The notes under the pieces: model-generated
Seen by the model: the letters and a program-made list of their open reading frames with translations, nothing else
Databases searched by the model: none
What the model was told of the DNA's origin: nothing
Position numbers and translations under genes: made by a program
Source: Vicinamibacteria bacterium
Lineage (GTDB): Bacteria > Acidobacteriota > Vicinamibacteria > Marinacidobacterales > Marinacidobacteraceae
Assembly: GCA_965199715.1 (NCBI GenBank)
Contig: OZ241322.1
Location: 1,184,001 to 1,248,000 of the forward strand
Direction: 5' to 3'
DNA length: 64,000 bases
Shown: piece by piece, positions 1-64,000 of the stretch
Position numbering within the stretch: the stretch's first letter is position 1
Layout: each line of letters opens with the position of its first letter

Positions 1-2534
1 TTGAGGCGTTGCTTCGCGGGGTGGACGGACGCGCCGTCACGGAGGAGGACGTGGCCGCGCTGGCCGCCTGGAACGCCGACGAGCCGGCGGCGCGGGAAAT
101 CCCCTATCGCCCGGCGCGCATCGTGCTCCAGGACTTCACCGGCGTTCCGGCGCTCGTGGACCTGGCCGCCATGCGTTCCGCCGTGGCGCGCCTCGGCGGC
201 GACCCGTCCCGCATCAATCCCGGCACGCCGGTGGATCTGGTGATCGACCACTCGGTGCAGGTGGAGTCGTTCGGGACGCCGCTCGCGCTGCGGCGGAACG
301 AGGCGATCGAGTTCGAGCGCAACCGCGAGCGCTACGAGTTCCTGCGCTGGGGCCAGGCCGCCTTCGACGGTTTCCGGGTGGTGCCGCCCTCGACCGGCAT
401 CGTCCATCAGGTGAACCTCGAGCTGCTGGCGAAGGTCGTCCTGCGGCGCGACGGGATCCTGCTGCCGGACACGCTGGTCGGCACCGACTCGCACACCACG
501 ATGATCAACGGGCTGGGCGTGCTCGGCTGGGGCGTCGGCGGGATCGAGGCCGAGGCGGCGATGCTGGGCCAGCCCTGCTACCTGATGACCCCCGAGGTCG
601 TCGGGTTCCGCCTCGCCGGCGAGCTGCGGGAGGGAGTCACCGCGACGGACCTCGTCCTCACGATCACCGAAAAGCTGCGGCGCTTCGGCGTCGTCGGGAA
701 GTTCGTCGAGTTCTTCGGGAGCGGCCTCGCCGGGATGCCGGTCGCCGACCGGGCGACCATCGCCAACATGGCCCCCGAATACGGCGCGACCATGGGCTTC
801 TTCCCGGTGGACGGGGAGACGCTCGACTATCTGCGCCGCACCGGTCGGACGCCGCAGGAAGTGGAGCGGGTCGAGCGCTATTGCAAGGCGCAGGGGATCT
901 TCCGCACGGACGACAGTCCCGACCCCGAGTTCACCGCCGTCGAGGAGCTGGATCTCGCGACGGTGGAGCCGAGCCTCGCCGGACCGAGGCGCCCCGAGGA
1001 TCGGGTGCGCCTGTCCGCGCTCCAGGACGAGTTCCGGACGGCGCTGCGCGCCCCCGCCGGCCCCGCCGGGTTCGGAGTCGAGGACGACCGGCTCGGTCGG
1101 ACCGCGAGCGTCGGCCGGGGCCACAACATCGGGCATGGGGCGGTGGTGATCGCCGCGATCACGTCCTGCACGAACACCTCCAACCCGGGAGTGATGTTCG
1201 CGGCCGGCATCCTCGCCAGAAACGCGCTGCGGCGCGGCCTCATGACCCCGCCGCACGTCAAGACCTCGCTGGCGCCCGGCTCGAGGGCGGTCACCCGGTA
1301 CCTGCGCGACGCGGGGCTGCTCGGATCGCTGCAGGATCTCGGATTCCACCTCGTGGGGTACGGGTGCACCACCTGTATCGGCAACAGCGGGCCGCTGCCG
1401 GAGACGGTGAGCCGGGCGATCGACGACGGCGACCTCGTGGCCGCCTCGGTCCTGTCGGGGAACCGCAACTTCGAGGGCCGGGTCCACAAGGAAGTGCTCG
1501 CGAACTACCTCGCGTCGCCGCCGCTCGTGGTCGCGTTCGCGCTCGCGGGCACCGTGGACGTGAACCTCGCCGAGGATCCGATCGGGCCGGGCGCGGACGG
1601 CAAGCCGGTGTACCTGCGGGACATCTGGCCCACGACCGCCGAGGTTCGCGAGGTCATGGAGCGAGCGCTCACCGCCGGGACCTTCCAGGACGCCTACGCG
1701 GACGTCTGGGACGGCAACGAGACGTGGAACGAGATTCCGGTGTCCGAGAGCGAGCTGTATCCGTGGGATCCGGAGTCCACCTACATCCGCGAGCCGCCGT
1801 TCTTCGAAGGAATGCAGGCGGCTCCCGATCCGCCGGCTGCGATCGGGGGGGCCCGCGTGCTCGTGATGTGCGGCGATTCGGTCACGACCGACCACATCTC
1901 CCCCGCGGGGAGCATCAAGTCGGACTCGCCCGCCGGCGAGTGGCTCTCCGAGCGCGACGTGCAGGACTTCAACTCCTACGGCTCGCGGCGGGGAAACGAC
2001 CGGGTCATGCTGCGCGGGACGTTCGCGAACATCCGCCTGCGCAACCAGCTCGTTCCCGGAGTGGAGGGGGGGTTCACGGTCCACCATCCGACGGGAACCC
2101 GGACCACGATCTTCGAGGCCGCCGAGCGGTATCGCAGCGAGGGCACGCCGCTCGTGATCCTCGCCGGCAAGCGCTACGGAAGCGGCTCCTCGCGCGACTG
2201 GGCGGCCAAGGGAACGCTGCTGCTCGGGGTGAAGGCGGTGCTCGCCGAGAGTTACGAGCGCATCCACCGCAGCAACCTCGTCGGGATGGGCGTGCTTCCC
2301 CTGGAGTACGTCGAGGGCGAGAACGCCGCCTCGCTGGGCCTCGACGGCGACGAGACGTTCCGCATCGAGGGGCTCGACAACGGCTTCACGCCCAAGTCCC
2401 GGGTGCGGGTGGTCGCCGGGGAGAAGCGCTTCGAGGCGGTGGCGCGGCTCGACTCGGGGATCGAGGTGGAGTACTACCGCAACGGCGGCATCCTGCCGAC
2501 CGTGCTGCGGGGCGTCCTGAAGAACTCGGACTGA
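1..2534 (+). CDS. acnA: Aconitate hydratase AcnA (5' end lies outside the window)
   Basis: Motifs [63 protein letters not shown]; the frame is open from the window edge. Confidence 0.97.
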
Positions 2535-2541
2535 CGGCCGG

Positions 2542-2595
2542 GCGGGCCGAGGTCGGCGTCTCGCCGGCTAGCGGGCCGACGTCGGCGTCTCGCCG
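2542..2595. repeat. 25-bp direct repeat, two copies with one mismatch, at the junction of convergent genes
   Basis: gcgggccgaggtcggcgtctcgccg (2542-2566) and gcgggccgacgtcggcgtctcgccg (2571-2595). Confidence 0.9.
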
Positions 2596-3539
2596 TCGAG
2601 GATCCGGCGCAGCACGCCCATCTCGATGTTGCCGCCCGAAACGAGGCAGACGATCTTGCGGGGGCGGTCGCGAGGCCCGGGAACCCGGCCCGCCATGGCC
2701 GCCGCCGCGGGGCACGCGCCGGCGCCCTCGGGGACGATCCGCGCCCGGGCGACGAGCGTCCGGATGGCCTCGGCGATCTCGTCGGGGGTCACGAGCAGCG
2801 GCTCGGCGAGCGCCTCCCGGGCGAGGCCCCACATCGGCTCGAGGACGGTGTTTCCGCCGATGCCGTCCACGAAGCTCGGAGTCGTCTCGATCCAGGTCGG
2901 GCTCCCGTGCTCCATCGAGCGGGCGAGCTTGGGAGACGCGGTGCACTCGACGGGGTGCACCGGCGCGTCGGAACCCATGCCGCGCAGCGCGCCGGCGACG
3001 CCGATGCTGAGGCCGCCCCCGCCGAAGGGGACGAGCACCGCGTCCACGTCCGGGAGATCCTCGAGGATCTCGAGGCCCACGACGCCGTTGCCGGCCATCA
3101 CCGGCTCCTCCTCCACCGGATGGACGAACCGGGCGTCCCGGCCCTTCCACTCGTGGGACACGATGCACTCCCACCAGTCGGCGAACGGCGCCACGACGAT
3201 CTCGGCCCCCAGCGCGGCGATCGTCCGTCGCTTGTTCTCGGGAGAGGTCTCGGGAACGACGACGGTGCAGGGAACGCCCCGCTCGCGCGCCATGAACGCG
3301 ACCGCCTGCGCCCAGTTGCCGGCGCTGGCCGTGATCACGCCGCGGGCGATCTCCGCGTCCGAGAGCGAGCCGAACAGCGAGGCCGCGGCGCGCATCTTGA
3401 AGCACGCGAAGGGCTGCAGGTTCTCGAGCTTGAGGTGGATCTCGTCCGGGCCGTCATGGCGGAGCGGCACCAGCGGACTTCTCAGGACGAAGGGCGCGGC
3501 GCGCTCGCGGGCGGCATGGATCGAGTCCAGGGCGATCAT
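2568..3539 (-). CDS. PLP-dependent serine/threonine dehydratase or racemase family protein
   Basis: LKLENLQP..FK.R PLP-lysine motif, TASAGN, VPFGGGGL, SGGN. Confidence 0.88.
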   Translation of the reverse strand: MIALDSIHAARERAAPFVLRSPLVPLRHDGPDEIHLKLENLQPFACFKMRAAASLFGSLSDAEIARGVITASAGNWAQAVAFMARERGVPCTVVVPETSPENKRRTIAALGAEIVVAPFADWWECIVSHEWKGRDARFVHPVEEEPVMAGNGVVGLEILEDLPDVDAVLVPFGGGGLSIGVAGALRGMGSDAPVHPVECTASPKLARSMEHGSPTWIETTPSFVDGIGGNTVLEPMWGLAREALAEPLLVTPDEIAEAIRTLVARARIVPEGAGACPAAAAMAGRVPGPRDRPRKIVCLVSGGNIEMGVLRRILDGETPTSAR

Positions 3540-3576
3540 CGGCGGGAGAGTCTATGGGCGGGGCTACGATGGGGCG

Positions 3577-4353
3577 ATGCTGCTCGTCTTCGACGTCGGG
3601 AACACCAAGACCGAGATCGGACTCCACGACGGGCGGGCCTTCGTGCGCGACTGGCGCGTCTCCACCTCGGTCGAGCGGCTCCCGGACGAGACCGGCGTGC
3701 TGCTCGACGGCCTGCTCGCGCAAGCGGATCGAAGCCGCCGGGACGTCACCGCGCTCGCGCTCGCGAGCGTGGTTCCGGCGGCCACGAGCGCGCTGCGGAC
3801 GCTCGCGGAGCGGCGCTTCGGGCTCCCCCTGTTCGTGCTGAACCACCGCACCGCGCACGGCGTCAAGCTGATGGTCGAGAACCCGGAGGCGACCGGTCCC
3901 GACCGCATCGCCAACACGGCGGCGGTGCACCACCTCTACGGAGTGGACGCGATCGTGCTCGACGCGGGCACGGCGCTCACCTTCGACGTGATCACGGCGA
4001 GCGGCGAATACCACGGCGGCGCGATCAGCCCCGGCCTCGGAATCGCGGCGGAGGCGCTCGTGCGACGGACGGCCCGCCTGCCCGAAGTGGAGCTGCTGCC
4101 GCCGCGCAACGTCGTGGGGAGGCACACGGTCGCGGCGCTGCGATCCGGGCTGGTGCTCGGCTGGACCGGCCTCATCCGCGAGATGGTGCGGATGCTGAAG
4201 GAGGAGCTCGGCGGCGAGCAGAAGGTCATCGCGACCGGCGGACTGGCGCGCCGGGTCGCCGAGTGGAGCGGCGTGGTCGATGAGGTGAACGAGCGGCTGA
4301 CCCTGGAGGGAATCCGGATCCTGTTCGAGCGCGACCGTCAGGCGCCGGCGTAG
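3577..4353 (+). CDS. coaX: Type III pantothenate kinase
   Basis: MLLVFDVGNT, GPDR, DAGTALTFD, GGAISPG, ATGG. Confidence 0.95.
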   Translation: MLLVFDVGNTKTEIGLHDGRAFVRDWRVSTSVERLPDETGVLLDGLLAQADRSRRDVTALALASVVPAATSALRTLAERRFGLPLFVLNHRTAHGVKLMVENPEATGPDRIANTAAVHHLYGVDAIVLDAGTALTFDVITASGEYHGGAISPGLGIAAEALVRRTARLPEVELLPPRNVVGRHTVAALRSGLVLGWTGLIREMVRMLKEELGGEQKVIATGGLARRVAEWSGVVDEVNERLTLEGIRILFERDRQAPA

Positions 4354-5357
4354 GTCCGGATCGTCTCCTCGACGCGCTCGCACCAGCCGAGGAGCCTGTC
4401 GATCTCCTCGTCGGTGCATGCGCGGTCGATCAGGCACTTCCATTCGCGGCCCGCCGGCTGGAACAGCCCGGTCGCCTTCGCCTCCTCGCCGAGCCGCTCA
4501 AGGATCTCCGGCGGCGCGCCCGTCTTCATGGACAAGCTCCCGTGTCCGCAAAATCCCGAGTAGACGGACTGGGCCCAGCCGCCCGGCGGGTTGGCGTAGC
4601 ACACGACCACGCGCGACTTTCCGTCGCCGACTCCGACCGAAAGCCCCGGATTCCCCCAACTGAACGTCAGCGAACGGCGGCGCGCCCATTCGAGCAGCCG
4701 CGTGAACACGGCCCGGCCGTGCTCGTCGCACCTCACCATGAACTCGGCCTCGTTGGTCTTGCCGGTCGAGCGCGGCGCCGGCTTGTCGCCGACGACCTGG
4801 TGCGACGCCAGTCGGTCGTCCTCACCGGACTCGAAGAGCGCGAATTCGACGCAACTGACGCGCAGTCCCCTGCGGACGAGGAACTCGGCGCTGCGGAGGA
4901 TGCGCTCGGAGATCTTCTCCGCGACGATCACGAGCCGCTGGTCGCGGTTGAACGAGACGGTTTCCTCGAGGCCGAACCGCTTCCGGTGCGCTTCCGCCAG
5001 ATCGCTCCCCAGAATCCGTCCGAGAGCGTCCTCATCGAGGCCCGAGGCCCAGGCGGCGTACTCGAGCGCCTGCGCCACGACCTCCCTCGGCGTGCGGCCC
5101 TTCTTCAGCTCCACGACGACCACGTTCCCCTGCCGGTCCACGCCGAGCAGGTCGATCCATCCGTCGAGATCGGTACGGACCTCCCGCCCGACGATCAGGA
5201 TGGATTCGTCCTCGAGGAGCTGATGCTCCTCCAGCCGGTCGTGCAGGATCTTCTCTTCACGAAACGGAGTCGGTCCGTATGCGGTGAACTCGTAGTTCGG
5301 CCGCTCGCGGCCCACCGCGGGCGAGTCCTCGTCTCTTCGGACGCGGATGATCCGCAC
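4338..5357 (-). CDS. NucS/EndoMS-like PD-(D/E)XK endonuclease domain protein with an extra C-terminal domain
   Basis: E..L...L.....IVGRE...IDLLGVD..GNVVVVELKK....REVVAQALEY; GTG start overlaps the mqnD stop (TAGTG). Confidence 0.75.
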   Translation of the reverse strand: MRIIRVRRDEDSPAVGRERPNYEFTAYGPTPFREEKILHDRLEEHQLLEDESILIVGREVRTDLDGWIDLLGVDRQGNVVVVELKKGRTPREVVAQALEYAAWASGLDEDALGRILGSDLAEAHRKRFGLEETVSFNRDQRLVIVAEKISERILRSAEFLVRRGLRVSCVEFALFESGEDDRLASHQVVGDKPAPRSTGKTNEAEFMVRCDEHGRAVFTRLLEWARRRSLTFSWGNPGLSVGVGDGKSRVVVCYANPPGGWAQSVYSGFCGHGSLSMKTGAPPEILERLGEEAKATGLFQPAGREWKCLIDRACTDEEIDRLLGWCERVEETIRTYAGA

Positions 5358-6190
5358 TACCGGATGAGCTCGACTTCGGGCGCCTCCTCGACGGCTCCGA
5401 CCCGCTCCGCCATCCGGAAGAGCGCCCGCAGCGCCGCCTCGCCGGAGTCGCCCATGTCCCTGGTCAGCGTCGAGACGTACATCTTCACGAACTTGCGTCC
5501 GAGCTCGCGTTCGAGCCCGCGCCCGAACTGGAGCGCGTAGTCGAGCGCCTCCTCCTCGTTGGCGTAGGCCCAGTCGATGCTGGCTCGCATCGCCCGATTC
5601 ACCTCGACCGCGAGACTCCGCCCGAGGTCGCGCCGGACCACATCGAGACCGAGGGGGAGCGGCAGGTCGTTCTCGGCCTCGAAGCGCGCCCCGAAGTCGT
5701 CGATCAGGTGGAACCCCTCCGCCTTCCAGGTGAGCTGGCCCTCGTGGATCACGACCCCCGCGTCGGCTTCGCCTGCGGCGACGGTCTCGAACACCTTCTC
5801 GAAGGACACGTACACGGGGGTGAAGTCGCCGATGTAGCAGCGGGCGAGGAGCGCCGCCGTGGTCCACGGTCCGGGGATCGCGACCCGCTCGCCCTCGAGA
5901 TCCTCCAGCGTTCCGGGCGAGCGGCTGACCACGACCGGGCCGTAGCCCTCGCCGATGCTGGCTCCCGTCGCCATGATCCAGTACTTGTCGGCCACCTTGA
6001 GGTAGGCGTGCGCCGAGATCGCGGTGATCGGCAGGTCGCCCGCCATCGCCCGGCGGTTGAGGCTCTCGATGTCCTCGAGCACGTGCTCGACCCGGTAGTC
6101 GCGGATGCGCACCGCCCCGTTGGACAGGGCGCAGAACATGAAGGCGTCGTCGGGGTCGGGGCTGTGGCCGACGCGAAGCAGTTCGCTCAT
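5357..6190 (-). CDS. mqnD: 1,4-dihydroxy-6-naphthoate synthase (futalosine menaquinone pathway)
   Basis: VGHSPDPDDAFMF, DIESLN, GYGP, VIHEGQLT, LPLPLG. Confidence 0.9.
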   Translation of the reverse strand: MSELLRVGHSPDPDDAFMFCALSNGAVRIRDYRVEHVLEDIESLNRRAMAGDLPITAISAHAYLKVADKYWIMATGASIGEGYGPVVVSRSPGTLEDLEGERVAIPGPWTTAALLARCYIGDFTPVYVSFEKVFETVAAGEADAGVVIHEGQLTWKAEGFHLIDDFGARFEAENDLPLPLGLDVVRRDLGRSLAVEVNRAMRASIDWAYANEEEALDYALQFGRGLERELGRKFVKMYVSTLTRDMGDSGEAALRALFRMAERVGAVEEAPEVELIR

Positions 6191-6789
6191 TTTCGGGATT
6201 CCCTTGGCAAGAGTCGGAGGCAGCGCTCGACGTGGGCGTCCGTCCAGTCCATCGGGAGGACCAGGTCGGCGAGGGCCGCGGCGCCGGAAAGGTAGCGGCG
6301 CTGCGCCGGCAGCGCTCCTTGGAGGAACATCCGGCGCACTTCCGCCGGAGAGTATCCGCGTTCGGCGACGTCGCGGGCCAGCCGGCGGGCCAGCAGCCGC
6401 TCCGGTTCGCCGTCGAGGAACGCCGTCACGTCGGCGAGTTCCCGGGCCGCGGGATCGACGAACGTGAAGACGCCCTCGGCGACCACGCTGCGCGCCGGCC
6501 CCCGGACTCCGTCCACAAGGTTCCACCCGCTCGCCACGTCGTAGCGCCGGCGGGGGACGGTTCCGCCGCGCCGCAGAGTCTTGAGGTCGCGGGCGAAGCC
6601 GGCGAGATCGAGCGCCTCGGGGCGGTCGAAGTCCTGCCGGACCCGCTCGTTTCGGGGAAGGCGCGACACGTCCCGGTAGTAGTCGTCGAGCGAAAGGACC
6701 ACGCATCCCGAGAGGCGCCGGACGCACGCCCGGGCGAAGCGGGTCTTGCCGGTGGCGGTCCATCCCGCCACCAGCAGGACGGACGCGAT
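6187..6789 (-). CDS. udk: Uridine kinase family protein (start codon uncertain)
   Basis: P-loop AGWTATGKT, SLDDYYRD, DFDRPEALD, RRLARDVAERG. Confidence 0.75.
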   Translation of the reverse strand: MASVLLVAGWTATGKTRFARACVRRLSGCVVLSLDDYYRDVSRLPRNERVRQDFDRPEALDLAGFARDLKTLRRGGTVPRRRYDVASGWNLVDGVRGPARSVVAEGVFTFVDPAARELADVTAFLDGEPERLLARRLARDVAERGYSPAEVRRMFLQGALPAQRRYLSGAAALADLVLPMDWTDAHVERCLRLLPRESRK

Positions 6790-6790
6790 C

Positions 6791-8206
6791 TCAGTCCTCC
6801 GACAACGCGCGACGGAGCGCTTCCCGCATGGCGCGGGCGTCGGCGCGTCCGCCCAGCTCGCGCATGGCGCGACCGATGAAGAACCCGATGGCCTTGGTCC
6901 GGCCCGCCCGGAAGGCGCTGGCGTCGTCCGGATGCTCCGCGACGAGCCGCCGCGCCAGCGCGAGGAGCTCCGACGCGCCGAGTGCGGCGCCGAGGCGGCC
7001 GACGGCTTCGCCTGCGGAGAGCCCCGAGGCGTCCATGAGCGCGAAGGCGTCCTTCGCGAGGTTGCGCGCCAGCTTCCCGGAGGCGACCCGGGCGAGAAGC
7101 TCCCCGAGCTGGTCGGGCGGAACCCGGAAGGCGCCCGACTCGCGCTGCGCCGCCGGCGTCTCCTGGAGGATCCAGCTCGCCGCCAGCGGGCCCGGCGCGG
7201 CGGCGGCGACGGCTTCGAAGTAGTCGGCGAGCCCGCGCGCGGCCACGAGCAGCTTCGCGTGTTCGGGACGCACCCCGAAGGCCGTCTCGAGGCGGGCGGC
7301 GCGCTCCCTCGGGAACTCCGGCAGGACGGCGCGCTCGCGCTCGACCAGCCCGGCCTCGAGGCGCAGCGGGGGAAGGTCCGGATCGGGGAAGTACCGGTAG
7401 TCCGCGGCCGCCTCCTTGCCCCGCATCGCCTCGGTGACGCCGCGATCCTCACGGAACTGCCGGGTCTCGATCCGGATCGCGTCGCCCGCGGCGAGCACCT
7501 GCCGCTGGCGGAGCTCCTCGAACTCGAGCGCCCGGCGGAGGAAGCGGAACGAGTTCACGTTCTTCACTTCCACCTTCGCCCCGAGCGAGTCCGCTCCCCG
7601 CCGCCGCACCGAGATGTTGCCGTCCATGCGCAGGTTCCCGCGCTCCATGTCGGCGTCCGAGACCGCGCAGTAACGGAGACGACTCCGGAGCACCCGCGCG
7701 AATTCCTCGGTCTCCCGGGGCGAGCGCAGGTCGGGCTCGGTCACGATCTCGATCAGCGGAACCCCGGCGCGGTTGAAGTCCACGCCGCTGCGGTCCGCCG
7801 GTCCGCCGAACCCGGCGTGGAGGAGCTTCCCGGCGTCCTCCTCGATCTGGACCCGGTGGATGCGGATGCGCCGCCCGCCGATCTCGATCCCGCCGCGCCC
7901 CGCCAGCGGCCTCGCGTACTGGGTGATCTGGTAGCCCTTCGGCAGGTCGGGGTAGAAGTAGTTCTTGCGCTCGAAGACGGAGACCTCGGACACCTCGCAG
8001 TCGAGCGCGAGCGCGGCGCGCACCGCAAGCTCCACCGCGCGCCGGTTCGGGACCGGAAGCGCGCCGGGGAGGGCGTAGCAGACCGGGCACACGTCGGTGT
8101 TGGGCGGGGCGCCGGACCGGTTCCGGCAGCCGCAGAACAGCTTGGTGCGGGTGTCGAGCTGGACGTGGACCTCGAGCCCGATGACGGTCTCGAAGCGGTC
8201 CGTCAT
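6791..8206 (-). CDS. gatB: Asp/Glu-tRNA amidotransferase subunit B
   Basis: VIGLEVHVQL, RKNYFYPDLPKGYQITQ, DFNRAGVPLIEIVTEPD, DYRYFPDPDLPP. Confidence 0.97.
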   Translation of the reverse strand: MTDRFETVIGLEVHVQLDTRTKLFCGCRNRSGAPPNTDVCPVCYALPGALPVPNRRAVELAVRAALALDCEVSEVSVFERKNYFYPDLPKGYQITQYARPLAGRGGIEIGGRRIRIHRVQIEEDAGKLLHAGFGGPADRSGVDFNRAGVPLIEIVTEPDLRSPRETEEFARVLRSRLRYCAVSDADMERGNLRMDGNISVRRRGADSLGAKVEVKNVNSFRFLRRALEFEELRQRQVLAAGDAIRIETRQFREDRGVTEAMRGKEAAADYRYFPDPDLPPLRLEAGLVERERAVLPEFPRERAARLETAFGVRPEHAKLLVAARGLADYFEAVAAAAPGPLAASWILQETPAAQRESGAFRVPPDQLGELLARVASGKLARNLAKDAFALMDASGLSAGEAVGRLGAALGASELLALARRLVAEHPDDASAFRAGRTKAIGFFIGRAMRELGGRADARAMREALRRALSED

Positions 8207-8216
8207 CGCGCGCCGC

Positions 8217-9995
8217 TCAAGCGGCGTACACGCCCTCGACGACCTCGGCATAGCGCCCCAGCACCTCGCGGCGCCGGACCTTGAGCGTGGGGGTCAGCTC
8301 CCCGCCGTCGATCGAGAAGACCGCCGGGATCACCGCGATCTTCCGCACCCGCTCGTAACGGGAGAGGTCGCCGCTGAGCCGGTCGATCTCGTCCTGGAGG
8401 AGCTTCGCGACCTCGGGGCTCTTCGCCATCGCGTCCAGATCGGCCGCCTGGACCCCGTTCTCGTCGCACCAGCGCTTCACCTCTTCGAACTCGGGGGTCA
8501 CGAGCGCCGCGACGAAGGGCTTGCCATCGCCGACGAGGACGATCTCGGCGATGTACTTGCTGGCCTTCAGCGTCCCCTCGATCGGCTGCGGGGCCACGTT
8601 CTTGCCGCCGGCGGTCACGAGAAGGTCCTTCTTGCGGTCGGTGATGCGCAAGAAGCCGTCCTCCAGCTCTCCCACGTCGCCGGTGTGGAACCAGCCGTCC
8701 CCGATGGCCTCGGCGGTCGCCTCCTCGTTGCCCCAGTAGCCCTTCATTACGTTGTGGCCCCGGCAGAGGATCTCGCCGTCGTCGGCGATCCGGACGTCCA
8801 CGCCCTCGATCACCTTGCCCACGGTCCCGAAGCGGAAGTCGTCCGGCCGGTTCACGCTGATGACCGGCGAGGTCTCGGTGAGCCCATAGCCCTCGAGCAC
8901 GACCCACCCGGCGGCGAGGAAGAACTCGGCCACGTCCCGGGGGAGCGCCGCGCCGCCGGAGACGAACAGCCGCATCTTGCCGCCGAGGCGGGCGTGGAGC
9001 TTGCTGAAAACGAGCTTCGTGGCGACGCCGTACCTCAGCCTGAGGCCCAGTCCCGGCTCGACGCCGTCCTGCACCAGCCGTCCCCGTTCGTATCCGACCC
9101 GGAACGCCCAGTCGAAGATCTTCCGCTTGACCGAGCTGCCCGCCGCGGCGCTCTCCTGGACCCGGTCCCGCATCTTCTCGTAGAAGCGCGGCACGCAGGG
9201 GAGGATCGTCGGATGCGTCTCGCCGATGTTCGCGACGAGGCTATCCATGTTCTCGGCGATCGCGATGGTCACGCCGACCTGCGGCAGCAGGTAGTGGTCC
9301 ACCATGCGGGCGAACACGTGGCTGTAGGGCAGCACCGACATCGAGACGTCGTCGCTGCGGAGCTGGATGGCCCGCTGGGCGAAGATCGCGTTCTGCGTGA
9401 GGTTCGCCTGGGTCAGCATCACGCCCTTGGGGTCTCCGGTGGTGCCCGACGTGTAGATCAGCGTGGCCACGTCGTCCGGCTGGACCGCGTCGGCGAGCCC
9501 CTGGGCCGCGCCGGCGTCGGCTTCGAGCCGCTTTCGGCCGGCGGCGACGACGTCGTCCCACGGGCGAAACCCCGAGATCGGGGCGTCCAGCGCGAAGAAG
9601 TCCTTCGCGTCGGGGATCTCGTCGCGGACCGAGGCGATCTTCGCCTGCTGGTCGGCGGTCGAGGCGATCACCGCGCGGGCGCCGGAGTTGCGGATGATGT
9701 ACCCCGCCTGCACGGCGGTGAGGGTCGGATAGATGGGCACCGTGACCGCGCCGAGGATCTGCATCCCGGCCTCGATCACGAACCACTCGACGCGGTTCTC
9801 GGCGAGGAGCGCCACCCGGTCGCCCTTCGCGACCCCCTGCGCCTCGAGCCCGAGCGCGACGGCGCGGGCGCCTTCGAGCCACTCGGCGGTCGAAACGGCC
9901 TTCCACTCCCCGTCCTGCTTGTGGAGCAGCGCCCGTTCGCGCGGATTGGCCTCGAACGAAGTCGCCAGCAACTGGTTCAGGGTCGTGGGTTCCAT
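8217..9995 (-). CDS. Long-chain fatty acid--CoA ligase (AMP-binding)
   Basis: YTSGTTGDPKGVML, EGYGLTE, GWFHTGDVG, GELTPTLKVRR; GGAGGA RBS. Confidence 0.93.
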   Translation of the reverse strand: MEPTTLNQLLATSFEANPRERALLHKQDGEWKAVSTAEWLEGARAVALGLEAQGVAKGDRVALLAENRVEWFVIEAGMQILGAVTVPIYPTLTAVQAGYIIRNSGARAVIASTADQQAKIASVRDEIPDAKDFFALDAPISGFRPWDDVVAAGRKRLEADAGAAQGLADAVQPDDVATLIYTSGTTGDPKGVMLTQANLTQNAIFAQRAIQLRSDDVSMSVLPYSHVFARMVDHYLLPQVGVTIAIAENMDSLVANIGETHPTILPCVPRFYEKMRDRVQESAAAGSSVKRKIFDWAFRVGYERGRLVQDGVEPGLGLRLRYGVATKLVFSKLHARLGGKMRLFVSGGAALPRDVAEFFLAAGWVVLEGYGLTETSPVISVNRPDDFRFGTVGKVIEGVDVRIADDGEILCRGHNVMKGYWGNEEATAEAIGDGWFHTGDVGELEDGFLRITDRKKDLLVTAGGKNVAPQPIEGTLKASKYIAEIVLVGDGKPFVAALVTPEFEEVKRWCDENGVQAADLDAMAKSPEVAKLLQDEIDRLSGDLSRYERVRKIAVIPAVFSIDGGELTPTLKVRRREVLGRYAEVVEGVYAA

Positions 9996-10048
9996 GGGCT
10001 CCTCCGGCGACGATTCTACACGGCCCATTTGGTAGAGTGGCGGGCTTG

Positions 10049-10963
<915 letters not shown>

Positions 10964-10985
10964 CCGCTCCAATCGCGTCCGCCCC

Positions 10986-12314
10986 ATGCGCTACGAAGAG
11001 GCGCGCCGCTACCTGCGGGAGCGGGAGCAGTTCCACGTCAAGGTCGGCCTCCGCAACATCCGCGAGCTGATCGCGGCGCTCGGGAACCCCGAGCGCGACG
11101 TCCCGGCCGTCCGGGTCGCGGGCACGAACGGCAAGGGTTCGACGGTCGCGTTCCTCGATTCGATCCTGCGCGCGTCGGGCCTCTCGGTCGGACGGTTCAC
11201 CTCGCCCCACCTCGTGCACATCGAGGAGCGCATCGTCATCGACGGCGAGCGGATTCCGCCCGAGGAGTTCGCCGAGCTGGTCGGAGTCGTCGCCGAGGCG
11301 TCCACGGACTTCCCGCCCGGACACCAGCCGTCCTTCTTCGAGACGATCACCGCGGTCGCGCTGCTCGCGTTCCGGCGGCGCCGGGTGGACGTCGGGATCT
11401 TCGAGGCCGGAATGGGCGGACGCTGGGACGCGACGGGGGTGGTGGATACGCGGGCGGCGCTCGTGACCCGGATCGCGCTCGACCACGAGCGGTTCCTCGG
11501 GAGCACGGTGGAGCGGATCGCCGGAGAGAAGGGCGCGGTCGCGGCCGCGGAGCGGCCGTTCCTCGCGGCGCGCCAGAAGACCGAAGCGCTGCGCGCGCTC
11601 GAGGCGAGCGCGGTCGAGCGCGGGGCGCGGTTCCACCCGGCGGCGCAGGAGACCGAAGGCGAGTTCCGCGTGGAGCGCACCGGTTCGAGGGGAACGCTGC
11701 GCACGCTGGCCCGCACCTACGACGATCTCGAGGTCCCGCTTCCGGGGCGGCACCAGTTGGACAACCTCGCGCTCGCGATCCGGGGCGCAGAGGCGGCGCT
11801 CGAGGAGCTGGGCCTGCCGGATCCCGATCCGGACCGGGTCCGCCGCGGGGTCGCGGCGACGGTCTGGCCGGGACGGCTGCAGTGGACGACCGGCGAACCG
11901 CGGTTCCTGCTGGACGCCGCGCACAACCCCGACGGGGCCCGGCGGCTGTCGGAGTTCCTGCTGGCGTGGCCCCGCGACCGGACCCGGGTGCTCGTGTTCG
12001 GGGCGATGCGGGACAAGAAGACGGACGCGATGCTCGCGCCGCTGCTGCCCCGCTTCGACCACGTGGTGCTGACCCGCGCGACGAGCCGGCGGGCGCTTTC
12101 GGAGGAGGAGCTGGCGAACCGGGTGGACGGCGCCGCGATCGAGACCGCTTCCGGCGTGGGGCCGGCCCTCGCCCGGGCGGCGGAGCTCGCCGGCCCCGGG
12201 GGCGAGGTCGTGGTGGCCGGGTCGATCTACCTGCTGGGCGAGGCGCTCGTCGCGCTGGACGAGGCCCGCCCGGGAATCTTCGACGCGACCGAGCTCGAAA
12301 GCCTCGCCCGCTGA
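10986..12314 (+). CDS. folC: Folylpolyglutamate/dihydrofolate synthase
   Basis: VAGTNGKGS, FTSPHL, EAGMGGRWDAT, WPGRLQ, LDAAHNPDG; follows accD. Confidence 0.95.
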   Translation: MRYEEARRYLREREQFHVKVGLRNIRELIAALGNPERDVPAVRVAGTNGKGSTVAFLDSILRASGLSVGRFTSPHLVHIEERIVIDGERIPPEEFAELVGVVAEASTDFPPGHQPSFFETITAVALLAFRRRRVDVGIFEAGMGGRWDATGVVDTRAALVTRIALDHERFLGSTVERIAGEKGAVAAAERPFLAARQKTEALRALEASAVERGARFHPAAQETEGEFRVERTGSRGTLRTLARTYDDLEVPLPGRHQLDNLALAIRGAEAALEELGLPDPDPDRVRRGVAATVWPGRLQWTTGEPRFLLDAAHNPDGARRLSEFLLAWPRDRTRVLVFGAMRDKKTDAMLAPLLPRFDHVVLTRATSRRALSEEELANRVDGAAIETASGVGPALARAAELAGPGGEVVVAGSIYLLGEALVALDEARPGIFDATELESLAR

Positions 12315-12387
12315 GGCGAGCGCCGCGACGGCGACGGGGAACGGCCGGAAGCGAGGGGGCGTTTCCGCCCCGTAGAATGCGCGCGCC

Positions 12388-14157
12388 ATGCGGCTTTCCT
12401 CTCACTTCGGGCTGACTCTGCGCGAGACGCCGGCGGGAATCGAGGCCCCGAGCCACCGCCTGCTGCTGCGCGCCGGGTTCATCCGGCAGTTGGGACAGGG
12501 ACTCTTCTCGTACCTTCCGTTCGCGCACCGGTCCATCACGCGCATCGAGAACATCTTCCGAGACGAGATGAACCGGATCGGCGGGCAGGAAATGACGATG
12601 CCGGTCGTGCATCCGGCCGAGGTCTGGCGCCGGTCGGGGCGGTACGACGCGGTGGGACCGGAGATGGCCCGCTTCCGCGACCGGAAGGACAGCGACCTCG
12701 TGCTGGCCATGACCCACGAGGAGGTCGTGGCGGACCTCTGCCGCACCGAGATCCAGTCGTGGAGGCAGCTTCCGCAGCTGGTCTATCACATCCAGACCAA
12801 GTTCCGGGACGACGCGCGGCCGCGCGCCGGGCTGATCCGGGTTCGCGAGTTCACGATGAAGGATTCGTACAGCCTCGACCGCAACGCCGAAGGGCTGGCG
12901 CGGCAATACCGGGCGCACTACGCCGCGTATTTCCGGATTTTCGGGCGCTGCGGGGTCCCGTCCATCGCCGTCGGGTCCGACACCGGGATGATGGGCGGGA
13001 AGCAGGCCCACGAGTTCATGTACCTCTCGCCGATCGGCGAGGACACGCTCGTCCTCTGCTCGGGCTGCGGGTACGCGGCGAACCGGCAGGTGGCGCGCTT
13101 CCGCAAGTCGGCCGCCGCCGCCGAGGACCCGGCGCCGGTGGAAAGGGTCGCGACTCCGGGCGCCTCGACGATCCGGGAGCTGGCCGAGTTCCTCGACGTT
13201 CCGCCGAGCCGGACCGCCAAGATGGTCTTCATGATCGGCGGACTCGACGGCGGCAGCCGGGAGGAGCTCGTGGTCGCGGTCATCCGGGGCGACCTGGAGG
13301 TCAACGAGACCAAGCTGGCCGGCGCCGCGAGCGCGGCGTGGCTCCAGCCCGCCGACGACGAGGCGATCCGCAAGGCGGGGGCGGAGCCCGGTTACGCCTC
13401 CCCGATGGGCCTCGAGTCGGGGCTCGTCGTCTGCGACGACTCGGTCGTGACCTCGCCCAACCTCGTCGCCGGAGCGAACGAGGCGGGATTCCACCTTCGG
13501 AACGTGAACGCCGGGCGCGACTACGAGCCCCGGATCGTGGCCGACATCGCGAACGCGGACGAGGGATTCCCGTGTTGCCAGTGCGGGAAGCCGCTTTCGA
13601 CCTCGCGGGGAGTGGAAGTGGGCAACATCTTCCAGCTCGGCACGAGCTACGCCGAGTCGGCCGACGCCAGCTTCCTCGACGAACAGGGGGCGGAGCGGCC
13701 GATCTGGATGGGCTCCTACGGGATCGGCTCGGGCCGGCTGCTCGCCTGCGTCGCCGAGGAGCACCACGACGACGACGGGCTCCGCTGGCCGATGAGCGTC
13801 GCGCCGTTCGACGTGCACCTGATCTCGCTCGGCGGGAAGTCGGAGGCGGACCGGGAGGCGCTGGCCGAGGCGGCGCGGATCCACGAGCGTCTGGGCGAGG
13901 CCGGCCTCGAGGTGCTCCACGACGACCGTGACGAGCGGGCCGGCGTAAAGTTCACGGATGCCGACCTCATCGGAATTCCGCTGCGGGTCGTGGTGGCCCG
14001 CCGGGCGCTCGCGCGGGGCGGAGCCGAGGTCCGGCTGCGGGGCGACCGCGCCGGCGAGACGGTGCCGCTCGACCGGCTCGCCGAAGTTCTCCGCGAGCGG
14101 CGCGGCGCGCTGCTGGACGACATCGCGTCCCGCGTGACGGTTCCGCCCTTCGGCTGA
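12388..14157 (+). CDS. proS: Proline--tRNA ligase with editing insertion
   Basis: THEE, YHIQTKFRD..RPRAGLIRVREFTMKDSYS, EVGNIFQLG, MGSYGIG, DADLIGIP. Confidence 0.97.
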   Translation: MRLSSHFGLTLRETPAGIEAPSHRLLLRAGFIRQLGQGLFSYLPFAHRSITRIENIFRDEMNRIGGQEMTMPVVHPAEVWRRSGRYDAVGPEMARFRDRKDSDLVLAMTHEEVVADLCRTEIQSWRQLPQLVYHIQTKFRDDARPRAGLIRVREFTMKDSYSLDRNAEGLARQYRAHYAAYFRIFGRCGVPSIAVGSDTGMMGGKQAHEFMYLSPIGEDTLVLCSGCGYAANRQVARFRKSAAAAEDPAPVERVATPGASTIRELAEFLDVPPSRTAKMVFMIGGLDGGSREELVVAVIRGDLEVNETKLAGAASAAWLQPADDEAIRKAGAEPGYASPMGLESGLVVCDDSVVTSPNLVAGANEAGFHLRNVNAGRDYEPRIVADIANADEGFPCCQCGKPLSTSRGVEVGNIFQLGTSYAESADASFLDEQGAERPIWMGSYGIGSGRLLACVAEEHHDDDGLRWPMSVAPFDVHLISLGGKSEADREALAEAARIHERLGEAGLEVLHDDRDERAGVKFTDADLIGIPLRVVVARRALARGGAEVRLRGDRAGETVPLDRLAEVLRERRGALLDDIASRVTVPPFG

Positions 14158-15500
14158 TGGTCCTCGCCGGGATTCTCGGCGCTCTCGGGCTCGGTCTCGC
14201 GGCCGCGTTCCTGCTCGTCCGGCGGCGGCGCCGGCGCCGGGCCCGGCTTCCGGACGTGGAGCCGGCCGAGCGGTTCATGCTGGACCCGAAGAGCGCGGCC
14301 GCCGACATCGTGGCCCAGCCGGAGGTGGAGGAGGCGCTGGCGCGCGAACCCGGCGATCCGGCGGCGGCGCTGGACCTGGCGCGCCGCCACGCCCTGGACA
14401 TCGTGCCCCGCCTCGACTCGGGCTTCTACCTGCGCATTCTGGGCGGGCGGCTCCGGAAGGCGGTCGCCGGCCTCTTCCGGGTGCGGGTCCGTTACCAGGA
14501 CGAGGCCGCGCTGCTCGAGCGGATGGCGGACTCGACGCTGGTGTTCGTCATCAACCACCGGAGCACGCTCGATTACCTCGTCGCCGCCACCGCGCTCGCC
14601 GACCGCGCCATCGTGTCCTTCGCCGCCGGCGAATGGGCGCGCTACTGGCCGTTCGAGCCGCTGTTGCGCACCGTCGGCGGCTACTTCGTCCAGCGCGGCT
14701 CGGGAAATCGCCTCTACCGGGCGGTGCTCGCCGCCCACGTCCGGCGGTCCATCGAGGAAGGAGTGCCGCAGGCGTTCTTCATCGAAGGCAATCTGAGCCT
14801 CGACGGGCGGCTCGGCGCCCCGCGCCTCGGCCTGCTCGACTACACCGTGCGCGGTTTCGGGCCCGAGCGCGCCCGCGACGTGGCCTTCGTTCCGACGGCG
14901 GTCAACTACGACCGGGTGCTGGAGGACCGGAACCTCCAGATCATGAAGTCCCGGGGGAAGCGCCCCAGCCGGGTGCGCTACCTGCAGGCGATCTTCGGGT
15001 TCTGGTTCCACCAGGCGTGGCTCGCGCTGCGGCGGCGGTGGCGCCCGTTCGGGCACGTCAACCTCACGTTCGGAAGCCCGCTCTCGCTGCGGGAGTGGAC
15101 GCGGGGGCGCGGGCTCGACCCGGCGCGCGCCGACCGCGCCGCGCGGTTTTCGGCCGTGGAGGAGCTCGCGCGGGAGCTCATGGAGCGGATCGCCGGGGTC
15201 ATGCCGGTGCTTCCAGTGCCGCTCATGGCGGCCGTGGTGACGCGCGCCGGGCCGGAAGGGGTCACTCCCGACGAGGCCCGGGAGGAGGCGTTCCGCCTCG
15301 TGGACGCGATGGGCGAGACGACCGACCTCTCGGACTTCAGCCCCTCCGACTGGACGCACGCGATCGAGTGCGGCGTGCGCTCGCTCGCGCTCCGGCGGCT
15401 GATCGTGACCGAGGGAGGCCGGATCCGGTATCGCGAGTCGGAGCGGGAGCTCGTCGCCTACTACGCGAACTCGATCATGCACTTCGCTCCGGAAGGCTGA
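14157..15500 (+). CDS. Glycerol-3-phosphate/lysophospholipid acyltransferase (PlsB/PlsC-like)
   Basis: NHRSTLDY (HX4D), FIEGNLSLDG, VNYDRVLED; N-terminal membrane anchor. Confidence 0.85.
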   Translation: MVLAGILGALGLGLAAAFLLVRRRRRRRARLPDVEPAERFMLDPKSAAADIVAQPEVEEALAREPGDPAAALDLARRHALDIVPRLDSGFYLRILGGRLRKAVAGLFRVRVRYQDEAALLERMADSTLVFVINHRSTLDYLVAATALADRAIVSFAAGEWARYWPFEPLLRTVGGYFVQRGSGNRLYRAVLAAHVRRSIEEGVPQAFFIEGNLSLDGRLGAPRLGLLDYTVRGFGPERARDVAFVPTAVNYDRVLEDRNLQIMKSRGKRPSRVRYLQAIFGFWFHQAWLALRRRWRPFGHVNLTFGSPLSLREWTRGRGLDPARADRAARFSAVEELARELMERIAGVMPVLPVPLMAAVVTRAGPEGVTPDEAREEAFRLVDAMGETTDLSDFSPSDWTHAIECGVRSLALRRLIVTEGGRIRYRESERELVAYYANSIMHFAPEG

Positions 15501-15972
15501 CCTCGAACTCCACGCCGAACCGCTCCCCGTAGTCCACGACCTGCGTCGGGTTTGGATCCACGTTGAGGATCACGAAGCTCGCTCCCGGAGGCTCGAGCGG
15601 GAAGCGGTCGAGCGAGTGCCAGGTTCCGACCCGGTACGCGTAGCCGACGGCGGGATCGATGAGGAACGCGCGCACGTCCTCGGGCCGGGGAACCGCTTCG
15701 GGCCCGGTCGGCGGCGCGACCGCGACCACCGAAGGGGCGCCCCCGAGCGGCACGAAGGTCTGGGTGACGGCGAAGTGCCGCTCCAGCAGGCGGAAACGGC
15801 GCCCCTCGGCGGGCTGCCAGATCACGTCCACGGTCGGGCGCCCCTCGCAAAGGAAGTCCGCCGGGAAGAAGCGGCGCCCGTCGGCGGGACGCTCCCGGGG
15901 CTCGAGAAGCTCGCCGTAAGGAGCGAACGCGGCGGATGTCATCGGCTGGACGGGGAGGCGGCGAACGCGCAT
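15475..15972 (-). CDS. Ureidoglycolate lyase (AllA-like)
   Basis: AFAPYG, LERH...TQTFVPL, RAF...GTWH. Confidence 0.8.
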   Translation of the reverse strand: MRVRRLPVQPMTSAAFAPYGELLEPRERPADGRRFFPADFLCEGRPTVDVIWQPAEGRRFRLLERHFAVTQTFVPLGGAPSVVAVAPPTGPEAVPRPEDVRAFLIDPAVGYAYRVGTWHSLDRFPLEPPGASFVILNVDPNPTQVVDYGERFGVEFEVSLPERSA

Positions 15973-16004
15973 CGGGCAAGTATGCGCCGTAGTAGATTGA
16001 AAGC

Positions 16005-18005
16005 ATGAACCGTCGTCTTTGGGCGTGGACCGTCCTGGCGGCGCTCTCCGGCTGCGGCGGCGGCGAGGAGGACGCGCCGCTGCTGACGTCCGACTGGCCG
16101 GAGATTCAGGAGCGCGGCGTCGTGCGCTTCGCCCGCGTCGCCTTCGAGGAGTTCGAGACGCTGCCGTCGCAGGGGCTCTCGAAGGATCGCTACGAGCTTC
16201 TCGCCGAGCGGTTCGCCCGCCGCCACGGCGTGACGCCTCAGTGGGTCGTGGAGCCGAGCGTCCGGGATCTGGTGACCTCGGTCGAGGAGGGTCGGTCCGA
16301 CGTGGCGGTGGCCACGCTGACCGTCACCCGGGCGCGTCAGCAGCGGGTCGCGTTCACGGTGCCGCTCACGGTGTCGCGGGAGTGGGTGGTCGGGACCGCC
16401 GAGGGCGTGTACGGGGTCGCGCCGGGCACCGCCTACGAGGAAACGCTGGACTCGCTCTTCCCGGACGCGCCCCGCGCCGCGCTTCCGGCGGAGACCGCCT
16501 CCGACGCGATCGCCGAGCTCATCGTCGCCGGCGAGGTGGACGCGACGATCATGGACGAGGCGGCGGCCCGCATCGCGATCCGGGCCCATCCCGAGATCCG
16601 GAAGCTGGACGAACTGCCCGATCCCAAGCACATCTCGTGGGCGGTGCGTCGGGAGAACCCGCTGCTCCGGCAGGCGCTCGACGACTTCCTGATCGAGCAC
16701 CACATCGTGGCCGGCGAGCCGGCCGGCCCGAGGAACTGGGAGGAGATCCGAGCCTCGGGCACGCTGCGGATGCTGACGCTCAGCTCGCCTTCGACGTGGT
16801 ATCTCTGGCGGGGCGAACAGCTCGGCTTCGAGTACGAGCTGATGCGGCTGTTCGCCGACGAGCACGACCTCGACGTCTCGGTGCGCGTCGCCCGCGACCA
16901 CGAGGAGCTCGCGGCGGAGCTTCTGGCCGGGGGCGGAGACGTGATCGCAGCCGGCTGGGCGGAGACGCCGGCGCGCCGGGAGCGCGGGCTGCTCTTCACC
17001 GCCCCCTACCTTCAGGTCCGCGAGACGTTCGTGACCCGGGACGAGCCGATCAACATGGTGGCCGACCTCGCCGGGCGCACGGTCACGGTCCCCCCGGCGA
17101 CGAGCTACGTGGACACCCTCGCCGGCCTCGACGGCGACTTCACGGTGGAGGAACGGAACCTTCCGAGCGACCTCATCCTCGAGGAGATCGCGGCCGGGAC
17201 GGCGGACGTGACCCTGATCGACAGCCACCGGGCGCAGATCGGGAGCACGCTGGACGACCGGCTTCGCCTCGGGCTGGCGCTGGAGCCGCCCCGGAATCTC
17301 GTGTGGGCGGTCGCGCCCGGCCGGGTCGAGCTGAAGCGGGCGCTGGACTTGTTCCTCAAGCGGAGCGCCCGCAGCTACGACGCGAACGTCCTCAAGAACA
17401 AGTACTTCGTGAACCGCCGCCGGCAGGAGCGCCTGGCCCGCGACCGGATCACGGACGACCGGCTCTCCCCGTGGGACCCGATCGCCGAAGTCGCCGCCGA
17501 CGAGGAGGGCTTCGACTGGCGGCTGATCGTGGCCCAGATGTACCAGGAGAGCGGCTTCGATCCCGACCAGGTCAGTTTCGCCGGGGCCCGGGGGCTGATG
17601 CAGGTGATGCCGACGACCGCCGAGGACCTCGGGGTGGATCCCGACCGGCTCGCCGAACCGGAAGTGGGAATCGAGGCGGGAGTCCGGTATCTGGCGTGGA
17701 ACCGCACCCGGTTCCCCGACCTGCCTCCGGCGGAGCAGCTCTGGTTCGCGCTCGCGTCCTACAACGCCGGGTACGGGCACGTTCTCGACGCGAGGAGGCT
17801 GGCCCGCCGGCTGGGTCTCGACTCGGCGATCTGGTTCGACAACGTCGAGGAGGCCATGGGGCGGCTGAACGATCCCGAGTTCGCCGCCGAGGCGACCTAC
17901 GGCTACGTGCGGGGGTCGGAGGTCACGAAGTACGTGGACGAGATCCGGACCCGGTATCGGGCCTACCTCGACCACTTCCTCGTGCTCGAGTCGGTGGACG
18001 AGTAA
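16005..18005 (+). CDS. MltF-like lytic transglycosylase with two tandem substrate-binding domains (lipoprotein)
   Basis: LSGC lipobox, two SBP-like repeats, SLT motifs YQESGF, GARGLMQVMP, SYNAG. Confidence 0.88.
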   Translation: MNRRLWAWTVLAALSGCGGGEEDAPLLTSDWPEIQERGVVRFARVAFEEFETLPSQGLSKDRYELLAERFARRHGVTPQWVVEPSVRDLVTSVEEGRSDVAVATLTVTRARQQRVAFTVPLTVSREWVVGTAEGVYGVAPGTAYEETLDSLFPDAPRAALPAETASDAIAELIVAGEVDATIMDEAAARIAIRAHPEIRKLDELPDPKHISWAVRRENPLLRQALDDFLIEHHIVAGEPAGPRNWEEIRASGTLRMLTLSSPSTWYLWRGEQLGFEYELMRLFADEHDLDVSVRVARDHEELAAELLAGGGDVIAAGWAETPARRERGLLFTAPYLQVRETFVTRDEPINMVADLAGRTVTVPPATSYVDTLAGLDGDFTVEERNLPSDLILEEIAAGTADVTLIDSHRAQIGSTLDDRLRLGLALEPPRNLVWAVAPGRVELKRALDLFLKRSARSYDANVLKNKYFVNRRRQERLARDRITDDRLSPWDPIAEVAADEEGFDWRLIVAQMYQESGFDPDQVSFAGARGLMQVMPTTAEDLGVDPDRLAEPEVGIEAGVRYLAWNRTRFPDLPPAEQLWFALASYNAGYGHVLDARRLARRLGLDSAIWFDNVEEAMGRLNDPEFAAEATYGYVRGSEVTKYVDEIRTRYRAYLDHFLVLESVDE

Positions 18006-18006
18006 C

Positions 18007-19371
18007 TCAAAACGGCCCCAGCCGGACCGCCTGCGCCGCGACGAGGCCGACGACGGCGATCGCCAGAACCGCGGCGAAGAGCGGCAGGTAGTAGCGGATC
18101 CACGGGCCCAGCCCGACCTTCCCGAGGACAAGCGTGGCCATGAAGTAGCCGGAGGTCGGGAAGATCGCGTTGGTGAGCCCGTCGCCCCACTGGGTGGCCA
18201 GAACGACGACCTGACGGGTCATCCCGGCGAGGTCCGCGACCGGGACGAGGATCGGCAGGGTGATGAGGGCCTGGCCGCTGCCCGAAGGCACGAGGAAGTT
18301 GAACAGCGTCTGGCCGAGGAGGAGGCCCACGGCGGTCAGCGCCGGCGGCAGCGAGGCGACGAGGAGCGCGACCCAGTGGACCACGGTGTCCATCACCTGC
18401 CCCTCGGTCATCACCACCGCGACCCCACGGGCGAACCCACAGACGAGCGCGCCGACCAGAAGCTCGCGGAACGCCTCGTTGAAGTCGGCGCAGATCCGGT
18501 TCACCCGGCGCCCGGCGGCGAGCGAGACGACGACCGCGAGGGCGACGAGGGCGCCGGAGATTTCCTCGAACCCGAGTCCGAGCGCGAGCACGAGCGCGAC
18601 GAACAACGCGAAGAGGACGAGCGCGAGGCCGCCCGCCAAGCGGAGCCGGAGCGGAGCCGGGGGCGCGGCTTCGAGGACTCGGGGCCGGACCCCCGACGCC
18701 CGGATCTCGGCGCGGGCGCGGCGGACGAGGAAGGCGGCGGCGACGGTCTGCACCACGAGAAAGACCGCGAAGCGGAAGCCCGCTCCCGAGTACATCGGCA
18801 GCTCGGTGAGCATGTGCCCGACTCCCACCGTCGCCGGAACCGTCACGCCGAACGCGGCGCCGAGCGTGGTGGGGAGCAGCGCGACCGCGAGGCCGGTCGT
18901 CGGGCTCGCGCCGAGCCGGGTCATGAGCGGCTGGACGATCGGGAGGTACGCGATCGACAACTCGGGCATCCCCACGACCCCGGCCACCGCGGCGAAGGCG
19001 AAGTGGAGCGCCGGAACGAGCAGCTCGACCCGCGCGCCGGTGAGGGCGACGAGCCGTCGGAGGCCGAGTTCGATCACGCCGGCGCGCACGAGGACGCCGA
19101 CGGACCCGCCCACGAGGAACACGAGGAACACCACGCTCGCGGCGTCGGCGAGTCCGTCGGGGATCGCGGTCAGGAGTTCCCACACGCCGGCGGGCGAGGA
19201 CTCGATGACCCGGTAGGAGCCGGGAACCACGGCCTCGCGCCCGTTTTCCAGCAACGCGCGGTCGTACCGCCCGGCGGGGACGATCCAGGTCAGCAGCGCC
19301 GCGATCCCGATCAGGACCGTCAGGATCGCGTAGATGTCGGGGCCCTCCCGGCCCCGCGGCTCAGTCGTCGT
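18007..19371 (-). CDS. YfcC/DcuC-family membrane transporter (non-canonical or uncertain start)
   Basis: PDIYAIL..LTWIVPAG.Y, FNFLVPSGSGQALITLPILVPVADL.GMTRQ.VVLATQWGDG. Confidence 0.82.
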   Translation of the reverse strand, partial: TTTEPRGREGPDIYAILTVLIGIAALLTWIVPAGRYDRALLENGREAVVPGSYRVIESSPAGVWELLTAIPDGLADAASVVFLVFLVGGSVGVLVRAGVIELGLRRLVALTGARVELLVPALHFAFAAVAGVVGMPELSIAYLPIVQPLMTRLGASPTTGLAVALLPTTLGAAFGVTVPATVGVGHMLTELPMYSGAGFRFAVFLVVQTVAAAFLVRRARAEIRASGVRPRVLEAAPPAPLRLRLAGGLALVLFALFVALVLALGLGFEEISGALVALAVVVSLAAGRRVNRICADFNEAFRELLVGALVCGFARGVAVVMTEGQVMDTVVHWVALLVASLPPALTAVGLLLGQTLFNFLVPSGSGQALITLPILVPVADLAGMTRQVVVLATQWGDGLTNAIFPTSGYFMATLVLGKVGLGPWIRYYLPLFAAVLAIAVVGLVAAQAVRLGPF

Positions 19372-19885
19372 ACCGGACCACCGACCGAACCGGCCGGGAG
19401 CCCAGCCGCTTTCGTCCGCCGAGCGCGGCCAGCTCGACCAGGAACACGAAGCCGGCCACGGTCCCGCCGAGCCGCTCCACGAGATCCGCCGCCGCCCGAG
19501 CGGTGCCCCCGGTCGCGAGCAGGTCGTCGGTGACGAGCACCCGCTGCCCGGGCCGGATCGCGTCGGCGTGGACCTCGAGGGCGTCGGCCCCGTACTCCAG
19601 TTCGTACTCGGCCCGAACGGTGGCGGCCGGCAAGCGGCCCGGCTTCCGCAACAGCACGAACCCGGCCCCGAGTCGCACGGCGAGCCCCGGGCCAAGCACG
19701 AACCCGCGCGATTCCGCGCCCGCGACGAGGTCGACGTCGAGCCCCGAGGCGGCTTCGACGAGCCGGGCCGTCGCCGACGCGAGCCCCGCGGGATCCTTCA
19801 GAAGGGTGGTGACGTCCTTGAAGAGAACGCCGGGCCGGGGATGGTCGGGAACCTCGCGGATGAGCGATCGGAGGTCCGGGGTCAA
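19361..19885 (-). CDS. apt: Adenine phosphoribosyltransferase
   Basis: PRPGVLFKDVTTLL, AESRGF, RKPGRLP, YELEYG, DDLLATGGT; TTG start overlaps the upstream stop. Confidence 0.95.
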   Translation of the reverse strand: MTPDLRSLIREVPDHPRPGVLFKDVTTLLKDPAGLASATARLVEAASGLDVDLVAGAESRGFVLGPGLAVRLGAGFVLLRKPGRLPAATVRAEYELEYGADALEVHADAIRPGQRVLVTDDLLATGGTARAAADLVERLGGTVAGFVFLVELAALGGRKRLGSRPVRSVVRYDD

Positions 19886-20568
19886 GGCGACTGGTCGGAC
19901 GTGAGCTCCCGCGCGTTGAGCGGCTGGACCGGACGGGCGTTCATCGGCGTCCCCCGCTGGAACGCCTCGATCTGCTCCCGAGAGACCGTCACCGGCTCGG
20001 TCATGACGAACCACGAGACGCCCTCGGTGTAGGGCGGGGTCGTGAGCGAACCCGGATACCGCCACGTCGTGCGCTCCTCGGGGAGCAGCGCGGCCGGGTC
20101 GAGCGTCGCGGCGACCTCGCCGGGCGGCTCCTCCATCCCGCCCCAGACGGAAGCCAGCGCCTCGTGCGCGTCGCCCTCGGCGAGGAACACGCCTACCACG
20201 GCGAGCGCGCCGTCGGCGTGCTGGTGGACGAGGTGCATCTCCATCGGGAACGCCGCGCCGGAGACCGTGTGCTCGCTCGGGTGGTGGAAGTGGAACTGCA
20301 GCAGCTCGTAGCGCCGTCCATCGACCGTGACGCCGCCCGGATTCTCGAGATCGAACCGGAACCCGTGGTCGCTCACGACCGAGACCGGCGCCGCCGCGTA
20401 GTCGAACGCCATTTCCGCGAACTCTCGGGACGCGGCGTCCGCGAGGTCGATGGGGGACTGCTCCATCATCGGCGGCGACTCGACCGGCTCCGGTTCGGGT
20501 TCCGGAGCTTCGGGCTGGCCGCAGCCGACGATCAAGGACAACGCGAGGAGGGAGAGGAGAAAGCGCAT
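19882..20568 (-). CDS. Alpha-class carbonic anhydrase, lipoprotein
   Basis: QSPIDL, QFHFH..SEH, EMHLVH, GSLTTPP, NARPVQPLN; IVGC lipobox. Confidence 0.9.
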   Translation of the reverse strand: MRFLLSLLALSLIVGCGQPEAPEPEPEPVESPPMMEQSPIDLADAASREFAEMAFDYAAAPVSVVSDHGFRFDLENPGGVTVDGRRYELLQFHFHHPSEHTVSGAAFPMEMHLVHQHADGALAVVGVFLAEGDAHEALASVWGGMEEPPGEVAATLDPAALLPEERTTWRYPGSLTTPPYTEGVSWFVMTEPVTVSREQIEAFQRGTPMNARPVQPLNARELTSDQSP

Positions 20569-20596
20569 GACGGATCGGCGAATGAGCGTAGCAGCG

Positions 20597-21268
20597 TCAC
20601 GAGCGGCCGCGCCATAACCAGCCCGCGAATCCGACGGCGAGGAGCGCCCCCGCGATCTCCATCGCGATGAACGGAGGGACGTCGGCGGGCCGGATGCCGC
20701 AGAAAGTGTCGCTGAAGGCGCGGGCCACGCTCACCGCCGGGTTGGCGAAGGCGGTGGAGCTCGTGAACCAGATCGCCGCGCCGATGTAGAGCGCGACCGC
20801 GGTCGCCACGTCGCGCCCGACCCGCACGCAGCCGAGGATGACGACCAGCAGCCCGAAGGTGGCGAGGACTTCGGACAGCCACTGGCCGCCGCCGGTGCGG
20901 ACCGTCGAGGCGAGGTGCAGCGCCGGCAGGCCGAACATCGCGTTCGTGACCGCGACCCCGGCGATCCCGCCCACGACCTGGACCGGCGCGTAGGCGAGGG
21001 CGTCCCGGAGCGGGAACTCGCCCCGGACCGTGAACGCGAGCGTGACCGCCGGATTGATGTGGCAGCCGGACACCGGCCCGAACAGCCAGATCAGCACCAG
21101 CAGCGCCGCCGCGATGGCGAGGGCGCAGCCGACGAGCGCCACCCCGTCGTTCCCGCCGGCGAGGTTGTCCCCCATGATCCCCGAGCCGATGATCGAGGCC
21201 AGCAGGCCGGCAGTTCCGAGGAACTCGGCGGCGAGCCGGCGGGGGAGGGACGCGGTTTCGGCGGACAC
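20597..21268 (-). CDS. MIP/aquaporin family channel
   Basis: Two NPA motifs (GCHINPAVT, FANPAVS), AEFLGT. Confidence 0.9.
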   Translation of the reverse strand: MSAETASLPRRLAAEFLGTAGLLASIIGSGIMGDNLAGGNDGVALVGCALAIAAALLVLIWLFGPVSGCHINPAVTLAFTVRGEFPLRDALAYAPVQVVGGIAGVAVTNAMFGLPALHLASTVRTGGGQWLSEVLATFGLLVVILGCVRVGRDVATAVALYIGAAIWFTSSTAFANPAVSVARAFSDTFCGIRPADVPPFIAMEIAGALLAVGFAGWLWRGRS

Positions 21269-21271
21269 CGG

Positions 21272-22120
21272 TCAGCCGAGGAGCGCCTGGAGGTCCAGCC
21301 GGCCGCCGGCGAGCGGGGGACACCAGTAGTACGCCCCGTCGAGCGGACGCGAGAAGTGGAACAGCGCGTCCACGATTCCGTCGTCCTCGCCGGCCATCCG
21401 GCGAAGCTGCTGCTCGAAGGGGTCGAGCCCGCTTCCGAACGCGACGAACACGAGACCCTGGCCGGTCGGATCCGCCCACGGCATGGAACGCCGCCAGACG
21501 AACGCGTGCGGGTCGAAGGACTCCTGCTCGGTGCGCTTCACGTGGGCGGTCGGGGGCGCGTCGGCGATCTCGGCGTTGTCGCGAAGGCGCCGCCCGATGA
21601 CGAGGTCGCGCCCGTGCGCCCCGAACCGGGCGAAGCGCTCGAGGTCGTGCGCCCACCGCTGGACCGCGACGAAGGAGCCGCCGTCCTCGGTCAGCGCGAC
21701 CCCCGGGGCCTTCTCCGGTGACGGGTTCTCGGTCCCGTCCTCGTATCCGGTCAGGTCGCGGGAGCCGTGCGAGAACCCCTCGGTCGCCTGATCGAAGGCG
21801 AAGGCGGGAGCGAGCGCCCTCTCGACCCGCGCCGCCTGAGCCACGAGGTCGCCGCGCCGGGCGGAGCGGAGCCACGTCCACAGCGCGCCGGGGATGGACG
21901 GAACCGAAGCGAACGCCGGGAACGTCCGCAGGCCGGGGACATCCGCCCCCAGCTCGCGCACGAGCGACGCGCCCACGCCGACCACCGCCGAGCCGTCCGC
22001 CGGAAGCGCCGAGAGGTTGGCGAGCGCCGCCCGGGGGTCCGAGCCGGGGACCCGGCGCCAACGCAGGAACCGGGCGTGCGCGGGCAGGTCGGCGAGAATC
22101 CCCGGTTGTGCGCTCTTCAC
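21272..22120 (-). CDS. Dye-decolorizing (DyP-type) peroxidase
   Basis: RDLTGYEDGTENP (GXXDG), GGSFVAVQRW.HD, AHVKR, RRSMPW. Confidence 0.92.
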   Translation of the reverse strand: MKSAQPGILADLPAHARFLRWRRVPGSDPRAALANLSALPADGSAVVGVGASLVRELGADVPGLRTFPAFASVPSIPGALWTWLRSARRGDLVAQAARVERALAPAFAFDQATEGFSHGSRDLTGYEDGTENPSPEKAPGVALTEDGGSFVAVQRWAHDLERFARFGAHGRDLVIGRRLRDNAEIADAPPTAHVKRTEQESFDPHAFVWRRSMPWADPTGQGLVFVAFGSGLDPFEQQLRRMAGEDDGIVDALFHFSRPLDGAYYWCPPLAGGRLDLQALLG

Positions 22121-22125
22121 GTCCG

Positions 22126-23508
22126 GTGAATTTTATTGCGGGCCTGCTCCTCGCCGCGCTCCCGGCCGCGGGGAAGGACACGCCGATCTTCACGAGCGAC
22201 TTCCCGGCGAGCGAGTTCGCCGCCCGCCGGGCGCGGGTGCTGGAAGCGATCGCCCCGGACGTCGTGCTCCTCCAGGGCGCCGCCTCGCCGCTCGGGTACG
22301 TCCGCTTCCGCCAGCCGAACTCGTTCTGCTATCTGACCGGCGTGGAGGCGCCGCACGCCTGCCTGCTGCGGGACGGGCGCGAGGGGCGTTCGGTGCTCTA
22401 CCTGCCGCCCCGCGACGAGCGCCGCGAGTCCTCGGAGGGGCGGTTGCTGAGCGCGAGCGACCGCGAGCTCGCGATGGAGCGGACCGGCGTGGACGACGCG
22501 CGCCCGGCGTGGATGCTCGCGGACGATCTCGCCCGGCCGGACCCGGCGGTGGTCCATGCGCCGCTCGCGTCGGCCGAACTCGCCGGGATGAGCCGGGACC
22601 TCGCGACCCGCGGGACCGCCGACATCGCGAAGGATCCGTGGGACGGCCGGGAATCGCGGGAGGCCGTGTTCGCGAACCATCCGCGCGAACGGGGGATCGA
22701 GGTCCGCGACCTGAGCCCGGTCCTGGACTCGATGCGCCTCGTCAAGAGCGAGCGCGAGGTCCGCCTGATCCGCAAGGCCACCGAGCTCTCCGGGCGGGCG
22801 CTCATGGAGGCGATGCGCTCCACCCGTCCGGGCGTCCGGGAGCACGAGCTGGACGCGATCGGGAAGTTCGTCTTCTTCCGGAGCGGGGCGCAGGCCGACG
22901 CCCGCCGCTCGCTCGTCGCGACCGGGACCAACGCCTGGCGCCCGCACCGCCACCGGGGCGCCAGCGAGCTTCGGGAGGGGGAGCTGGTCCTCATGGACTA
23001 CGGGTCCGACGTCGGCTACTACACGAGCGACGTGACCCGGATGCGGCCGGTGGACGGGACCTTCCGGGGGTGGCGGCGCGACCTCTACGGCTTCCATCTC
23101 ACGTGCTGCCGGGCGATCCTCGACGCGATCCGGCCCGGCGACGTCGCCGCCGTGATGGCCGCACTACCGAACCGCGCCGCCGAGGCCTTCGTCGCGTCGT
23201 GCCGGGCCCGCGCCGAGAGTCGGCCGAGCGGCATGGGCCACGGCGTGGGGATGGCGGCGCATGACTTGGGGAGCGGCGACGGCGCGCTCGTTCCGGGGAT
23301 GGTCTTCACCATCGAGCCCCAGTTCCGGGTTCCCGAGGAGCGGATCTGCATCCGCCTCGAGGACGTGCCGCTCATCACCGACGACGGCGTGGAGAATCTC
23401 TCCGGGTTCGTCCCGCTGGACATGGACGCTATCGAGGAATTGATGCGCGAGCCCGGCATGCTCGATCGCTACCCGAGGGAACTTCCGGCGCGGCCGAACG
23501 TTCGCTAG
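22126..23508 (+). pseudogene. Xaa-Pro aminopeptidase (M24) gene with an open frame but heavy degeneration; probable pseudogene
   Basis: M24 motifs (MRLVKS..E, SDVTR, GH.VGM..HD, FTIEP, RLED) with many conserved Tyr/Trp/Leu replaced by Cys/His/Arg/Pro and an apparent internal deletion near 23160. Confidence 0.7.
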
Positions 23509-23513
23509 ACACG

Positions 23514-25949
23514 ATGCGGCACGCCTTCGGCGAGGCTTTCCGGAGCCTGTCCCGCCAGCCCGGCTTCGCCGCGCTGGTCGTGCTTCCGCTCGGGCTCGGA
23601 ATCGGCGCCGTGGCGACGGTGTTCTCGGCGGTGCACGGAGTCCTGCTGAAGCCGCCGCCGTTCGCCGACCCCGACGCGCTGGTGCAGGTCTGGGAGCGGC
23701 GGCCGCGGCTCTCGATCCCCGACGAAGTGGCGGCCATGTCCACGGACCACTTCCGCGAGTGGCGCGACGTGGCCCGGGCGTTCGACGGGATGGCCATGTA
23801 CGGGGACGCGGGGGTCGCCTACACCGGGCTCGCCGCGTCGCCGGGGCCGCCCCGGCCGCTGCGAGCCGAGCGAGTGTCGCCGGCGCTGTTCGACGTGCTC
23901 GGGGTCGGCCCCGCCCGGGGCCGCTCGTTCCTTCCCGAGGAGGAGACTCCCGGGCGCGACCGGACGGCGATCCTGAGCCACGCCTTCTGGACCCGGGAGT
24001 TCGGGGCGGACCCGGCGATCCTCGGGCGGTCGCTGCTGCTCGACGACGTCCCCCGGGAGATCGTCGGGATCATGCCGGCCGAGTTCGGGTTCCCGATCCC
24101 CACCACCGAGATCTACCTCCCCTACCCGGTGGAGCCGCCGCAGCCGCCCGGCCAGGGCGTGCGGCTGGAGCTGGTCCAGGTCGTGGCCCGTCTCAAGGAC
24201 GGCGTCGCGCCCGAGCAGGCGGAGGCGGAAGCGACCGCGCTCCTCGCCCGGCTGAGCGAGGAGAGCGAGGTCGAGCGGATGCTCAACGAGGGAGCCTCGG
24301 TCCACCTCGTCTCCTTCGTGGAGCGATCGACCGCGCGGCTGCGGAACCCGCTGTACGCGCTGTTCGGGGTCACCCTGCTCGTGCTCCTCATCGCCTGCGG
24401 CAACGTGGTGAACCTGCTGCTCACCCGCGCCGCCGGCCAGGAGCGCGAGCTGGCGGTGCGCGCCGCGCTCGGGGCCGGCCGCGGCGTCCTCTTCCGCCGC
24501 CTCTTCGCCGAGAGCTGCCTGCTGGCGGCCGGGGCCGGGCTCGCCGGGGTCCTGCTGAGCGTTCCCGGGGCGGCGCTCGTGCGCTCGCTCGGCGATCTCG
24601 GGCTCCCGCGCCTCGCGAACGCGGGCGTGAGCCCGGCCGTGCTGGGCTTCACCTTCGCCGTGGCGGCGGTCGCCGCGATCGGATTCGGCGTGCTGCCGGC
24701 GTTCCGGGCGTCCGCCGGCAACCCGGCGACCGCGCTCGGAGGCTCGGCGCGGAGCGACTCGGCGGGGCTCCTCGGGTCGCGCCGCGGCGTCTTCGCCTCG
24801 CTCCAGCTCGCGCTGGCGCTGCCGCTGCTGATCGGCGCCGGCCTGCTCACCCGCAGCTTCCTCAACCTCGTCGAGACCCACCCGGGCTACGAGGCCGAAA
24901 ACACGCTCGCCTTCTCGCTCCCCCTGCCCGACGCCCGCTACCCGACCCCGGAGAACAAGCTCGCGGCGCTCGACGCGCTCCAGGAGTCGCTCGCCGCGAT
25001 TCCCGGGGTGGAGCGCGCCGCGTTCACGAACACGCTTCCGCTCGGGGGCGAGCGCGCCATCATCGGGTTCCGGCGGCTCGGCGACGCTCCGACGACCGAC
25101 CCGAACCAGGTTCCCCGGGCGCTCCTGCGGCGGGTGACTCCCGGCTACTTCCGGGCCATGGGCATTCCGCTCCGGCAGGGACGGACCTACGCGCCCGAGG
25201 ATCGCGCCGGAACCGGGATCGTCGTGAACGAGGCGCTCGTGGAGCAGTACCTCGAGGTCGAGCCGGTGGGATTCGAGATCCTCCCGATGGGGCCGATCCT
25301 CGGCGTGGTGGGGAACGTGCAGCCGGACGGGCCGGAAGTCCCGCCCGAGCCGATGATCTACGAGCTGGCCCGGGCCTCGGCCGTCGGCGAGGCGATGTAC
25401 GGGAACATGTCGGCGGTGCTGCGGATCGCGCCGGGCGCCGAGACGCTGCCCGCCGTCGCCGACCGCATCCGGGAGTTCGACCCGGAACTCGCCCCGCTGA
25501 ACCCGCGGGGCCTCGACGACCGCATCCGCGATTCGGTGGCCCAGCCCCGGCTCTACGCCGCGCTCATGGGGGGCTTCGCCGGAATCGCGGCGCTGCTCGC
25601 GGCGTGGGGGGTCTTCGGGGTCGTGCGGCGCCGCGCGGCGGGCAGCATTCCATCCTACGGGGTGCGCATGGCGCTCGGCGCGACTCCCGCCGCCATTCGG
25701 GCGCTCGTGCTGCGGGACGGCCTGCGGATCGCGGCCTTCGGCCTGGCGCCCGGCGTCCTGCTCGCGGCGCTGCTCTCGCTGGCCGCCGGCGCCGAGCTGA
25801 GCCCGTTCCTCTTCCTCGTGGAGCCGCTCGATCCGGCGGTGCACGTCCTTGTCCCGGCGGGCCTTCTGGCGGTGCTGCTGCTCGCGAGCCTGGGCCCCGC
25901 CCGCACCGCGTCGCGGATTCCGGTCGCGGAGGCGCTCCGCCATGAGTAG
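23514..25949 (+). CDS. ADOP-type duplicated MacB/FtsX ABC transporter permease
   Basis: LGLGIGA.ATVFS, VLLIACGNVVNLLL.RA...RELAVRAALGAGR, GAGLL.RSF, RMALGA; two permease halves. Confidence 0.9.
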   Translation: MRHAFGEAFRSLSRQPGFAALVVLPLGLGIGAVATVFSAVHGVLLKPPPFADPDALVQVWERRPRLSIPDEVAAMSTDHFREWRDVARAFDGMAMYGDAGVAYTGLAASPGPPRPLRAERVSPALFDVLGVGPARGRSFLPEEETPGRDRTAILSHAFWTREFGADPAILGRSLLLDDVPREIVGIMPAEFGFPIPTTEIYLPYPVEPPQPPGQGVRLELVQVVARLKDGVAPEQAEAEATALLARLSEESEVERMLNEGASVHLVSFVERSTARLRNPLYALFGVTLLVLLIACGNVVNLLLTRAAGQERELAVRAALGAGRGVLFRRLFAESCLLAAGAGLAGVLLSVPGAALVRSLGDLGLPRLANAGVSPAVLGFTFAVAAVAAIGFGVLPAFRASAGNPATALGGSARSDSAGLLGSRRGVFASLQLALALPLLIGAGLLTRSFLNLVETHPGYEAENTLAFSLPLPDARYPTPENKLAALDALQESLAAIPGVERAAFTNTLPLGGERAIIGFRRLGDAPTTDPNQVPRALLRRVTPGYFRAMGIPLRQGRTYAPEDRAGTGIVVNEALVEQYLEVEPVGFEILPMGPILGVVGNVQPDGPEVPPEPMIYELARASAVGEAMYGNMSAVLRIAPGAETLPAVADRIREFDPELAPLNPRGLDDRIRDSVAQPRLYAALMGGFAGIAALLAAWGVFGVVRRRAAGSIPSYGVRMALGATPAAIRALVLRDGLRIAAFGLAPGVLLAALLSLAAGAELSPFLFLVEPLDPAVHVLVPAGLLAVLLLASLGPARTASRIPVAEALRHE

Positions 25950-27408
25950 CTTCCGCAAGTACCGCTCGGTCCTGCTCCTCGCGGCGGCCGGGGTCGCGGT
26001 GGCGGCGCAGGCGCTCCGCCACGAACCCGCCGAGGAATCGGCCGGGGTCGCCGGCGCGCTCGCGCCGTGCGCCGACGAGAGCGGGCGGTGCGGGGTCGTC
26101 GAGGTTCCCGAGGATCCGGCCCGGCCCGACGGTCGCGCGATCGGCCTCAACGTCCGGGTGCTGCCGGCGACCGGGCAGGAGACCCGCCCGGACCCGCTGT
26201 TCATCCTCGCCGGCGGCCCCGGGCAGGCGGCCACCGACGTCGCCCCGCTCGTCGCCCCGCTGCTCGGGGACGTGCGGGAACGCCGCGACCTGGTGTTCGT
26301 GGACCAGCGCGGGACGGGCGCGTCGAATCCGCTGACCTGCGAGATCGACGAGGAGGCGGCGCTCGATTCAGGGCGGGTCTCGCTCAGCCGGGAGGATGTC
26401 GAGAGCTGCCTCGCCGAGCTGGACGCCGACCCGCGCTTCTACGCGACGCCGGTCGCGATGGACGACCTCGATCGGGTGCGCGACGCGCTCGGATACGAGG
26501 AGATCAACCTCTGGGGAGGCTCCTACGGCACCCGCGCGGCCTCGGTGTACATGCGCCGGCATCCCGACCGCGTCCGCGCCGCGATCCTCGACGGGATGGC
26601 GCCGGTCCACATGAGCCTGCCGCTCCATTTCGCCGCCGACGGCCAGCGCGCGCTCGACCTGGCGCTGTCGGCCTGCGCCGAGGATCCCGCCTGCGCGGAG
26701 CGCTTCGGCTCGCTCGGCGCCTCGATCGAGGATCTGCTCCGCAGCCTCGACCACGACCCGCCCGAGCGGGTCCCGGTCCGCCACCCGCGCACCGGCGAGT
26801 GGGAGGAAGTCCCGCTGGGCCGCGACGCGGTGGCCGCCGCGCTGCGGGGCGTGCTCTATTCGCCGAACCTCACCACGCTGGTTCCGCTGATCGTGGAGCA
26901 GGCGCTCGTCGGCGACTTCGGCCCGCTGGCGGTGCTCTCGGACCCCGTCGGCGGGCCGCAGCTGGAGCTCGGCATGTTCCTCTCGGTGGTCTGCGCCGAG
27001 GACGTCCCGTTCCTCGATCGCGCGGAAGCGGAGCGCGCCGGCGGCGACACGATCTTCGGCCACTTCATCGTGGACGCCTTCGCCGAATCCTGCGTCCACT
27101 GGCCGAGCGGCTCGATCCCGGACGGCTACCGGGAGCCGGTGCGCTCGGACGCCCCGACGCTGCTGCTCTCGGGCGAGCTGGACCCGGTGACGCCGCCGCA
27201 CTGGGCGGACCGCGCCGCCGAGACGCTCCCCAATTCCCGCCACCTGGTGATTCCCGGGACCGGGCACGGCACGCTGCGCGCCGGGTGCGTCCCCTCGCTC
27301 ATCGCCGAGTTCCTCGAGACTGCGGACCCCCGGGCGCTGGACGCTTCGTGCGCCGAGGAGATCTCGCGACCGCCGTTCTGGACGGCCCCCACCGGACCCC
27401 GCCCATGA
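25942..27408 (+). CDS. Secreted alpha/beta hydrolase (TAP-like peptidase)
   Basis: GGPG, DQRGTG.S, GGSYGT nucleophile, DPVTP, GHG; signal peptide. Confidence 0.88.
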   Translation: MSSFRKYRSVLLLAAAGVAVAAQALRHEPAEESAGVAGALAPCADESGRCGVVEVPEDPARPDGRAIGLNVRVLPATGQETRPDPLFILAGGPGQAATDVAPLVAPLLGDVRERRDLVFVDQRGTGASNPLTCEIDEEAALDSGRVSLSREDVESCLAELDADPRFYATPVAMDDLDRVRDALGYEEINLWGGSYGTRAASVYMRRHPDRVRAAILDGMAPVHMSLPLHFAADGQRALDLALSACAEDPACAERFGSLGASIEDLLRSLDHDPPERVPVRHPRTGEWEEVPLGRDAVAAALRGVLYSPNLTTLVPLIVEQALVGDFGPLAVLSDPVGGPQLELGMFLSVVCAEDVPFLDRAEAERAGGDTIFGHFIVDAFAESCVHWPSGSIPDGYREPVRSDAPTLLLSGELDPVTPPHWADRAAETLPNSRHLVIPGTGHGTLRAGCVPSLIAEFLETADPRALDASCAEEISRPPFWTAPTGPRP

Positions 27409-28118
27409 TCGAGGCCGCCGGGCTCCGCAAGACCTTCGGCGAGGTCGTCGCGGTGGACGAGGTCAGCTTCTCGGTCGCCGACGGGAGCGTGACCGGCCTG
27501 CTCGGCCCGAACGGCGCGGGCAAGTCCACCACGCTGCGGATGCTCTACGGCCTCATGAAGCCGAACGCCGGGAGCGTCGCGGTGGACGGCGTCGCCGTCA
27601 GCGAGGATCCGGTCGGCGCGCAGAAGCGGATCGGGGCGCTGCCCGACTCCCACGCGCTGTATCCGCGGCTCACCGGCCGGGAGAACGTCGAGTACTTCGC
27701 GGCGCTGCGCGGAGTCCCGAAGGCGGACGCCGACGCCCGCATCGCCGAGTACGCCCAGCTCATGAACATGGGGGGATTCCTCGACCGGCGCGCCCGCGGC
27801 TATTCGCACGGCGAGCGTTCACGGGTGCTGCTGGCGCGGGCGCTGGTCCACGATCCGCAGAACGTGCTGCTCGACGAGCCCACGAACGGGCTCGACGTGA
27901 TGAGCACCCGCAGCATGCGCGACCTCATCGTCGAGCTGCGGCGCCGGGGACGGGCGGTGCTCTTCTCGAGCCACATCATGCAGGAGGTCTCGCTCCTGTG
28001 CGACCGGATCGTGATCGTCGCCGCCGGACGGGTCGTGGCCGACGGCGAGCCCGACCAGATCCGGCGGATCGCCGGCACCGACGACCTCGAGGACGCCTTC
28101 GTGCGGCTCACCGGCTGA
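27405..28118 (+). CDS. ABC transporter ATP-binding protein (NatA-like)
   Basis: GPNGAGKST, LLDEPTNGLD, SSHIMQEV. Confidence 0.92.
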   Translation: MIEAAGLRKTFGEVVAVDEVSFSVADGSVTGLLGPNGAGKSTTLRMLYGLMKPNAGSVAVDGVAVSEDPVGAQKRIGALPDSHALYPRLTGRENVEYFAALRGVPKADADARIAEYAQLMNMGGFLDRRARGYSHGERSRVLLARALVHDPQNVLLDEPTNGLDVMSTRSMRDLIVELRRRGRAVLFSSHIMQEVSLLCDRIVIVAAGRVVADGEPDQIRRIAGTDDLEDAFVRLTG

Positions 28119-29281
28119 TGCGCACCGTCCTCGTCGTCTTCAGGAAGGAGCTGCTGGAGGGGGTCCGCGACCGGCGCGCCCTCATCGCGGTGGCGTTCTC
28201 GATCAGCGTCTTCCCGGTCCTGATGCTCCTCATGGGCAACTTCGCGAACCGGATTCGAAGCGAAGTCCGGGACATGGAGATCCCGGTCGAGGGCGCCGAG
28301 CGCGCGCCCAACCTGGTCGAGTGGCTGGAGCAGCAGCGCGGGATCTCCATCGCGCCGGCGCCGGAGGATCCGGTGGAAGCGGTCCGGAACCGGGACGCGG
28401 ACGTCGTGCTGCGGATTCCCGAGGACTACGCGGAGCGCTTCGCCGAGGCGCGACCGGCGGAGCTGGACGTGGTGGCCGACAGCTCGCGCCCGGCGGCGTC
28501 CGCCAAGGCGCAGCGGGTGGAGGAGCTGCTCGAACGCTACGGCGGCGAGATCGGGGCGATGCGGCTCGTGGCCCGGGGCGTGAGCCCGATGGTCGTGACG
28601 CCGCTCGAGGTGGACCGAACCGAGGTCGTGAGCGAGCGCCGGCGCACGGTATTCGGGGTGCTCTCGTTCATCCCGATGTTCCTGCTGATGAACGCCTTCA
28701 TGGGCGGGATGCAGATCGCCGCCGACTCGGTCGCCGGCGAACGCGAGCGCGGCAGCATCGAATCGTTGCTGCTGAACGCGGTTCCGGCGCGCCGGCTGAT
28801 CTACGGCAAGTGGGCGGCGGCGTCCGCGTTCGGCCTCCTGCTCACGGTGCTGGGGCTCATTTCCTGCCTCGTCGTGCTTCGTTTCATGCCGGGGAACATG
28901 AACGTCGCCGCGACCGCCGCGGACTGGGCGCTCGTCCTCGTCGTGGCGCTTCCGCTCGCGTTCCTGACCGCGGCGCTCCAGGTCGTCGTGGCCACGTACG
29001 CGAAGTCCTACAAGGAGGCGCAGACCTACTTCGGCTACCTCGTGATGCTGCCGATGCTCCCGTTCTTCGCGGTGACCTTCAACCTCATCGAGCGGGGCAC
29101 GTGGAGCGCCTTCATCCCCATCCTCGGCCACTACCTGACGGTGCTGGATCTCGTGGCCGGCGAGCCCGTCGCGGCGTGGGAGATCCAGACGCTCGGGCTG
29201 CTCGTGGTCGCGTTCACGCTGGCGCTACTGCGGTTCGCCTCGTCGCTGTTCGTGCGCGAGAGCGTCGTCTTCACCCGCTGA
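28118..29281 (+). CDS. ABC-2 transporter permease (NatB-like)
   Basis: RKEL....RDRR, AGERERGSIESLL, AKSYKEAQ. Confidence 0.88.
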   Translation: MRTVLVVFRKELLEGVRDRRALIAVAFSISVFPVLMLLMGNFANRIRSEVRDMEIPVEGAERAPNLVEWLEQQRGISIAPAPEDPVEAVRNRDADVVLRIPEDYAERFAEARPAELDVVADSSRPAASAKAQRVEELLERYGGEIGAMRLVARGVSPMVVTPLEVDRTEVVSERRRTVFGVLSFIPMFLLMNAFMGGMQIAADSVAGERERGSIESLLLNAVPARRLIYGKWAAASAFGLLLTVLGLISCLVVLRFMPGNMNVAATAADWALVLVVALPLAFLTAALQVVVATYAKSYKEAQTYFGYLVMLPMLPFFAVTFNLIERGTWSAFIPILGHYLTVLDLVAGEPVAAWEIQTLGLLVVAFTLALLRFASSLFVRESVVFTR

Positions 29282-29990
29282 CGAACGCCCGCCGCCGCTT
29301 GCGGGCTTCGACGAGGCCGGACCAGCCGGGCGACGGAACCCACGGCGCGGCCGCCCGCGCCATGGCGATGCGGTGGATGCGCCGGCCTTCGGCCAGGTAC
29401 TTGCGCTCGAAGTTCGAGCCGGCCGCCTCGCCCGCTCCGGCGGCCCCGGGCGGCGGGTACGGCACCTCCCCGAGCGCGGCGCGCCCGGCGGCGGCCGCGC
29501 GGACGTCCACGAAGTAGGACTCGAAGTCGGTAGCGACCCTGAGCAGCGCTCCCGGCGCGAGCGCGCGCTCGACCGCCTCGAGGAAGCCCGCGTCCACGAG
29601 CCGGCGGTTCCGGTGGCGCCGCTTCGGCCACGGATCGGGGAAGTACACGTGGACTCCGTCGAGCGAGCCCTCGGGAAGCGCCAGCAGGAGGTCGAGGCCG
29701 TCGCCGTGGACGATCCGGGCGTTCGCGCATTCCCGGCGGCGCAGTCGATCCGCGGCGTGGCGGAAGTAGCGCCGGGCCAGCTCCACGCCGAGGAACAGGC
29801 GTTCGGGATGCGCTCCGGCGGCCGCCACGAGGAACGATCCCTTGCCGGAGCCGATCTCGAGCTCCAGCGGGGCGTTCGGCGGCGCGTCGAACAGATCCCG
29901 CGGCGCGAACGGTTCCGGGAGCTCGGCGAACGCGAGTCCGAAGCCCTCGATCCGGGCGCCGGCGCGCGCCCGGATGTGGCTGCGCGGCAT
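29271..29990 (-). CDS. trmB: tRNA (guanine-N7)-methyltransferase
   Basis: LEIGSGKG, YFPDPWPKRRH..RRL, ATD...Y, SNFERKY. Confidence 0.93.
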   Translation of the reverse strand: MPRSHIRARAGARIEGFGLAFAELPEPFAPRDLFDAPPNAPLELEIGSGKGSFLVAAAGAHPERLFLGVELARRYFRHAADRLRRRECANARIVHGDGLDLLLALPEGSLDGVHVYFPDPWPKRRHRNRRLVDAGFLEAVERALAPGALLRVATDFESYFVDVRAAAAGRAALGEVPYPPPGAAGAGEAAGSNFERKYLAEGRRIHRIAMARAAAPWVPSPGWSGLVEARKRRRAFVSG

Positions 29991-30767
29991 TCAGCGGCGG
30001 CGCTGCGCGAACAGCCACTCGTAGAGGCCGTCCTCGCGGTACGCCCGCACCCACGAGTCGTGCCCGACCCCCGCGTATTCCGTGTAGCGGGGCGGGCTGC
30101 CCGCGGCCTCGAGCGCCGCGGCCATCCGGCGGCTCTCCTCCGCCGGCACGGTGCGGTCGTCCGCGCCGTGGAAGATCCAGATCGGGACGTCCCGAAGCGC
30201 CCGCGCGGTCTCCGTCCACGGATCCTCGGGATGCACCGCCGCCGGATGCCAGTCGGGAACGCCGAGCCGGGAACGTCGTCCGGGCGACACGCCGCCGCAG
30301 ACCGGGACGAGCGCGGCGAACCGGTCGGGCTCCCGGTACGCGAACGCCCACGTCCCGTACCCGCCGAGCGAGAGCCCGGTCAGGTACACGCGGTCGGGAT
30401 CGCCGCCGAACTCGGCCATCGCCGCGTCGAGCGCGTGGATCGCGGCGGCGGCGACCCGCTCGTCGCCCCACCACGCCCGGCGCGGGGTCTGCGGCAGGAC
30501 CACGACCGCGGGAAAGTCGCCGCGCTCGCGGATCGCCTTCGGCAGCCCGATGTCCATCTGGCGTTCGCCGTCGGTTCCGCTCTCGCCGCGCCCGTGGAGG
30601 AAGAGCACCACCAGCGGCGATTCGGCCTCGCCCCGCAGCACGGCGTCCGGGACATAGACCTGCCAGCGGACGAGGCGCCCCCCGATCTCGGCGCTGCGCG
30701 GCTGGAACTCGCCGGCGGCCGCCGGCGGAGGCCCCAGAAGCAGGAAGAGGAGCGCCAGCCGTCGCAT
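29991..30767 (-). CDS. Secreted esterase/peptidase (alpha/beta hydrolase)
   Basis: LFLHGRGE.G, RVYLTGLSLGG, FHGADD, GHDSW. Confidence 0.85.
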   Translation of the reverse strand: MRRLALLFLLLGPPPAAAGEFQPRSAEIGGRLVRWQVYVPDAVLRGEAESPLVVLFLHGRGESGTDGERQMDIGLPKAIRERGDFPAVVVLPQTPRRAWWGDERVAAAAIHALDAAMAEFGGDPDRVYLTGLSLGGYGTWAFAYREPDRFAALVPVCGGVSPGRRSRLGVPDWHPAAVHPEDPWTETARALRDVPIWIFHGADDRTVPAEESRRMAAALEAAGSPPRYTEYAGVGHDSWVRAYREDGLYEWLFAQRRR

Positions 30768-30803
30768 GCGGCGGGAATGCTACCCATCGCTACACTGCCG
30801 CGC

Positions 30804-31304
30804 ATGCGTTTCGCGAAGGCGCTGGCGGACGAGTTCCGCAAGGAGAGCGCGGCCACGCGCACGTTTCTCGAGCGGTTCCCCGCGGACCGCGCCGACTTCC
30901 GGCCGCACGAGAAGTCCATCACCATCGGGGAGTTGGCGTGCCACGTCATCGAGCTTCCGGAGTGGGCCTTCACCGTGCTCCGGGACCCGGAGTTCAATTT
31001 CGCGGGGTGGAAGCACCGGCCGCTCGGCCTGACGACCGCAGCGGCCATGGTCGAAGCGCACGACCGGATCACCGAGCGCGTGCTCGAGTTCGTCTCGGGA
31101 GTCGCCGACGAGGCCGCCGGGGAGACCTGGACGATGCGCAGCGGAGACCACGTCCGGTTCAAGACGCCGCGCGCGGCGGCGATCCGCGAGTTCGTGCTCA
31201 GCCACCTGATCCACCACCGGGGCCAGCTCAGCGTGTACTTCCGGCTCCTCGACGTCCCGGTCCCGGGCGCGTATGGTCCCTCGGCGGACGACCGGCAGGG
31301 GTAA
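30804..31304 (+). CDS. DinB family protein
   Basis: RPHEKS..IGELACH, HLIHHRGQLSVYFRLLDVPVP..YGPSAD. Confidence 0.9.
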   Translation: MRFAKALADEFRKESAATRTFLERFPADRADFRPHEKSITIGELACHVIELPEWAFTVLRDPEFNFAGWKHRPLGLTTAAAMVEAHDRITERVLEFVSGVADEAAGETWTMRSGDHVRFKTPRAAAIREFVLSHLIHHRGQLSVYFRLLDVPVPGAYGPSADDRQG

Positions 31305-32541
31305 GGGCGCCGCACTCGTCCTCGGGGCCGGGGCCGTCGGTCTCTCGTGCGCGTACTTCCTGCGCCGGTCGGGCCGCGAAGTGCGGGTCGTGGACGCCGG
31401 GCTTGCCGGCCACGGCGCCACGAAGGGCACCGCCGGTCTCGTCTGCCCGGCGCATTCCGCGCCGCTTCCGGGACCGGGAGTCCTGTGGAAGGCGCTTCGC
31501 TGGAGCCTCCGGCGGGACAGCCCCTTCCGCATCCGCTGGCGGGCCGATCCCGAGCTCCTGCGCTGGCTGCTCGGGTTCGTCCGCGCTTGCAACCGGGCGC
31601 GGTCGCGCTCCGGCTTCCGCGCGATCCATGCGCTGTCGAGCCTGAGCCTCGCCCGCTTCGCCGAGCTCGCCGGCCCCCGCGGACTCGACTTCTTCTTCGA
31701 GCGGCGGGGCGGCTGGTTCGTGTTCGAGACGCCCGACGGCTTCGCCCGCGCCCGGACCGAGGCGGAGGAGCTGCGCCGGGAGGGCGTGGAGTGCTCGGCG
31801 CTCGACGGCGACGCAATCCGGGAGCGCGAGCCGGGACTCTCGGACCGCGTCGCCGGCGGCGTCTTCGCGCCGCACGACGCGCACGGGCTGAGCGTCGGGT
31901 TCGCCGAGAGCCTCGCGCGCGCCCTCGAACGGGACGGGGTCGTCATCGAGAGCGGGGTCCGGGTCGAGCGGCTGCTGCTGGACGGAAGTCGGGTCGTCGG
32001 GGCGAGGACCCGGGCCGGCGCGGAGCTCGCCGCCGACGAGACGGTGCTGGCGCTCGGGGCGCGCAGCCCCGAGATCGCCCGGACGGCGGGCGTTCGGATT
32101 ATGGTCCAGCCGGCGAAGGGGTACAGCGCGACGTTCCGGGCGTACGCCGGGATGCCGCGCACGCCAGTCTCGGCGCTCGACAGCAAGGTCATCGTCACTC
32201 CGCTCGGCGACCGCGTCCGCTTCGCCGGAACGCTGGAGCTGACCGGCCACGAGCCCGGCGTGAACGCGCTGCGCTACCGGCAGGTCGTCCGGAGCGGGCT
32301 CGCCGTCCTTCGGGAGCCGGTTCCGCTCGAGGACGAGGAGGCGTGGTCGGGGATGCGGCCGCTGACGCCGGATTCGCTCCCGATCATCGGCCGCCCCCGG
32401 GGGCTCGACGGGCTGCTCGTCGCGGCCGGGCACGGGACGCTCGGGTTCGCCCAGTCGCTCGGAACCGGCCAGCTCGTCGCCGAAATGGCCGACGGCGCCG
32501 ACCCCAGCGTGGACCCGCACCCCTTCCGGGTCGATCGCTGA
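31273..32541 (+). CDS. D-amino acid dehydrogenase (FAD-dependent)
   Basis: VLGAGAVG, KGYS, GMRPLTPD, AGHGTLG; start uncertain. Confidence 0.88.
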   Translation: MVPRRTTGRGKGAALVLGAGAVGLSCAYFLRRSGREVRVVDAGLAGHGATKGTAGLVCPAHSAPLPGPGVLWKALRWSLRRDSPFRIRWRADPELLRWLLGFVRACNRARSRSGFRAIHALSSLSLARFAELAGPRGLDFFFERRGGWFVFETPDGFARARTEAEELRREGVECSALDGDAIREREPGLSDRVAGGVFAPHDAHGLSVGFAESLARALERDGVVIESGVRVERLLLDGSRVVGARTRAGAELAADETVLALGARSPEIARTAGVRIMVQPAKGYSATFRAYAGMPRTPVSALDSKVIVTPLGDRVRFAGTLELTGHEPGVNALRYRQVVRSGLAVLREPVPLEDEEAWSGMRPLTPDSLPIIGRPRGLDGLLVAAGHGTLGFAQSLGTGQLVAEMADGADPSVDPHPFRVDR

Positions 32542-32702
32542 AGAAAGTCTTCCCCAATTCGCTCCCCGGGCGGTTGGTTTTCCGATTTCGCGCGTGTCCA
32601 TCTGAACTGAGCGAATTCACTCCCAGCGCAGCGGCGGTCCTCGCGCCGCCCGGATCCGGCGGCCGCGCCTATAATCCGCTCCATGAGGGTGGAGGCGATC
32701 GG

Positions 32703-33059
32703 GTGACGGGTCAGGTCACCCGAGGTGAACGGGTGGATGTCCGCACGCGCACCGACAGGATCCTCATCGCCATGATGGCGGCCATGATGGGCGGCGGTGC
32801 GCTCATGTTCACCCGGATGGTCGTCATGACCCGCGGGATCGGGGCGCTCGAGGTTCGGCTGAGCGAGAGCATCGGATCGCTCCGGGCCGACGTCGCCGTG
32901 CTCTCGGAGCGGATGGTTTCGCTCGAACGGCGCATGGACGCACTCGAAGGGCGCCCGAATGCGCTCGAAGGGCGGATTGCTTCGATCGAAGGGCGGGTCG
33001 GCCGCATCGAGACCGTCCTTCACGACCGCCTGCCTCCGCCGGGGCCGTCCGGCCCCTGA
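32703..33059 (+). CDS. Small membrane-anchored coiled-coil protein
   Basis: Hydrophobic segment ILIAMMAAMMGGGALM followed by heptads LERRMDALEGRPNALEGRIASIEGRVGRIE; GGAGG RBS. Confidence 0.65.
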   Translation: MTGQVTRGERVDVRTRTDRILIAMMAAMMGGGALMFTRMVVMTRGIGALEVRLSESIGSLRADVAVLSERMVSLERRMDALEGRPNALEGRIASIEGRVGRIETVLHDRLPPPGPSGP

Positions 33060-33071
33060 CGGTCCGCCGCC

Positions 33072-33836
33072 ATGCGTCTGAAGGGCAAGCGGGCGCTCGT
33101 CACCGGCGGTTCGCGCAGCATCGGCCGGGCGATCGCGCTCGGCCTGGCGCGCGAGGGCGCGGACGTCGCGGTGAACTGGCGGCGGAGCCGGCACGACGCG
33201 CTCGGCGCGGTCGCCGCCATCGAGAAGACGGGGCGGCGCGCCGTCGCCGTCCAGGGCTCGACCGCGGCTTCCGAGGACGTGGAGCGCTTCGTCGCCGAGG
33301 CGGCGGACGCGCTCGGCGGGCTGGACGTCGTGGTCAACAACGCCGGCGTGCTGAAACGCACGCCCTTTCTCGAGATCGGCGAGGCGGAGTGGGACGGGAT
33401 CCTCGCGGTCAACCTGAAGGGCTACTTCCTCGTCGGGCAGGCGGCGGCGCGGCGGATGGTCCGGGACCGGACTCCCGGCGCGATCGTGAACGTGAGCTCC
33501 GCCGGACAGGCGGTCGCCGCGCCGAACCTCGCCCACTACTGCGTCTCGAAGGCGGGCGTGGAGATGCTCACCCGGCAGATGGCGCTGGAGCTCGCGCCGC
33601 ACCGGATCCGCGTGAACGCCATCGCGCCGGGGCTCATCGAGACCGACATGAACCGCGCCGACATCGCGCAGGAGGACTTCCGTTCCCGCCGCCTCGCCCG
33701 CATTCCGCTGCGGGAGATCGGGACCCCCGAGGATCTCGTCGCCGCGGTCACGTACCTCGCCTCGAACGCCGAGTCCCGCCTCGTGACCGGCGCCAGCCTC
33801 TTCATCGACGGCGGCCAGACGATCTGGGGTGCGTAG
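33072..33836 (+). CDS. Short-chain dehydrogenase/reductase
   Basis: TGGSRSIG, NNAG, YCVSK, IRVNAIAPG, IDGG. Confidence 0.93.
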   Translation: MRLKGKRALVTGGSRSIGRAIALGLAREGADVAVNWRRSRHDALGAVAAIEKTGRRAVAVQGSTAASEDVERFVAEAADALGGLDVVVNNAGVLKRTPFLEIGEAEWDGILAVNLKGYFLVGQAAARRMVRDRTPGAIVNVSSAGQAVAAPNLAHYCVSKAGVEMLTRQMALELAPHRIRVNAIAPGLIETDMNRADIAQEDFRSRRLARIPLREIGTPEDLVAAVTYLASNAESRLVTGASLFIDGGQTIWGA

Positions 33837-34809
33837 CCCCGGGACGCTGATCGCGCTCCTGGCGCTGTCGTGCCAGGCGCCGCAAGAGGCCGGGTGGGAG
33901 GCGCGCTTCTCCCACGTGCTCTCGTCGAACTCGGAGTACCAGGTCATGGCCGAGCGCTTCCGGGACCTCATGCGGGAGCGCACGGACGGCCGGTTCCGGG
34001 TGCGGATCTTCCCGTCGGGACAGCTCGGAGGCGAGCGCGAGGCGTTCGAGCAGATCCAGGCGGGAGCGGTCCAGTTGACCATCACCGGCACGCCGGTGCT
34101 CTCCGGATGGGTTCCCGAGGGCCAGATCTTCGACCTGCCCTTCCTGTTCGACGACCGGGATCAGGGACTCCGGGCGCTAAACGGGCCGGTCGGCGACTGG
34201 TGGCGGGGGCTTCTGCTCGAACGCACCGGAGTCCGCTCGCTCGGCTTCCTCGACTACGGATTCCGCCACGTGTACGGCAACCGGCCCATCGAGACCCCCG
34301 GCGATCTCGTCGGACTCAAGCTGCGGGTGCTCCAGAACCGGACCTACCTGCGCGCGTACGCGGCGTTCGGGGTCCAGGCGACTCCCATGAACTACGGCGA
34401 GGTCCATTCGGCGCTCCAGCAGGGAGTGATCGACGGCGGCGAGGCGAACGCCGTCGGGTTCGTGAGCGGCAGCCTCCACGAGGCGGCGGGCCACTTCAGC
34501 TTCACCGGCGTCACCTACAACCCGATCACCCTGCTCGCGCACGAGCCGTTCTTCCGCTCGCTGCCGGGGGATATCCGGGCGACCCTCGAACGCTCGGCGG
34601 CGGAGGCGCTCGCATACCAGAGCCGGATCGCGCAGCGCATGGAGGCGGACGCGATCGCGGAAATGCAGCGGCGCGGCGTGCGCATCGCCCGCCCCGACCG
34701 GGCCGAGTTCGTTCCTCTGGTGCGGCCGGCGGTGTGGGACGAACTCGCGGGCCGGCTGCCGAACGGGCGGGAGCTGATCGACCGAGTCGCCGCCGAGGCC
34801 GGGCGTTGA
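33829..34809 (+). CDS. TRAP transporter substrate-binding protein (DctP family)
   Basis: FPSGQLG.E, DLPFLF, GFRH, GLKLRV, ALQQGVIDG.E. Confidence 0.92.
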   Translation: MRSPGTLIALLALSCQAPQEAGWEARFSHVLSSNSEYQVMAERFRDLMRERTDGRFRVRIFPSGQLGGEREAFEQIQAGAVQLTITGTPVLSGWVPEGQIFDLPFLFDDRDQGLRALNGPVGDWWRGLLLERTGVRSLGFLDYGFRHVYGNRPIETPGDLVGLKLRVLQNRTYLRAYAAFGVQATPMNYGEVHSALQQGVIDGGEANAVGFVSGSLHEAAGHFSFTGVTYNPITLLAHEPFFRSLPGDIRATLERSAAEALAYQSRIAQRMEADAIAEMQRRGVRIARPDRAEFVPLVRPAVWDELAGRLPNGRELIDRVAAEAGR

Positions 34810-35252
34810 CCCGGCTCCACCGCGCGATCGTCCGCCTCGAGACCGGGGCGGCGGGCGCGCTCGTGATCGCCGTCGCCGCGGCGGTGCTGCTTCAGGTGAC
34901 GATGCGCTACGGGTTCGCCCGCCCCAACCCGTGGAGCGAGGAGTTCGCCCGTTTCGGGTTCATCTGGCTGTCGCTCCTCGGAAGCTCGCTCGCGGTCCAC
35001 CGGCGCTCGCACTTCCGCTTCGACCGGGCGGTCCGCCGCCTGAGTCCCCGGACGCGCAAGGCGGCGACGCTCCTCGCGAAGGGCGCGACGCTCGGGTTCG
35101 CGCTGCTTCTGGTCGCGACCGGCCTCGCGCTCATGGACCTCGCCTCGGGACAGCGATCCGCGGCGCTGGACCTCCCCATGGCGTTCGTGTACGCCGCGGC
35201 GCCGGTCTCCGGCCTGCTCATGGCGATCCACCTGCTCGGCGAGGCCGAATGA
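34806..35252 (+). CDS. TRAP small permease (DctQ family)
   Basis: QV.MRY...WSEE.ARF..IW; four TM segments; TTG start coupled to dctP stop. Confidence 0.88.
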   Translation: MTRLHRAIVRLETGAAGALVIAVAAAVLLQVTMRYGFARPNPWSEEFARFGFIWLSLLGSSLAVHRRSHFRFDRAVRRLSPRTRKAATLLAKGATLGFALLLVATGLALMDLASGQRSAALDLPMAFVYAAAPVSGLLMAIHLLGEAE

Positions 35253-36511
35253 CCGGCGCGTTCGGGCTGCTGGTCCTGCTCGCGGTCCCCATCGGCTTCG
35301 CGCTGGCCATCGCCGCGACGCTCGCGCTCGTCGCCGCCGGAGTTCCGTTCGTCGTGATCCCGCAACAGCTCATCGCCGGCATGGACTCGTTCCCGATGCT
35401 CGCGGTGCCGCTGTTCATCCTCGCCGGCTTCCTCATGGACGCCGGGGGGATCAGCCGCCGGCTGGTCGCGCTCGCGCGAGCGCTCGTCGGGCGGCTGCCG
35501 GGCGGCCTCGGCCAGGTCGTGATCGTGGCCGAGATGTTCTTTTCGGGAGTCTCGGGCTCGACTTCGGCGGACGCCGCCGCGATCGGGGGGATCATGGTCC
35601 CGCAGCTCGCCGCCGAGGGGTACGACCGGGCGCGGGCGACCGCGATCGTGTGCGCCGCCTGCGCGATGGGAATCCTGATCCCGCCCGCCATCGTGATGGT
35701 GATCTACGGGGGCGCCGGGGGGGTCTCGGTGGGCGCGCTGTTCGCGGCCGCCATCGTCCCCGCGCTGCTGATCGCCGCCGGACTCATGGTCCAGATCGGC
35801 TGGCAGGCGCGGCGCCATGGATGGCCGGCGGCCGAGCCGGCCTCGCGGGACGAGCTCCGCCGCGCCGCGATTCGTGCGGGGCTGCCGCTGTTCATGGTCG
35901 TGGTCATCCTCGGCGGCATCCGGTTCGGGCTCTTCACCCCCACCGAGGCCGCCGGAGTCGCCGTCGCCTACGCGCTCCTCCTCGCCGGACTCGCGTACCG
36001 GTCGCTCACGCTGCGGAAGCTGTGGGAGAAGGTCGTCCAGACCGCAGTCGTCTCCGGCATGGTGCTCTTCGTGGTGGGCGCGGCGCGGCTCATGGGATGG
36101 GCGCTCGCCATCGGCGGGACCCCGCAGGCGATCGCGGCCGCGGTCATGGAGTCGGGCGTCGGTCCCACCGGGTTCCTGCTTCTCACGATCCTCATCTTCC
36201 TGCCGCTCGGCGCGATCCTCGAGGGGGTTCCGGCGGTGGTGCTGCTGACCCCCATCCTGCTCCCGCTGGCGCGGCAACTGGGGATCGACCCGGTGCACTA
36301 CGGCGCGGTCGTCGTCGCGACGCAGGGGATCTCGGTGTTCCTGCCGCCGGTGGGAGTCAGCCTGCTCGTCGCGAGCTCGGCGGCCGGCGTCGAGCCGATG
36401 GAGGCGGCGCGGCCGCTCGCGCCCTATCTCGCGCTCATGCTCGTCCTGACGGTCCTGATCGCGCTGGTCCCCGACGTCGCGCTGTTCCTGCCGCGCCTCG
36501 TCGGCTACTGA
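35249..36511 (+). CDS. TRAP large permease (DctM family)
   Basis: LAVPLFILAG, SGS..ADAAA.G, LIPP, FTPTEAA, GIDPVH.G, PPVG. Confidence 0.92.
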   Translation: MTGAFGLLVLLAVPIGFALAIAATLALVAAGVPFVVIPQQLIAGMDSFPMLAVPLFILAGFLMDAGGISRRLVALARALVGRLPGGLGQVVIVAEMFFSGVSGSTSADAAAIGGIMVPQLAAEGYDRARATAIVCAACAMGILIPPAIVMVIYGGAGGVSVGALFAAAIVPALLIAAGLMVQIGWQARRHGWPAAEPASRDELRRAAIRAGLPLFMVVVILGGIRFGLFTPTEAAGVAVAYALLLAGLAYRSLTLRKLWEKVVQTAVVSGMVLFVVGAARLMGWALAIGGTPQAIAAAVMESGVGPTGFLLLTILIFLPLGAILEGVPAVVLLTPILLPLARQLGIDPVHYGAVVVATQGISVFLPPVGVSLLVASSAAGVEPMEAARPLAPYLALMLVLTVLIALVPDVALFLPRLVGY

Positions 36512-36515
36512 GCGG

Positions 36516-37184
36516 TCAGTACTTGACGTCGTTCCGCCCGACCGTCATCCCGATGTTCCCGACGCGGCGGCCCATCGTGTAGTGCTCGCCGCTCCCGGCG
36601 GTCATGCCGAAGAAGTCCACGTCGGGAACGAGGAGCCGGCCGTCGTCGTCCACCGTCCCTGCCGCGACCGTGGTCGCGACGACCTCGGCGACGAAGATCT
36701 TGCGGACCGGCGGCACCTCCAGCGAGTCGAGAATCCGGCACTCGCAGTGGACCGGCGACTCCGCGACCGTGGGCGCGTCCACCCGGGTCGCCTCGCCCCG
36801 GGTCAGGCCCGCCAGCGCGAACTTGTCGGCGACGCGGCTCGAGTTCATGTCCACCGCGTCGAACGCCTCGACCATCGAGGCCACCGGAACGTTGAGCACG
36901 AACTCGTCGTGGATCTCGAGCAGCTCGCGGGCCTGGTGCTCGAACCCCGCGCTCACGCCGATCTGGGGCGGGTCCCCGTTGACGACGAACGTCCACAGCA
37001 CCGAGATCTCGTCGGGGTCGCCGGCGCGCCCGTTCACGGTCAGCAGGATCGCGGGAACCGGCGGGATCATCGGCCCCGGGGACGGGAGCGAGCGACGCCC
37101 GCCGGAGACCGGAGGGGCGCCGCATCCCCAGACCGCCGCGACCGCAAGCCCGCTCTCCAGAACCTGCCGTCGGGTTGGCTTCAT
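36516..37184 (-). CDS. Flavin reductase-like protein with a Tat (lipoprotein) signal
   Basis: TRRQVL...WGC leader; EFVLNVP, DKFALAGLT, AP.VAESPVHCECR. Confidence 0.8.
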   Translation of the reverse strand: MKPTRRQVLESGLAVAAVWGCGAPPVSGGRRSLPSPGPMIPPVPAILLTVNGRAGDPDEISVLWTFVVNGDPPQIGVSAGFEHQARELLEIHDEFVLNVPVASMVEAFDAVDMNSSRVADKFALAGLTRGEATRVDAPTVAESPVHCECRILDSLEVPPVRKIFVAEVVATTVAAGTVDDDGRLLVPDVDFFGMTAGSGEHYTMGRRVGNIGMTVGRNDVKY

Positions 37185-37217
37185 GCGGCGCATTATGGAC
37201 GGCGCCGTGATCCGGGG

Positions 37218-38333
37218 ATGCGATTCAGTCTCCTCGCGCTGCTCGCCGCCTCGTGCGCCGCCGCCCCCGCCCCCTTCGAGCCGCTGGACGCCGCCCTCGA
37301 ACGCTACGTGGAGGACGGCCGGCTCCCCGGCGCCGCGGTTCTCGTCATGCAGGCGGGGGAACCGACCTACGAACGAGCGGTCGGCGTCCGCGACCGGGAG
37401 GCGGGCGATCCGCTGGAAACGGACGACGTCTTCCGGATTGCGTCCCAGACGAAGGCGATCGTGAGCGTGGCGATCATGATGCTCGAGGAGGGGGGCCTCC
37501 TGAGCATCGGGGACCCCGTCCGCCGCTTCCTCCCCGAGTGCGCCGAGACCACGGTCGAGGGCGGGGAGCCGGCGCGGACTCCGATCACGATCCGCCACCT
37601 GCTCACCCACACCGCCGGGCTCGGCTACGGCGGCGACCCCGCATGGGAGGCGGCGGGGATCACCGGCTGGTACTTCGCCGACCGGGAGGAGCCGGTCCGG
37701 GAGACCGTGCGCCGCATGGCCGCGCTGCCGTTTCCCGCGCATCGCGGCGAGGAGTGGGTCCATGGACACGCCACCGACGTCCTCGGCGCGGCGGTCGAGG
37801 TCGCCTCGGGGACTCCGCTCGGCGTGGAGGACACGCACTTCTACCTGCCGCCCGAGAAGCGCGACCGGCTGACCGTCGTCCATTCGGCGGAGGAGTCATC
37901 AGGGCTCGCGCGCGCGCCCGATCCGGGGGGCATGGCGGGCCAGGGGGCCTACGTCGAAGGACTCCGCGACAGCTTCTCGGGCGGCGCCGGGCTGCTCTCG
38001 ACCGCCGCCGACTACGCCCGCTTCCTCGAGGCGCTGCGCACCGGCGGCGCGCCCATCCTCTCGGCGACGAACGTCGAGCGCATGACTTCGGACCAGATCG
38101 GCGCGCTGGAGTTCGGCGAGGAGGGCGTCGGGTTCAGCCTTGGGTTCCGGACCGTCGCGGACACCGGCGAGTTCGGCTGGGGCGGCGCCTCCCACGCCGC
38201 CTGCTGAGTCGATCCGTCGGAGGAGCTGGTCGTGGTCTATCCGGCGCAGATCATCCCGGCGGGAGACGTGGACGACCACGCCCGGGTGCGGGAGCCGGTG
38301 TACGAGGAGCTTCAGCGGAGCCGGCGCGAGTAG
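37218..38333 (+). pseudogene. Beta-lactamase-family serine hydrolase pseudogene
   Basis: IASQTK, LLTHTAG; in-frame TGA at 38205-38207 in place of the conserved W of YWVDP, with homology continuing (VDPSEELVVV) to TAG 38333; internal deletions. Confidence 0.85.
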
Positions 38334-39745
38334 TTCACCCCGACGAAGACGCGGGTGACCGCGCCGGCGTCGTCCCGCTCGAAGCGGACCAGCTCGCCGT
38401 GGGCGCCGTAGCCGTCGCTCTCGAGCCGGAACGAGTCGGCCTCGTCGGTCGGGCGCAGCGTCCCCTTCGACCCGCTCGGGTCTTCGGAGAGCGGCGAAAG
38501 GATCACCAATTCGTTCTCCTGCCGCAGCACCGCGGTGTCGCCGCCCCGGCTGCGGTACACGCCGAGGTACGCGTCCCAGGCCTCGGACCAGACGCGGGGC
38601 GCCTCCTTCTCGGCCCGCGACGCGGCGAGCGCCGGCGCGACCCACTGGAACGCCTTCTCGAGGTAGCGCCCGGGGTTCCCGTCGCCGCCGTTCGTGAACA
38701 CCACGACCCCGATCTTCTCGTCGGGGCTGAGCTGGGTCTGGGTGCGGTAGCCGGGATACGAGCCGCCGTGCCCGACGAGGTCCCGGTCGCTCGTGCGCCG
38801 AACCGAGAATCCGAGTCCCCAGCCGCTGCTCCACGAGGTCTGCAGCCAGTGCACCCGCTGCATCTCGAGGAGCGTGTTCGTCGCCAGCGTCTCCTCGCTC
38901 CGACGGTCCCGGACGCGCATCTGCCACGAGAGGAAGCGCAGCATGTCGGGCACGGTGGAGGACATGCCGGTCGCCGGATCGAAGGACCGGGCGTCCACGA
39001 ACGGGAACCGTTCGCGCGAGCCGTCGGGCATCCGGCGGCCGTAGCCGGCGGCGAGGCGATCCCGGTGGTCCGGCGGGACCGGGCCGACGCTCGTGGAGTC
39101 CATGCCGAGGGGCGCGAGGATTCCCTGGGTCACGAGATCCGCGAAGGACATGTCGGTCGCCGCCTCGGCGACCATGCCGGCGAGCGTGAAGCCGAGGTTC
39201 GAGTACTTCCATTTGGTCTCGGTGGCGTAGGTGGTCTCCTGGTCGGACACCGTCTCGCGAAGCGCCTCGGCCCCGGGGAACTCGAACTCGGTCCACGCCG
39301 GGTGCACCGACTCCCGGGGCAGCCCGGCCGTGTGGGTGAGGAGGTGGCGCACGGTGACCGCGCGGGCCTCGGGATGCCGGTTGTGGATGTCGAACCACGG
39401 AAGGTGATCGGCCACCGGATCGTCGAGCCGGAGCCGCCCGGCGTCGCGGGCGCGCATCACCGCGATCGCGGTGAACAGCTTCGAGTGCGACGCGATGCGG
39501 AAGATGTGGTCCTCGCGCATGGGAACCGCCGGCTCCAGCGACGCCATCCCGTACGCCTTCACCCAGACCGGCTCCTGGTCGTGGACGATTCCGATGACGA
39601 GGCCGGGAACGCCCCGGTACTCGAGCTGCGACTCGATCCACGTGTCCAGCAGCGTGATTCCGGCCTGGACCTTGGGATCGGCGGGCTGCGCGGCGGCGGG
39701 CGCGGCGCAGAGAAGGGAGATCAGGGCGAGCGCCCGCATGGTCAT
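38312..39745 (-). CDS. Beta-lactamase-family serine hydrolase, secreted
   Basis: IASHSK, LLTHTAGL, YSN, GHGG. Confidence 0.9.
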   Translation of the reverse strand: MTMRALALISLLCAAPAAAQPADPKVQAGITLLDTWIESQLEYRGVPGLVIGIVHDQEPVWVKAYGMASLEPAVPMREDHIFRIASHSKLFTAIAVMRARDAGRLRLDDPVADHLPWFDIHNRHPEARAVTVRHLLTHTAGLPRESVHPAWTEFEFPGAEALRETVSDQETTYATETKWKYSNLGFTLAGMVAEAATDMSFADLVTQGILAPLGMDSTSVGPVPPDHRDRLAAGYGRRMPDGSRERFPFVDARSFDPATGMSSTVPDMLRFLSWQMRVRDRRSEETLATNTLLEMQRVHWLQTSWSSGWGLGFSVRRTSDRDLVGHGGSYPGYRTQTQLSPDEKIGVVVFTNGGDGNPGRYLEKAFQWVAPALAASRAEKEAPRVWSEAWDAYLGVYRSRGGDTAVLRQENELVILSPLSEDPSGSKGTLRPTDEADSFRLESDGYGAHGELVRFERDDAGAVTRVFVGVNYSRRLR

Positions 39746-40851
39746 TCCTCCCGGCGGAAGACGATCTCGCCGTCCACCATCACGTAGCGGGTCCGGGCGT
39801 AGGTCCCGATGGGATGCGCGTCCCAGATGGCGACGTCGGCGTCGAGGCCGGGGGCGAGCGTCCCGATCCGCCCGGCGACTCCCAGAATCTCCGCCGCCCC
39901 CGAGGTGACGGCGGTCAGCGCGGCCTCCTTGGGGAGCCCGTGCGCCCAGGCGATGACGGCCTCCATGCCGACCGAGCGCCCGCCGCCGGAGAACGTCGAG
40001 AGCGCGATCCGGACTCCGGCCTCGTGGAGGCTCGCCGCGAGCGCCGGCGTGTGGGACCGCAGCTCCATCGGGCCGCCGTCCCCGATCCCGAGGATCGAGG
40101 GGCCGACGACCACCGGAACGCCAGCTTCGGCGAGCCGATCCGCGACCATCGCCGCCCCGGCCGCCTGGTCGAGCACGAGCCGCAGTTCGAACTCGCCGGC
40201 GATCCGGATCGCGGTCTCGAGGTCGTCCGGAGTGTTCGCGAGCACCCGCAGCGGGGTCTCGCCGCGCACGAGCCGCGAGAGCACCCGGCCCGTCTCGCCG
40301 GCGTGGCGGTCCTCGACCGCCCCGACGAGCATGTCGCGCAGCTCGAAGATCATGCCCTGACGGGTCGTCGGCCCGGAAGGCGCGTCGCGTCCGGGGGGCT
40401 GGTTCCCGACCGCCGATTCCGCGAAGGACGCCGCCACCGCGAAGTCCTCGGCGACGACCGCGGTCTCCCGCGTCCCCGACAGCTTGACAACCGCTCCCAC
40501 GCCTCCGAAGAGCGTCCCCGGATCCGGGGCCAGGTAGGCCGCGGTGACGCCGGACCGGAGCCACTGCGGGGCCAGCTCCTCCCGGAAGCGGTCCGCCGCG
40601 CGGGTCGCGACTCCCGAGTCGTCCGGCGTCTCGCCGAGCAGCGTGAGCGCGTCGATGAGGCCGGGAGTGACGACCATCCCGCTCGCGTCCACGAAGTGCG
40701 CCCCCTCCGGGATCTCGAGCCCGTCGCCGACGGCCGCGATCCGGCCGTCCTCGATCAGCACCACGCCGTCCGGGAACACCGCGCCGTCGCCCGCATGCAC
40801 CTCGCCGCCGCCGACGGCCACGAACTGGGCGAGGACGAGGAAGGCGAGCAT
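39742..40851 (-). CDS. Amidohydrolase-fold protein lacking the HxH metal motif
   Basis: PGLIDALT in place of PG.ID.H.H; GTLAPGLDADVAIWD. Confidence 0.8.
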   Translation of the reverse strand: MLAFLVLAQFVAVGGGEVHAGDGAVFPDGVVLIEDGRIAAVGDGLEIPEGAHFVDASGMVVTPGLIDALTLLGETPDDSGVATRAADRFREELAPQWLRSGVTAAYLAPDPGTLFGGVGAVVKLSGTRETAVVAEDFAVAASFAESAVGNQPPGRDAPSGPTTRQGMIFELRDMLVGAVEDRHAGETGRVLSRLVRGETPLRVLANTPDDLETAIRIAGEFELRLVLDQAAGAAMVADRLAEAGVPVVVGPSILGIGDGGPMELRSHTPALAASLHEAGVRIALSTFSGGGRSVGMEAVIAWAHGLPKEAALTAVTSGAAEILGVAGRIGTLAPGLDADVAIWDAHPIGTYARTRYVMVDGEIVFRREE

Positions 40852-42101
40852 CACCAGCCGTCCGGAACCCGCTGGCCGAACACGTTGTACCCGCGTTCCC
40901 GGTCGAACACCTCGACGCCGTCCACGAAGACCCGCATGACGAGGTTCTCGTACGCGAGCGGATCCTCGCCGGCGACGATCACGACGTCCGCATCCATCCC
41001 CGGCTCGAGCGCGCCGATGCGGTCCTCGACCGAGAACAGCCGCGCCCCGCTCCAGGTGAGTCCCCGCAGCGCGTCGGCCGGAGACATGCCGCGGCGCACG
41101 AACATCGCCGCGGTGTGGCGCAGGAAGTACTGGTGGCCGTCGGGGTGGTCCTGATGGAACGCCGCGACCCCGCCCATTTCGGCGAGGCGCACCGGCCCCA
41201 TCAGCTCGTCGCTCTCGCGGCTGTCGAAGGGGAGGATCGGACCGAAGCTGACCCCGATGTTCTCCCGATGCATCTCCTCGGCGTGTTGGAGGGTGGCGCC
41301 GCCGTGGTGGACGTAGAGATCGAGGTCGAAGAGCTTCTTGAGCTCGATGGCGTACCCCATCTGTTCCACGTCGTTGGAGTGGACGCCGACCGGCCACTCC
41401 CGGCGGAGCAGCTTCCCGAAGGCCTCGCGGGTGAGGTCGCGGGGCGGCAGCGGGTTCGCCGGGTCCGCCTCGTGGGCCTCGACCCGGGCGACGTACTCGC
41501 GGCTCGCTTCCAGCTCCGAGCGCAGCAGCTCGAAGACGCCGCGCTCGTCCCGGGGGAAGTTGGGATACGGCGTGGTCGCCCGGATCGCGAACTTCATCCC
41601 GCCGTGCGCCCAGTACATGTTCTCGATGGTCCCGCCGCGCATCTTCACAAGGGCGGCCTGCCCGCTGTTCGGGCTGCGGCTGCCGGGGGTGATGTTCTGG
41701 GTCGTGATCCCGGCGGCGAGCGCGAGCGCGAACGCGGGGTCGCTCGAGTCGAGACCGTCGATCGCCCGGACGTGGGCGTTGATCGGCGACGAGAGCTCGT
41801 TGTTGTTGCTCCCGGTGCCGGGCAGGTTGAGCTGCTTGAAGCCCATGTGGGAATGGGACTCGACGATTCCGGGGATCACGCTCATTCCCGTCGCGTCCAC
41901 GACCGTCGCTCCGGGAGGGATCGGAACGTCCGCGCCGACGGCCTCGATCTTGCCGTCGCGGAACACCACGACGCCTTCCGGAATCGGGTCCGAGGTCACC
42001 GGGTACACCGTCCCGCCGACCAGCGCGACGACTCCGGGATCGGACGGGGCCGGACCGCAGCCCGCGAGGAGGATGGCGAGGAGCCAGAACCTCTTGGCCA
42101 T
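40851..42101 (-). CDS. Amidohydrolase family lipoprotein
   Basis: LAGC lipobox, PGIVESHSHMG, HQDHP, GALEPGMDADVV. Confidence 0.88.
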   Translation of the reverse strand: MAKRFWLLAILLAGCGPAPSDPGVVALVGGTVYPVTSDPIPEGVVVFRDGKIEAVGADVPIPPGATVVDATGMSVIPGIVESHSHMGFKQLNLPGTGSNNNELSSPINAHVRAIDGLDSSDPAFALALAAGITTQNITPGSRSPNSGQAALVKMRGGTIENMYWAHGGMKFAIRATTPYPNFPRDERGVFELLRSELEASREYVARVEAHEADPANPLPPRDLTREAFGKLLRREWPVGVHSNDVEQMGYAIELKKLFDLDLYVHHGGATLQHAEEMHRENIGVSFGPILPFDSRESDELMGPVRLAEMGGVAAFHQDHPDGHQYFLRHTAAMFVRRGMSPADALRGLTWSGARLFSVEDRIGALEPGMDADVVIVAGEDPLAYENLVMRVFVDGVEVFDRERGYNVFGQRVPDGW

Positions 42102-42113
42102 GCGAGTCCGATT

Positions 42114-42944
42114 CTACGGGAACTCGGGGTTCGCGAAGGCGAGGCGCTCGGCCATCACGCGCACGGCCTCGGGATTTTGGTCCACGAGGACCGCGTTCCG
42201 GCCCGTGCGGACCGCCGCCTCGCCGGCGGTTCCGCTCCCGGCGAAGAAGTCGAGCACGTTCTCGCCGGGATTCGTGTGCACCCGGACGATGCGGTTCAGG
42301 ATCGCGAGCGGCTTCTGGGTCGGATACCCGGTGCGCTCCTTCCCGGTGGGGCTCACGATCGTCCGCCACCAGACGTCCGTCGGGACCTTGCCCCGCTGGG
42401 CCTTCTCGGGGCCGACCAGCCTGGGCGCGAGGTACGGGATCCGGTCCGAGTCCTGGAGGCGGAAGGTCCACTTCCTCGGGTCGCGGGTGTACCAGAGGAT
42501 GTTGTCGTGCTTGGGCGACCAGCGGGTCCGCGAGCGCCCTCCGTAGTCGTAGGCCCAGATGATCTCGTTGCGGAAGCAGTCGCGGCCGAATACGCCGTCG
42601 AGCAGCACCTTCACGTAGTGCGCCTCGCGGTAGTCGAGGTGGACGAACAGCGACCCCCGGGGCGTGAGCAGCCGCCGCGCCTCGACCAGACGCGGCTCGA
42701 GGAAGCCGAGGTAGTCGTCGAAGGAGTCGCCGAAGGACGCCGAGTCCCCGGGGATCGTCCGGTAGCGCCGCCCCTCGAACCCGACCCGGTCGCCCTCGGG
42801 GTCGCGGACGGTGCGCACCCGGGTGAGCCGCCGGGTCCGTCCGGTGTGGAACGGCGGATCCAGATAGATCAGCTCGAAGGAGGCGTCCCCGAAGCCGCCG
42901 ATCACCGCGAGATTCTCGCCATGGTGGATTTCGAGGCGCGGCAT
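42114..42944 (-). CDS. Orphan N6-adenine/N4-cytosine DNA methyltransferase (beta-class motif order)
   Basis: LIYLDPPF, NEIIW.Y, YPTQKP, VLDFFAGSGT. Confidence 0.92.
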   Translation of the reverse strand: MPRLEIHHGENLAVIGGFGDASFELIYLDPPFHTGRTRRLTRVRTVRDPEGDRVGFEGRRYRTIPGDSASFGDSFDDYLGFLEPRLVEARRLLTPRGSLFVHLDYREAHYVKVLLDGVFGRDCFRNEIIWAYDYGGRSRTRWSPKHDNILWYTRDPRKWTFRLQDSDRIPYLAPRLVGPEKAQRGKVPTDVWWRTIVSPTGKERTGYPTQKPLAILNRIVRVHTNPGENVLDFFAGSGTAGEAAVRTGRNAVLVDQNPEAVRVMAERLAFANPEFP

Positions 42945-42966
42945 CGGTTCCACCATACTCCCGCCC

Positions 42967-43842
42967 GTGGCGAACTGGGGACGCAGCGCGGGGGCGCTCG
43001 TGAACGTGGACGGGCGAATCGGCCCCGCCGACGAACCGTGGATCAGCCCGATGGACCGGGGGTTTCTCCACGGCGAGGCGGTGTACGAGAACCTGCGGAC
43101 CTACGGCGGCGAGCCGCTCCGGCTCGACGGCCACCTCGACCGGTTGCGGCGGTCGGCGGCGTTCGCCCGGATCGAGGTTCCCGCGGACGACCCCGAGATC
43201 GTCCGGCGCATTCGGGAGACCCACGCGGCGATGGCGGGAGACGGCGAGTCCTCGCTGCGGCTGATCCTCACCGCCGGCCCGCCCGACGGCGCCCCGTCGC
43301 TCGTGATCCTCGTCCGCCGGCTCGCCGCGCTTCCCGAGGATCTGTTCGAGCGCGGGGTCGGAGTCCTGCTCTCCGACTGGGTGCGGGCGGCTCCCGGCGG
43401 GCTTCCGGCGCACGTCAAGACCACGAACCTGCTGGGCGTCCAGTTGGCGGTTCGCGAGGCCGAGGCCCACGGCGCCCACGAGGCGGTGCTGCGCGACTCC
43501 GAAGGCCGGCTCGCCGAGGGCGCGACCTCGAACCTGTTCGTCATCTCGGGCGGCGTCGTCCGGACTCCGGCGGCGGAGGGCGGCCTGCTTCCCGGGATCA
43601 CCCGCGATCTCGCGCTTCAGGCGCTCGCCGACCTCGGGATCCCCTTCGAGGAGGCCCGCCTTCTCGGCGGCGCGCTCGAAGCCGCCGACGAGGCGTTCCT
43701 GACCTCGTCGTCGCGGGAAGTCCTGCCGGTGGTCTGGTGGGTCCGTCCCGACGGAACCCGCGGCGACGTGGGCGACGGCCGGCCCGGCCCGCTGTCGCGG
43801 CGGACGCTCGCCGGCTACCGTCGGGCGCTCGCCGCCCGATGA
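42967..43842 (+). CDS. Class IV aminotransferase (IlvE/PabC-like)
   Basis: DRGFLHGEAVYE, HVKT.N, EGATSNLF, LPGITR, ADEAFLTSS. Confidence 0.9.
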   Translation: MANWGRSAGALVNVDGRIGPADEPWISPMDRGFLHGEAVYENLRTYGGEPLRLDGHLDRLRRSAAFARIEVPADDPEIVRRIRETHAAMAGDGESSLRLILTAGPPDGAPSLVILVRRLAALPEDLFERGVGVLLSDWVRAAPGGLPAHVKTTNLLGVQLAVREAEAHGAHEAVLRDSEGRLAEGATSNLFVISGGVVRTPAAEGGLLPGITRDLALQALADLGIPFEEARLLGGALEAADEAFLTSSSREVLPVVWWVRPDGTRGDVGDGRPGPLSRRTLAGYRRALAAR

Positions 43843-43858
43843 TAGGTTCCGAACCCGG

Positions 43859-46084
43859 ATGAACGCGACCCGCCTCGCACTGGCCGTCATCCCTTGGGTT
43901 CCGGGCGCGGCCGCGGCGCAGGTGGACTTCGAGACCGCCCGGCTCGACAAGCGCATTCCGGCGGTGCGGGCGACGGGCCCGATCCAGATCGACGGCATCC
44001 TCTCGGACGAGGAGTGGGCCGGGGCTCCCGTCGCCACCGACTTCGTGCAGGGCAACCCCGACGAAGGCATGCCCGCGACCTACCGCACCGAAGTCCGGGT
44101 CCTCCACGACGACGAGTTCCTCTATTTCGGGGCGATGGCCCACGACGACGGCGCGGTGATCGTGAACGACCTGACCCGCGACTTCGCCACGCGGGCCGGG
44201 GACGTCTTCGGGGTCGTCATCGATACGTTCCACGACCGGCGCAACGGCTACATGTTCGAGACGAATCCGGCCGGGGCCAAGTTCGACGGGCAGGTCTTCA
44301 ACGAGGGCCGCGAGTTCAACCGGGACTGGGACGGCGTGTGGAGCGTGCGGACGAGGACCGTGCCCGGCGGCTGGGCGATCGAGATGGCCATCCCGTTCAA
44401 GACGCTCCGCTTCCGGGACAGCGACCGCCAGACGTGGGGCCTCAATTTCCTCCGCCGCGTGCGGCGGATGAACGAGGACTCGTTCTGGGCCCCGATCCCG
44501 CGCTTCTTCAACTTCGCCCGCATCTCGTACTCCGGCACCCTCGAGGACCTCGCCGGACTCACGCCGTCGGGTCGGATCAAGGTGACTCCGTACGTCGGCG
44601 GGAATCTGAGCCAGCCCGGGGACGCCGACCTGGAGGCGGGAGCGGACGCCGGGTTGGACGCCAAGCTGCTCATCGGGTCCGCCATGAACCTCGACCTGAC
44701 GGCGAACACCGACTTCTCGCAGGTCGAGGCCGACATCCAGCAGGTGAACCTGACCCGGTTCAACCTGTTCTTTCCCGAGAAGCGGGACTTCTTCATCGAG
44801 AACTCGGGGATCTTCCGGTTCGGATCGCCGTCCGACTCCCGGATCAACCGGTTTCAGGCGGATTTCGGGCGGGCGTTCAACCCGTCGGTGCTGCGCGCCA
44901 GCCAGAGCCGGGGGGACGACCTCTACCTCTTCTTCAGCCGGCGCATCGGACTCTCGCCCGACGGGGCGCCGATCCCGGTGCTCGGAGGCGGACGGCTCAC
45001 CGGCCGGGCCGGCGGCTGGGAGCTGGGGCTCCTGAACATCCAGACCGGGACCGGGGACACCGCCGAGTTCCAGCAGAACTTCGGGGCGGCGAGAGTGCGC
45101 CGCAACGTCGGCCAGAACTCGGACGTCGGGGCGATCTTCCTGAACCGGGAGACCGGCGGGGGAAGCGACGACTTCCACCGCTCGGTCGGCGCGGACGCGA
45201 ATTTCCGGGTCACCCCCGAGTTCGAGATCAACTCGTTCTGGGCGCGGACGATGGGGCCGGAGCGGACCGGCAACCAACACGCCGGGCGGATCGCCGGGAG
45301 CTACGACGGTCGGTTCTGGCAGGTTCGGGGGGCGTGGTCGATTCTCGGCGAGGACTTCAACCCGGAGATGGGGTTCGCGCCGCGGCTCGGGATCCAGCGC
45401 GTCTTCGGCTACCTCGGCTACTACCTGCGCCCCGCCCGCTACGCGAGTTGGCTGCGGGAGATCCACCCGCACGTCGAGTTCAACAACTTCGTGAACGAAC
45501 GGGGCGAACTCGTCAGCCGCTACGCGAACGCCCACGTCTCGTTCCGGGGCCAGACCGGCGTGCTGCTCGAGGTCGGCTACGACAACAGCGTGGAGAACAC
45601 CTTCGAACCGTTCCTCATCCACCCGACCACCGAGGTGCTCCCCGGGGAGTCGCGCTACGGCGAGTGGTTCGTGATGTGGTTCTCGAACCCGTCGCGCCCG
45701 CTCTCGCTGAACGGGCGGTACGACCACGGGGAGTTCTACTCGGGGACGAGGCGGGCCCTCAACCTGAGCGGCGTGGTCAAGGCGGCGCGGCGGCTGACCG
45801 CGTTCGTCGGCTGGACCAGAAACGACATCGAGCTTCGGGAGGGCGCCTTCGTCACCGACCTCCTTACCGCGCGCCTGACGTGGAGCTTCACGACCAGCAT
45901 GTTCCTGAACGCGCTGATTCAATACAACAGCGTCACCGACGACTGGAGCTCGAACGTCCGCTTCAACCTCATCCACCGCCCGCTCTCGGACTTCTTCCTC
46001 GTGCTGAACGACCGCCGGGATCCGATGGGGCGGCGGCTCGACCGGGCGCTCACCGCCAAGTACACGCACCTTCTCGATTTCTAG
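43859..46084 (+). CDS. Secreted CBM9-like/DUF5916-type outer-membrane protein
   Basis: IDG.L...EW, W.IEMAIPFKTLRF, NTDFSQVEAD, NLTRFNLFFPEKR.FF.E, FFSRRIG; C-terminal F. Confidence 0.85.
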   Translation: MNATRLALAVIPWVPGAAAAQVDFETARLDKRIPAVRATGPIQIDGILSDEEWAGAPVATDFVQGNPDEGMPATYRTEVRVLHDDEFLYFGAMAHDDGAVIVNDLTRDFATRAGDVFGVVIDTFHDRRNGYMFETNPAGAKFDGQVFNEGREFNRDWDGVWSVRTRTVPGGWAIEMAIPFKTLRFRDSDRQTWGLNFLRRVRRMNEDSFWAPIPRFFNFARISYSGTLEDLAGLTPSGRIKVTPYVGGNLSQPGDADLEAGADAGLDAKLLIGSAMNLDLTANTDFSQVEADIQQVNLTRFNLFFPEKRDFFIENSGIFRFGSPSDSRINRFQADFGRAFNPSVLRASQSRGDDLYLFFSRRIGLSPDGAPIPVLGGGRLTGRAGGWELGLLNIQTGTGDTAEFQQNFGAARVRRNVGQNSDVGAIFLNRETGGGSDDFHRSVGADANFRVTPEFEINSFWARTMGPERTGNQHAGRIAGSYDGRFWQVRGAWSILGEDFNPEMGFAPRLGIQRVFGYLGYYLRPARYASWLREIHPHVEFNNFVNERGELVSRYANAHVSFRGQTGVLLEVGYDNSVENTFEPFLIHPTTEVLPGESRYGEWFVMWFSNPSRPLSLNGRYDHGEFYSGTRRALNLSGVVKAARRLTAFVGWTRNDIELREGAFVTDLLTARLTWSFTTSMFLNALIQYNSVTDDWSSNVRFNLIHRPLSDFFLVLNDRRDPMGRRLDRALTAKYTHLLDF

Positions 46085-46112
46085 ACATCCCCACCCAAGG
46101 AGGGATAGGGAC

Positions 46113-46487
46113 ATGAAACAGATTCTCAGCGGACAGAAGGAGAACGCCTATGCGCTTCTCCGGATCGTCTCCGGCTTCCTGTTCTTCTGCCACGGCGCGC
46201 AGAAGCTCTTCGGCGTCATGGGCGGCGAGGTGCGCGAGATGTTCTCGCTCATCTGGATCGCGGGCGTCGTCGAGTTCGTCGCCGGGCTCATGCTCATCGT
46301 GGGCTTCATGGCCGGGTTCGCAGCGTTCCTGTCCTCGGGCCAGATGCTCGTCGCGTACTTCATGGCGCACGCCGGGCAGGCGCTGTGGCCGATCCAGAAC
46401 CGGGGCGAGCTCGCGCTCCTCTACTGCTTCCTGTTCCTCTTCATGATGATGAAGGGCGCGGGCAAGTGGAGCGTGGACAACCGCTGA
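46113..46487 (+). CDS. DoxX family membrane protein
   Basis: LLRIVSGFLFFCHGAQKLFG, SGQMLVAYF, N.GELA.LYCF, GAGKWSVD. Confidence 0.9.
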   Translation: MKQILSGQKENAYALLRIVSGFLFFCHGAQKLFGVMGGEVREMFSLIWIAGVVEFVAGLMLIVGFMAGFAAFLSSGQMLVAYFMAHAGQALWPIQNRGELALLYCFLFLFMMMKGAGKWSVDNR

Positions 46488-46496
46488 CCGATCCCT

Positions 46497-46554
46497 CCGG
46501 GGCGTCCTGCGGGGCGCCCCGGGCTACGATGGGGGATGGTTTAACCCGTCCCCA
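46497..46554. repeat. Two adjacent GC-rich hairpins (terminator- or REP-like) after doxX
   Basis: ccggggcgtcc-tgcg-gggcgccccgg and ggggatgg-tttaac-ccgtcccc. Confidence 0.6.
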
Positions 46555-46587
46555 GCGCCGTGGGAGCGTCTCGTCGCCGCAGCCCGG

Positions 46588-46770
46588 TTGCGCGGCGCGA
46601 CCGCCGGGGCCCTGCTCCACGAGCTGCCGGACGCGCACTGCCGGCCGGGGATTTCCCGGGAAGTCATGGAGCGCGCCATGGCTGCCGTGGGAGGGCTCCG
46701 GTCGGGGGACGGAAGACTGGCCGACAGCCACGACGACGAGTTCGCGCTCGCCGTCGAGGAACGATGGAAT
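46588..46770 (+). pseudogene. Orphan duplicate of the antitoxin C-terminal half
   Basis: LLHELPDAHCRPGISRE...HDDEFALAVEERW matches LLAEMLDAHCRPGISRE...HDEEFALAVEERW at about 47040-47200. Confidence 0.8.
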
Positions 46771-46780
46771 CGACGAGAAT

Positions 46781-46797
46781 ATGGCCATGGCTATAAT
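46781..46797 (+). promoter_or_regulatory. -10 box TATAAT with an adjacent palindrome ATGGCCAT (candidate antitoxin operator); leaderless arrangement
   Basis: atggccatggctataat, 6 nt before ATG 46804. Confidence 0.6.
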
Positions 46798-46803
46798 CGC
46801 CGG

Positions 46804-47205
46804 ATGCGCACCCTCCCCGCCGGAAAATTCAAGGATGTCTGCCTGAAGGTCCTGGACGAGGTTCATTCCGACCGAAATCCAATTCTCATCACCAAGTGGG
46901 GCCGTCCGGTCGCGCGGCTCGTGCCCGCAGGTCACTCCGAAATGGTCGGCGAGCCGGTCGCGACCGTGACCGCGGACCCGGTCGAGACGGCGCAGGAGCG
47001 GTTGCGAGTGGCCGCCGGCGTGCGCGGAACGACCCCGGACGCGCTCCTGGCCGAGATGCTGGACGCCCACTGCCGGCCCGGAATTTCTCGGGAGGACGCA
47101 CAAGCGCTCCTCTCGGTCGTGGGTTGCGTCAGTTCGCGAGTCGGGAACCTGTCCGAGAACCACGACGAGGAATTCGCGCTCGCTGTCGAGGAGCGGTGGA
47201 AGTGA
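46804..47205 (+). CDS. Phd/YefM antitoxin fused to an RHH/VapB-like C-terminal part
   Basis: MRTLPAGKFKDVCLKVLDEV....PILITKWGRPVARLVP is a canonical Phd head; stop overlaps the toxin GTG. Confidence 0.85.
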   Translation: MRTLPAGKFKDVCLKVLDEVHSDRNPILITKWGRPVARLVPAGHSEMVGEPVATVTADPVETAQERLRVAAGVRGTTPDALLAEMLDAHCRPGISREDAQALLSVVGCVSSRVGNLSENHDEEFALAVEERWK

Positions 47206-47651
47206 GCCTTCCGATTTTCGTGGACGCGTCGGCGTTCGTCGCGCTGCTGGACGACAGCGACGAACGGCATTCCCTCGCCGGGCGCATCTGGCGGGAATTG
47301 GTCGCGGGGACGTTCGCCGGAACCCGGACTCTCGTTTCGCACCACCCTGTCGTCGTCGAGACCAGCGCCCTCCTGGCTCGCCGATGCGCGTTCGAGGCGC
47401 AGCGCGCGCTGTTCCACACGCTCTTGCCGCGACTTCAGGTCGTGTACGTCACCGAGGAACTGCACGTCCGAGCGAGCTCGGCCTACCTCGCCGCGTCCCG
47501 GCGGCGGCTGTCCTTCACCGACTGCCTCTCGTTCGAGGTGATGCGCTCCGAACGCATCCGGCACGCCTTCGCATGGGACCGTCACTTCGCCGAGCAGGGG
47601 TTCCCATCCCCCCCCGAGATGGCCGCTCAGTCGGGCAGCGTCCCCGAATAG
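47202..47651 (+). CDS. vapC: VapC PIN-domain toxin
   Basis: IFVDASAFVAL...D..H, VVVET, LSFTDCLSFEVM, AFAWDRHF...GF. Confidence 0.9.
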   Translation: MSLPIFVDASAFVALLDDSDERHSLAGRIWRELVAGTFAGTRTLVSHHPVVVETSALLARRCAFEAQRALFHTLLPRLQVVYVTEELHVRASSAYLAASRRRLSFTDCLSFEVMRSERIRHAFAWDRHFAEQGFPSPPEMAAQSGSVPE

Positions 47652-48406
47652 ACGCGGGTCACCGGCCCCTCCATCACCGGGCGCTCCCCGGCGAGATCGA
47701 TCCGGACCACGTCGCCGCTCGCCATCCGGACCGGAACCGCGGCGGGTCTTCCGAAGAAGCGCCGCGCGACGGTCGCCGCCGCCGTCGCCCCCGTCCCGCA
47801 CGCGAGCGATTCGGCCTCGACCCCGCGCTCCCACGTCCGCATCCGCAGTTCGTCGTCGCGGAACTCGACGAAGTTCGCGTTCGCGCCCGCCGGAAACTCC
47901 GCATGCCAGCGGATCGCCCGGCCTCGGGTCGCGACGTCCACCGCCGCGACGTCGGACACGATCTCGATGGAGTGCGGCACGCCCACCTCCAGCGCGAAGA
48001 GCTCCGCCGGCGGCTCGTCGAGCCGCAGCCGGCGGATCGCCCCGGGCCGGGGCGTCACGACCCGGACCCCATCGGGGACGATCTCGGCGGACAGCGACCC
48101 GGCCGGGGTCAGGATCGTCTGGCGGTCGCCCGCGGCCCCGATCTCCCGCGCGAACGCCGCCGCGCAGCGCGTCCCGTTGCCGCAGAGCTCGCCTTCGCTG
48201 CCGTCGGCGTTGAAGTATCGCATCCGGTAGTCCGCCCCCTCCGCCGGCGGCTCGATCAGGATCAGCCCGTCGGCGCCCACCGCGAGCCGCCGGCGGGCCA
48301 CCCGGCGGGCGAACCCGGCCTTGGCCGCCTCGTCGAGCGTTCCGGCGCGGTTGTCGATGAGCACGAAGTCGTTCCCCGCGCCGTGCATCTTGACGAACGG
48401 GATCAC
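47627..48406 (-). CDS. dapF: Diaminopimelate epimerase
   Basis: FVKMHGAGNDF, GADG, NADGS...CGNG.RC, ERGVE.ESLACGTGA. Confidence 0.95.
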   Translation of the reverse strand: MIPFVKMHGAGNDFVLIDNRAGTLDEAAKAGFARRVARRRLAVGADGLILIEPPAEGADYRMRYFNADGSEGELCGNGTRCAAAFAREIGAAGDRQTILTPAGSLSAEIVPDGVRVVTPRPGAIRRLRLDEPPAELFALEVGVPHSIEIVSDVAAVDVATRGRAIRWHAEFPAGANANFVEFRDDELRMRTWERGVEAESLACGTGATAAATVARRFFGRPAAVPVRMASGDVVRIDLAGERPVMEGPVTRVYSGTLPD

Positions 48407-50649
48407 GGCCGCACCCTCGCCACGGCTTCCTCCCGAGGGACGACCCGGCCGACCCGCGCGACCGGAATCCCCGCCGACCGGAGCGCCGCCAGGTACGCCT
48501 CCTCCGCGTCCCCCGACGCCCCGACGAGCAGCCCGCCGGCGGTCTGGGGATCGAACAGCAGCTCGAAACGAGGGTGCTTCTCCGAGCCGTCTTCCGCCGC
48601 GATCGCCCGAAACGCGCGTCGGTTCTCCGGATGCGCGGTGCTGCGCAGCCCGCCTTCGAGCAACGTCACGGCCCCGGGAAGCGCCGGCAGCGTCCCCGCG
48701 TCGATCTCGGCGGAGACCCGGCTCGCCCGCAGCATCTCCGCGAGGTGGTTCATCAGCCCGAACCCGGTGACGTCGGTCGCCGCCCGGACCCCCGCCGCAA
48801 CCGCCGCCCGCGCCGCCGCGCCGTTCGGATCGTCCATCTGAGCGGTCGCCGCAAGAAGCCAATCCCCCCGTCCCTGCCCCATCATCGACCCGCGCAGCAC
48901 GACGCCGGTCCCGAGGCGCTTGGTCAGGTAGAGGCCGTCGCCGGGCCGCAGCCCGCCGAGCGTGAGCAGCCGGTCCCCGATCGGGTGCCCTTCGACCGAG
49001 AACCCCACGGTGAGCTCCGGCCCGACGGTCGTGTGGCCGCCGAGGAGCGCCACGCCGAGCGGGTCCAGCAGCGACCGCGCCCCGGCGAGAAGCTGGAAGA
49101 GCGTCTCCTCCTGCTGTTCGGGCGTCTCGTCGATCGGCAGGTTCACGAGCGCGTTCGCCCAGCGCGGCTCGGCGCCGGTCGCGAACAGATCGGACAGCGC
49201 GTTCGCCGCCGCGACCCGCCCGGTCAGCCAGCGGTCGCCGCTGAAGGCGCGGAACCAGTCCACGCTGGTCACCACTACGTCGCCCTGGGGGGTCGCGAAC
49301 GCCGCCGCGTCGTCCGGCTGGTCGAGGCCGAGCCGCACGTCGGGAGAGCCGGGCCCGGGGCCGAGACGCGACAGCGCCCGGTCGAGGGTGGTCTGGCCCG
49401 CCTTCGCGGCGCAGCCCCCGCACACCATCGACGCCATCGCCGACCGGTCCATCGAGGCGAACCCCGCCCCCGCGTTCCCCGAATCGTCGAGGACCTGGAA
49501 CTTCTCCATGAACTTCCGGTCGATGCGGTCCTTGAGCCGCATGACCGGCCCGCCGCCGAACGAGAGCCCCCACTTCGCCCCGAGCGCCTTCCCGTCGCCG
49601 AGGTTCACGAGCGTCAGGAAGTCCCCCTGGGGCCGGTAGCGGCGCAGCGGCCGCCCCGCGACCGCCCGGCGGAGGTTCTCGGCTACGACCGGACCCTGAC
49701 GCACGGCGTACACGCCCGCCTTGGGGGTATCCGGCCAGTCCTCGAGCGTCGCGCAGTCGCCCACCGCGAAGATGCGGTCGTCGCCCTTCGTCTGCAGCGT
49801 CGGCCGGGTGAGCGCGAAGCCGCGGGAGTCGAGCGGCAGCCCCGAACCCTCGAACACGCCGTGGCTGCCCGCCCCGACCGCCCAGACGAGCGCGTGGGCG
49901 GGGAGCGTCTCCCCGCCGTCGAGCTCCACTTCGGAAGCGGTCGCGCGGCGCACCGCGGCGCCGGTGCGGATGCGGATTCCCCGGGCCCGGGCGGCCCGCC
50001 GGGCGCGCGCCGCGAGCGAACGCGGGAACCCGGGAAGGATCTCGGGAAGCGCCTGCAGCAAGGTCACCCGCAGCGGCAGGTCGCGGTCGCCGGCTTCGCG
50101 CAGCAGCCGCTCCCGGATCGTGAACGCGAGCTCCACGCCGCCGGCGCCGCCGCCCGCGATCACGACCTCGAACGGCGCCCGCGGGGCGGCCAGGTACCGG
50201 GTCACGAGCGAGTCGATCTCGCGCACCAGCCGGGCGATCGGGCGCGTGGCGACGGCGTGGCTGCGGACCCCGGGGACATCCAGCCCGGCGACCGTGCTCC
50301 CGACGTCGAACGACGCGAAGTCGTAGGCCAGCGGCGCGCGCTCGCCGAAGAGGACGCGCCGCGCCCCGGGATCGACGCCGGTCGCCGGAGCGAGGATCAC
50401 GTCCGCTCCGGCGAGCGCCGCCAGCGGGACCACGTCGATCTCCAGCTCGGAGGCCCGGTACTGCCCCGCCACGAATCCCGGGACCATTCCCGAGTAGATC
50501 GCCGCCGGAACGTCGAGCACGACCGTGACCCGCGCGTCCGTCCACGGGCGCATCATCATCCGCCGCAGCACCTGCACGTGGGAGTGCCCGCCGCCGACCA
50601 GAACTACCCGCGCCGCGCTCAACCCGCCGGGAGTATTCCCCATGTTCAT
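48403..50649 (-). CDS. selD: Fusion of a pyridine nucleotide-disulfide oxidoreductase (NDH-2-like) with selenide,water dikinase SelD
   Basis: N-terminal LVGGGHSH, YSGMVPG, GGGAGGVE, AVGDC, PKAGVYAVRQG; C-terminal CGGCAAK, DDAA, ANALSD, GGHT, TDVTGFGL, DPQTAGGLL. Confidence 0.9.
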   Translation of the reverse strand: MNMGNTPGGLSAARVVLVGGGHSHVQVLRRMMMRPWTDARVTVVLDVPAAIYSGMVPGFVAGQYRASELEIDVVPLAALAGADVILAPATGVDPGARRVLFGERAPLAYDFASFDVGSTVAGLDVPGVRSHAVATRPIARLVREIDSLVTRYLAAPRAPFEVVIAGGGAGGVELAFTIRERLLREAGDRDLPLRVTLLQALPEILPGFPRSLAARARRAARARGIRIRTGAAVRRATASEVELDGGETLPAHALVWAVGAGSHGVFEGSGLPLDSRGFALTRPTLQTKGDDRIFAVGDCATLEDWPDTPKAGVYAVRQGPVVAENLRRAVAGRPLRRYRPQGDFLTLVNLGDGKALGAKWGLSFGGGPVMRLKDRIDRKFMEKFQVLDDSGNAGAGFASMDRSAMASMVCGGCAAKAGQTTLDRALSRLGPGPGSPDVRLGLDQPDDAAAFATPQGDVVVTSVDWFRAFSGDRWLTGRVAAANALSDLFATGAEPRWANALVNLPIDETPEQQEETLFQLLAGARSLLDPLGVALLGGHTTVGPELTVGFSVEGHPIGDRLLTLGGLRPGDGLYLTKRLGTGVVLRGSMMGQGRGDWLLAATAQMDDPNGAAARAAVAAGVRAATDVTGFGLMNHLAEMLRASRVSAEIDAGTLPALPGAVTLLEGGLRSTAHPENRRAFRAIAAEDGSEKHPRFELLFDPQTAGGLLVGASGDAEEAYLAALRSAGIPVARVGRVVPREEAVARVRP

Positions 50650-50682
50650 ACAATCCGGTTTCTCTCCCTCGGAGGAATGTTG

Positions 50683-52248
50683 ATGCGCTACGGACTCGCT
50701 TCGATCTCACTCGCGATCCTCGCCGCCGCCTGCGGCGGGATGGCCGAGGAGGAGCCATTCATGGAGCAGCCCTGCTCCGATGACATGAGCCTCAACGAGT
50801 GCCTCGTGTTCCGGGCGGCCCAGTACGAGCTCGACACCGAGCGGATTCCGCCGCCGGGCGGGATGGACCCGCAGCTCTGGATCGAGCACGAGGCCGCCGG
50901 ATTCGCCAAGGTGCTGTGCTCCGCCGTATTCCTGACCGGCCTCGAGTTCGAGGACGCGCAGGACCAGATCGGCGGGTTCACCTCGCGCTACCAGCACCGG
51001 GACCGGCTCACCGGGCGCGAGATCGACATGGAGAACCAGCGGGTCCACATCACGACCGACACCGGGGTGACCCGCACCGCGGTGCTCCACGGCGACCAGG
51101 GCTGCGTGACGCTGCCGAAGGGCGAGGACGCGCCATTCTACGAGACGGTGCCGGTGACCTCGACGGTGGACGTGGACGACCCGTGGCCGATGGGCGACAT
51201 GCTCCCCGACGAGCCGCTCGCCGAGGACATCGACGGCGAGAAGCTCATGGCGGCAGTGGACGCGGCGTTCGACCCGGACGCGATGACGCTGGCGTTCGTC
51301 GTGCTCCACCGGGGCAAGCTCGTCGCCGAGCGCTACCGGCAGGAGAGCGGGATCACGAAGGACACGCCGCTCGAGAGCTGGTCCATGAACAAGAGCCTTT
51401 CGGCGACGCTCCTCGGACTGCTCATCCACCAGGGCGTGTACGAGCTCGACCAGCTCGCCCCGATCGACAGTTGGCATGAGGATCCCGACGACGTGCGGGG
51501 CACGATCCGGATCCGCGACATCCTGAGCATGGCCAGCGGCCTGCGCTGCATGAACGCGGGCGATCCGGAGTACAGCGAGGCCGAGCACGGCTATCCGGAC
51601 CACCTCTACCTCTACACGGGCACGGTCGATTCCCACATCTGGGCCACCGAGCGCCCGGCGCAGTGGCCGCCGGGAACGATCGGGCGCTACCGCAACTGCG
51701 ATCCGGTGCTGACGAACCACATCGTCCGGCTCGGCGTGGAGGGCCGGAACGAGAACTACCACCAGTTCGCGCAGAAGCACCTGTTCGACAAGATCGGCCA
51801 GTCCCGCTTCGTGGCGGAAGGCGATCCTCACGGCAACTTCCTGCTCAACGGCTACGGCTTCGGCAGCGGGCGCGCCTGGGCGCGGCTCGGCCAGCTCTAC
51901 CTCGACGGCGGCGTGACCCCGGCCGGCGAGCGCATCCTGTCGGAGGAATTCGTTTCGTTCGCCACGTCGGTGGCTCCGCCTTGGCAGGACGACGGACGGC
52001 CCATCTACGGCGGGCTGATCTGGATCAACAACCCGCCCCGGGGCGGCCAGAAGCGCTTCCCGGCCCTGCCGAACAGCACGTACAGCTTCGCTGGCGCGGG
52101 CGGCCAGAGCACGATCATCGTCCCCGAGCACGACATGGTGATCGCCCGCCTCGGCCTGTATCAGGGCTCGCTCGACGGGAGCGCGAACCGCGCGCTGCAA
52201 GACGCGCTCGCCCTGCTCGTGGAGGCGATCCCGAGGTCGTCGGATTGA
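50683..52248 (+). CDS. Beta-lactamase-family serine hydrolase lipoprotein
   Basis: AAAC lipobox, AKVLCSAVF, SWSMNKS, WARLGQLYL, GAGGQ. Confidence 0.85.
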   Translation: MRYGLASISLAILAAACGGMAEEEPFMEQPCSDDMSLNECLVFRAAQYELDTERIPPPGGMDPQLWIEHEAAGFAKVLCSAVFLTGLEFEDAQDQIGGFTSRYQHRDRLTGREIDMENQRVHITTDTGVTRTAVLHGDQGCVTLPKGEDAPFYETVPVTSTVDVDDPWPMGDMLPDEPLAEDIDGEKLMAAVDAAFDPDAMTLAFVVLHRGKLVAERYRQESGITKDTPLESWSMNKSLSATLLGLLIHQGVYELDQLAPIDSWHEDPDDVRGTIRIRDILSMASGLRCMNAGDPEYSEAEHGYPDHLYLYTGTVDSHIWATERPAQWPPGTIGRYRNCDPVLTNHIVRLGVEGRNENYHQFAQKHLFDKIGQSRFVAEGDPHGNFLLNGYGFGSGRAWARLGQLYLDGGVTPAGERILSEEFVSFATSVAPPWQDDGRPIYGGLIWINNPPRGGQKRFPALPNSTYSFAGAGGQSTIIVPEHDMVIARLGLYQGSLDGSANRALQDALALLVEAIPRSSD

Positions 52249-53336
52249 TCGCGCTTCTCCTCCTCGCCGCCGGGCAGCCGGCCGCGGAGCCGATCCAGTT
52301 GGAGACGCTCTCGCTTCCGCCGGGCTTCGAGATCTCGATCTGGGGCCGCGCTCCCGGCGCCCGCTCGCTGGCGCGGGGCGAGGAGGGAACGATCTTCGTG
52401 GGCACCCGCAGCGCCCAGGGCAGCGTCTTCGCGCTGCGCGACGGCGACGGCGACGGCGAGGCCGACGAGGTCCACGGGATCGCCGAGGACCTGTTCATGC
52501 CGAACGGGGTGGCGGTGCGGAACGGCTCGCTCTACGTCGCCGAGGTGAACCGGGTGCTCCGCTTCGACGGGATCGAGGCGCGGCTGTCGGATCCGCCCGA
52601 ACCGGTCGTCGTGACCGACGACCTCCCCGACATGCGCCACCACGGCTGGAAGTACCTCAAGTTCGGCCCCGACGGGAAGCTGTGGTTCAACGTCGGCGCG
52701 CCCTGCAACCGGTGCGAGTCGGCGAACCCGCTGTTCGCCTCGATCGCCCGGATGGACGCCGACGGCTCGAACGTCGAACCGGTGGCGCTCGGCGTGCGGA
52801 ACTCGGTCGGCTTCGACTGGCACCCCGAGACCCGGGAGCTGTGGTTCACGGACAACAACGCCGACTGGCTTGGCGACGACAACCCGGCGGGCGAGATGAA
52901 CATCCTCACCGAGCCGGGCCAGCACTTCGGGTATCCCTACTGCCACGCCATCGACAGCGCCGACCCGTGGTTCGAGCGCGCCGGCGCGTGCGACGAGTAC
53001 GAGCCGCCGACGCAGGAGCTCGGGCCGCACGTCGCGGCCATCGGCATGACCTTCTATCGGGGCGACGCCTTCCCCGAGGAGTACCGGGGCCACGCGATCG
53101 TCGCCGAGCACGGCTCGTGGAACCGCACCGAGCGGATCGGCTACCGCCTCACGATCGTCCGCGCCGAAAACGGCGTGGCGACCGGTTACGAGGACTTCGT
53201 GACCGGATGGATCGGCCCGCCGGAGGGCCGCGCCTGGGGACGCCCGGTGGACGTCCTCGAGCTTCCCGACGGCGACATCCTCGTCTCCGACGACCGCGCC
53301 GGCGCGATCTACCGGATTTGGTACTCCGGAGGCTGA
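52245..53336 (+). CDS. PQQ-dependent sugar (sorbosone-type) dehydrogenase
   Basis: LPPGF, HHGWKYLKFGPDG, GAPCN.C, GVRNSVGFDWHP, EHGSWNR, GRPVDV. Confidence 0.88.
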   Translation: MIALLLLAAGQPAAEPIQLETLSLPPGFEISIWGRAPGARSLARGEEGTIFVGTRSAQGSVFALRDGDGDGEADEVHGIAEDLFMPNGVAVRNGSLYVAEVNRVLRFDGIEARLSDPPEPVVVTDDLPDMRHHGWKYLKFGPDGKLWFNVGAPCNRCESANPLFASIARMDADGSNVEPVALGVRNSVGFDWHPETRELWFTDNNADWLGDDNPAGEMNILTEPGQHFGYPYCHAIDSADPWFERAGACDEYEPPTQELGPHVAAIGMTFYRGDAFPEEYRGHAIVAEHGSWNRTERIGYRLTIVRAENGVATGYEDFVTGWIGPPEGRAWGRPVDVLELPDGDILVSDDRAGAIYRIWYSGG

Positions 53337-55261
53337 CCGCGCTGGCGGCGGTGGCGCTCGCCGCCGTCGCCCCGGCTGAGGAACGCAAGCCCGGCGAGTG
53401 GCCGCACTACGCCGCCGATCTCGCCTCCACCCGCTATTCGCCGCTCGACCAGATCCACCCGGGCAACGTCGGCGATCTGGAGATCATCTGGCGCTGGACC
53501 TCGCGGAACTTCGGGCCTCGGGTGGACAGCAACCTGCGCACGACTCCGATCATGCTGGACGGCGTCCTCTACGTCACCGCCGGCTCGCGCCGGGCCGCGA
53601 TCGCGATCGACGCGGCCACGGGCGAGACGCTCTGGACGTACCGGCTCGACGAGGGCGAGCGCGGCGAGTCGGCGCCCCGGGCCACTTCGGGACGGGGGCT
53701 CGCGTTCTGGAGCGACGGCGAGTCGGCGCGGCTGTTCCTCGTGACTCCGGCGTACCAGATGGTCGCGCTCGACGCCGGCACCGGCAAGGTCGTCCCCGGC
53801 TTCGGGCTCGACGGCATGGTGGACCTGAGGCGCAACCTCGGACGCGAAGTGGATCTGGAGACCGCGAGGATCGGAGCCGGCTCGCCGCCGACCGTGGTCG
53901 GGGACGTGATCGTCGTGGGAGCGGCGCTCGTCAGCGGCAGCGCCCCGCCATCGCCGGAGAACGCTCCCTCGCCGGTGCGGGGGTACGACGCCCGGACCGG
54001 CGAGTTGCTCTGGACGTTCCACACGATCCCGCGGCAGGGCGAGTTCGGCAACGAGACGTGGGGCAACGAGAGCTGGCGCACGACCGGGAACACGGGCGTC
54101 TGGGCGTGGATGAGCGCCGATCCCGAGCTCGGGCTGGTCTTCCTGCCGACCGAAGCCCCGACCGGCGACTACTACGGCGGCCACCGCCCCGGCGACAACC
54201 TCTTCAGCCAGAGCGTCGTGGCGCTCGACGTAAAGACCGGCGAGCGGAAGTGGCACTTCCAGACCGTCCACCATCCGATCTGGGACTACGACCTTCCGAC
54301 CGCGCCGGTGCTGCTGGATCTGGTGGTGGACGGCGAGGAGATCCCGGCGCTCGCGCAGGTCACCAAGCAGGCGTTCACCTTCGTCTTCGACCGGCGCACC
54401 GGGGAGCCGGTCTGGCCCATCGAGGAACGCCCGGTGGCCCCGAGCGACGTGCCCGGCGAGTCCACCGCCCCGACCCAGCCGTTCCCGACCAGGCCGCCTC
54501 CGTTCCAGCGGCAGGGCGTGAGCGAGGCGGACCTGCTCGACCTCACGCCCGAACTGCGGGAGGAGGCCCTCCGCATCGCGTCCTTCTACACGCTCGGGCC
54601 CCTGTTCACGCCGCCCACGGTGATGGAGGAGCGCGGGAACCGGGGCACCCTGACCGTACCCGGCGCGCTCGGCGGGGCGAACTGGCCGAGCGTGGCCGCC
54701 GACCCGGAGACCGGGATTCTCTACGTCTCCACCGGGCTCGACGTGAACGTCCTCGGCCTTGAGCACAACCCCGACCGCTCGACGATGGACTACGTACAGG
54801 GAAGCCGCCGGGCGATCCGGCTCCCCCGGGGCGGCGGCCCGCAGGGGTTGCCGTTGCTGAAGCCGCCGTGGGGGCAGATCACCGCGATCGACCTGCACCG
54901 GGGCGAGATCCTCTGGCAGATCGCGAACAGCGACACGCCCGAATGGGTCCGGGAGCACCCCGCGCTCGAGGGCGTCGAACTCGGCCGCACCGGCCAGCCG
55001 GACCGTGGCGGGCTGCTCGTGACCGGATCGCTGCTCTTCGCCGGGGAGGGCAGCGGGATGTTCGCCGCCTACGGCTCGGGCGGCCCCATGTTCCGCGCCC
55101 ACGACAAGGCCACCGGCGAGATCCTCTGGGAATTCGAGCTGCCGGCGAACCAGTCGGGCACGCCGATGAGCTACCTCGTGAACGGCCGCCAGTTCATCGT
55201 CGTCGCCGTGGGCGCACCCGGCCAGCCGGGCGAGTTCGTGGCGCTGGCGCTTCCCGAGTAG
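53318..55261 (+). CDS. PQQ-binding beta-propeller dehydrogenase (glucose/quinate type)
   Basis: RYSPLDQI, DYYGGHRPGDNLF, WHFQTVHH.IWDYD, PTQPFP, PPWG; TTG start inferred. Confidence 0.9.
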   Translation: MVLRRLTALAAVALAAVAPAEERKPGEWPHYAADLASTRYSPLDQIHPGNVGDLEIIWRWTSRNFGPRVDSNLRTTPIMLDGVLYVTAGSRRAAIAIDAATGETLWTYRLDEGERGESAPRATSGRGLAFWSDGESARLFLVTPAYQMVALDAGTGKVVPGFGLDGMVDLRRNLGREVDLETARIGAGSPPTVVGDVIVVGAALVSGSAPPSPENAPSPVRGYDARTGELLWTFHTIPRQGEFGNETWGNESWRTTGNTGVWAWMSADPELGLVFLPTEAPTGDYYGGHRPGDNLFSQSVVALDVKTGERKWHFQTVHHPIWDYDLPTAPVLLDLVVDGEEIPALAQVTKQAFTFVFDRRTGEPVWPIEERPVAPSDVPGESTAPTQPFPTRPPPFQRQGVSEADLLDLTPELREEALRIASFYTLGPLFTPPTVMEERGNRGTLTVPGALGGANWPSVAADPETGILYVSTGLDVNVLGLEHNPDRSTMDYVQGSRRAIRLPRGGGPQGLPLLKPPWGQITAIDLHRGEILWQIANSDTPEWVREHPALEGVELGRTGQPDRGGLLVTGSLLFAGEGSGMFAAYGSGGPMFRAHDKATGEILWEFELPANQSGTPMSYLVNGRQFIVVAVGAPGQPGEFVALALPE

Positions 55262-55651
55262 ATGCAGTTCCTCGCCGTGCACCGCGAGACCGCTTGGGCG
55301 CTGCTGCGCATGGTCGCGGGCTTCGGGTTCCTCTGCCACGGCGTGATCGCAGTCGCGTGGATGCTTGGCGACGGGACCCCGTTCTCCCCGCCGTGGCTCT
55401 ACAACACCGCCGGGATGGTCGAGCTCGTCACCGGGGCGCTGATCCTCGCCGGGTATCAGGTCCGCATCGCGGCCTTCCTCGCGTCGGGCCAAATGGCGGT
55501 CGCCTACTTCTATCGGCACCAACCGGAGGGCTGGCTGCCGATCCAGAACGACGGCGAACTCGCGCTCCTCTACTGCTTCGTGTTCCTGCTGTTCGCCGCC
55601 GGCGGAGCAGGCAAGTGGAGCATCGACGCCTGCTGCGGAGGGAAGCCGTGA
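55262..55651 (+). CDS. DoxX family membrane protein (paralog of 46113-46487)
   Basis: LLRMVAGF.FLCHG, ASGQMAVAYF, NDGELALLYCF, GAGKWSID. Confidence 0.88.
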   Translation: MQFLAVHRETAWALLRMVAGFGFLCHGVIAVAWMLGDGTPFSPPWLYNTAGMVELVTGALILAGYQVRIAAFLASGQMAVAYFYRHQPEGWLPIQNDGELALLYCFVFLLFAAGGAGKWSIDACCGGKP

Positions 55652-56211
55652 CCCGGGACGAGGCGTGGGCGCACCTGACGACGTGGTGCGAAACCGAATC
55701 GCTGCGCAAGCACGCCCGGTCGGTGGAGATCGTGATGCGCGCCGCCGCCTCACGCTACGGCGAGCCGGAGGACGACCCGGACGTCTGGGGCGTGGCCGGG
55801 ATGCTCCACGACGCCGACTACGAGAAGTGGCCCGAGGACCATCCGAACCGCATCGTGGCGTGGCTGCGGGAGCGCGGCGAGGAGGAACTGGCGTACGCGA
55901 TCTCCGGCCACTACACGAAATGGAACGTCCCGCTGAAGTCGCAGATGGACAAGGCGCTGCTGGCCTGCGACGAGCTCACGGGATTCATCGTCGCCTGCTG
56001 CCTCGTCCGCCCCGAAGGAGTCGCGACGCTCGGGGCCAAGAGCGTGAAGAAGAAGCTGAAGGACAAGGCGTTCGCCGCGAAGGTGGAGCGCCACGAGTGC
56101 CGCGTCGGCGCGGAGCTTCTCGGCGTGGAGCTCGGCGAGCACATCGAGTTCATCATCGGGGCGCTGCGCCCGCACGCGGAGGAACTGGGGATCACCGGCC
56201 GCAGGCTGTAG
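55648..56211 (+). CDS. HD/HDIG-domain phosphohydrolase
   Basis: SLRKH...VE..M, GMLHDADYE, ACDELTGFI.AC, SVKKKLKDKAFAA.V.R. Confidence 0.9.
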   Translation: MTRDEAWAHLTTWCETESLRKHARSVEIVMRAAASRYGEPEDDPDVWGVAGMLHDADYEKWPEDHPNRIVAWLRERGEEELAYAISGHYTKWNVPLKSQMDKALLACDELTGFIVACCLVRPEGVATLGAKSVKKKLKDKAFAAKVERHECRVGAELLGVELGEHIEFIIGALRPHAEELGITGRRL

Positions 56212-56233
56212 CTCCGCTGCCGGCGTCGGTCGC

Positions 56234-56527
56234 ATGGGGCAGCGGTGGATCCGCCTTGAGGATTTCAGGGCCAACCCCGGCCAGTGCCCCGCATCGTTGC
56301 CGAGGGGCAAGCCTCGTGATGCGGACGACGGCGCGTCGTATTTCTGGAGTGGTCAGCGCCCGCCTCGGGCGAGACCCGTTGTGAGACTCCCACACTGGGT
56401 TGACTTCGTGAGGTGGAGCCGCGGCCACTACGTGCAGGGAATCTCAGACGAGCGCGGGAACGGGAGAGCGGCGTACCCGGAGGGGCGGACGCACGCGGAC
56501 GGCGCGCCGGGCGAGGACTCGGGCTAG
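56234..56527 (+). pseudogene. Antitoxin copy A (type-2 head with internal deletion, beta tail)
   Basis: MGQRWIRLEDFRANPGQC matches the 56827 ORF; about 70 bp is missing after codon 18; tail DFVRWSRGHYV.GISDE is shared with the 58079 ORF. Confidence 0.75.
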
Positions 56528-56536
56528 GATCACCGC

Positions 56537-56809
56537 ATGGGAGGTGACGGCGTGGCCGAACGGCGGATGAGCGTTCAGGACTTCGAGGCCGATCCGGACA
56601 AGGCTCTCGACGCGGCGAGGAACGGGATCACCGTCCATCTCATGGACGGGGAGCGGCGCGTCGCCCGCGTCGTTCCGATCACCGAGGCGATGCGCGCCGA
56701 TGAGGCCCAAATCACTCCGGGGAATGGCGAGCCGATGGACCCGACTCCACCCGGATTGCGACTGCGAGGCCCGGGCACGAGCCTTGACCTTCTCCGGGAA
56801 TCCCGCTGA
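56537..56809 (+). CDS. Antitoxin copy B, Phd/YefM-like (type-1 head, alpha tail)
   Basis: MSVQDFEADPDKALDAARNGITVHLMDGERRVARVVP fits the Phd pattern; TAGGAT -10 box; alternative GTG 56552 with GGAGG. Confidence 0.75.
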   Translation: MGGDGVAERRMSVQDFEADPDKALDAARNGITVHLMDGERRVARVVPITEAMRADEAQITPGNGEPMDPTPPGLRLRGPGTSLDLLRESR

Positions 56810-56826
56810 CGGGCCGGAGGACAACC

Positions 56827-57093
56827 ATGGCGCAGTGGTGGATCCGAACGGAGGACTTCAAGGCCAACCCGGGTCAGTGCCTGGACGACGTCAGGAGAAG
56901 CCGCACGACGATCGTTTTGACGGAGAACGACGACGCGGATCGCCAGGTCGCCCGCATCGTCCCCGAAGGCAAGGAAGCGGATGCGCGGGAAGGAGCCTTC
57001 CATTGGAGCGGGCGACGGCTAAGGCCGTACACACCCACGGTCCGCTTGCGTGGACCGGGCACGAGCCTGGATCTCCTTCGGGAGGCGCGCTGA
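56827..57093 (+). CDS. Antitoxin copy C, Phd/YefM-like (type-2 head, alpha tail)
   Basis: EDFKANPGQCLDDVRR...IVLTE....VARIVP; GGAGG RBS; TGATG overlap with the toxin. Confidence 0.82.
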   Translation: MAQWWIRTEDFKANPGQCLDDVRRSRTTIVLTENDDADRQVARIVPEGKEADAREGAFHWSGRRLRPYTPTVRLRGPGTSLDLLREAR

Positions 57094-57821
57094 TGTCGCT
57101 CCTGTATGCGGATACCAGCGCTCTGTTCAAACGCTACGTGACCGAGAGCGGCTCCAGCGAGGTGGCCGCCAGGATGGCGGCTTCGACGCGTGTCGGAACC
57201 GCCTTGATTACGTGGGCCGAAATCACTGCTGCTTTCGCACGAGCCATACGAACCAGTCGGATGGAACCGCACGAGGCCCGCACCCTCGTGCGAGAGTTTC
57301 GTGTCCACTGGAGCGAGATCGCGACGATCCCGATCACGGGCGACCTCGTGGAACATGCGGCGGCGCTTGCGTGGAAGCACGGGCTGCGCGGATACGACGC
57401 CATCCAGCTCGCGGCGGCGCTCGACTGGCAAGAGACCCTCGTGGAAGCGAACGGGCAAATCACGTTCGCCTCCTTCGACAACGCGCTCCGCCGAGCGGCC
57501 GCGGCCGAGAGACTTGACGTGTGGCCCGAACTCCCGCTCGTCCAGCCGTGGGGGGTCTCGGATGAGTGGAATCCGCTGTTCGCGGAGATGAGCCTCCCGC
57601 TGGAAGACTCTGGACGGCAAACGCTACGTGACTACGGGGCCAGGGACTCGCTCTCGTTGGCATCGGCCGGAATCGCAGACTTCCGGCATCAGGTTCACGT
57701 GGGTGACCCGACCGTACTGCTCGTGGATGCAGAGCGGCCGCCGCCTGCGGGCGGCGAACCAAGGGAGACCCAAGCCAGGCTCCTCGCATGGGAGGTGACG
57801 GCGTGGCCGAACGGTGGATGA
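57093..57821 (+). CDS. vapC: VapC PIN-domain toxin with a long C-terminal extension
   Basis: LYADTSALFKRYVTESGS, AEI.AA, LRGYDAIQLAAAL, FASFD..LRRAA..E.L. Confidence 0.9.
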   Translation: MSLLYADTSALFKRYVTESGSSEVAARMAASTRVGTALITWAEITAAFARAIRTSRMEPHEARTLVREFRVHWSEIATIPITGDLVEHAAALAWKHGLRGYDAIQLAAALDWQETLVEANGQITFASFDNALRRAAAAERLDVWPELPLVQPWGVSDEWNPLFAEMSLPLEDSGRQTLRDYGARDSLSLASAGIADFRHQVHVGDPTVLLVDAERPPPAGGEPRETQARLLAWEVTAWPNGG

Positions 57822-58078
57822 GCGCTCAGGACTTCGAGGCCGATCCCGACAAGGCCCTCGCCGATGTCAAGGACGGAGTCACGGTCCATCTCATGGACGG
57901 AGATCGGCGGATCGCCCGCGTCGTCCCCGATCAAGGGGGCCATGCGAGCCCACGAGACGGCGGTCACCCCTCGAGCGTGCGGCAGGGCAGATTTGACGGT
58001 ACGCGTCCGGATACCGCAAGGCGCGGGCGACGACCCGGGCCCGACGCTGGAGCCCGGCTGGGGGCCGGGCGATCCAGG
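57788..58078 (+). pseudogene. Antitoxin copy E, frameshifted duplicate of copy B
   Basis: Near-identical DNA to 56534-56670; an extra C in gtccccgatc (about 57925) shifts PIKGAMRAHETAVTP (cf. PITEAMRADEAQITP) out of frame. Confidence 0.8.
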
Positions 58079-58450
58079 ATGGCGCTGTGGAAGATCCAAG
58101 CCAAGGACTTCATGGGCGTGCCCGGGAAGTGCGTGAACGCGGTACGGCGGGGCAACGCGGTGGCGATACTGGAGGGGAACCGTGAGATCGCCCGTATCCT
58201 CGCCGAGGACTCCAACGGAGTCGACGACCACGTCGTGAGCTCGTGGAGCGGGCGCCGTCCGCAACCGGGAAGGCCGCCCGTGGCGCGTCTGCGCGGCCCG
58301 CACACGAGCCTCGATTTCGTCAGGTGGAGCCGCGGTCACTACGTCCCGGGAATTTCGGACGAACCCGAGAACGGAGAGGCGGCCGCGGAACGGCCGACGG
58401 GCACTTCCGATTCGGACCCGCCGACTGCGATCGCGGAGCGCAACGGATGA
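58079..58450 (+). CDS. Antitoxin copy F, Phd/YefM-like (type-2-like head, beta tail)
   Basis: MALWKIQAKDFMGVPGKCVNAVRRG....EIARI, WSGRR, RLRGPHTSLDFVRWSR; ATGA overlap with the toxin remnant. Confidence 0.75.
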   Translation: MALWKIQAKDFMGVPGKCVNAVRRGNAVAILEGNREIARILAEDSNGVDDHVVSSWSGRRPQPGRPPVARLRGPHTSLDFVRWSRGHYVPGISDEPENGEAAAERPTGTSDSDPPTAIAERNG

Positions 58451-58476
58451 ACCGCCTGTATCTGGACACCAGCGCC
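58447..58476 (+). pseudogene. Truncated VapC N-terminus
   Basis: MNRLYLDTSA is a PIN first-strand motif coupled to the copy F stop; homology ends abruptly. Confidence 0.7.
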
Positions 58477-58535
58477 GCACTCAACCCGAGCAACCGTGGG
58501 GCGTCTCGGATCCGCACCCGCGTTCGGAACCACTC

Positions 58536-59330
58536 TCATCCGCGCAAGTGGTCCAACCATGGAACCTCAGCCGGGCCATACGCCACGAACCGGCCCTGAG
58601 CCCCCATATGCCGCTGGTTGAACGGCAGATCCTCGCCAGTACCGATCTCGAGGACCCGTCCGCCCGCTGCCTCAAGCACCGCGGTTCCGGCGGCGGTGTC
58701 CCATTCGCTCAGCACTGCGAAGCCGGGATAAACGTCCACCGCGCCCTCGGCAACGAGGCAGAGCCGGAACGAACTGCTGAGACGCGAGGTCAAACATCGA
58801 CGACCGGTCCTCTTGAGCGACCGGAGGAATCGCAGCCGGCGATGTTCGTCGTCGTGCCAAGGGCTCACGATCCGCACGACGCCGTCCGTAGTGGAGCGAA
58901 CGCGGATCCGCCGGGGCTCGCCCCCGTGGGCATTCCGGTAGATGGCTCCCGACGGTGCGGCGGCGTAGTACGTGTGCCCGCGGACGGGGTGATGGACTAC
59001 CCCCAGTACCGGCCTTGAGTCCCGGATCAACGCGATGTTGACCGTGAAATCCTCGAATCCGCCCTTGAAGCTCCCGGTGCTGTCGATCGGATCGATCAGC
59101 CAGAAATGATCCCAGCCTTGCCGCACCCGGAAATCCGGCATGGCTCCCTCCTCGGACACGACCGGCAGCCTCGGCTCCAGCCGCTCCAACCCGTGGACGA
59201 GCACTTCGTGCGCCGTCCTGTCCGCCCGGTCGCCGTCGTTCTTCTGGCCCCGCGTCCAGAAATTGAGCACCTCCGCCCCGGCCTCCTCGGCGATGCGGGC
59301 GGCGTCAAGCGCGAGCGGCGACAGATCCAT
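58536..59330 (-). CDS. cysQ: 3'(2'),5'-bisphosphate nucleotidase (inositol monophosphatase family), divergent
   Basis: VVSEEG, FWLIDPIDST, FTVNIALI....PVLGVV, CLVAEG, EWDTAAG. Confidence 0.85.
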   Translation of the reverse strand: MDLSPLALDAARIAEEAGAEVLNFWTRGQKNDGDRADRTAHEVLVHGLERLEPRLPVVSEEGAMPDFRVRQGWDHFWLIDPIDSTGSFKGGFEDFTVNIALIRDSRPVLGVVHHPVRGHTYYAAAPSGAIYRNAHGGEPRRIRVRSTTDGVVRIVSPWHDDEHRRLRFLRSLKRTGRRCLTSRLSSSFRLCLVAEGAVDVYPGFAVLSEWDTAAGTAVLEAAGGRVLEIGTGEDLPFNQRHMGAQGRFVAYGPAEVPWLDHLRG

Positions 59331-61885
59331 CAGAAGGTCGGGCCGAAGAGTACGGCGTTCATGAACATCCGAGTCAGTCCGTCCCAGAACAGCCGGAAGT
59401 TCGGATCATCGAGGAAGAGCGCGACCCGTCCCGCGCCGACCCTCTCGGTCACGAGCCACGGCGTTCCCGCGAGCCGCTCCAGCGAATCCGGGAACGCGAA
59501 CCCGCTGCCGAGCAGCCGGTCGGGATCGCTCGGGAATCGCGCCGCCGCCGCGACCCGGGGATCGGGCTCGAACGCGAGGCTCGACCAGACCATCACCGGG
59601 AACGGCTCCTCGTAGCCGAAGCTGAGGAAGCTCTCCGGGTTCGGGATCGCCCGCAGGATCGCGCCGGGAACGACCTCGGCGGCCACCTCCGCTGCCGGAG
59701 CCGGATCGTCGGGGCGGCCGCCGTCGGTCATGAACGCCGACTTGGACTGGAAGCCGGCCTTCAGGCTCGTGCGCGTCCAGTCCGCTCCGGCGAGCCACGC
59801 CGACGCGCCACGCATCGCGATGAGCACGCCGCCCCGCTCGGTCCACTCCTGAAGATGCGCGAGCGTCTCCCGGGCTTCGGGGAAGCTCCCGTCGGGCAGG
59901 ATGAGCACGCCGTAGTCACGGAGATCGGTCGCGGCGATGCGGTCCCAATGCAGCGCGGTGAACGGGAGCCCGAACCGGCGCTCGAACAGGTACCACGGGC
60001 TCCCGTAGGCGGACGGGCGCACCGGCCCTCCCATGACCATCGCGACCCGGCCGGCGGCGACCTGAAGGAACTGGTCCGAACCGAGGTGCGGCCCCGAGTC
60101 CGTCAACGGGCCGTCCACGCCGAGGACCCGAGCGGGCAGTTCGCGCAGCATCTCCCGCGCCCCGTCCCCGAAGACCAAGAGCGAGCCCCGGGCGAACCGC
60201 TCGCCGCCGACCTCGAAGGGCGCGGTCGCCACCCGGAACGGAACCTCGGCTTCACGGAGCCGCACCGCCGCGTCGATCACATGGTCGGAATCCCCGGCGA
60301 CCACGAACGCGTAGCTCCCGTCGGTGAATGCGCCCGAACGCGACGTGAAGTCGTCGCCCGGCGGAACCGGACCGGCGAGCGACCACGCCTCCAACCGGTA
60401 CGTGAGGGGGATCGACCAACCGGTGACGTCGTAGAAGGCGTCGGCGCTGGTCCAGATGTCCGGGTGCCCGAACGCAGGGTCGGCGCGCCGTTCCCGGTGC
60501 TCCTCCACGTAGTCGAGAAACTCCTCGCTGAACCGGGCGTCCTCCTCCACGAGCACCCGCAGCAGCCTGCCCTCCGGCTGCGCTGCGTCCAGCACGAGGC
60601 TCCCCGCCGGCAGCAGGACCTCCCCCGACCCCTCCCCCGGAAAGAGAGCCTGCGCTCCTTCCACCATGACCGGCTCCCGCGTGCGGCGGACCTCGATGCC
60701 GGCGCGGAGCAGCACTTCCGCCGCCCGGTCGAGACGCGCCGGATCGGAAGCGCCGGAGATCGCCCAGCCGGTGATCCCCTGCGGCTCGAGCGCGTCCCGG
60801 CGGTAGGCGAGGAAATCGCGCAACCGGCGCTCCCGGTTCTCGGCGGTGAGCCGGAGCACGCTGCGCCCGGCGACGAGGTGCTGCTCGATCCCGTCACGAA
60901 GCGTGTACTCGCCGCCGCCGGGCCGGGCCAGCCGCAGGCCGCGCCAGCCGCCGCCGGTGGTCTCGAGGGTGAAACCGATCGCCCCGGTGAAGTTCGGCAG
61001 AGTGTCCCAGTAGCCGGGGTCGAACTGCCCGAACTCCCACGGCGCGTAGGGGTAGCCGGCCTCCGCGAACTCCCGCGCCATCGCTTGGCCGTACTCAACG
61101 AGCCAGTCGCGCTGGTTCGGCGTGAGCACCGAGTGGAGCGGCTCGGCCATCCACGGCCCGATGAACGAGTCGGTCTCGCCGTGATGATCCACGAACACCA
61201 TGGGCCGCGCTTCCCGGTAGAGCCGCGACAGCGCCTCGTTCTCGGGCTGGGTGCTCCAGACCGAGTCGCGGTTGAGGTTGATCTGGTAATGATTGTTGTT
61301 CGTCGCGAGCCCCCACGGGGCGCGGTGCTCGACCGCGTTCGGGTCGGGGTCGCCGTCGGGCCAGCGGGCGGTCGCCTTGAACCACGCGGCGAAGCGCTCG
61401 TGGCTGTCGGGATTCGAGGCCGGCACGACGTACACGATGAGGTCTTCCAGCAGCGCGTCGTGCCGACCGGTGAGCAGCTCCCACGCCATCCAGAGCGCCG
61501 CCTCGAACGCCGCCGACTCGTTCCCGTCGTTGCCGTAGTTGAGGAAGACCCCCGCCGGAGTGCGGGCGAGGATCGCTTCCTCATCCTCAAGGCCCCTCGG
61601 GTCGGCGAGCCGCCGCGCATCCTGCTGGATCGCGTCCAGCCGGGCGAGGTTCTCCGGCGAGCTGATGGTCAGCAGAATGAGTTCCCGGTGCTCGAACGTC
61701 TCCCCGAAGCTCGTGATCCGGAGCCTCGGCGAATGCCGGATCGCGTCCAGATAGCGGTAGAGGCCCCCGTAGTCCGTGACCGTCGCGCCCATCGGATACC
61801 CGAGGACATCCTCGGGAGAGGGAACCTCGGCGGCCGCCAGCGAACCGGACAGGATGGCGGCGGGAACGAGGAAGCGGACGCGCAC
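59330..61885 (-). CDS. Secreted M14-like zinc carboxypeptidase family protein
   Basis: GET.E.R, DGNE, NPD..ER, NHY.INLNRD, FYDVTGWS.PL, DDPNFR.FW; start uncertain (61885-61912). Confidence 0.82.
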   Translation of the reverse strand: MRVRFLVPAAILSGSLAAAEVPSPEDVLGYPMGATVTDYGGLYRYLDAIRHSPRLRITSFGETFEHRELILLTISSPENLARLDAIQQDARRLADPRGLEDEEAILARTPAGVFLNYGNDGNESAAFEAALWMAWELLTGRHDALLEDLIVYVVPASNPDSHERFAAWFKATARWPDGDPDPNAVEHRAPWGLATNNNHYQINLNRDSVWSTQPENEALSRLYREARPMVFVDHHGETDSFIGPWMAEPLHSVLTPNQRDWLVEYGQAMAREFAEAGYPYAPWEFGQFDPGYWDTLPNFTGAIGFTLETTGGGWRGLRLARPGGGEYTLRDGIEQHLVAGRSVLRLTAENRERRLRDFLAYRRDALEPQGITGWAISGASDPARLDRAAEVLLRAGIEVRRTREPVMVEGAQALFPGEGSGEVLLPAGSLVLDAAQPEGRLLRVLVEEDARFSEEFLDYVEEHRERRADPAFGHPDIWTSADAFYDVTGWSIPLTYRLEAWSLAGPVPPGDDFTSRSGAFTDGSYAFVVAGDSDHVIDAAVRLREAEVPFRVATAPFEVGGERFARGSLLVFGDGAREMLRELPARVLGVDGPLTDSGPHLGSDQFLQVAAGRVAMVMGGPVRPSAYGSPWYLFERRFGLPFTALHWDRIAATDLRDYGVLILPDGSFPEARETLAHLQEWTERGGVLIAMRGASAWLAGADWTRTSLKAGFQSKSAFMTDGGRPDDPAPAAEVAAEVVPGAILRAIPNPESFLSFGYEEPFPVMVWSSLAFEPDPRVAAAARFPSDPDRLLGSGFAFPDSLERLAGTPWLVTERVGAGRVALFLDDPNFRLFWDGLTRMFMNAVLFGPTF

Positions 61886-61930
61886 CGGAAACGCATATAG
61901 TCGCACGCTCACAAATTGAGGAGCGCAGCG

Positions 61931-63274
61931 ATGTCACACCCGACTTGGTTCAATCGCAGGGCCTTCCTGAGGGGGGCCGCCGCCGTCGCCGGAACCGCCG
62001 CGGCGGGGGCTTCGGGCCTCGGACGCGCCGTCGCCGCCCCGGCGCAGAACGGGTTCGACTTCGACACGCCATACGACCGCATTGACACCGACTGCTCCAA
62101 ATGGGACAGCATCAGGGAGCGGTACGGGGCCGAGAACATCCAAGTCGCGATGGGAGTCGCGGACATGGACTTCAAGTGCGCCCCGGCGATCACGGAGGCG
62201 CTCGCCGACCGGGTGCGGCACGAGAACTGGGGCTACCTCCACATGCCGAAGGACTTCTTCCCGGCGATCGTGGACTGGAACAAGACCCGGCACGGCCTTG
62301 ACGTCAACCCGGACCTCATGGCGCTCTCGGACGGGGTGCATCCGGCGCTGATCGCCGCGCTGAAGGCGCTCGCCCGCCCGGGCAGCCGGGTGCTTCTGAC
62401 CACCTCCACCTACAGCGGCTTCTACACCGACCTTCGCGAGTCCGACACGCTCGCCGCGGAGAGCCCGTTCATCGTGGAGAACGGGGTCCACCGCTTCGAC
62501 TGGGACGACCTCGAGTCCCGCATCTCGCACGACACCGACGCGCTGATCCTGTGCAATCCGCAGAACCCCACCGGGAACTGCTGGTCGCAGGAGGACCTGA
62601 TGCGGCTCGGGCAGATGTGCCTCGAGCGGCGGGTGGTCGTGCTCGCCGACGAGATCCACTGCGACTTCGTGACCAAGGGCAACAAGTACACGCCGTTCGC
62701 CACGCTGCCGGACAAGGCGGTGGTGGACAACAGCGTGACGTTCCAGTCGGGCAGCAAGACGTTCAGCCTCGCCGCGATGAAGGTCGCGTGGTACCACACG
62801 ACGAACCCCGAGTTCTTCGAGAAGATCGACAAGCACCACATGGCGCAGACGAACACGCTCGGCGTGGTGGCGCACCACGCCGCGCTCCGGGGCGGGGCCG
62901 AGTGGCTCGACCAGTTGCTCGTCTATCTGGACGGCAACCACGACTTCGCGCAGCAGTACTTCCGCGAGAACATCCCGCAGATCAAGAGCGTCAAGGCCGA
63001 GGGCACGTACCTCGCGTGGCTCGACATCACGGAGATCGCCGAGCGCATCGGAGCGGCGGAGAAGGCGAAGGCGGCCAGCGAGACCGAGGAGAACGCGGTG
63101 AGCCCGGAGACCATCGTCGTGCGCTGGCTCGTCGAGAACGCCGGGGTCTATACGAACCCCGGCTCCAGCTACGGGCCGGGCGGCGAGAACCACATCCGGA
63201 TGAACCTCGGCACCTCGCGGGGTCTCATCAAGCTGGCGCTCGACAACATCGCGGGGGCCGTCAGCACCCTGTAG
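61931..63274 (+). CDS. MalY/PatB-type PLP-dependent C-S lyase or aminotransferase with a Tat signal
   Basis: NRRAFLRG leader; MGVADMDF, LCNPQNPTG, ADEIHCD, SGSKTF, EGTYLAWLD, RMNLG. Confidence 0.9.
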   Translation: MSHPTWFNRRAFLRGAAAVAGTAAAGASGLGRAVAAPAQNGFDFDTPYDRIDTDCSKWDSIRERYGAENIQVAMGVADMDFKCAPAITEALADRVRHENWGYLHMPKDFFPAIVDWNKTRHGLDVNPDLMALSDGVHPALIAALKALARPGSRVLLTTSTYSGFYTDLRESDTLAAESPFIVENGVHRFDWDDLESRISHDTDALILCNPQNPTGNCWSQEDLMRLGQMCLERRVVVLADEIHCDFVTKGNKYTPFATLPDKAVVDNSVTFQSGSKTFSLAAMKVAWYHTTNPEFFEKIDKHHMAQTNTLGVVAHHAALRGGAEWLDQLLVYLDGNHDFAQQYFRENIPQIKSVKAEGTYLAWLDITEIAERIGAAEKAKAASETEENAVSPETIVVRWLVENAGVYTNPGSSYGPGGENHIRMNLGTSRGLIKLALDNIAGAVSTL

Positions 63275-63282
63275 GAGCCGCC

Positions 63283-63558
63283 ATGCGCCGCCGCGACTTC
63301 GCCGCGTTGGCCGCCGCCACGACGGCGGGAGCGCTCTGGCAGCAGGCGTGCGCCGACGTGGAGGAGACCGGTGAGGTCTCGGCGGACACTACCCGCACCC
63401 TGCTGGACCATCAGGGGCCACGCGGGATCTATGCGGATCCGGCGGAGCTGGAGCGGCTGCGGCGGGCATTGACCAACATGGTGGGAGTCCAGCGGACGCT
63501 CCGGGAGTTTCCGCTGGACCCCGACGAGCAACCCATCACGGTGTTCCGGCGCGGATGA
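63283..63558 (+). CDS. Small twin-arginine protein upstream of the amidase
   Basis: MRRRDF leader, AGGAG RBS, C-terminal LREFPLDPDEQPITVF; stop overlaps the amidase start. Confidence 0.7.
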   Translation: MRRRDFAALAAATTAGALWQQACADVEETGEVSADTTRTLLDHQGPRGIYADPAELERLRRALTNMVGVQRTLREFPLDPDEQPITVFRRG

Positions 63559-64000
63559 TGGACGAGTCCACGTTCTTCCTCACCGTCGCCGAGCTGGCGG
63601 CGGGGCTTCGGGACGGCGCGTTCACCTCGGTCGAACTCACCGGTGCGTACCTCGACCGGGCGGAGGAGCTGGACGTTCCTCCCTTCGAGCTGCCGAGCGA
63701 GCCCCGGGAAGACCACGGCGGCAAGCTGGCGACCATGGTCACGATCGCCCGGGACCACGCGATGGAAGCCGCCGAGCGCGCCGACCGGGAGCGGGCGGCG
63801 GGGAACGTCCGGAGCGTCCTTCACGGAATCCCCTACGGCGTGAAGGACCTGCTCGACACGCGCGGCGTCCGCACGACGTGGGGTTCGGGGATCTTCCGCG
63901 ACCGGGTTCCCGACCGCAACGCCGCGGTCATCGACCGCCTCGAGGAAGCGGGCGCGGTGATGATGGCCAAGAACTCGCTCGGCGAGTTCGCCGGCGGGAA
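63555..64000 (+). CDS. Amidase-signature family protein (3' end lies outside the window)
   Basis: Own translation: FLTVAELAAGLR..FTSVELT..YL...LHGIPYGVKDLLDT.GVRTTWGS...RLEEAGAV. Confidence 0.9.
   Translation, partial: MMDESTFFLTVAELAAGLRDGAFTSVELTGAYLDRAEELDVPPFELPSEPREDHGGKLATMVTIARDHAMEAAERADRERAAGNVRSVLHGIPYGVKDLLDTRGVRTTWGSGIFRDRVPDRNAAVIDRLEEAGAVMMAKNSLGEFAGG

Follow-up and report, generated by a model that had tools for sequence, protein, structure and literature searches.

A probable birth-and-death array of one Phd/YefM-VapC toxin-antitoxin module in a Vicinamibacteria genome

The PHD-PIN pairs, such as those of Mycobacterium tuberculosis VapB46 (6jqy), 3dbo_A and the Thermus thermophilus plasmid pVV8, combine an antitoxin of about 90 amino acids, in which a C-terminal helix follows an N-terminal beta-alpha-beta-beta domain, with a PIN-domain toxin of about 146 amino acids, and the gene for the former ends on the start of the gene for the latter. 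In three-component TA systems with a separate regulator, such as omega-epsilon-zeta and paaR-paaA-parE, DNA binding and toxin neutralisation are instead divided between two unrelated proteins. PHD-PIN is a widespread pair, for which 285 and 276 gene associations are given in PMC2701414, where tandem COG2880-PIN duplications in Archaeoglobus fulgidus are also described. Antitoxin genes that stand apart from a toxin are likewise on record: for Klebsiella, 2253 occurrences of orphan antitoxins are given, with a median of nine per strain, and degrading TA pairs are named as one of their sources (PMC7192599).

The window analysed here is a stretch of 64,000 nucleotides from a Vicinamibacteria bacterium (contig OZ241322.1 of assembly GCA_965199715.1, positions 1,184,001 to 1,248,000). 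The segment 56234-58511 of this window contains five paralogous antitoxin genes of the Phd/YefM type, or fragments of such genes (A, B, C, E and F), together with a single PIN-domain VapC, in which four of four conserved acidic residues are found, and a vapC stub of 12 codons (Table 1). It is flanked by an HD-domain gene, which ends at 56208, and an inositol-monophosphatase gene at 58539-59330. The open reading frames and the sequence bear out the first-pass annotation in that all the elements it listed are present on the + strand in the order A-B-C-vapC-E-F-vapC'. The head and tail motifs that it described, and their allocation to A, B, C, E and F, are also correct by sequence and alignment.

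Table 1. Features of the antitoxin-VapC array (positions in the window) and, in the last two lines, of the tandem pairs at the related locus L019 (positions in that locus)
Feature	Position	Strand	Description
A	56234..56527	+	antitoxin remnant, unit 0 (ORF list)
unit 1 leader	56480..56551	+	homologous to 57732-57802, 5' of E; contains the last 16 codons of A
B	56552..56809	+	complete Phd/YefM-type antitoxin paralog, head 1, alpha tail, unit 1
C	56827..57093	+	canonical antitoxin, head 2, alpha tail, unit 1
vapC	57093..57530	+	PIN-domain toxin core, 146 codons, unit 1
post-vapC spacer	57531..57731	+	read through as C-terminal extension of vapC
E	57803..58078	+	B copy in unit 2; GTG start 57803, alternative ATG start 57788
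F	58079..58450	+	C copy in unit 2, beta tail and 37-codon extension
vapC'	58447..58511	+	toxin remnant of unit 2, ATG at 58447
L019 antitoxins	2285-2557, 3229-3495		
L019 VapCs	2560-2967, 3501-3923		

HMM matches, predicted folds and PF01850 agree in placing the ORFs in the Phd/YefM superfamily next to a PIN-domain VapC, as had been proposed. The direct match to PF02604 (PhdYeFM) lies below the 29.8-bit gathering score in the case of C (16 bits, E=0.01), whereas A, B, the E-F ORF and F give no match to this model at E<=1, and NCBIfam returned nothing relevant for the array antitoxins. The PF02604 cut-off is passed by eight of twelve antitoxins of the relatives, with four below it. An HMM built solely from the antitoxins of 64 relatives matches C over its full length (2e-16), B across profile positions 2-90 (2e-10), F (iE 9.5e-8, the match ending at ..SLDFVRWS) and the head of E (1.4e-4). 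The same HMM does not match A, which is recovered by the window's own profile only (4.2e-10). Compared with the PDB, the antitoxin family profile retrieves VapB46 (1.4e-9), 3dbo_A (9.8e-6) and Phd (2.9e-4). The best Foldseek matches for B and C are all of the Phd/YefM type, with TM-scores of 0.80-0.82 to VapB46 and E-values of only 0.012-0.05.

The gene directly 5' of a toxin gene and overlapping it is C in the one case and F, with the stub, in the other; A, B and E do not occupy this position. C is preceded by GGAGGA at a distance of 5 nt, and its stop overlaps the vapC start (TGATG). Its AF2 model (pLDDT 75) has strands at 3-7, 27-31 and 40-44 and helical structure at 8-23, and finds VapB46, Phd and YefM as its best Foldseek matches. 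B starts with a GTG at 56552, 7 nt after GGGAGG, with an alternative ATG at 56537. Its head is modelled as a beta-alpha-beta-beta unit with a pLDDT of 92-95 (AF2), and the best Foldseek match of its model is VapB46 (6jqy_D, TM 0.80); it lacks the near-invariant Trp of the family's WSG motif. The tails of B and C are identical at 15 of 16 residues, and 9 of the 16 third positions differ. A predicted complex of B with VapC supports their binding weakly: it scored 0.47 (best of three controls, 0.00), which passes a mark that 116 of 157 solved complexes attain, as do 2 of 215 mismatched pairs. These counts are only a rough guide since our own alignments were used for B-VapC, and the score falls in the range up to 0.60 that holds just 18 of the 157 solved complexes along with both passing mismatches. 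At least 93% of the contacts are common to the runs, and the partner has a pLDDT of at least 79. The pass may mirror no more than likeness or memorisation by the model, since similar Phd-type VapB-VapC complexes have already been solved.

The toxin gene matches PF01850 at 42.7 bits (gathering cut-off 23.6; E=1e-10), and the VapC family profile matches the PIN protein PAE0151 (2fe1) at 9.9e-10. The best of its 329 relatives is 58% identical and has 146 aa. In 24 aligned sequences E43, D102 and D129 never vary and D7 is conserved in at least 90%, and all four are kept here. The earlier description of this VapC as intact holds for these acidic positions but not for its end: 12 of 13 aligned relatives terminate at WPE/WPA, where this gene has no stop. 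The ORF runs 96 codons further, to 57821 (242 aa), and overlaps E; this extension could impair or alter VapC. A search with the VapC HMM found one PIN domain only in the window. The stub had also been recognised, with a length of 10 codons. It has 12 vapC-like codons, which are then joined to sequence homologous to 57526-57563, that is, to the last vapC codons and the region downstream. The local alignment of 58475-58511 with this segment has a score reached by 0 of 300 shuffles, and the junction points to an internal deletion of about 400 nt in the unit-2 toxin. The spacer segment 57543-57563 recurs after the stub with 90% identity over 21 nt. A second vapC 5' remnant at 57590-57632, suggested by a 15-nt exact repeat, is no more than a possibility, since in local alignment 20 of 300 shuffles score as high and the repeat is not significant.

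In unit 2, the head of E is intact (57803-57949), and its tail is frameshifted and shortened. The E tail can still be aligned to the B tail with many indels, at a score reached by 0 of 300 shuffles. Because its stop is gone, E reads into F, and the two form a single ORF of 220 aa (57788-58450); the five antitoxin copies counted before are all present, but they do not amount to five separate genes. The stop of F overlaps the ATG of the stub (ATGA). F has a fast-evolving head and sits on a long branch in the tree (1.29). Neither copy has a working toxin after it: what comes next is F in the case of E, and the 12-codon stub in the case of F. A is composed of the first 18 head codons, after which the core of the fold is deleted, followed by the WSG motif and the beta tail. 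By DNA alignment the deletion covers about 58-70 nt over fold strands 2-3 (a gap of 70 nt against C and of 58 nt against F), with a 19-nt remnant out of frame and the frame regained through a +4 indel. No Shine-Dalgarno sequence precedes A and no toxin gene follows it.

Three lines of evidence agree that a unit of (antitoxin-1, antitoxin-2, toxin) was amplified in tandem, in keeping with the first-pass annotation. Self-blastn aligns 56480-57089 with 57732-58334 (66.7% over 627 columns, E=2.6e-67). The leaders 5' of B and E match each other with a Smith-Waterman score of 32 against a null of 10.6 +/- 1.5 (0 of 300 shuffles). The tree unites B, E, C and F in a single clade (100/97) that lies among antitoxins of the Vicinamibacterales type and splits into (B,E) with 100/95 and (C,F) with 96/70; A had to be excluded because of its deletion. 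Heads 1 and 2, which had been taken for two separate types, have the same fold and are diverged paralogs. A search of the 72-nt leaders gave no inverted repeat, and scans of the locus found no promoter-like (including sigma-70-like), terminator-like or operator-like sites.

The two tails have RLRGP.TSLD in common. In beta, the last six codons are substituted, the stop is lost (TGA to GGY) and an extension is added; on this comparison, beta appears to be a modified alpha and not a separate module. It is without the family's near-invariant Glu. A search of a 5.8-billion-protein set for relatives of the beta tail gave the query alone, as did a search with C in that set; the highest score in an Atlas search with residues 70-123 of F was 0.78, too low to be meaningful, and tblastn of F against plasmids gave no match. 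Two origins of the beta extension (F 58335-58446) were considered and rejected: as an internal tail duplication, its score against B and C is reached by 170 of 300 shuffles, and as a frameshifted piece of vapC, its score against vapC and the downstream region is reached by 80 of 300.

The differences between tail copies are distributed unevenly over codon positions. The B/C tail shows 10 synonymous to 1 nonsynonymous differences in 16 codons (pS 0.67, p=6e-5), and the beta motif of A and F (56402-56451 versus 58313-58362), already described as differing mostly at synonymous sites, shows 7 to 1 in 17 codons (p=9e-5); these windows were picked for conserved-looking peptides, and a rough correction for about 70-80 windows brings the p-values to about 4e-3 to 7e-3. 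The synonymous excess in both pairs shows that the tails were under purifying selection in the past, as had been suspected. The heads of B and E, which are 84% identical over 42 codons, have an omega of 0.29 (p=0.011). It is less ordinary that B and C keep a near-identical tail despite saturated synonymous divergence, and that A and F likewise keep the beta motif. Pure decay does not explain the latter constraint, since both A and F are without a live adjacent toxin. A minus-strand ORF as the source of the third-position pattern in the beta motif was also rejected: no single one spans 56402-56451, where one ends at 56428 and another begins at 56444.

Of the 80 related loci among the matches listed, 76 carry a single antitoxin stretch, two carry none, one carries a split gene and one, L019, holds two complete tandem pairs. 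At the locus L045, a split vapC lies next to an intact antitoxin. The check for the same architecture in related genomes came out negative: a surplus antitoxin, that is, a second one without a toxin, occurs in none of the 80 loci among the matches listed. No relative of the head-1 type is present among 62 profile matches in 1.84 billion representatives. A close relative of the source genome was likewise absent from the matches listed, and the best VapC identity among these matches in genome contigs is 55%. VapC relatives with Phd-type antitoxins are found on plasmids in 23 records, 17 of them from Thermus, at 44% identity. A phrase search of the literature found no published vapBC array with surplus antitoxins.

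We consider it likely, with a probability of roughly 70%, that this array arose by birth and death of copies of one Phd/YefM-VapC (PIN) type II toxin-antitoxin module. Judging from its anatomy, an ancestral antitoxin-vapC pair would have doubled its antitoxin to give a unit of a B-type gene, a C-type gene and vapC, and this three-gene unit would have been copied in tandem at least twice, yielding units 0, 1 and 2. On the branch of the C-type gene that leads to units 0 and 2, the last six tail codons would have changed and the stop would have been lost, giving rise to the beta tail. Deletions would have removed the whole toxin of unit 0 and about 400 nt of that of unit 2, as well as the fold core of A and the tail of E. 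The locus L019 is a plausible starting state for such an array; the order of events rests on this one locus, as no close relative was recovered among the matches listed. The process is an ordinary evolutionary one at an unusually legible stage, and the system is of a known kind with an unusual architecture. The working part today is most likely the middle unit. Here C, and probably B, both presumably expressed, would bind VapC via their common C-terminal RLRGPGTSLDLLRE.R helix, and their N-terminal Phd-fold domains would serve to repress the operon, with VapC being a putative Mg-dependent RNase that is kept inactive.

Other readings differ in how much of the array they take to be alive. It is possible, though unlikely, that the repeated unit is a three-gene module whose two diverged antitoxins, B and C, have a VapC-binding tail in common and might act as a heterodimeric repressor, say, or to buffer dosage. 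In this reading, selection would have kept the beta-tailed F or E-F, along with the headless A, after the outer units lost their toxins; they would be putative in-trans inhibitors of this VapC or of unlinked or incoming VapCs, and hence form a resident antitoxin reserve. It is improbable that only C-vapC is alive and that B, A, E and F are neutral duplication debris, still stop-free in GC-rich DNA. Such debris would accord with the lack of a second toxin-less antitoxin in the 80 related loci among the matches listed, with the lack of head-1-type relatives among the 62 profile matches, with the missing WSG Trp of B, and with an estimate of about 2% stops per codon at this GC, under which an open frame of about 90 codons persists by chance in about one case in seven. 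B itself argues for the contrary: its tail has remained near-identical to that of C with an excess of synonymous differences, the family HMM covers it from end to end, its start is a good one with a good Shine-Dalgarno sequence before it, its head is confidently modelled and the B/E head comparison has a low omega.

The first-pass annotation had gone further and seen in the locus a combinatorial library, in which heads and tails that serve as DNA-binding and specificity modules are shuffled by recombination into an antitoxin reservoir against in-trans or incoming VapC toxins. We regard this as highly improbable. The idea could draw on the surplus antitoxin ORFs with their two tail variants and on the purifying selection on both of these, as well as on the plasmid-borne VapC relatives with Phd-type antitoxins and on the published anti-addiction idea for orphan antitoxins (PMC7192599). 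It could also draw on A, with a head nearer to C at the nucleotide level (81%) and a tail 80% identical to F over 71 nt. However, this likeness of the A and C heads is absent at synonymous sites, where the distance is 0.73 for A/C and 0.49 for A/F, and the closer resemblance of A to C than to F is confined to the amino-acid level. Since A is no nearer to C at these sites and the head of F has an omega of about 0.5-1, the likeness is a retained ancestral state. The heads are homologous over their full length and belong to one clade, beta appears to be derived from alpha, and the searches gave no further protein that carries the beta tail, plasmids included. Only three of the four head/tail combinations are present, so that a plain duplication tree suffices and no recombination event is required; moreover, A is without a foldable head and E without a tail. 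It is extremely improbable that the repeats are an assembly artefact, in which the copies of just one vapBC were collapsed or expanded: the copies are 54-84% identical in DNA, each with its own indels, and could not have been confused by an assembler, and the array proteins sit on a contig of 2,348,156 bases.

If the locus is a birth-and-death array, one readable stretch would preserve a type II toxin-antitoxin module that was amplified and then shed its toxins while the antitoxins were kept, which is a proposed source of orphan antitoxins. Two complete paralogs that have the same tail, a tail variant without the Glu and a headless copy also make the locus a natural test set for VapB-VapC specificity. 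Should B prove to work, the array would have two antitoxins for its toxin, an architecture absent from the 80 related loci among the matches listed.

The locus resembles the PHD-PIN pairs in the size and fold of its antitoxins and in the antitoxin gene that ends on the start of the PIN gene; it differs from them in having five antitoxin copies to one toxin, two complete antitoxins before this toxin and a toxin gene with a missing stop. At L019, which comes from a Methylomirabilota MAG, a unit of antitoxin and PIN toxin of the same family has been locally duplicated in tandem, as here; however, there and in A. fulgidus each antitoxin keeps its toxin, whereas in this array the outer toxins are deleted and the unit has two antitoxin genes. 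Like orphan antitoxins, several of the antitoxin genes are without a working adjacent toxin, but these orphans lie inside the array of a surviving module and bear a derived tail, and any in-trans protection by them is putative. The arrangement of three genes, with two small ones 5' of the toxin, recalls omega-epsilon-zeta and paaR-paaA-parE. In contrast to the two small proteins of those systems, B and C are paralogs, each with both a head and a tail and each matching the family profile over its full length.

The array (56234-58511) comprises five paralogous Phd/YefM-type antitoxin genes or fragments (A, B, C, E and F), a single PIN-domain toxin gene (vapC) and, after F, a vapC remnant (the stub), all on the plus strand as judged by ORF and sequence inspection. 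ORF translations and their alignment confirm the head (N-terminal domain, types 1 and 2) and tail (C-terminal region, types alpha and beta) motifs described in the first-pass annotation, and which of the five genes carries which. For B, an alternative upstream ATG at 56537 serves as the start in the ORF list and in the protein database. The Shine-Dalgarno sequence of vapC is formed by the last codons of the C tail (CGG GAG G, 7 nt before the ATG; 57080-57093), and the beta tails, by eye, retain an SD-like AGGTGGAG at the equivalent position with no start codon after it (58325-58335). An imperfect inverted repeat at 56203-56256 (19-nt arms, 74% complementary, 16 nt apart) covers both the stop codon of the HD-domain gene and the beginning of A; it may represent a terminator-like hairpin or have arisen by chance. 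Third-position GC is 0.73-0.83 in the array genes (56234-58450) versus 0.90-0.95 in most neighbors, which is compatible with a foreign origin or with weak codon adaptation.

Elements of the antitoxin array and its bordering genes (window coordinates)
Feature	Coordinates	Strand	Domain	Remark
HD-domain gene	55693-56208		PF01966	borders array on one side
A	56234-56527	+		
B	56552-56809	+		GTG start 7 nt after GGGAGG
C	56827-57093	+		GGAGGA 5 nt upstream
vapC	starts 57093	+		start overlaps stop of C (TGATG)
E	from 57803, or from ATG 57788	+		
F	58079-58450	+		
vapC-like start (stub)	58447	+		overlaps stop of F (ATGA)
Inositol-monophosphatase-family gene	58539-59330	-	PF00459	borders array on other side

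Direct scans with Pfam and NCBIfam detect next to nothing in the array antitoxins: C matches PF02604 at E=0.01 (16 bits, against a cut-off of 29.8), and the Pfam scan finds no PF02604 match for A, B, F or the joint E-F ORF. They are linked to Phd/YefM via relatives. The vapC product contains a clear PIN domain (PF01850, 42.7 bits) and has 329 relatives in a large protein set, almost all ~146 aa long and up to 58% identical to it. We fetched 80 loci with such relatives among the matches listed, mostly from Vicinamibacterales and Chloroflexota MAGs and at most 55% identical; in 64 of them vapC is immediately preceded by one ORF that ends on the toxin gene's start and has a match to the window's antitoxin profile (E<1e-3). 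An HMM built from these 64 antitoxins alone, with the window copies left out, matches C (2e-16) and B (2e-10) over their full length, F (9.5e-8) and the E head (1.4e-4), in agreement with the family assignments first proposed; A is unmatched by it. The PF02604 cut-off is passed by 8 of 12 of the relatives' antitoxins, and against solved structures the family profile recovers VapB46 (1.4e-9), 3dbo_A (9.8e-6) and Phd (2.9e-4). As modelled by AlphaFold, both C (pLDDT 75) and B (pLDDT 92-95 for residues 1-40) have a beta-alpha-beta-beta head that is joined by a disordered linker to a short C-terminal helix. The leading Foldseek matches are VapB46, Phd, 2odk and YefM (TM 0.80-0.82 to VapB46); owing to the small size of the domain, the E-values are weak (0.012-0.05).

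One complex prediction, for B with VapC, scores 0.47 (runs 0.50, 0.47 and 0.40) with the best of three controls at 0.00, contact agreement of at least 93% and partner pLDDT of at least 79. Of 157 solved complexes 116 attain the mark, as do 2 of 215 mismatched pairs; these counts are only roughly valid here, as our own VapC and B alignments were used. Scores of 0.60 or less comprise only 18 of the 157 complexes plus both mismatches that passed. Since Phd-type VapB-VapC complexes have already been solved, the pass may reflect likeness only, and the prediction lends weak support to B binding VapC.

Self-comparison returns one long collinear match (56480-57089 versus 57732-58334; 66.7% over 627 columns, E=2.6e-67), and the 72 nt upstream of B are homologous to the 72 nt upstream of E, with a score reached by none of 300 shuffles. 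Hence, the repeated unit consists of a leader, a B-type gene, a C-type gene and vapC, with a period of ~1250 nt, as anticipated by the proposal of a tandemly amplified antitoxin-1, antitoxin-2, toxin unit; B-C-vapC constitute unit 1 and E-F-stub unit 2. The A tail matches that of F (56288-56491 versus 58191-58399), and A is probably a C-type gene of a further unit (unit 0); as it abuts the unit 1 leader at ~56480-56491, everything after its tail in unit 0 appears to have been deleted. The copies differ by 16-46% in DNA, each with private indels, the array proteins are found on a contig of 2,348,156 bases, and the repeats are very unlikely to be an assembly artefact.

The first-pass annotation had further proposed that DNA-binding and toxin-specificity modules recombine at this locus, with two shuffled types of heads and of tails, and this is not borne out. 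All five copies are alignable over the entire head, and in a tree of the four usable copies (A being left out owing to its deletion) with 43 relatives they form one clade (100/97), divided into (B,E) (100/95) and (C,F) (96/70), with a long F branch (1.29). Duplication within this lineage therefore produced the copies, and "head 1" is no more than the B/E branch. At the nucleotide level the A head is 81% identical to C and 65% to F, and its synonymous distances, from only ~10 synonymous sites, are 0.73 (A/C) and 0.49 (A/F); the excess behind its apparent closeness to C is nonsynonymous change in F. In the relatives' alignment the family tail closes with two hydrophobic residues followed by x-E-[DN]-R-x and the stop codon (E86 near-invariant, R88 invariant in C numbering), an ending that in B and C reads LLRE[SA]R. 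The A, F, B and C tails have RL..P.xxxD in common, after which A and F read FVRWSRG, with the stop TGA turned into GGY and the frame continuing for ~33-37 codons; the relatives' HMM aligns F as far as ..SLDFVRWS. Given these shared positions and the stop lost in A/F, beta is thus a state derived from alpha, and as polarized from the alignments the C head and tail are ancestral, the B/E head derived and the A/F tail derived. With only three of the four head/tail combinations present, no recombination is needed.

The tails do bear the mark of past selection, as the largely synonymous differences between copies had implied. The 16-codon B/C tail displays 10 synonymous to 1 nonsynonymous differences (pS 0.67, omega ~0.02, p=6e-5) and the 17-codon A/F beta motif DFVRWSRGHYV.GISDE 7:1 (omega ~0.01, p=9e-5), windows picked for their conserved look, for which a rough correction for ~70-80 possible windows gives p ~4e-3 to 7e-3; widening the beta motif to 24 codons gives 10:5. 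This synonymous excess points to past constraint, over most of their history, on the B tail and on the beta motif of both A and F; saturation at synonymous sites speaks against recent gene conversion. Omega is 0.29 in the B/E head (42 codons, p=0.011), ~0.5 in the C/F head and ~1 in the A/F head.

Decay is evident in several copies. Compared with C, 70 nt are missing from A in the DNA alignment (58 nt compared with F), affecting strands 2-3; 19 nt left over from ..ARIVPE.. are read out of frame, and the frame is regained through a +4 indel ahead of the WSG motif. The E tail is alignable with that of B via many small indels, and the B stop is TGG in E, so that E and F form one 220-aa ORF. The stub, initially given 10 codons, has 12 vapC-like codons followed by the counterpart of 57526-57563, and is a vapC with an internal deletion of ~400 nt. 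The VapC described as intact does have its PIN domain, but lacks a stop after WPE, where 12 of 13 aligned relatives stop, and reads 96 codons further; the stub copy too has no stop at the equivalent position, and the loss thus probably preceded the duplication. Between 57543-57563 and its counterpart 58491-58511 there are two differences, both synonymous in the vapC frame (QPWGVSD), which hints that part of the extension (57531-57821) is translated, though two differences are far too few to decide. A possible further vapC 5' fragment at 57590-57632 is without statistical support (score reached by 20 of 300 shuffles).

Elsewhere in the window, a second, unrelated vapBC-like module (46588-47651, plus strand) encodes a Phd-like antitoxin starting near 46804 (PF02604 28.5 bits, just below cut-off) and a PIN protein whose gene ends at 47651 (PF01850, E=3.8e-10). 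A second copy of the C-terminal tail of this antitoxin (47118-47201) lies 432 nt upstream, within one and the same open frame (46686-46769; 76% over 84 nt), with mostly synonymous differences, by eye, in the conserved HD.EFALAVEERW part; this is another antitoxin-tail duplication in the same genome. An N6/N4 DNA methylase gene lies at 42117-42956 on the minus strand (PF01555, E=4.8e-43); the scanned ORFs include no evident restriction partner for it.

A six-frame scan of the 80 loci, among the matches listed, finds exactly one antitoxin stretch in 76, none in two (L001, L073), a single antitoxin gene split in two in one (L034), two complete antitoxin-VapC pairs in tandem in a Methylomirabilota MAG (L019:2285-3923), and no antitoxin without a toxin; its primary matches are partly circular, one HMM having been built from the same loci, and the informative part is the absence of second copies. 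In a Vicinamibacterales MAG vapC is in two pieces beside an intact antitoxin (L045:3507-3872). An exhaustive profile search of 1.84 billion representatives yields 62 matches at E<=1e-3, the best apart from C, F and B themselves at 7.5e-17; among the 18 fetched sequences, one of which (P0164) is a spurious repeat protein, those from outside the window contain neither head-1 signatures nor a beta tail. A plain, RefSeq-annotated antitoxin-toxin pair is present on the Thermus plasmid pVV8. PHD-PIN pairs are described in PMC2701414 as a widespread type II TA class, where tandem duplication of PIN-linked antitoxins is also noted, and PMC7192599 presents orphan antitoxins as common, with proposed origins and roles including degrading TA pairs, anti-addiction functions and cross-talk. 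The array is thus a member of a known family showing a known process; its unusual aspects are a unit with two antitoxins, a derived tail that is conserved, and a toxin loss so cleanly documented.
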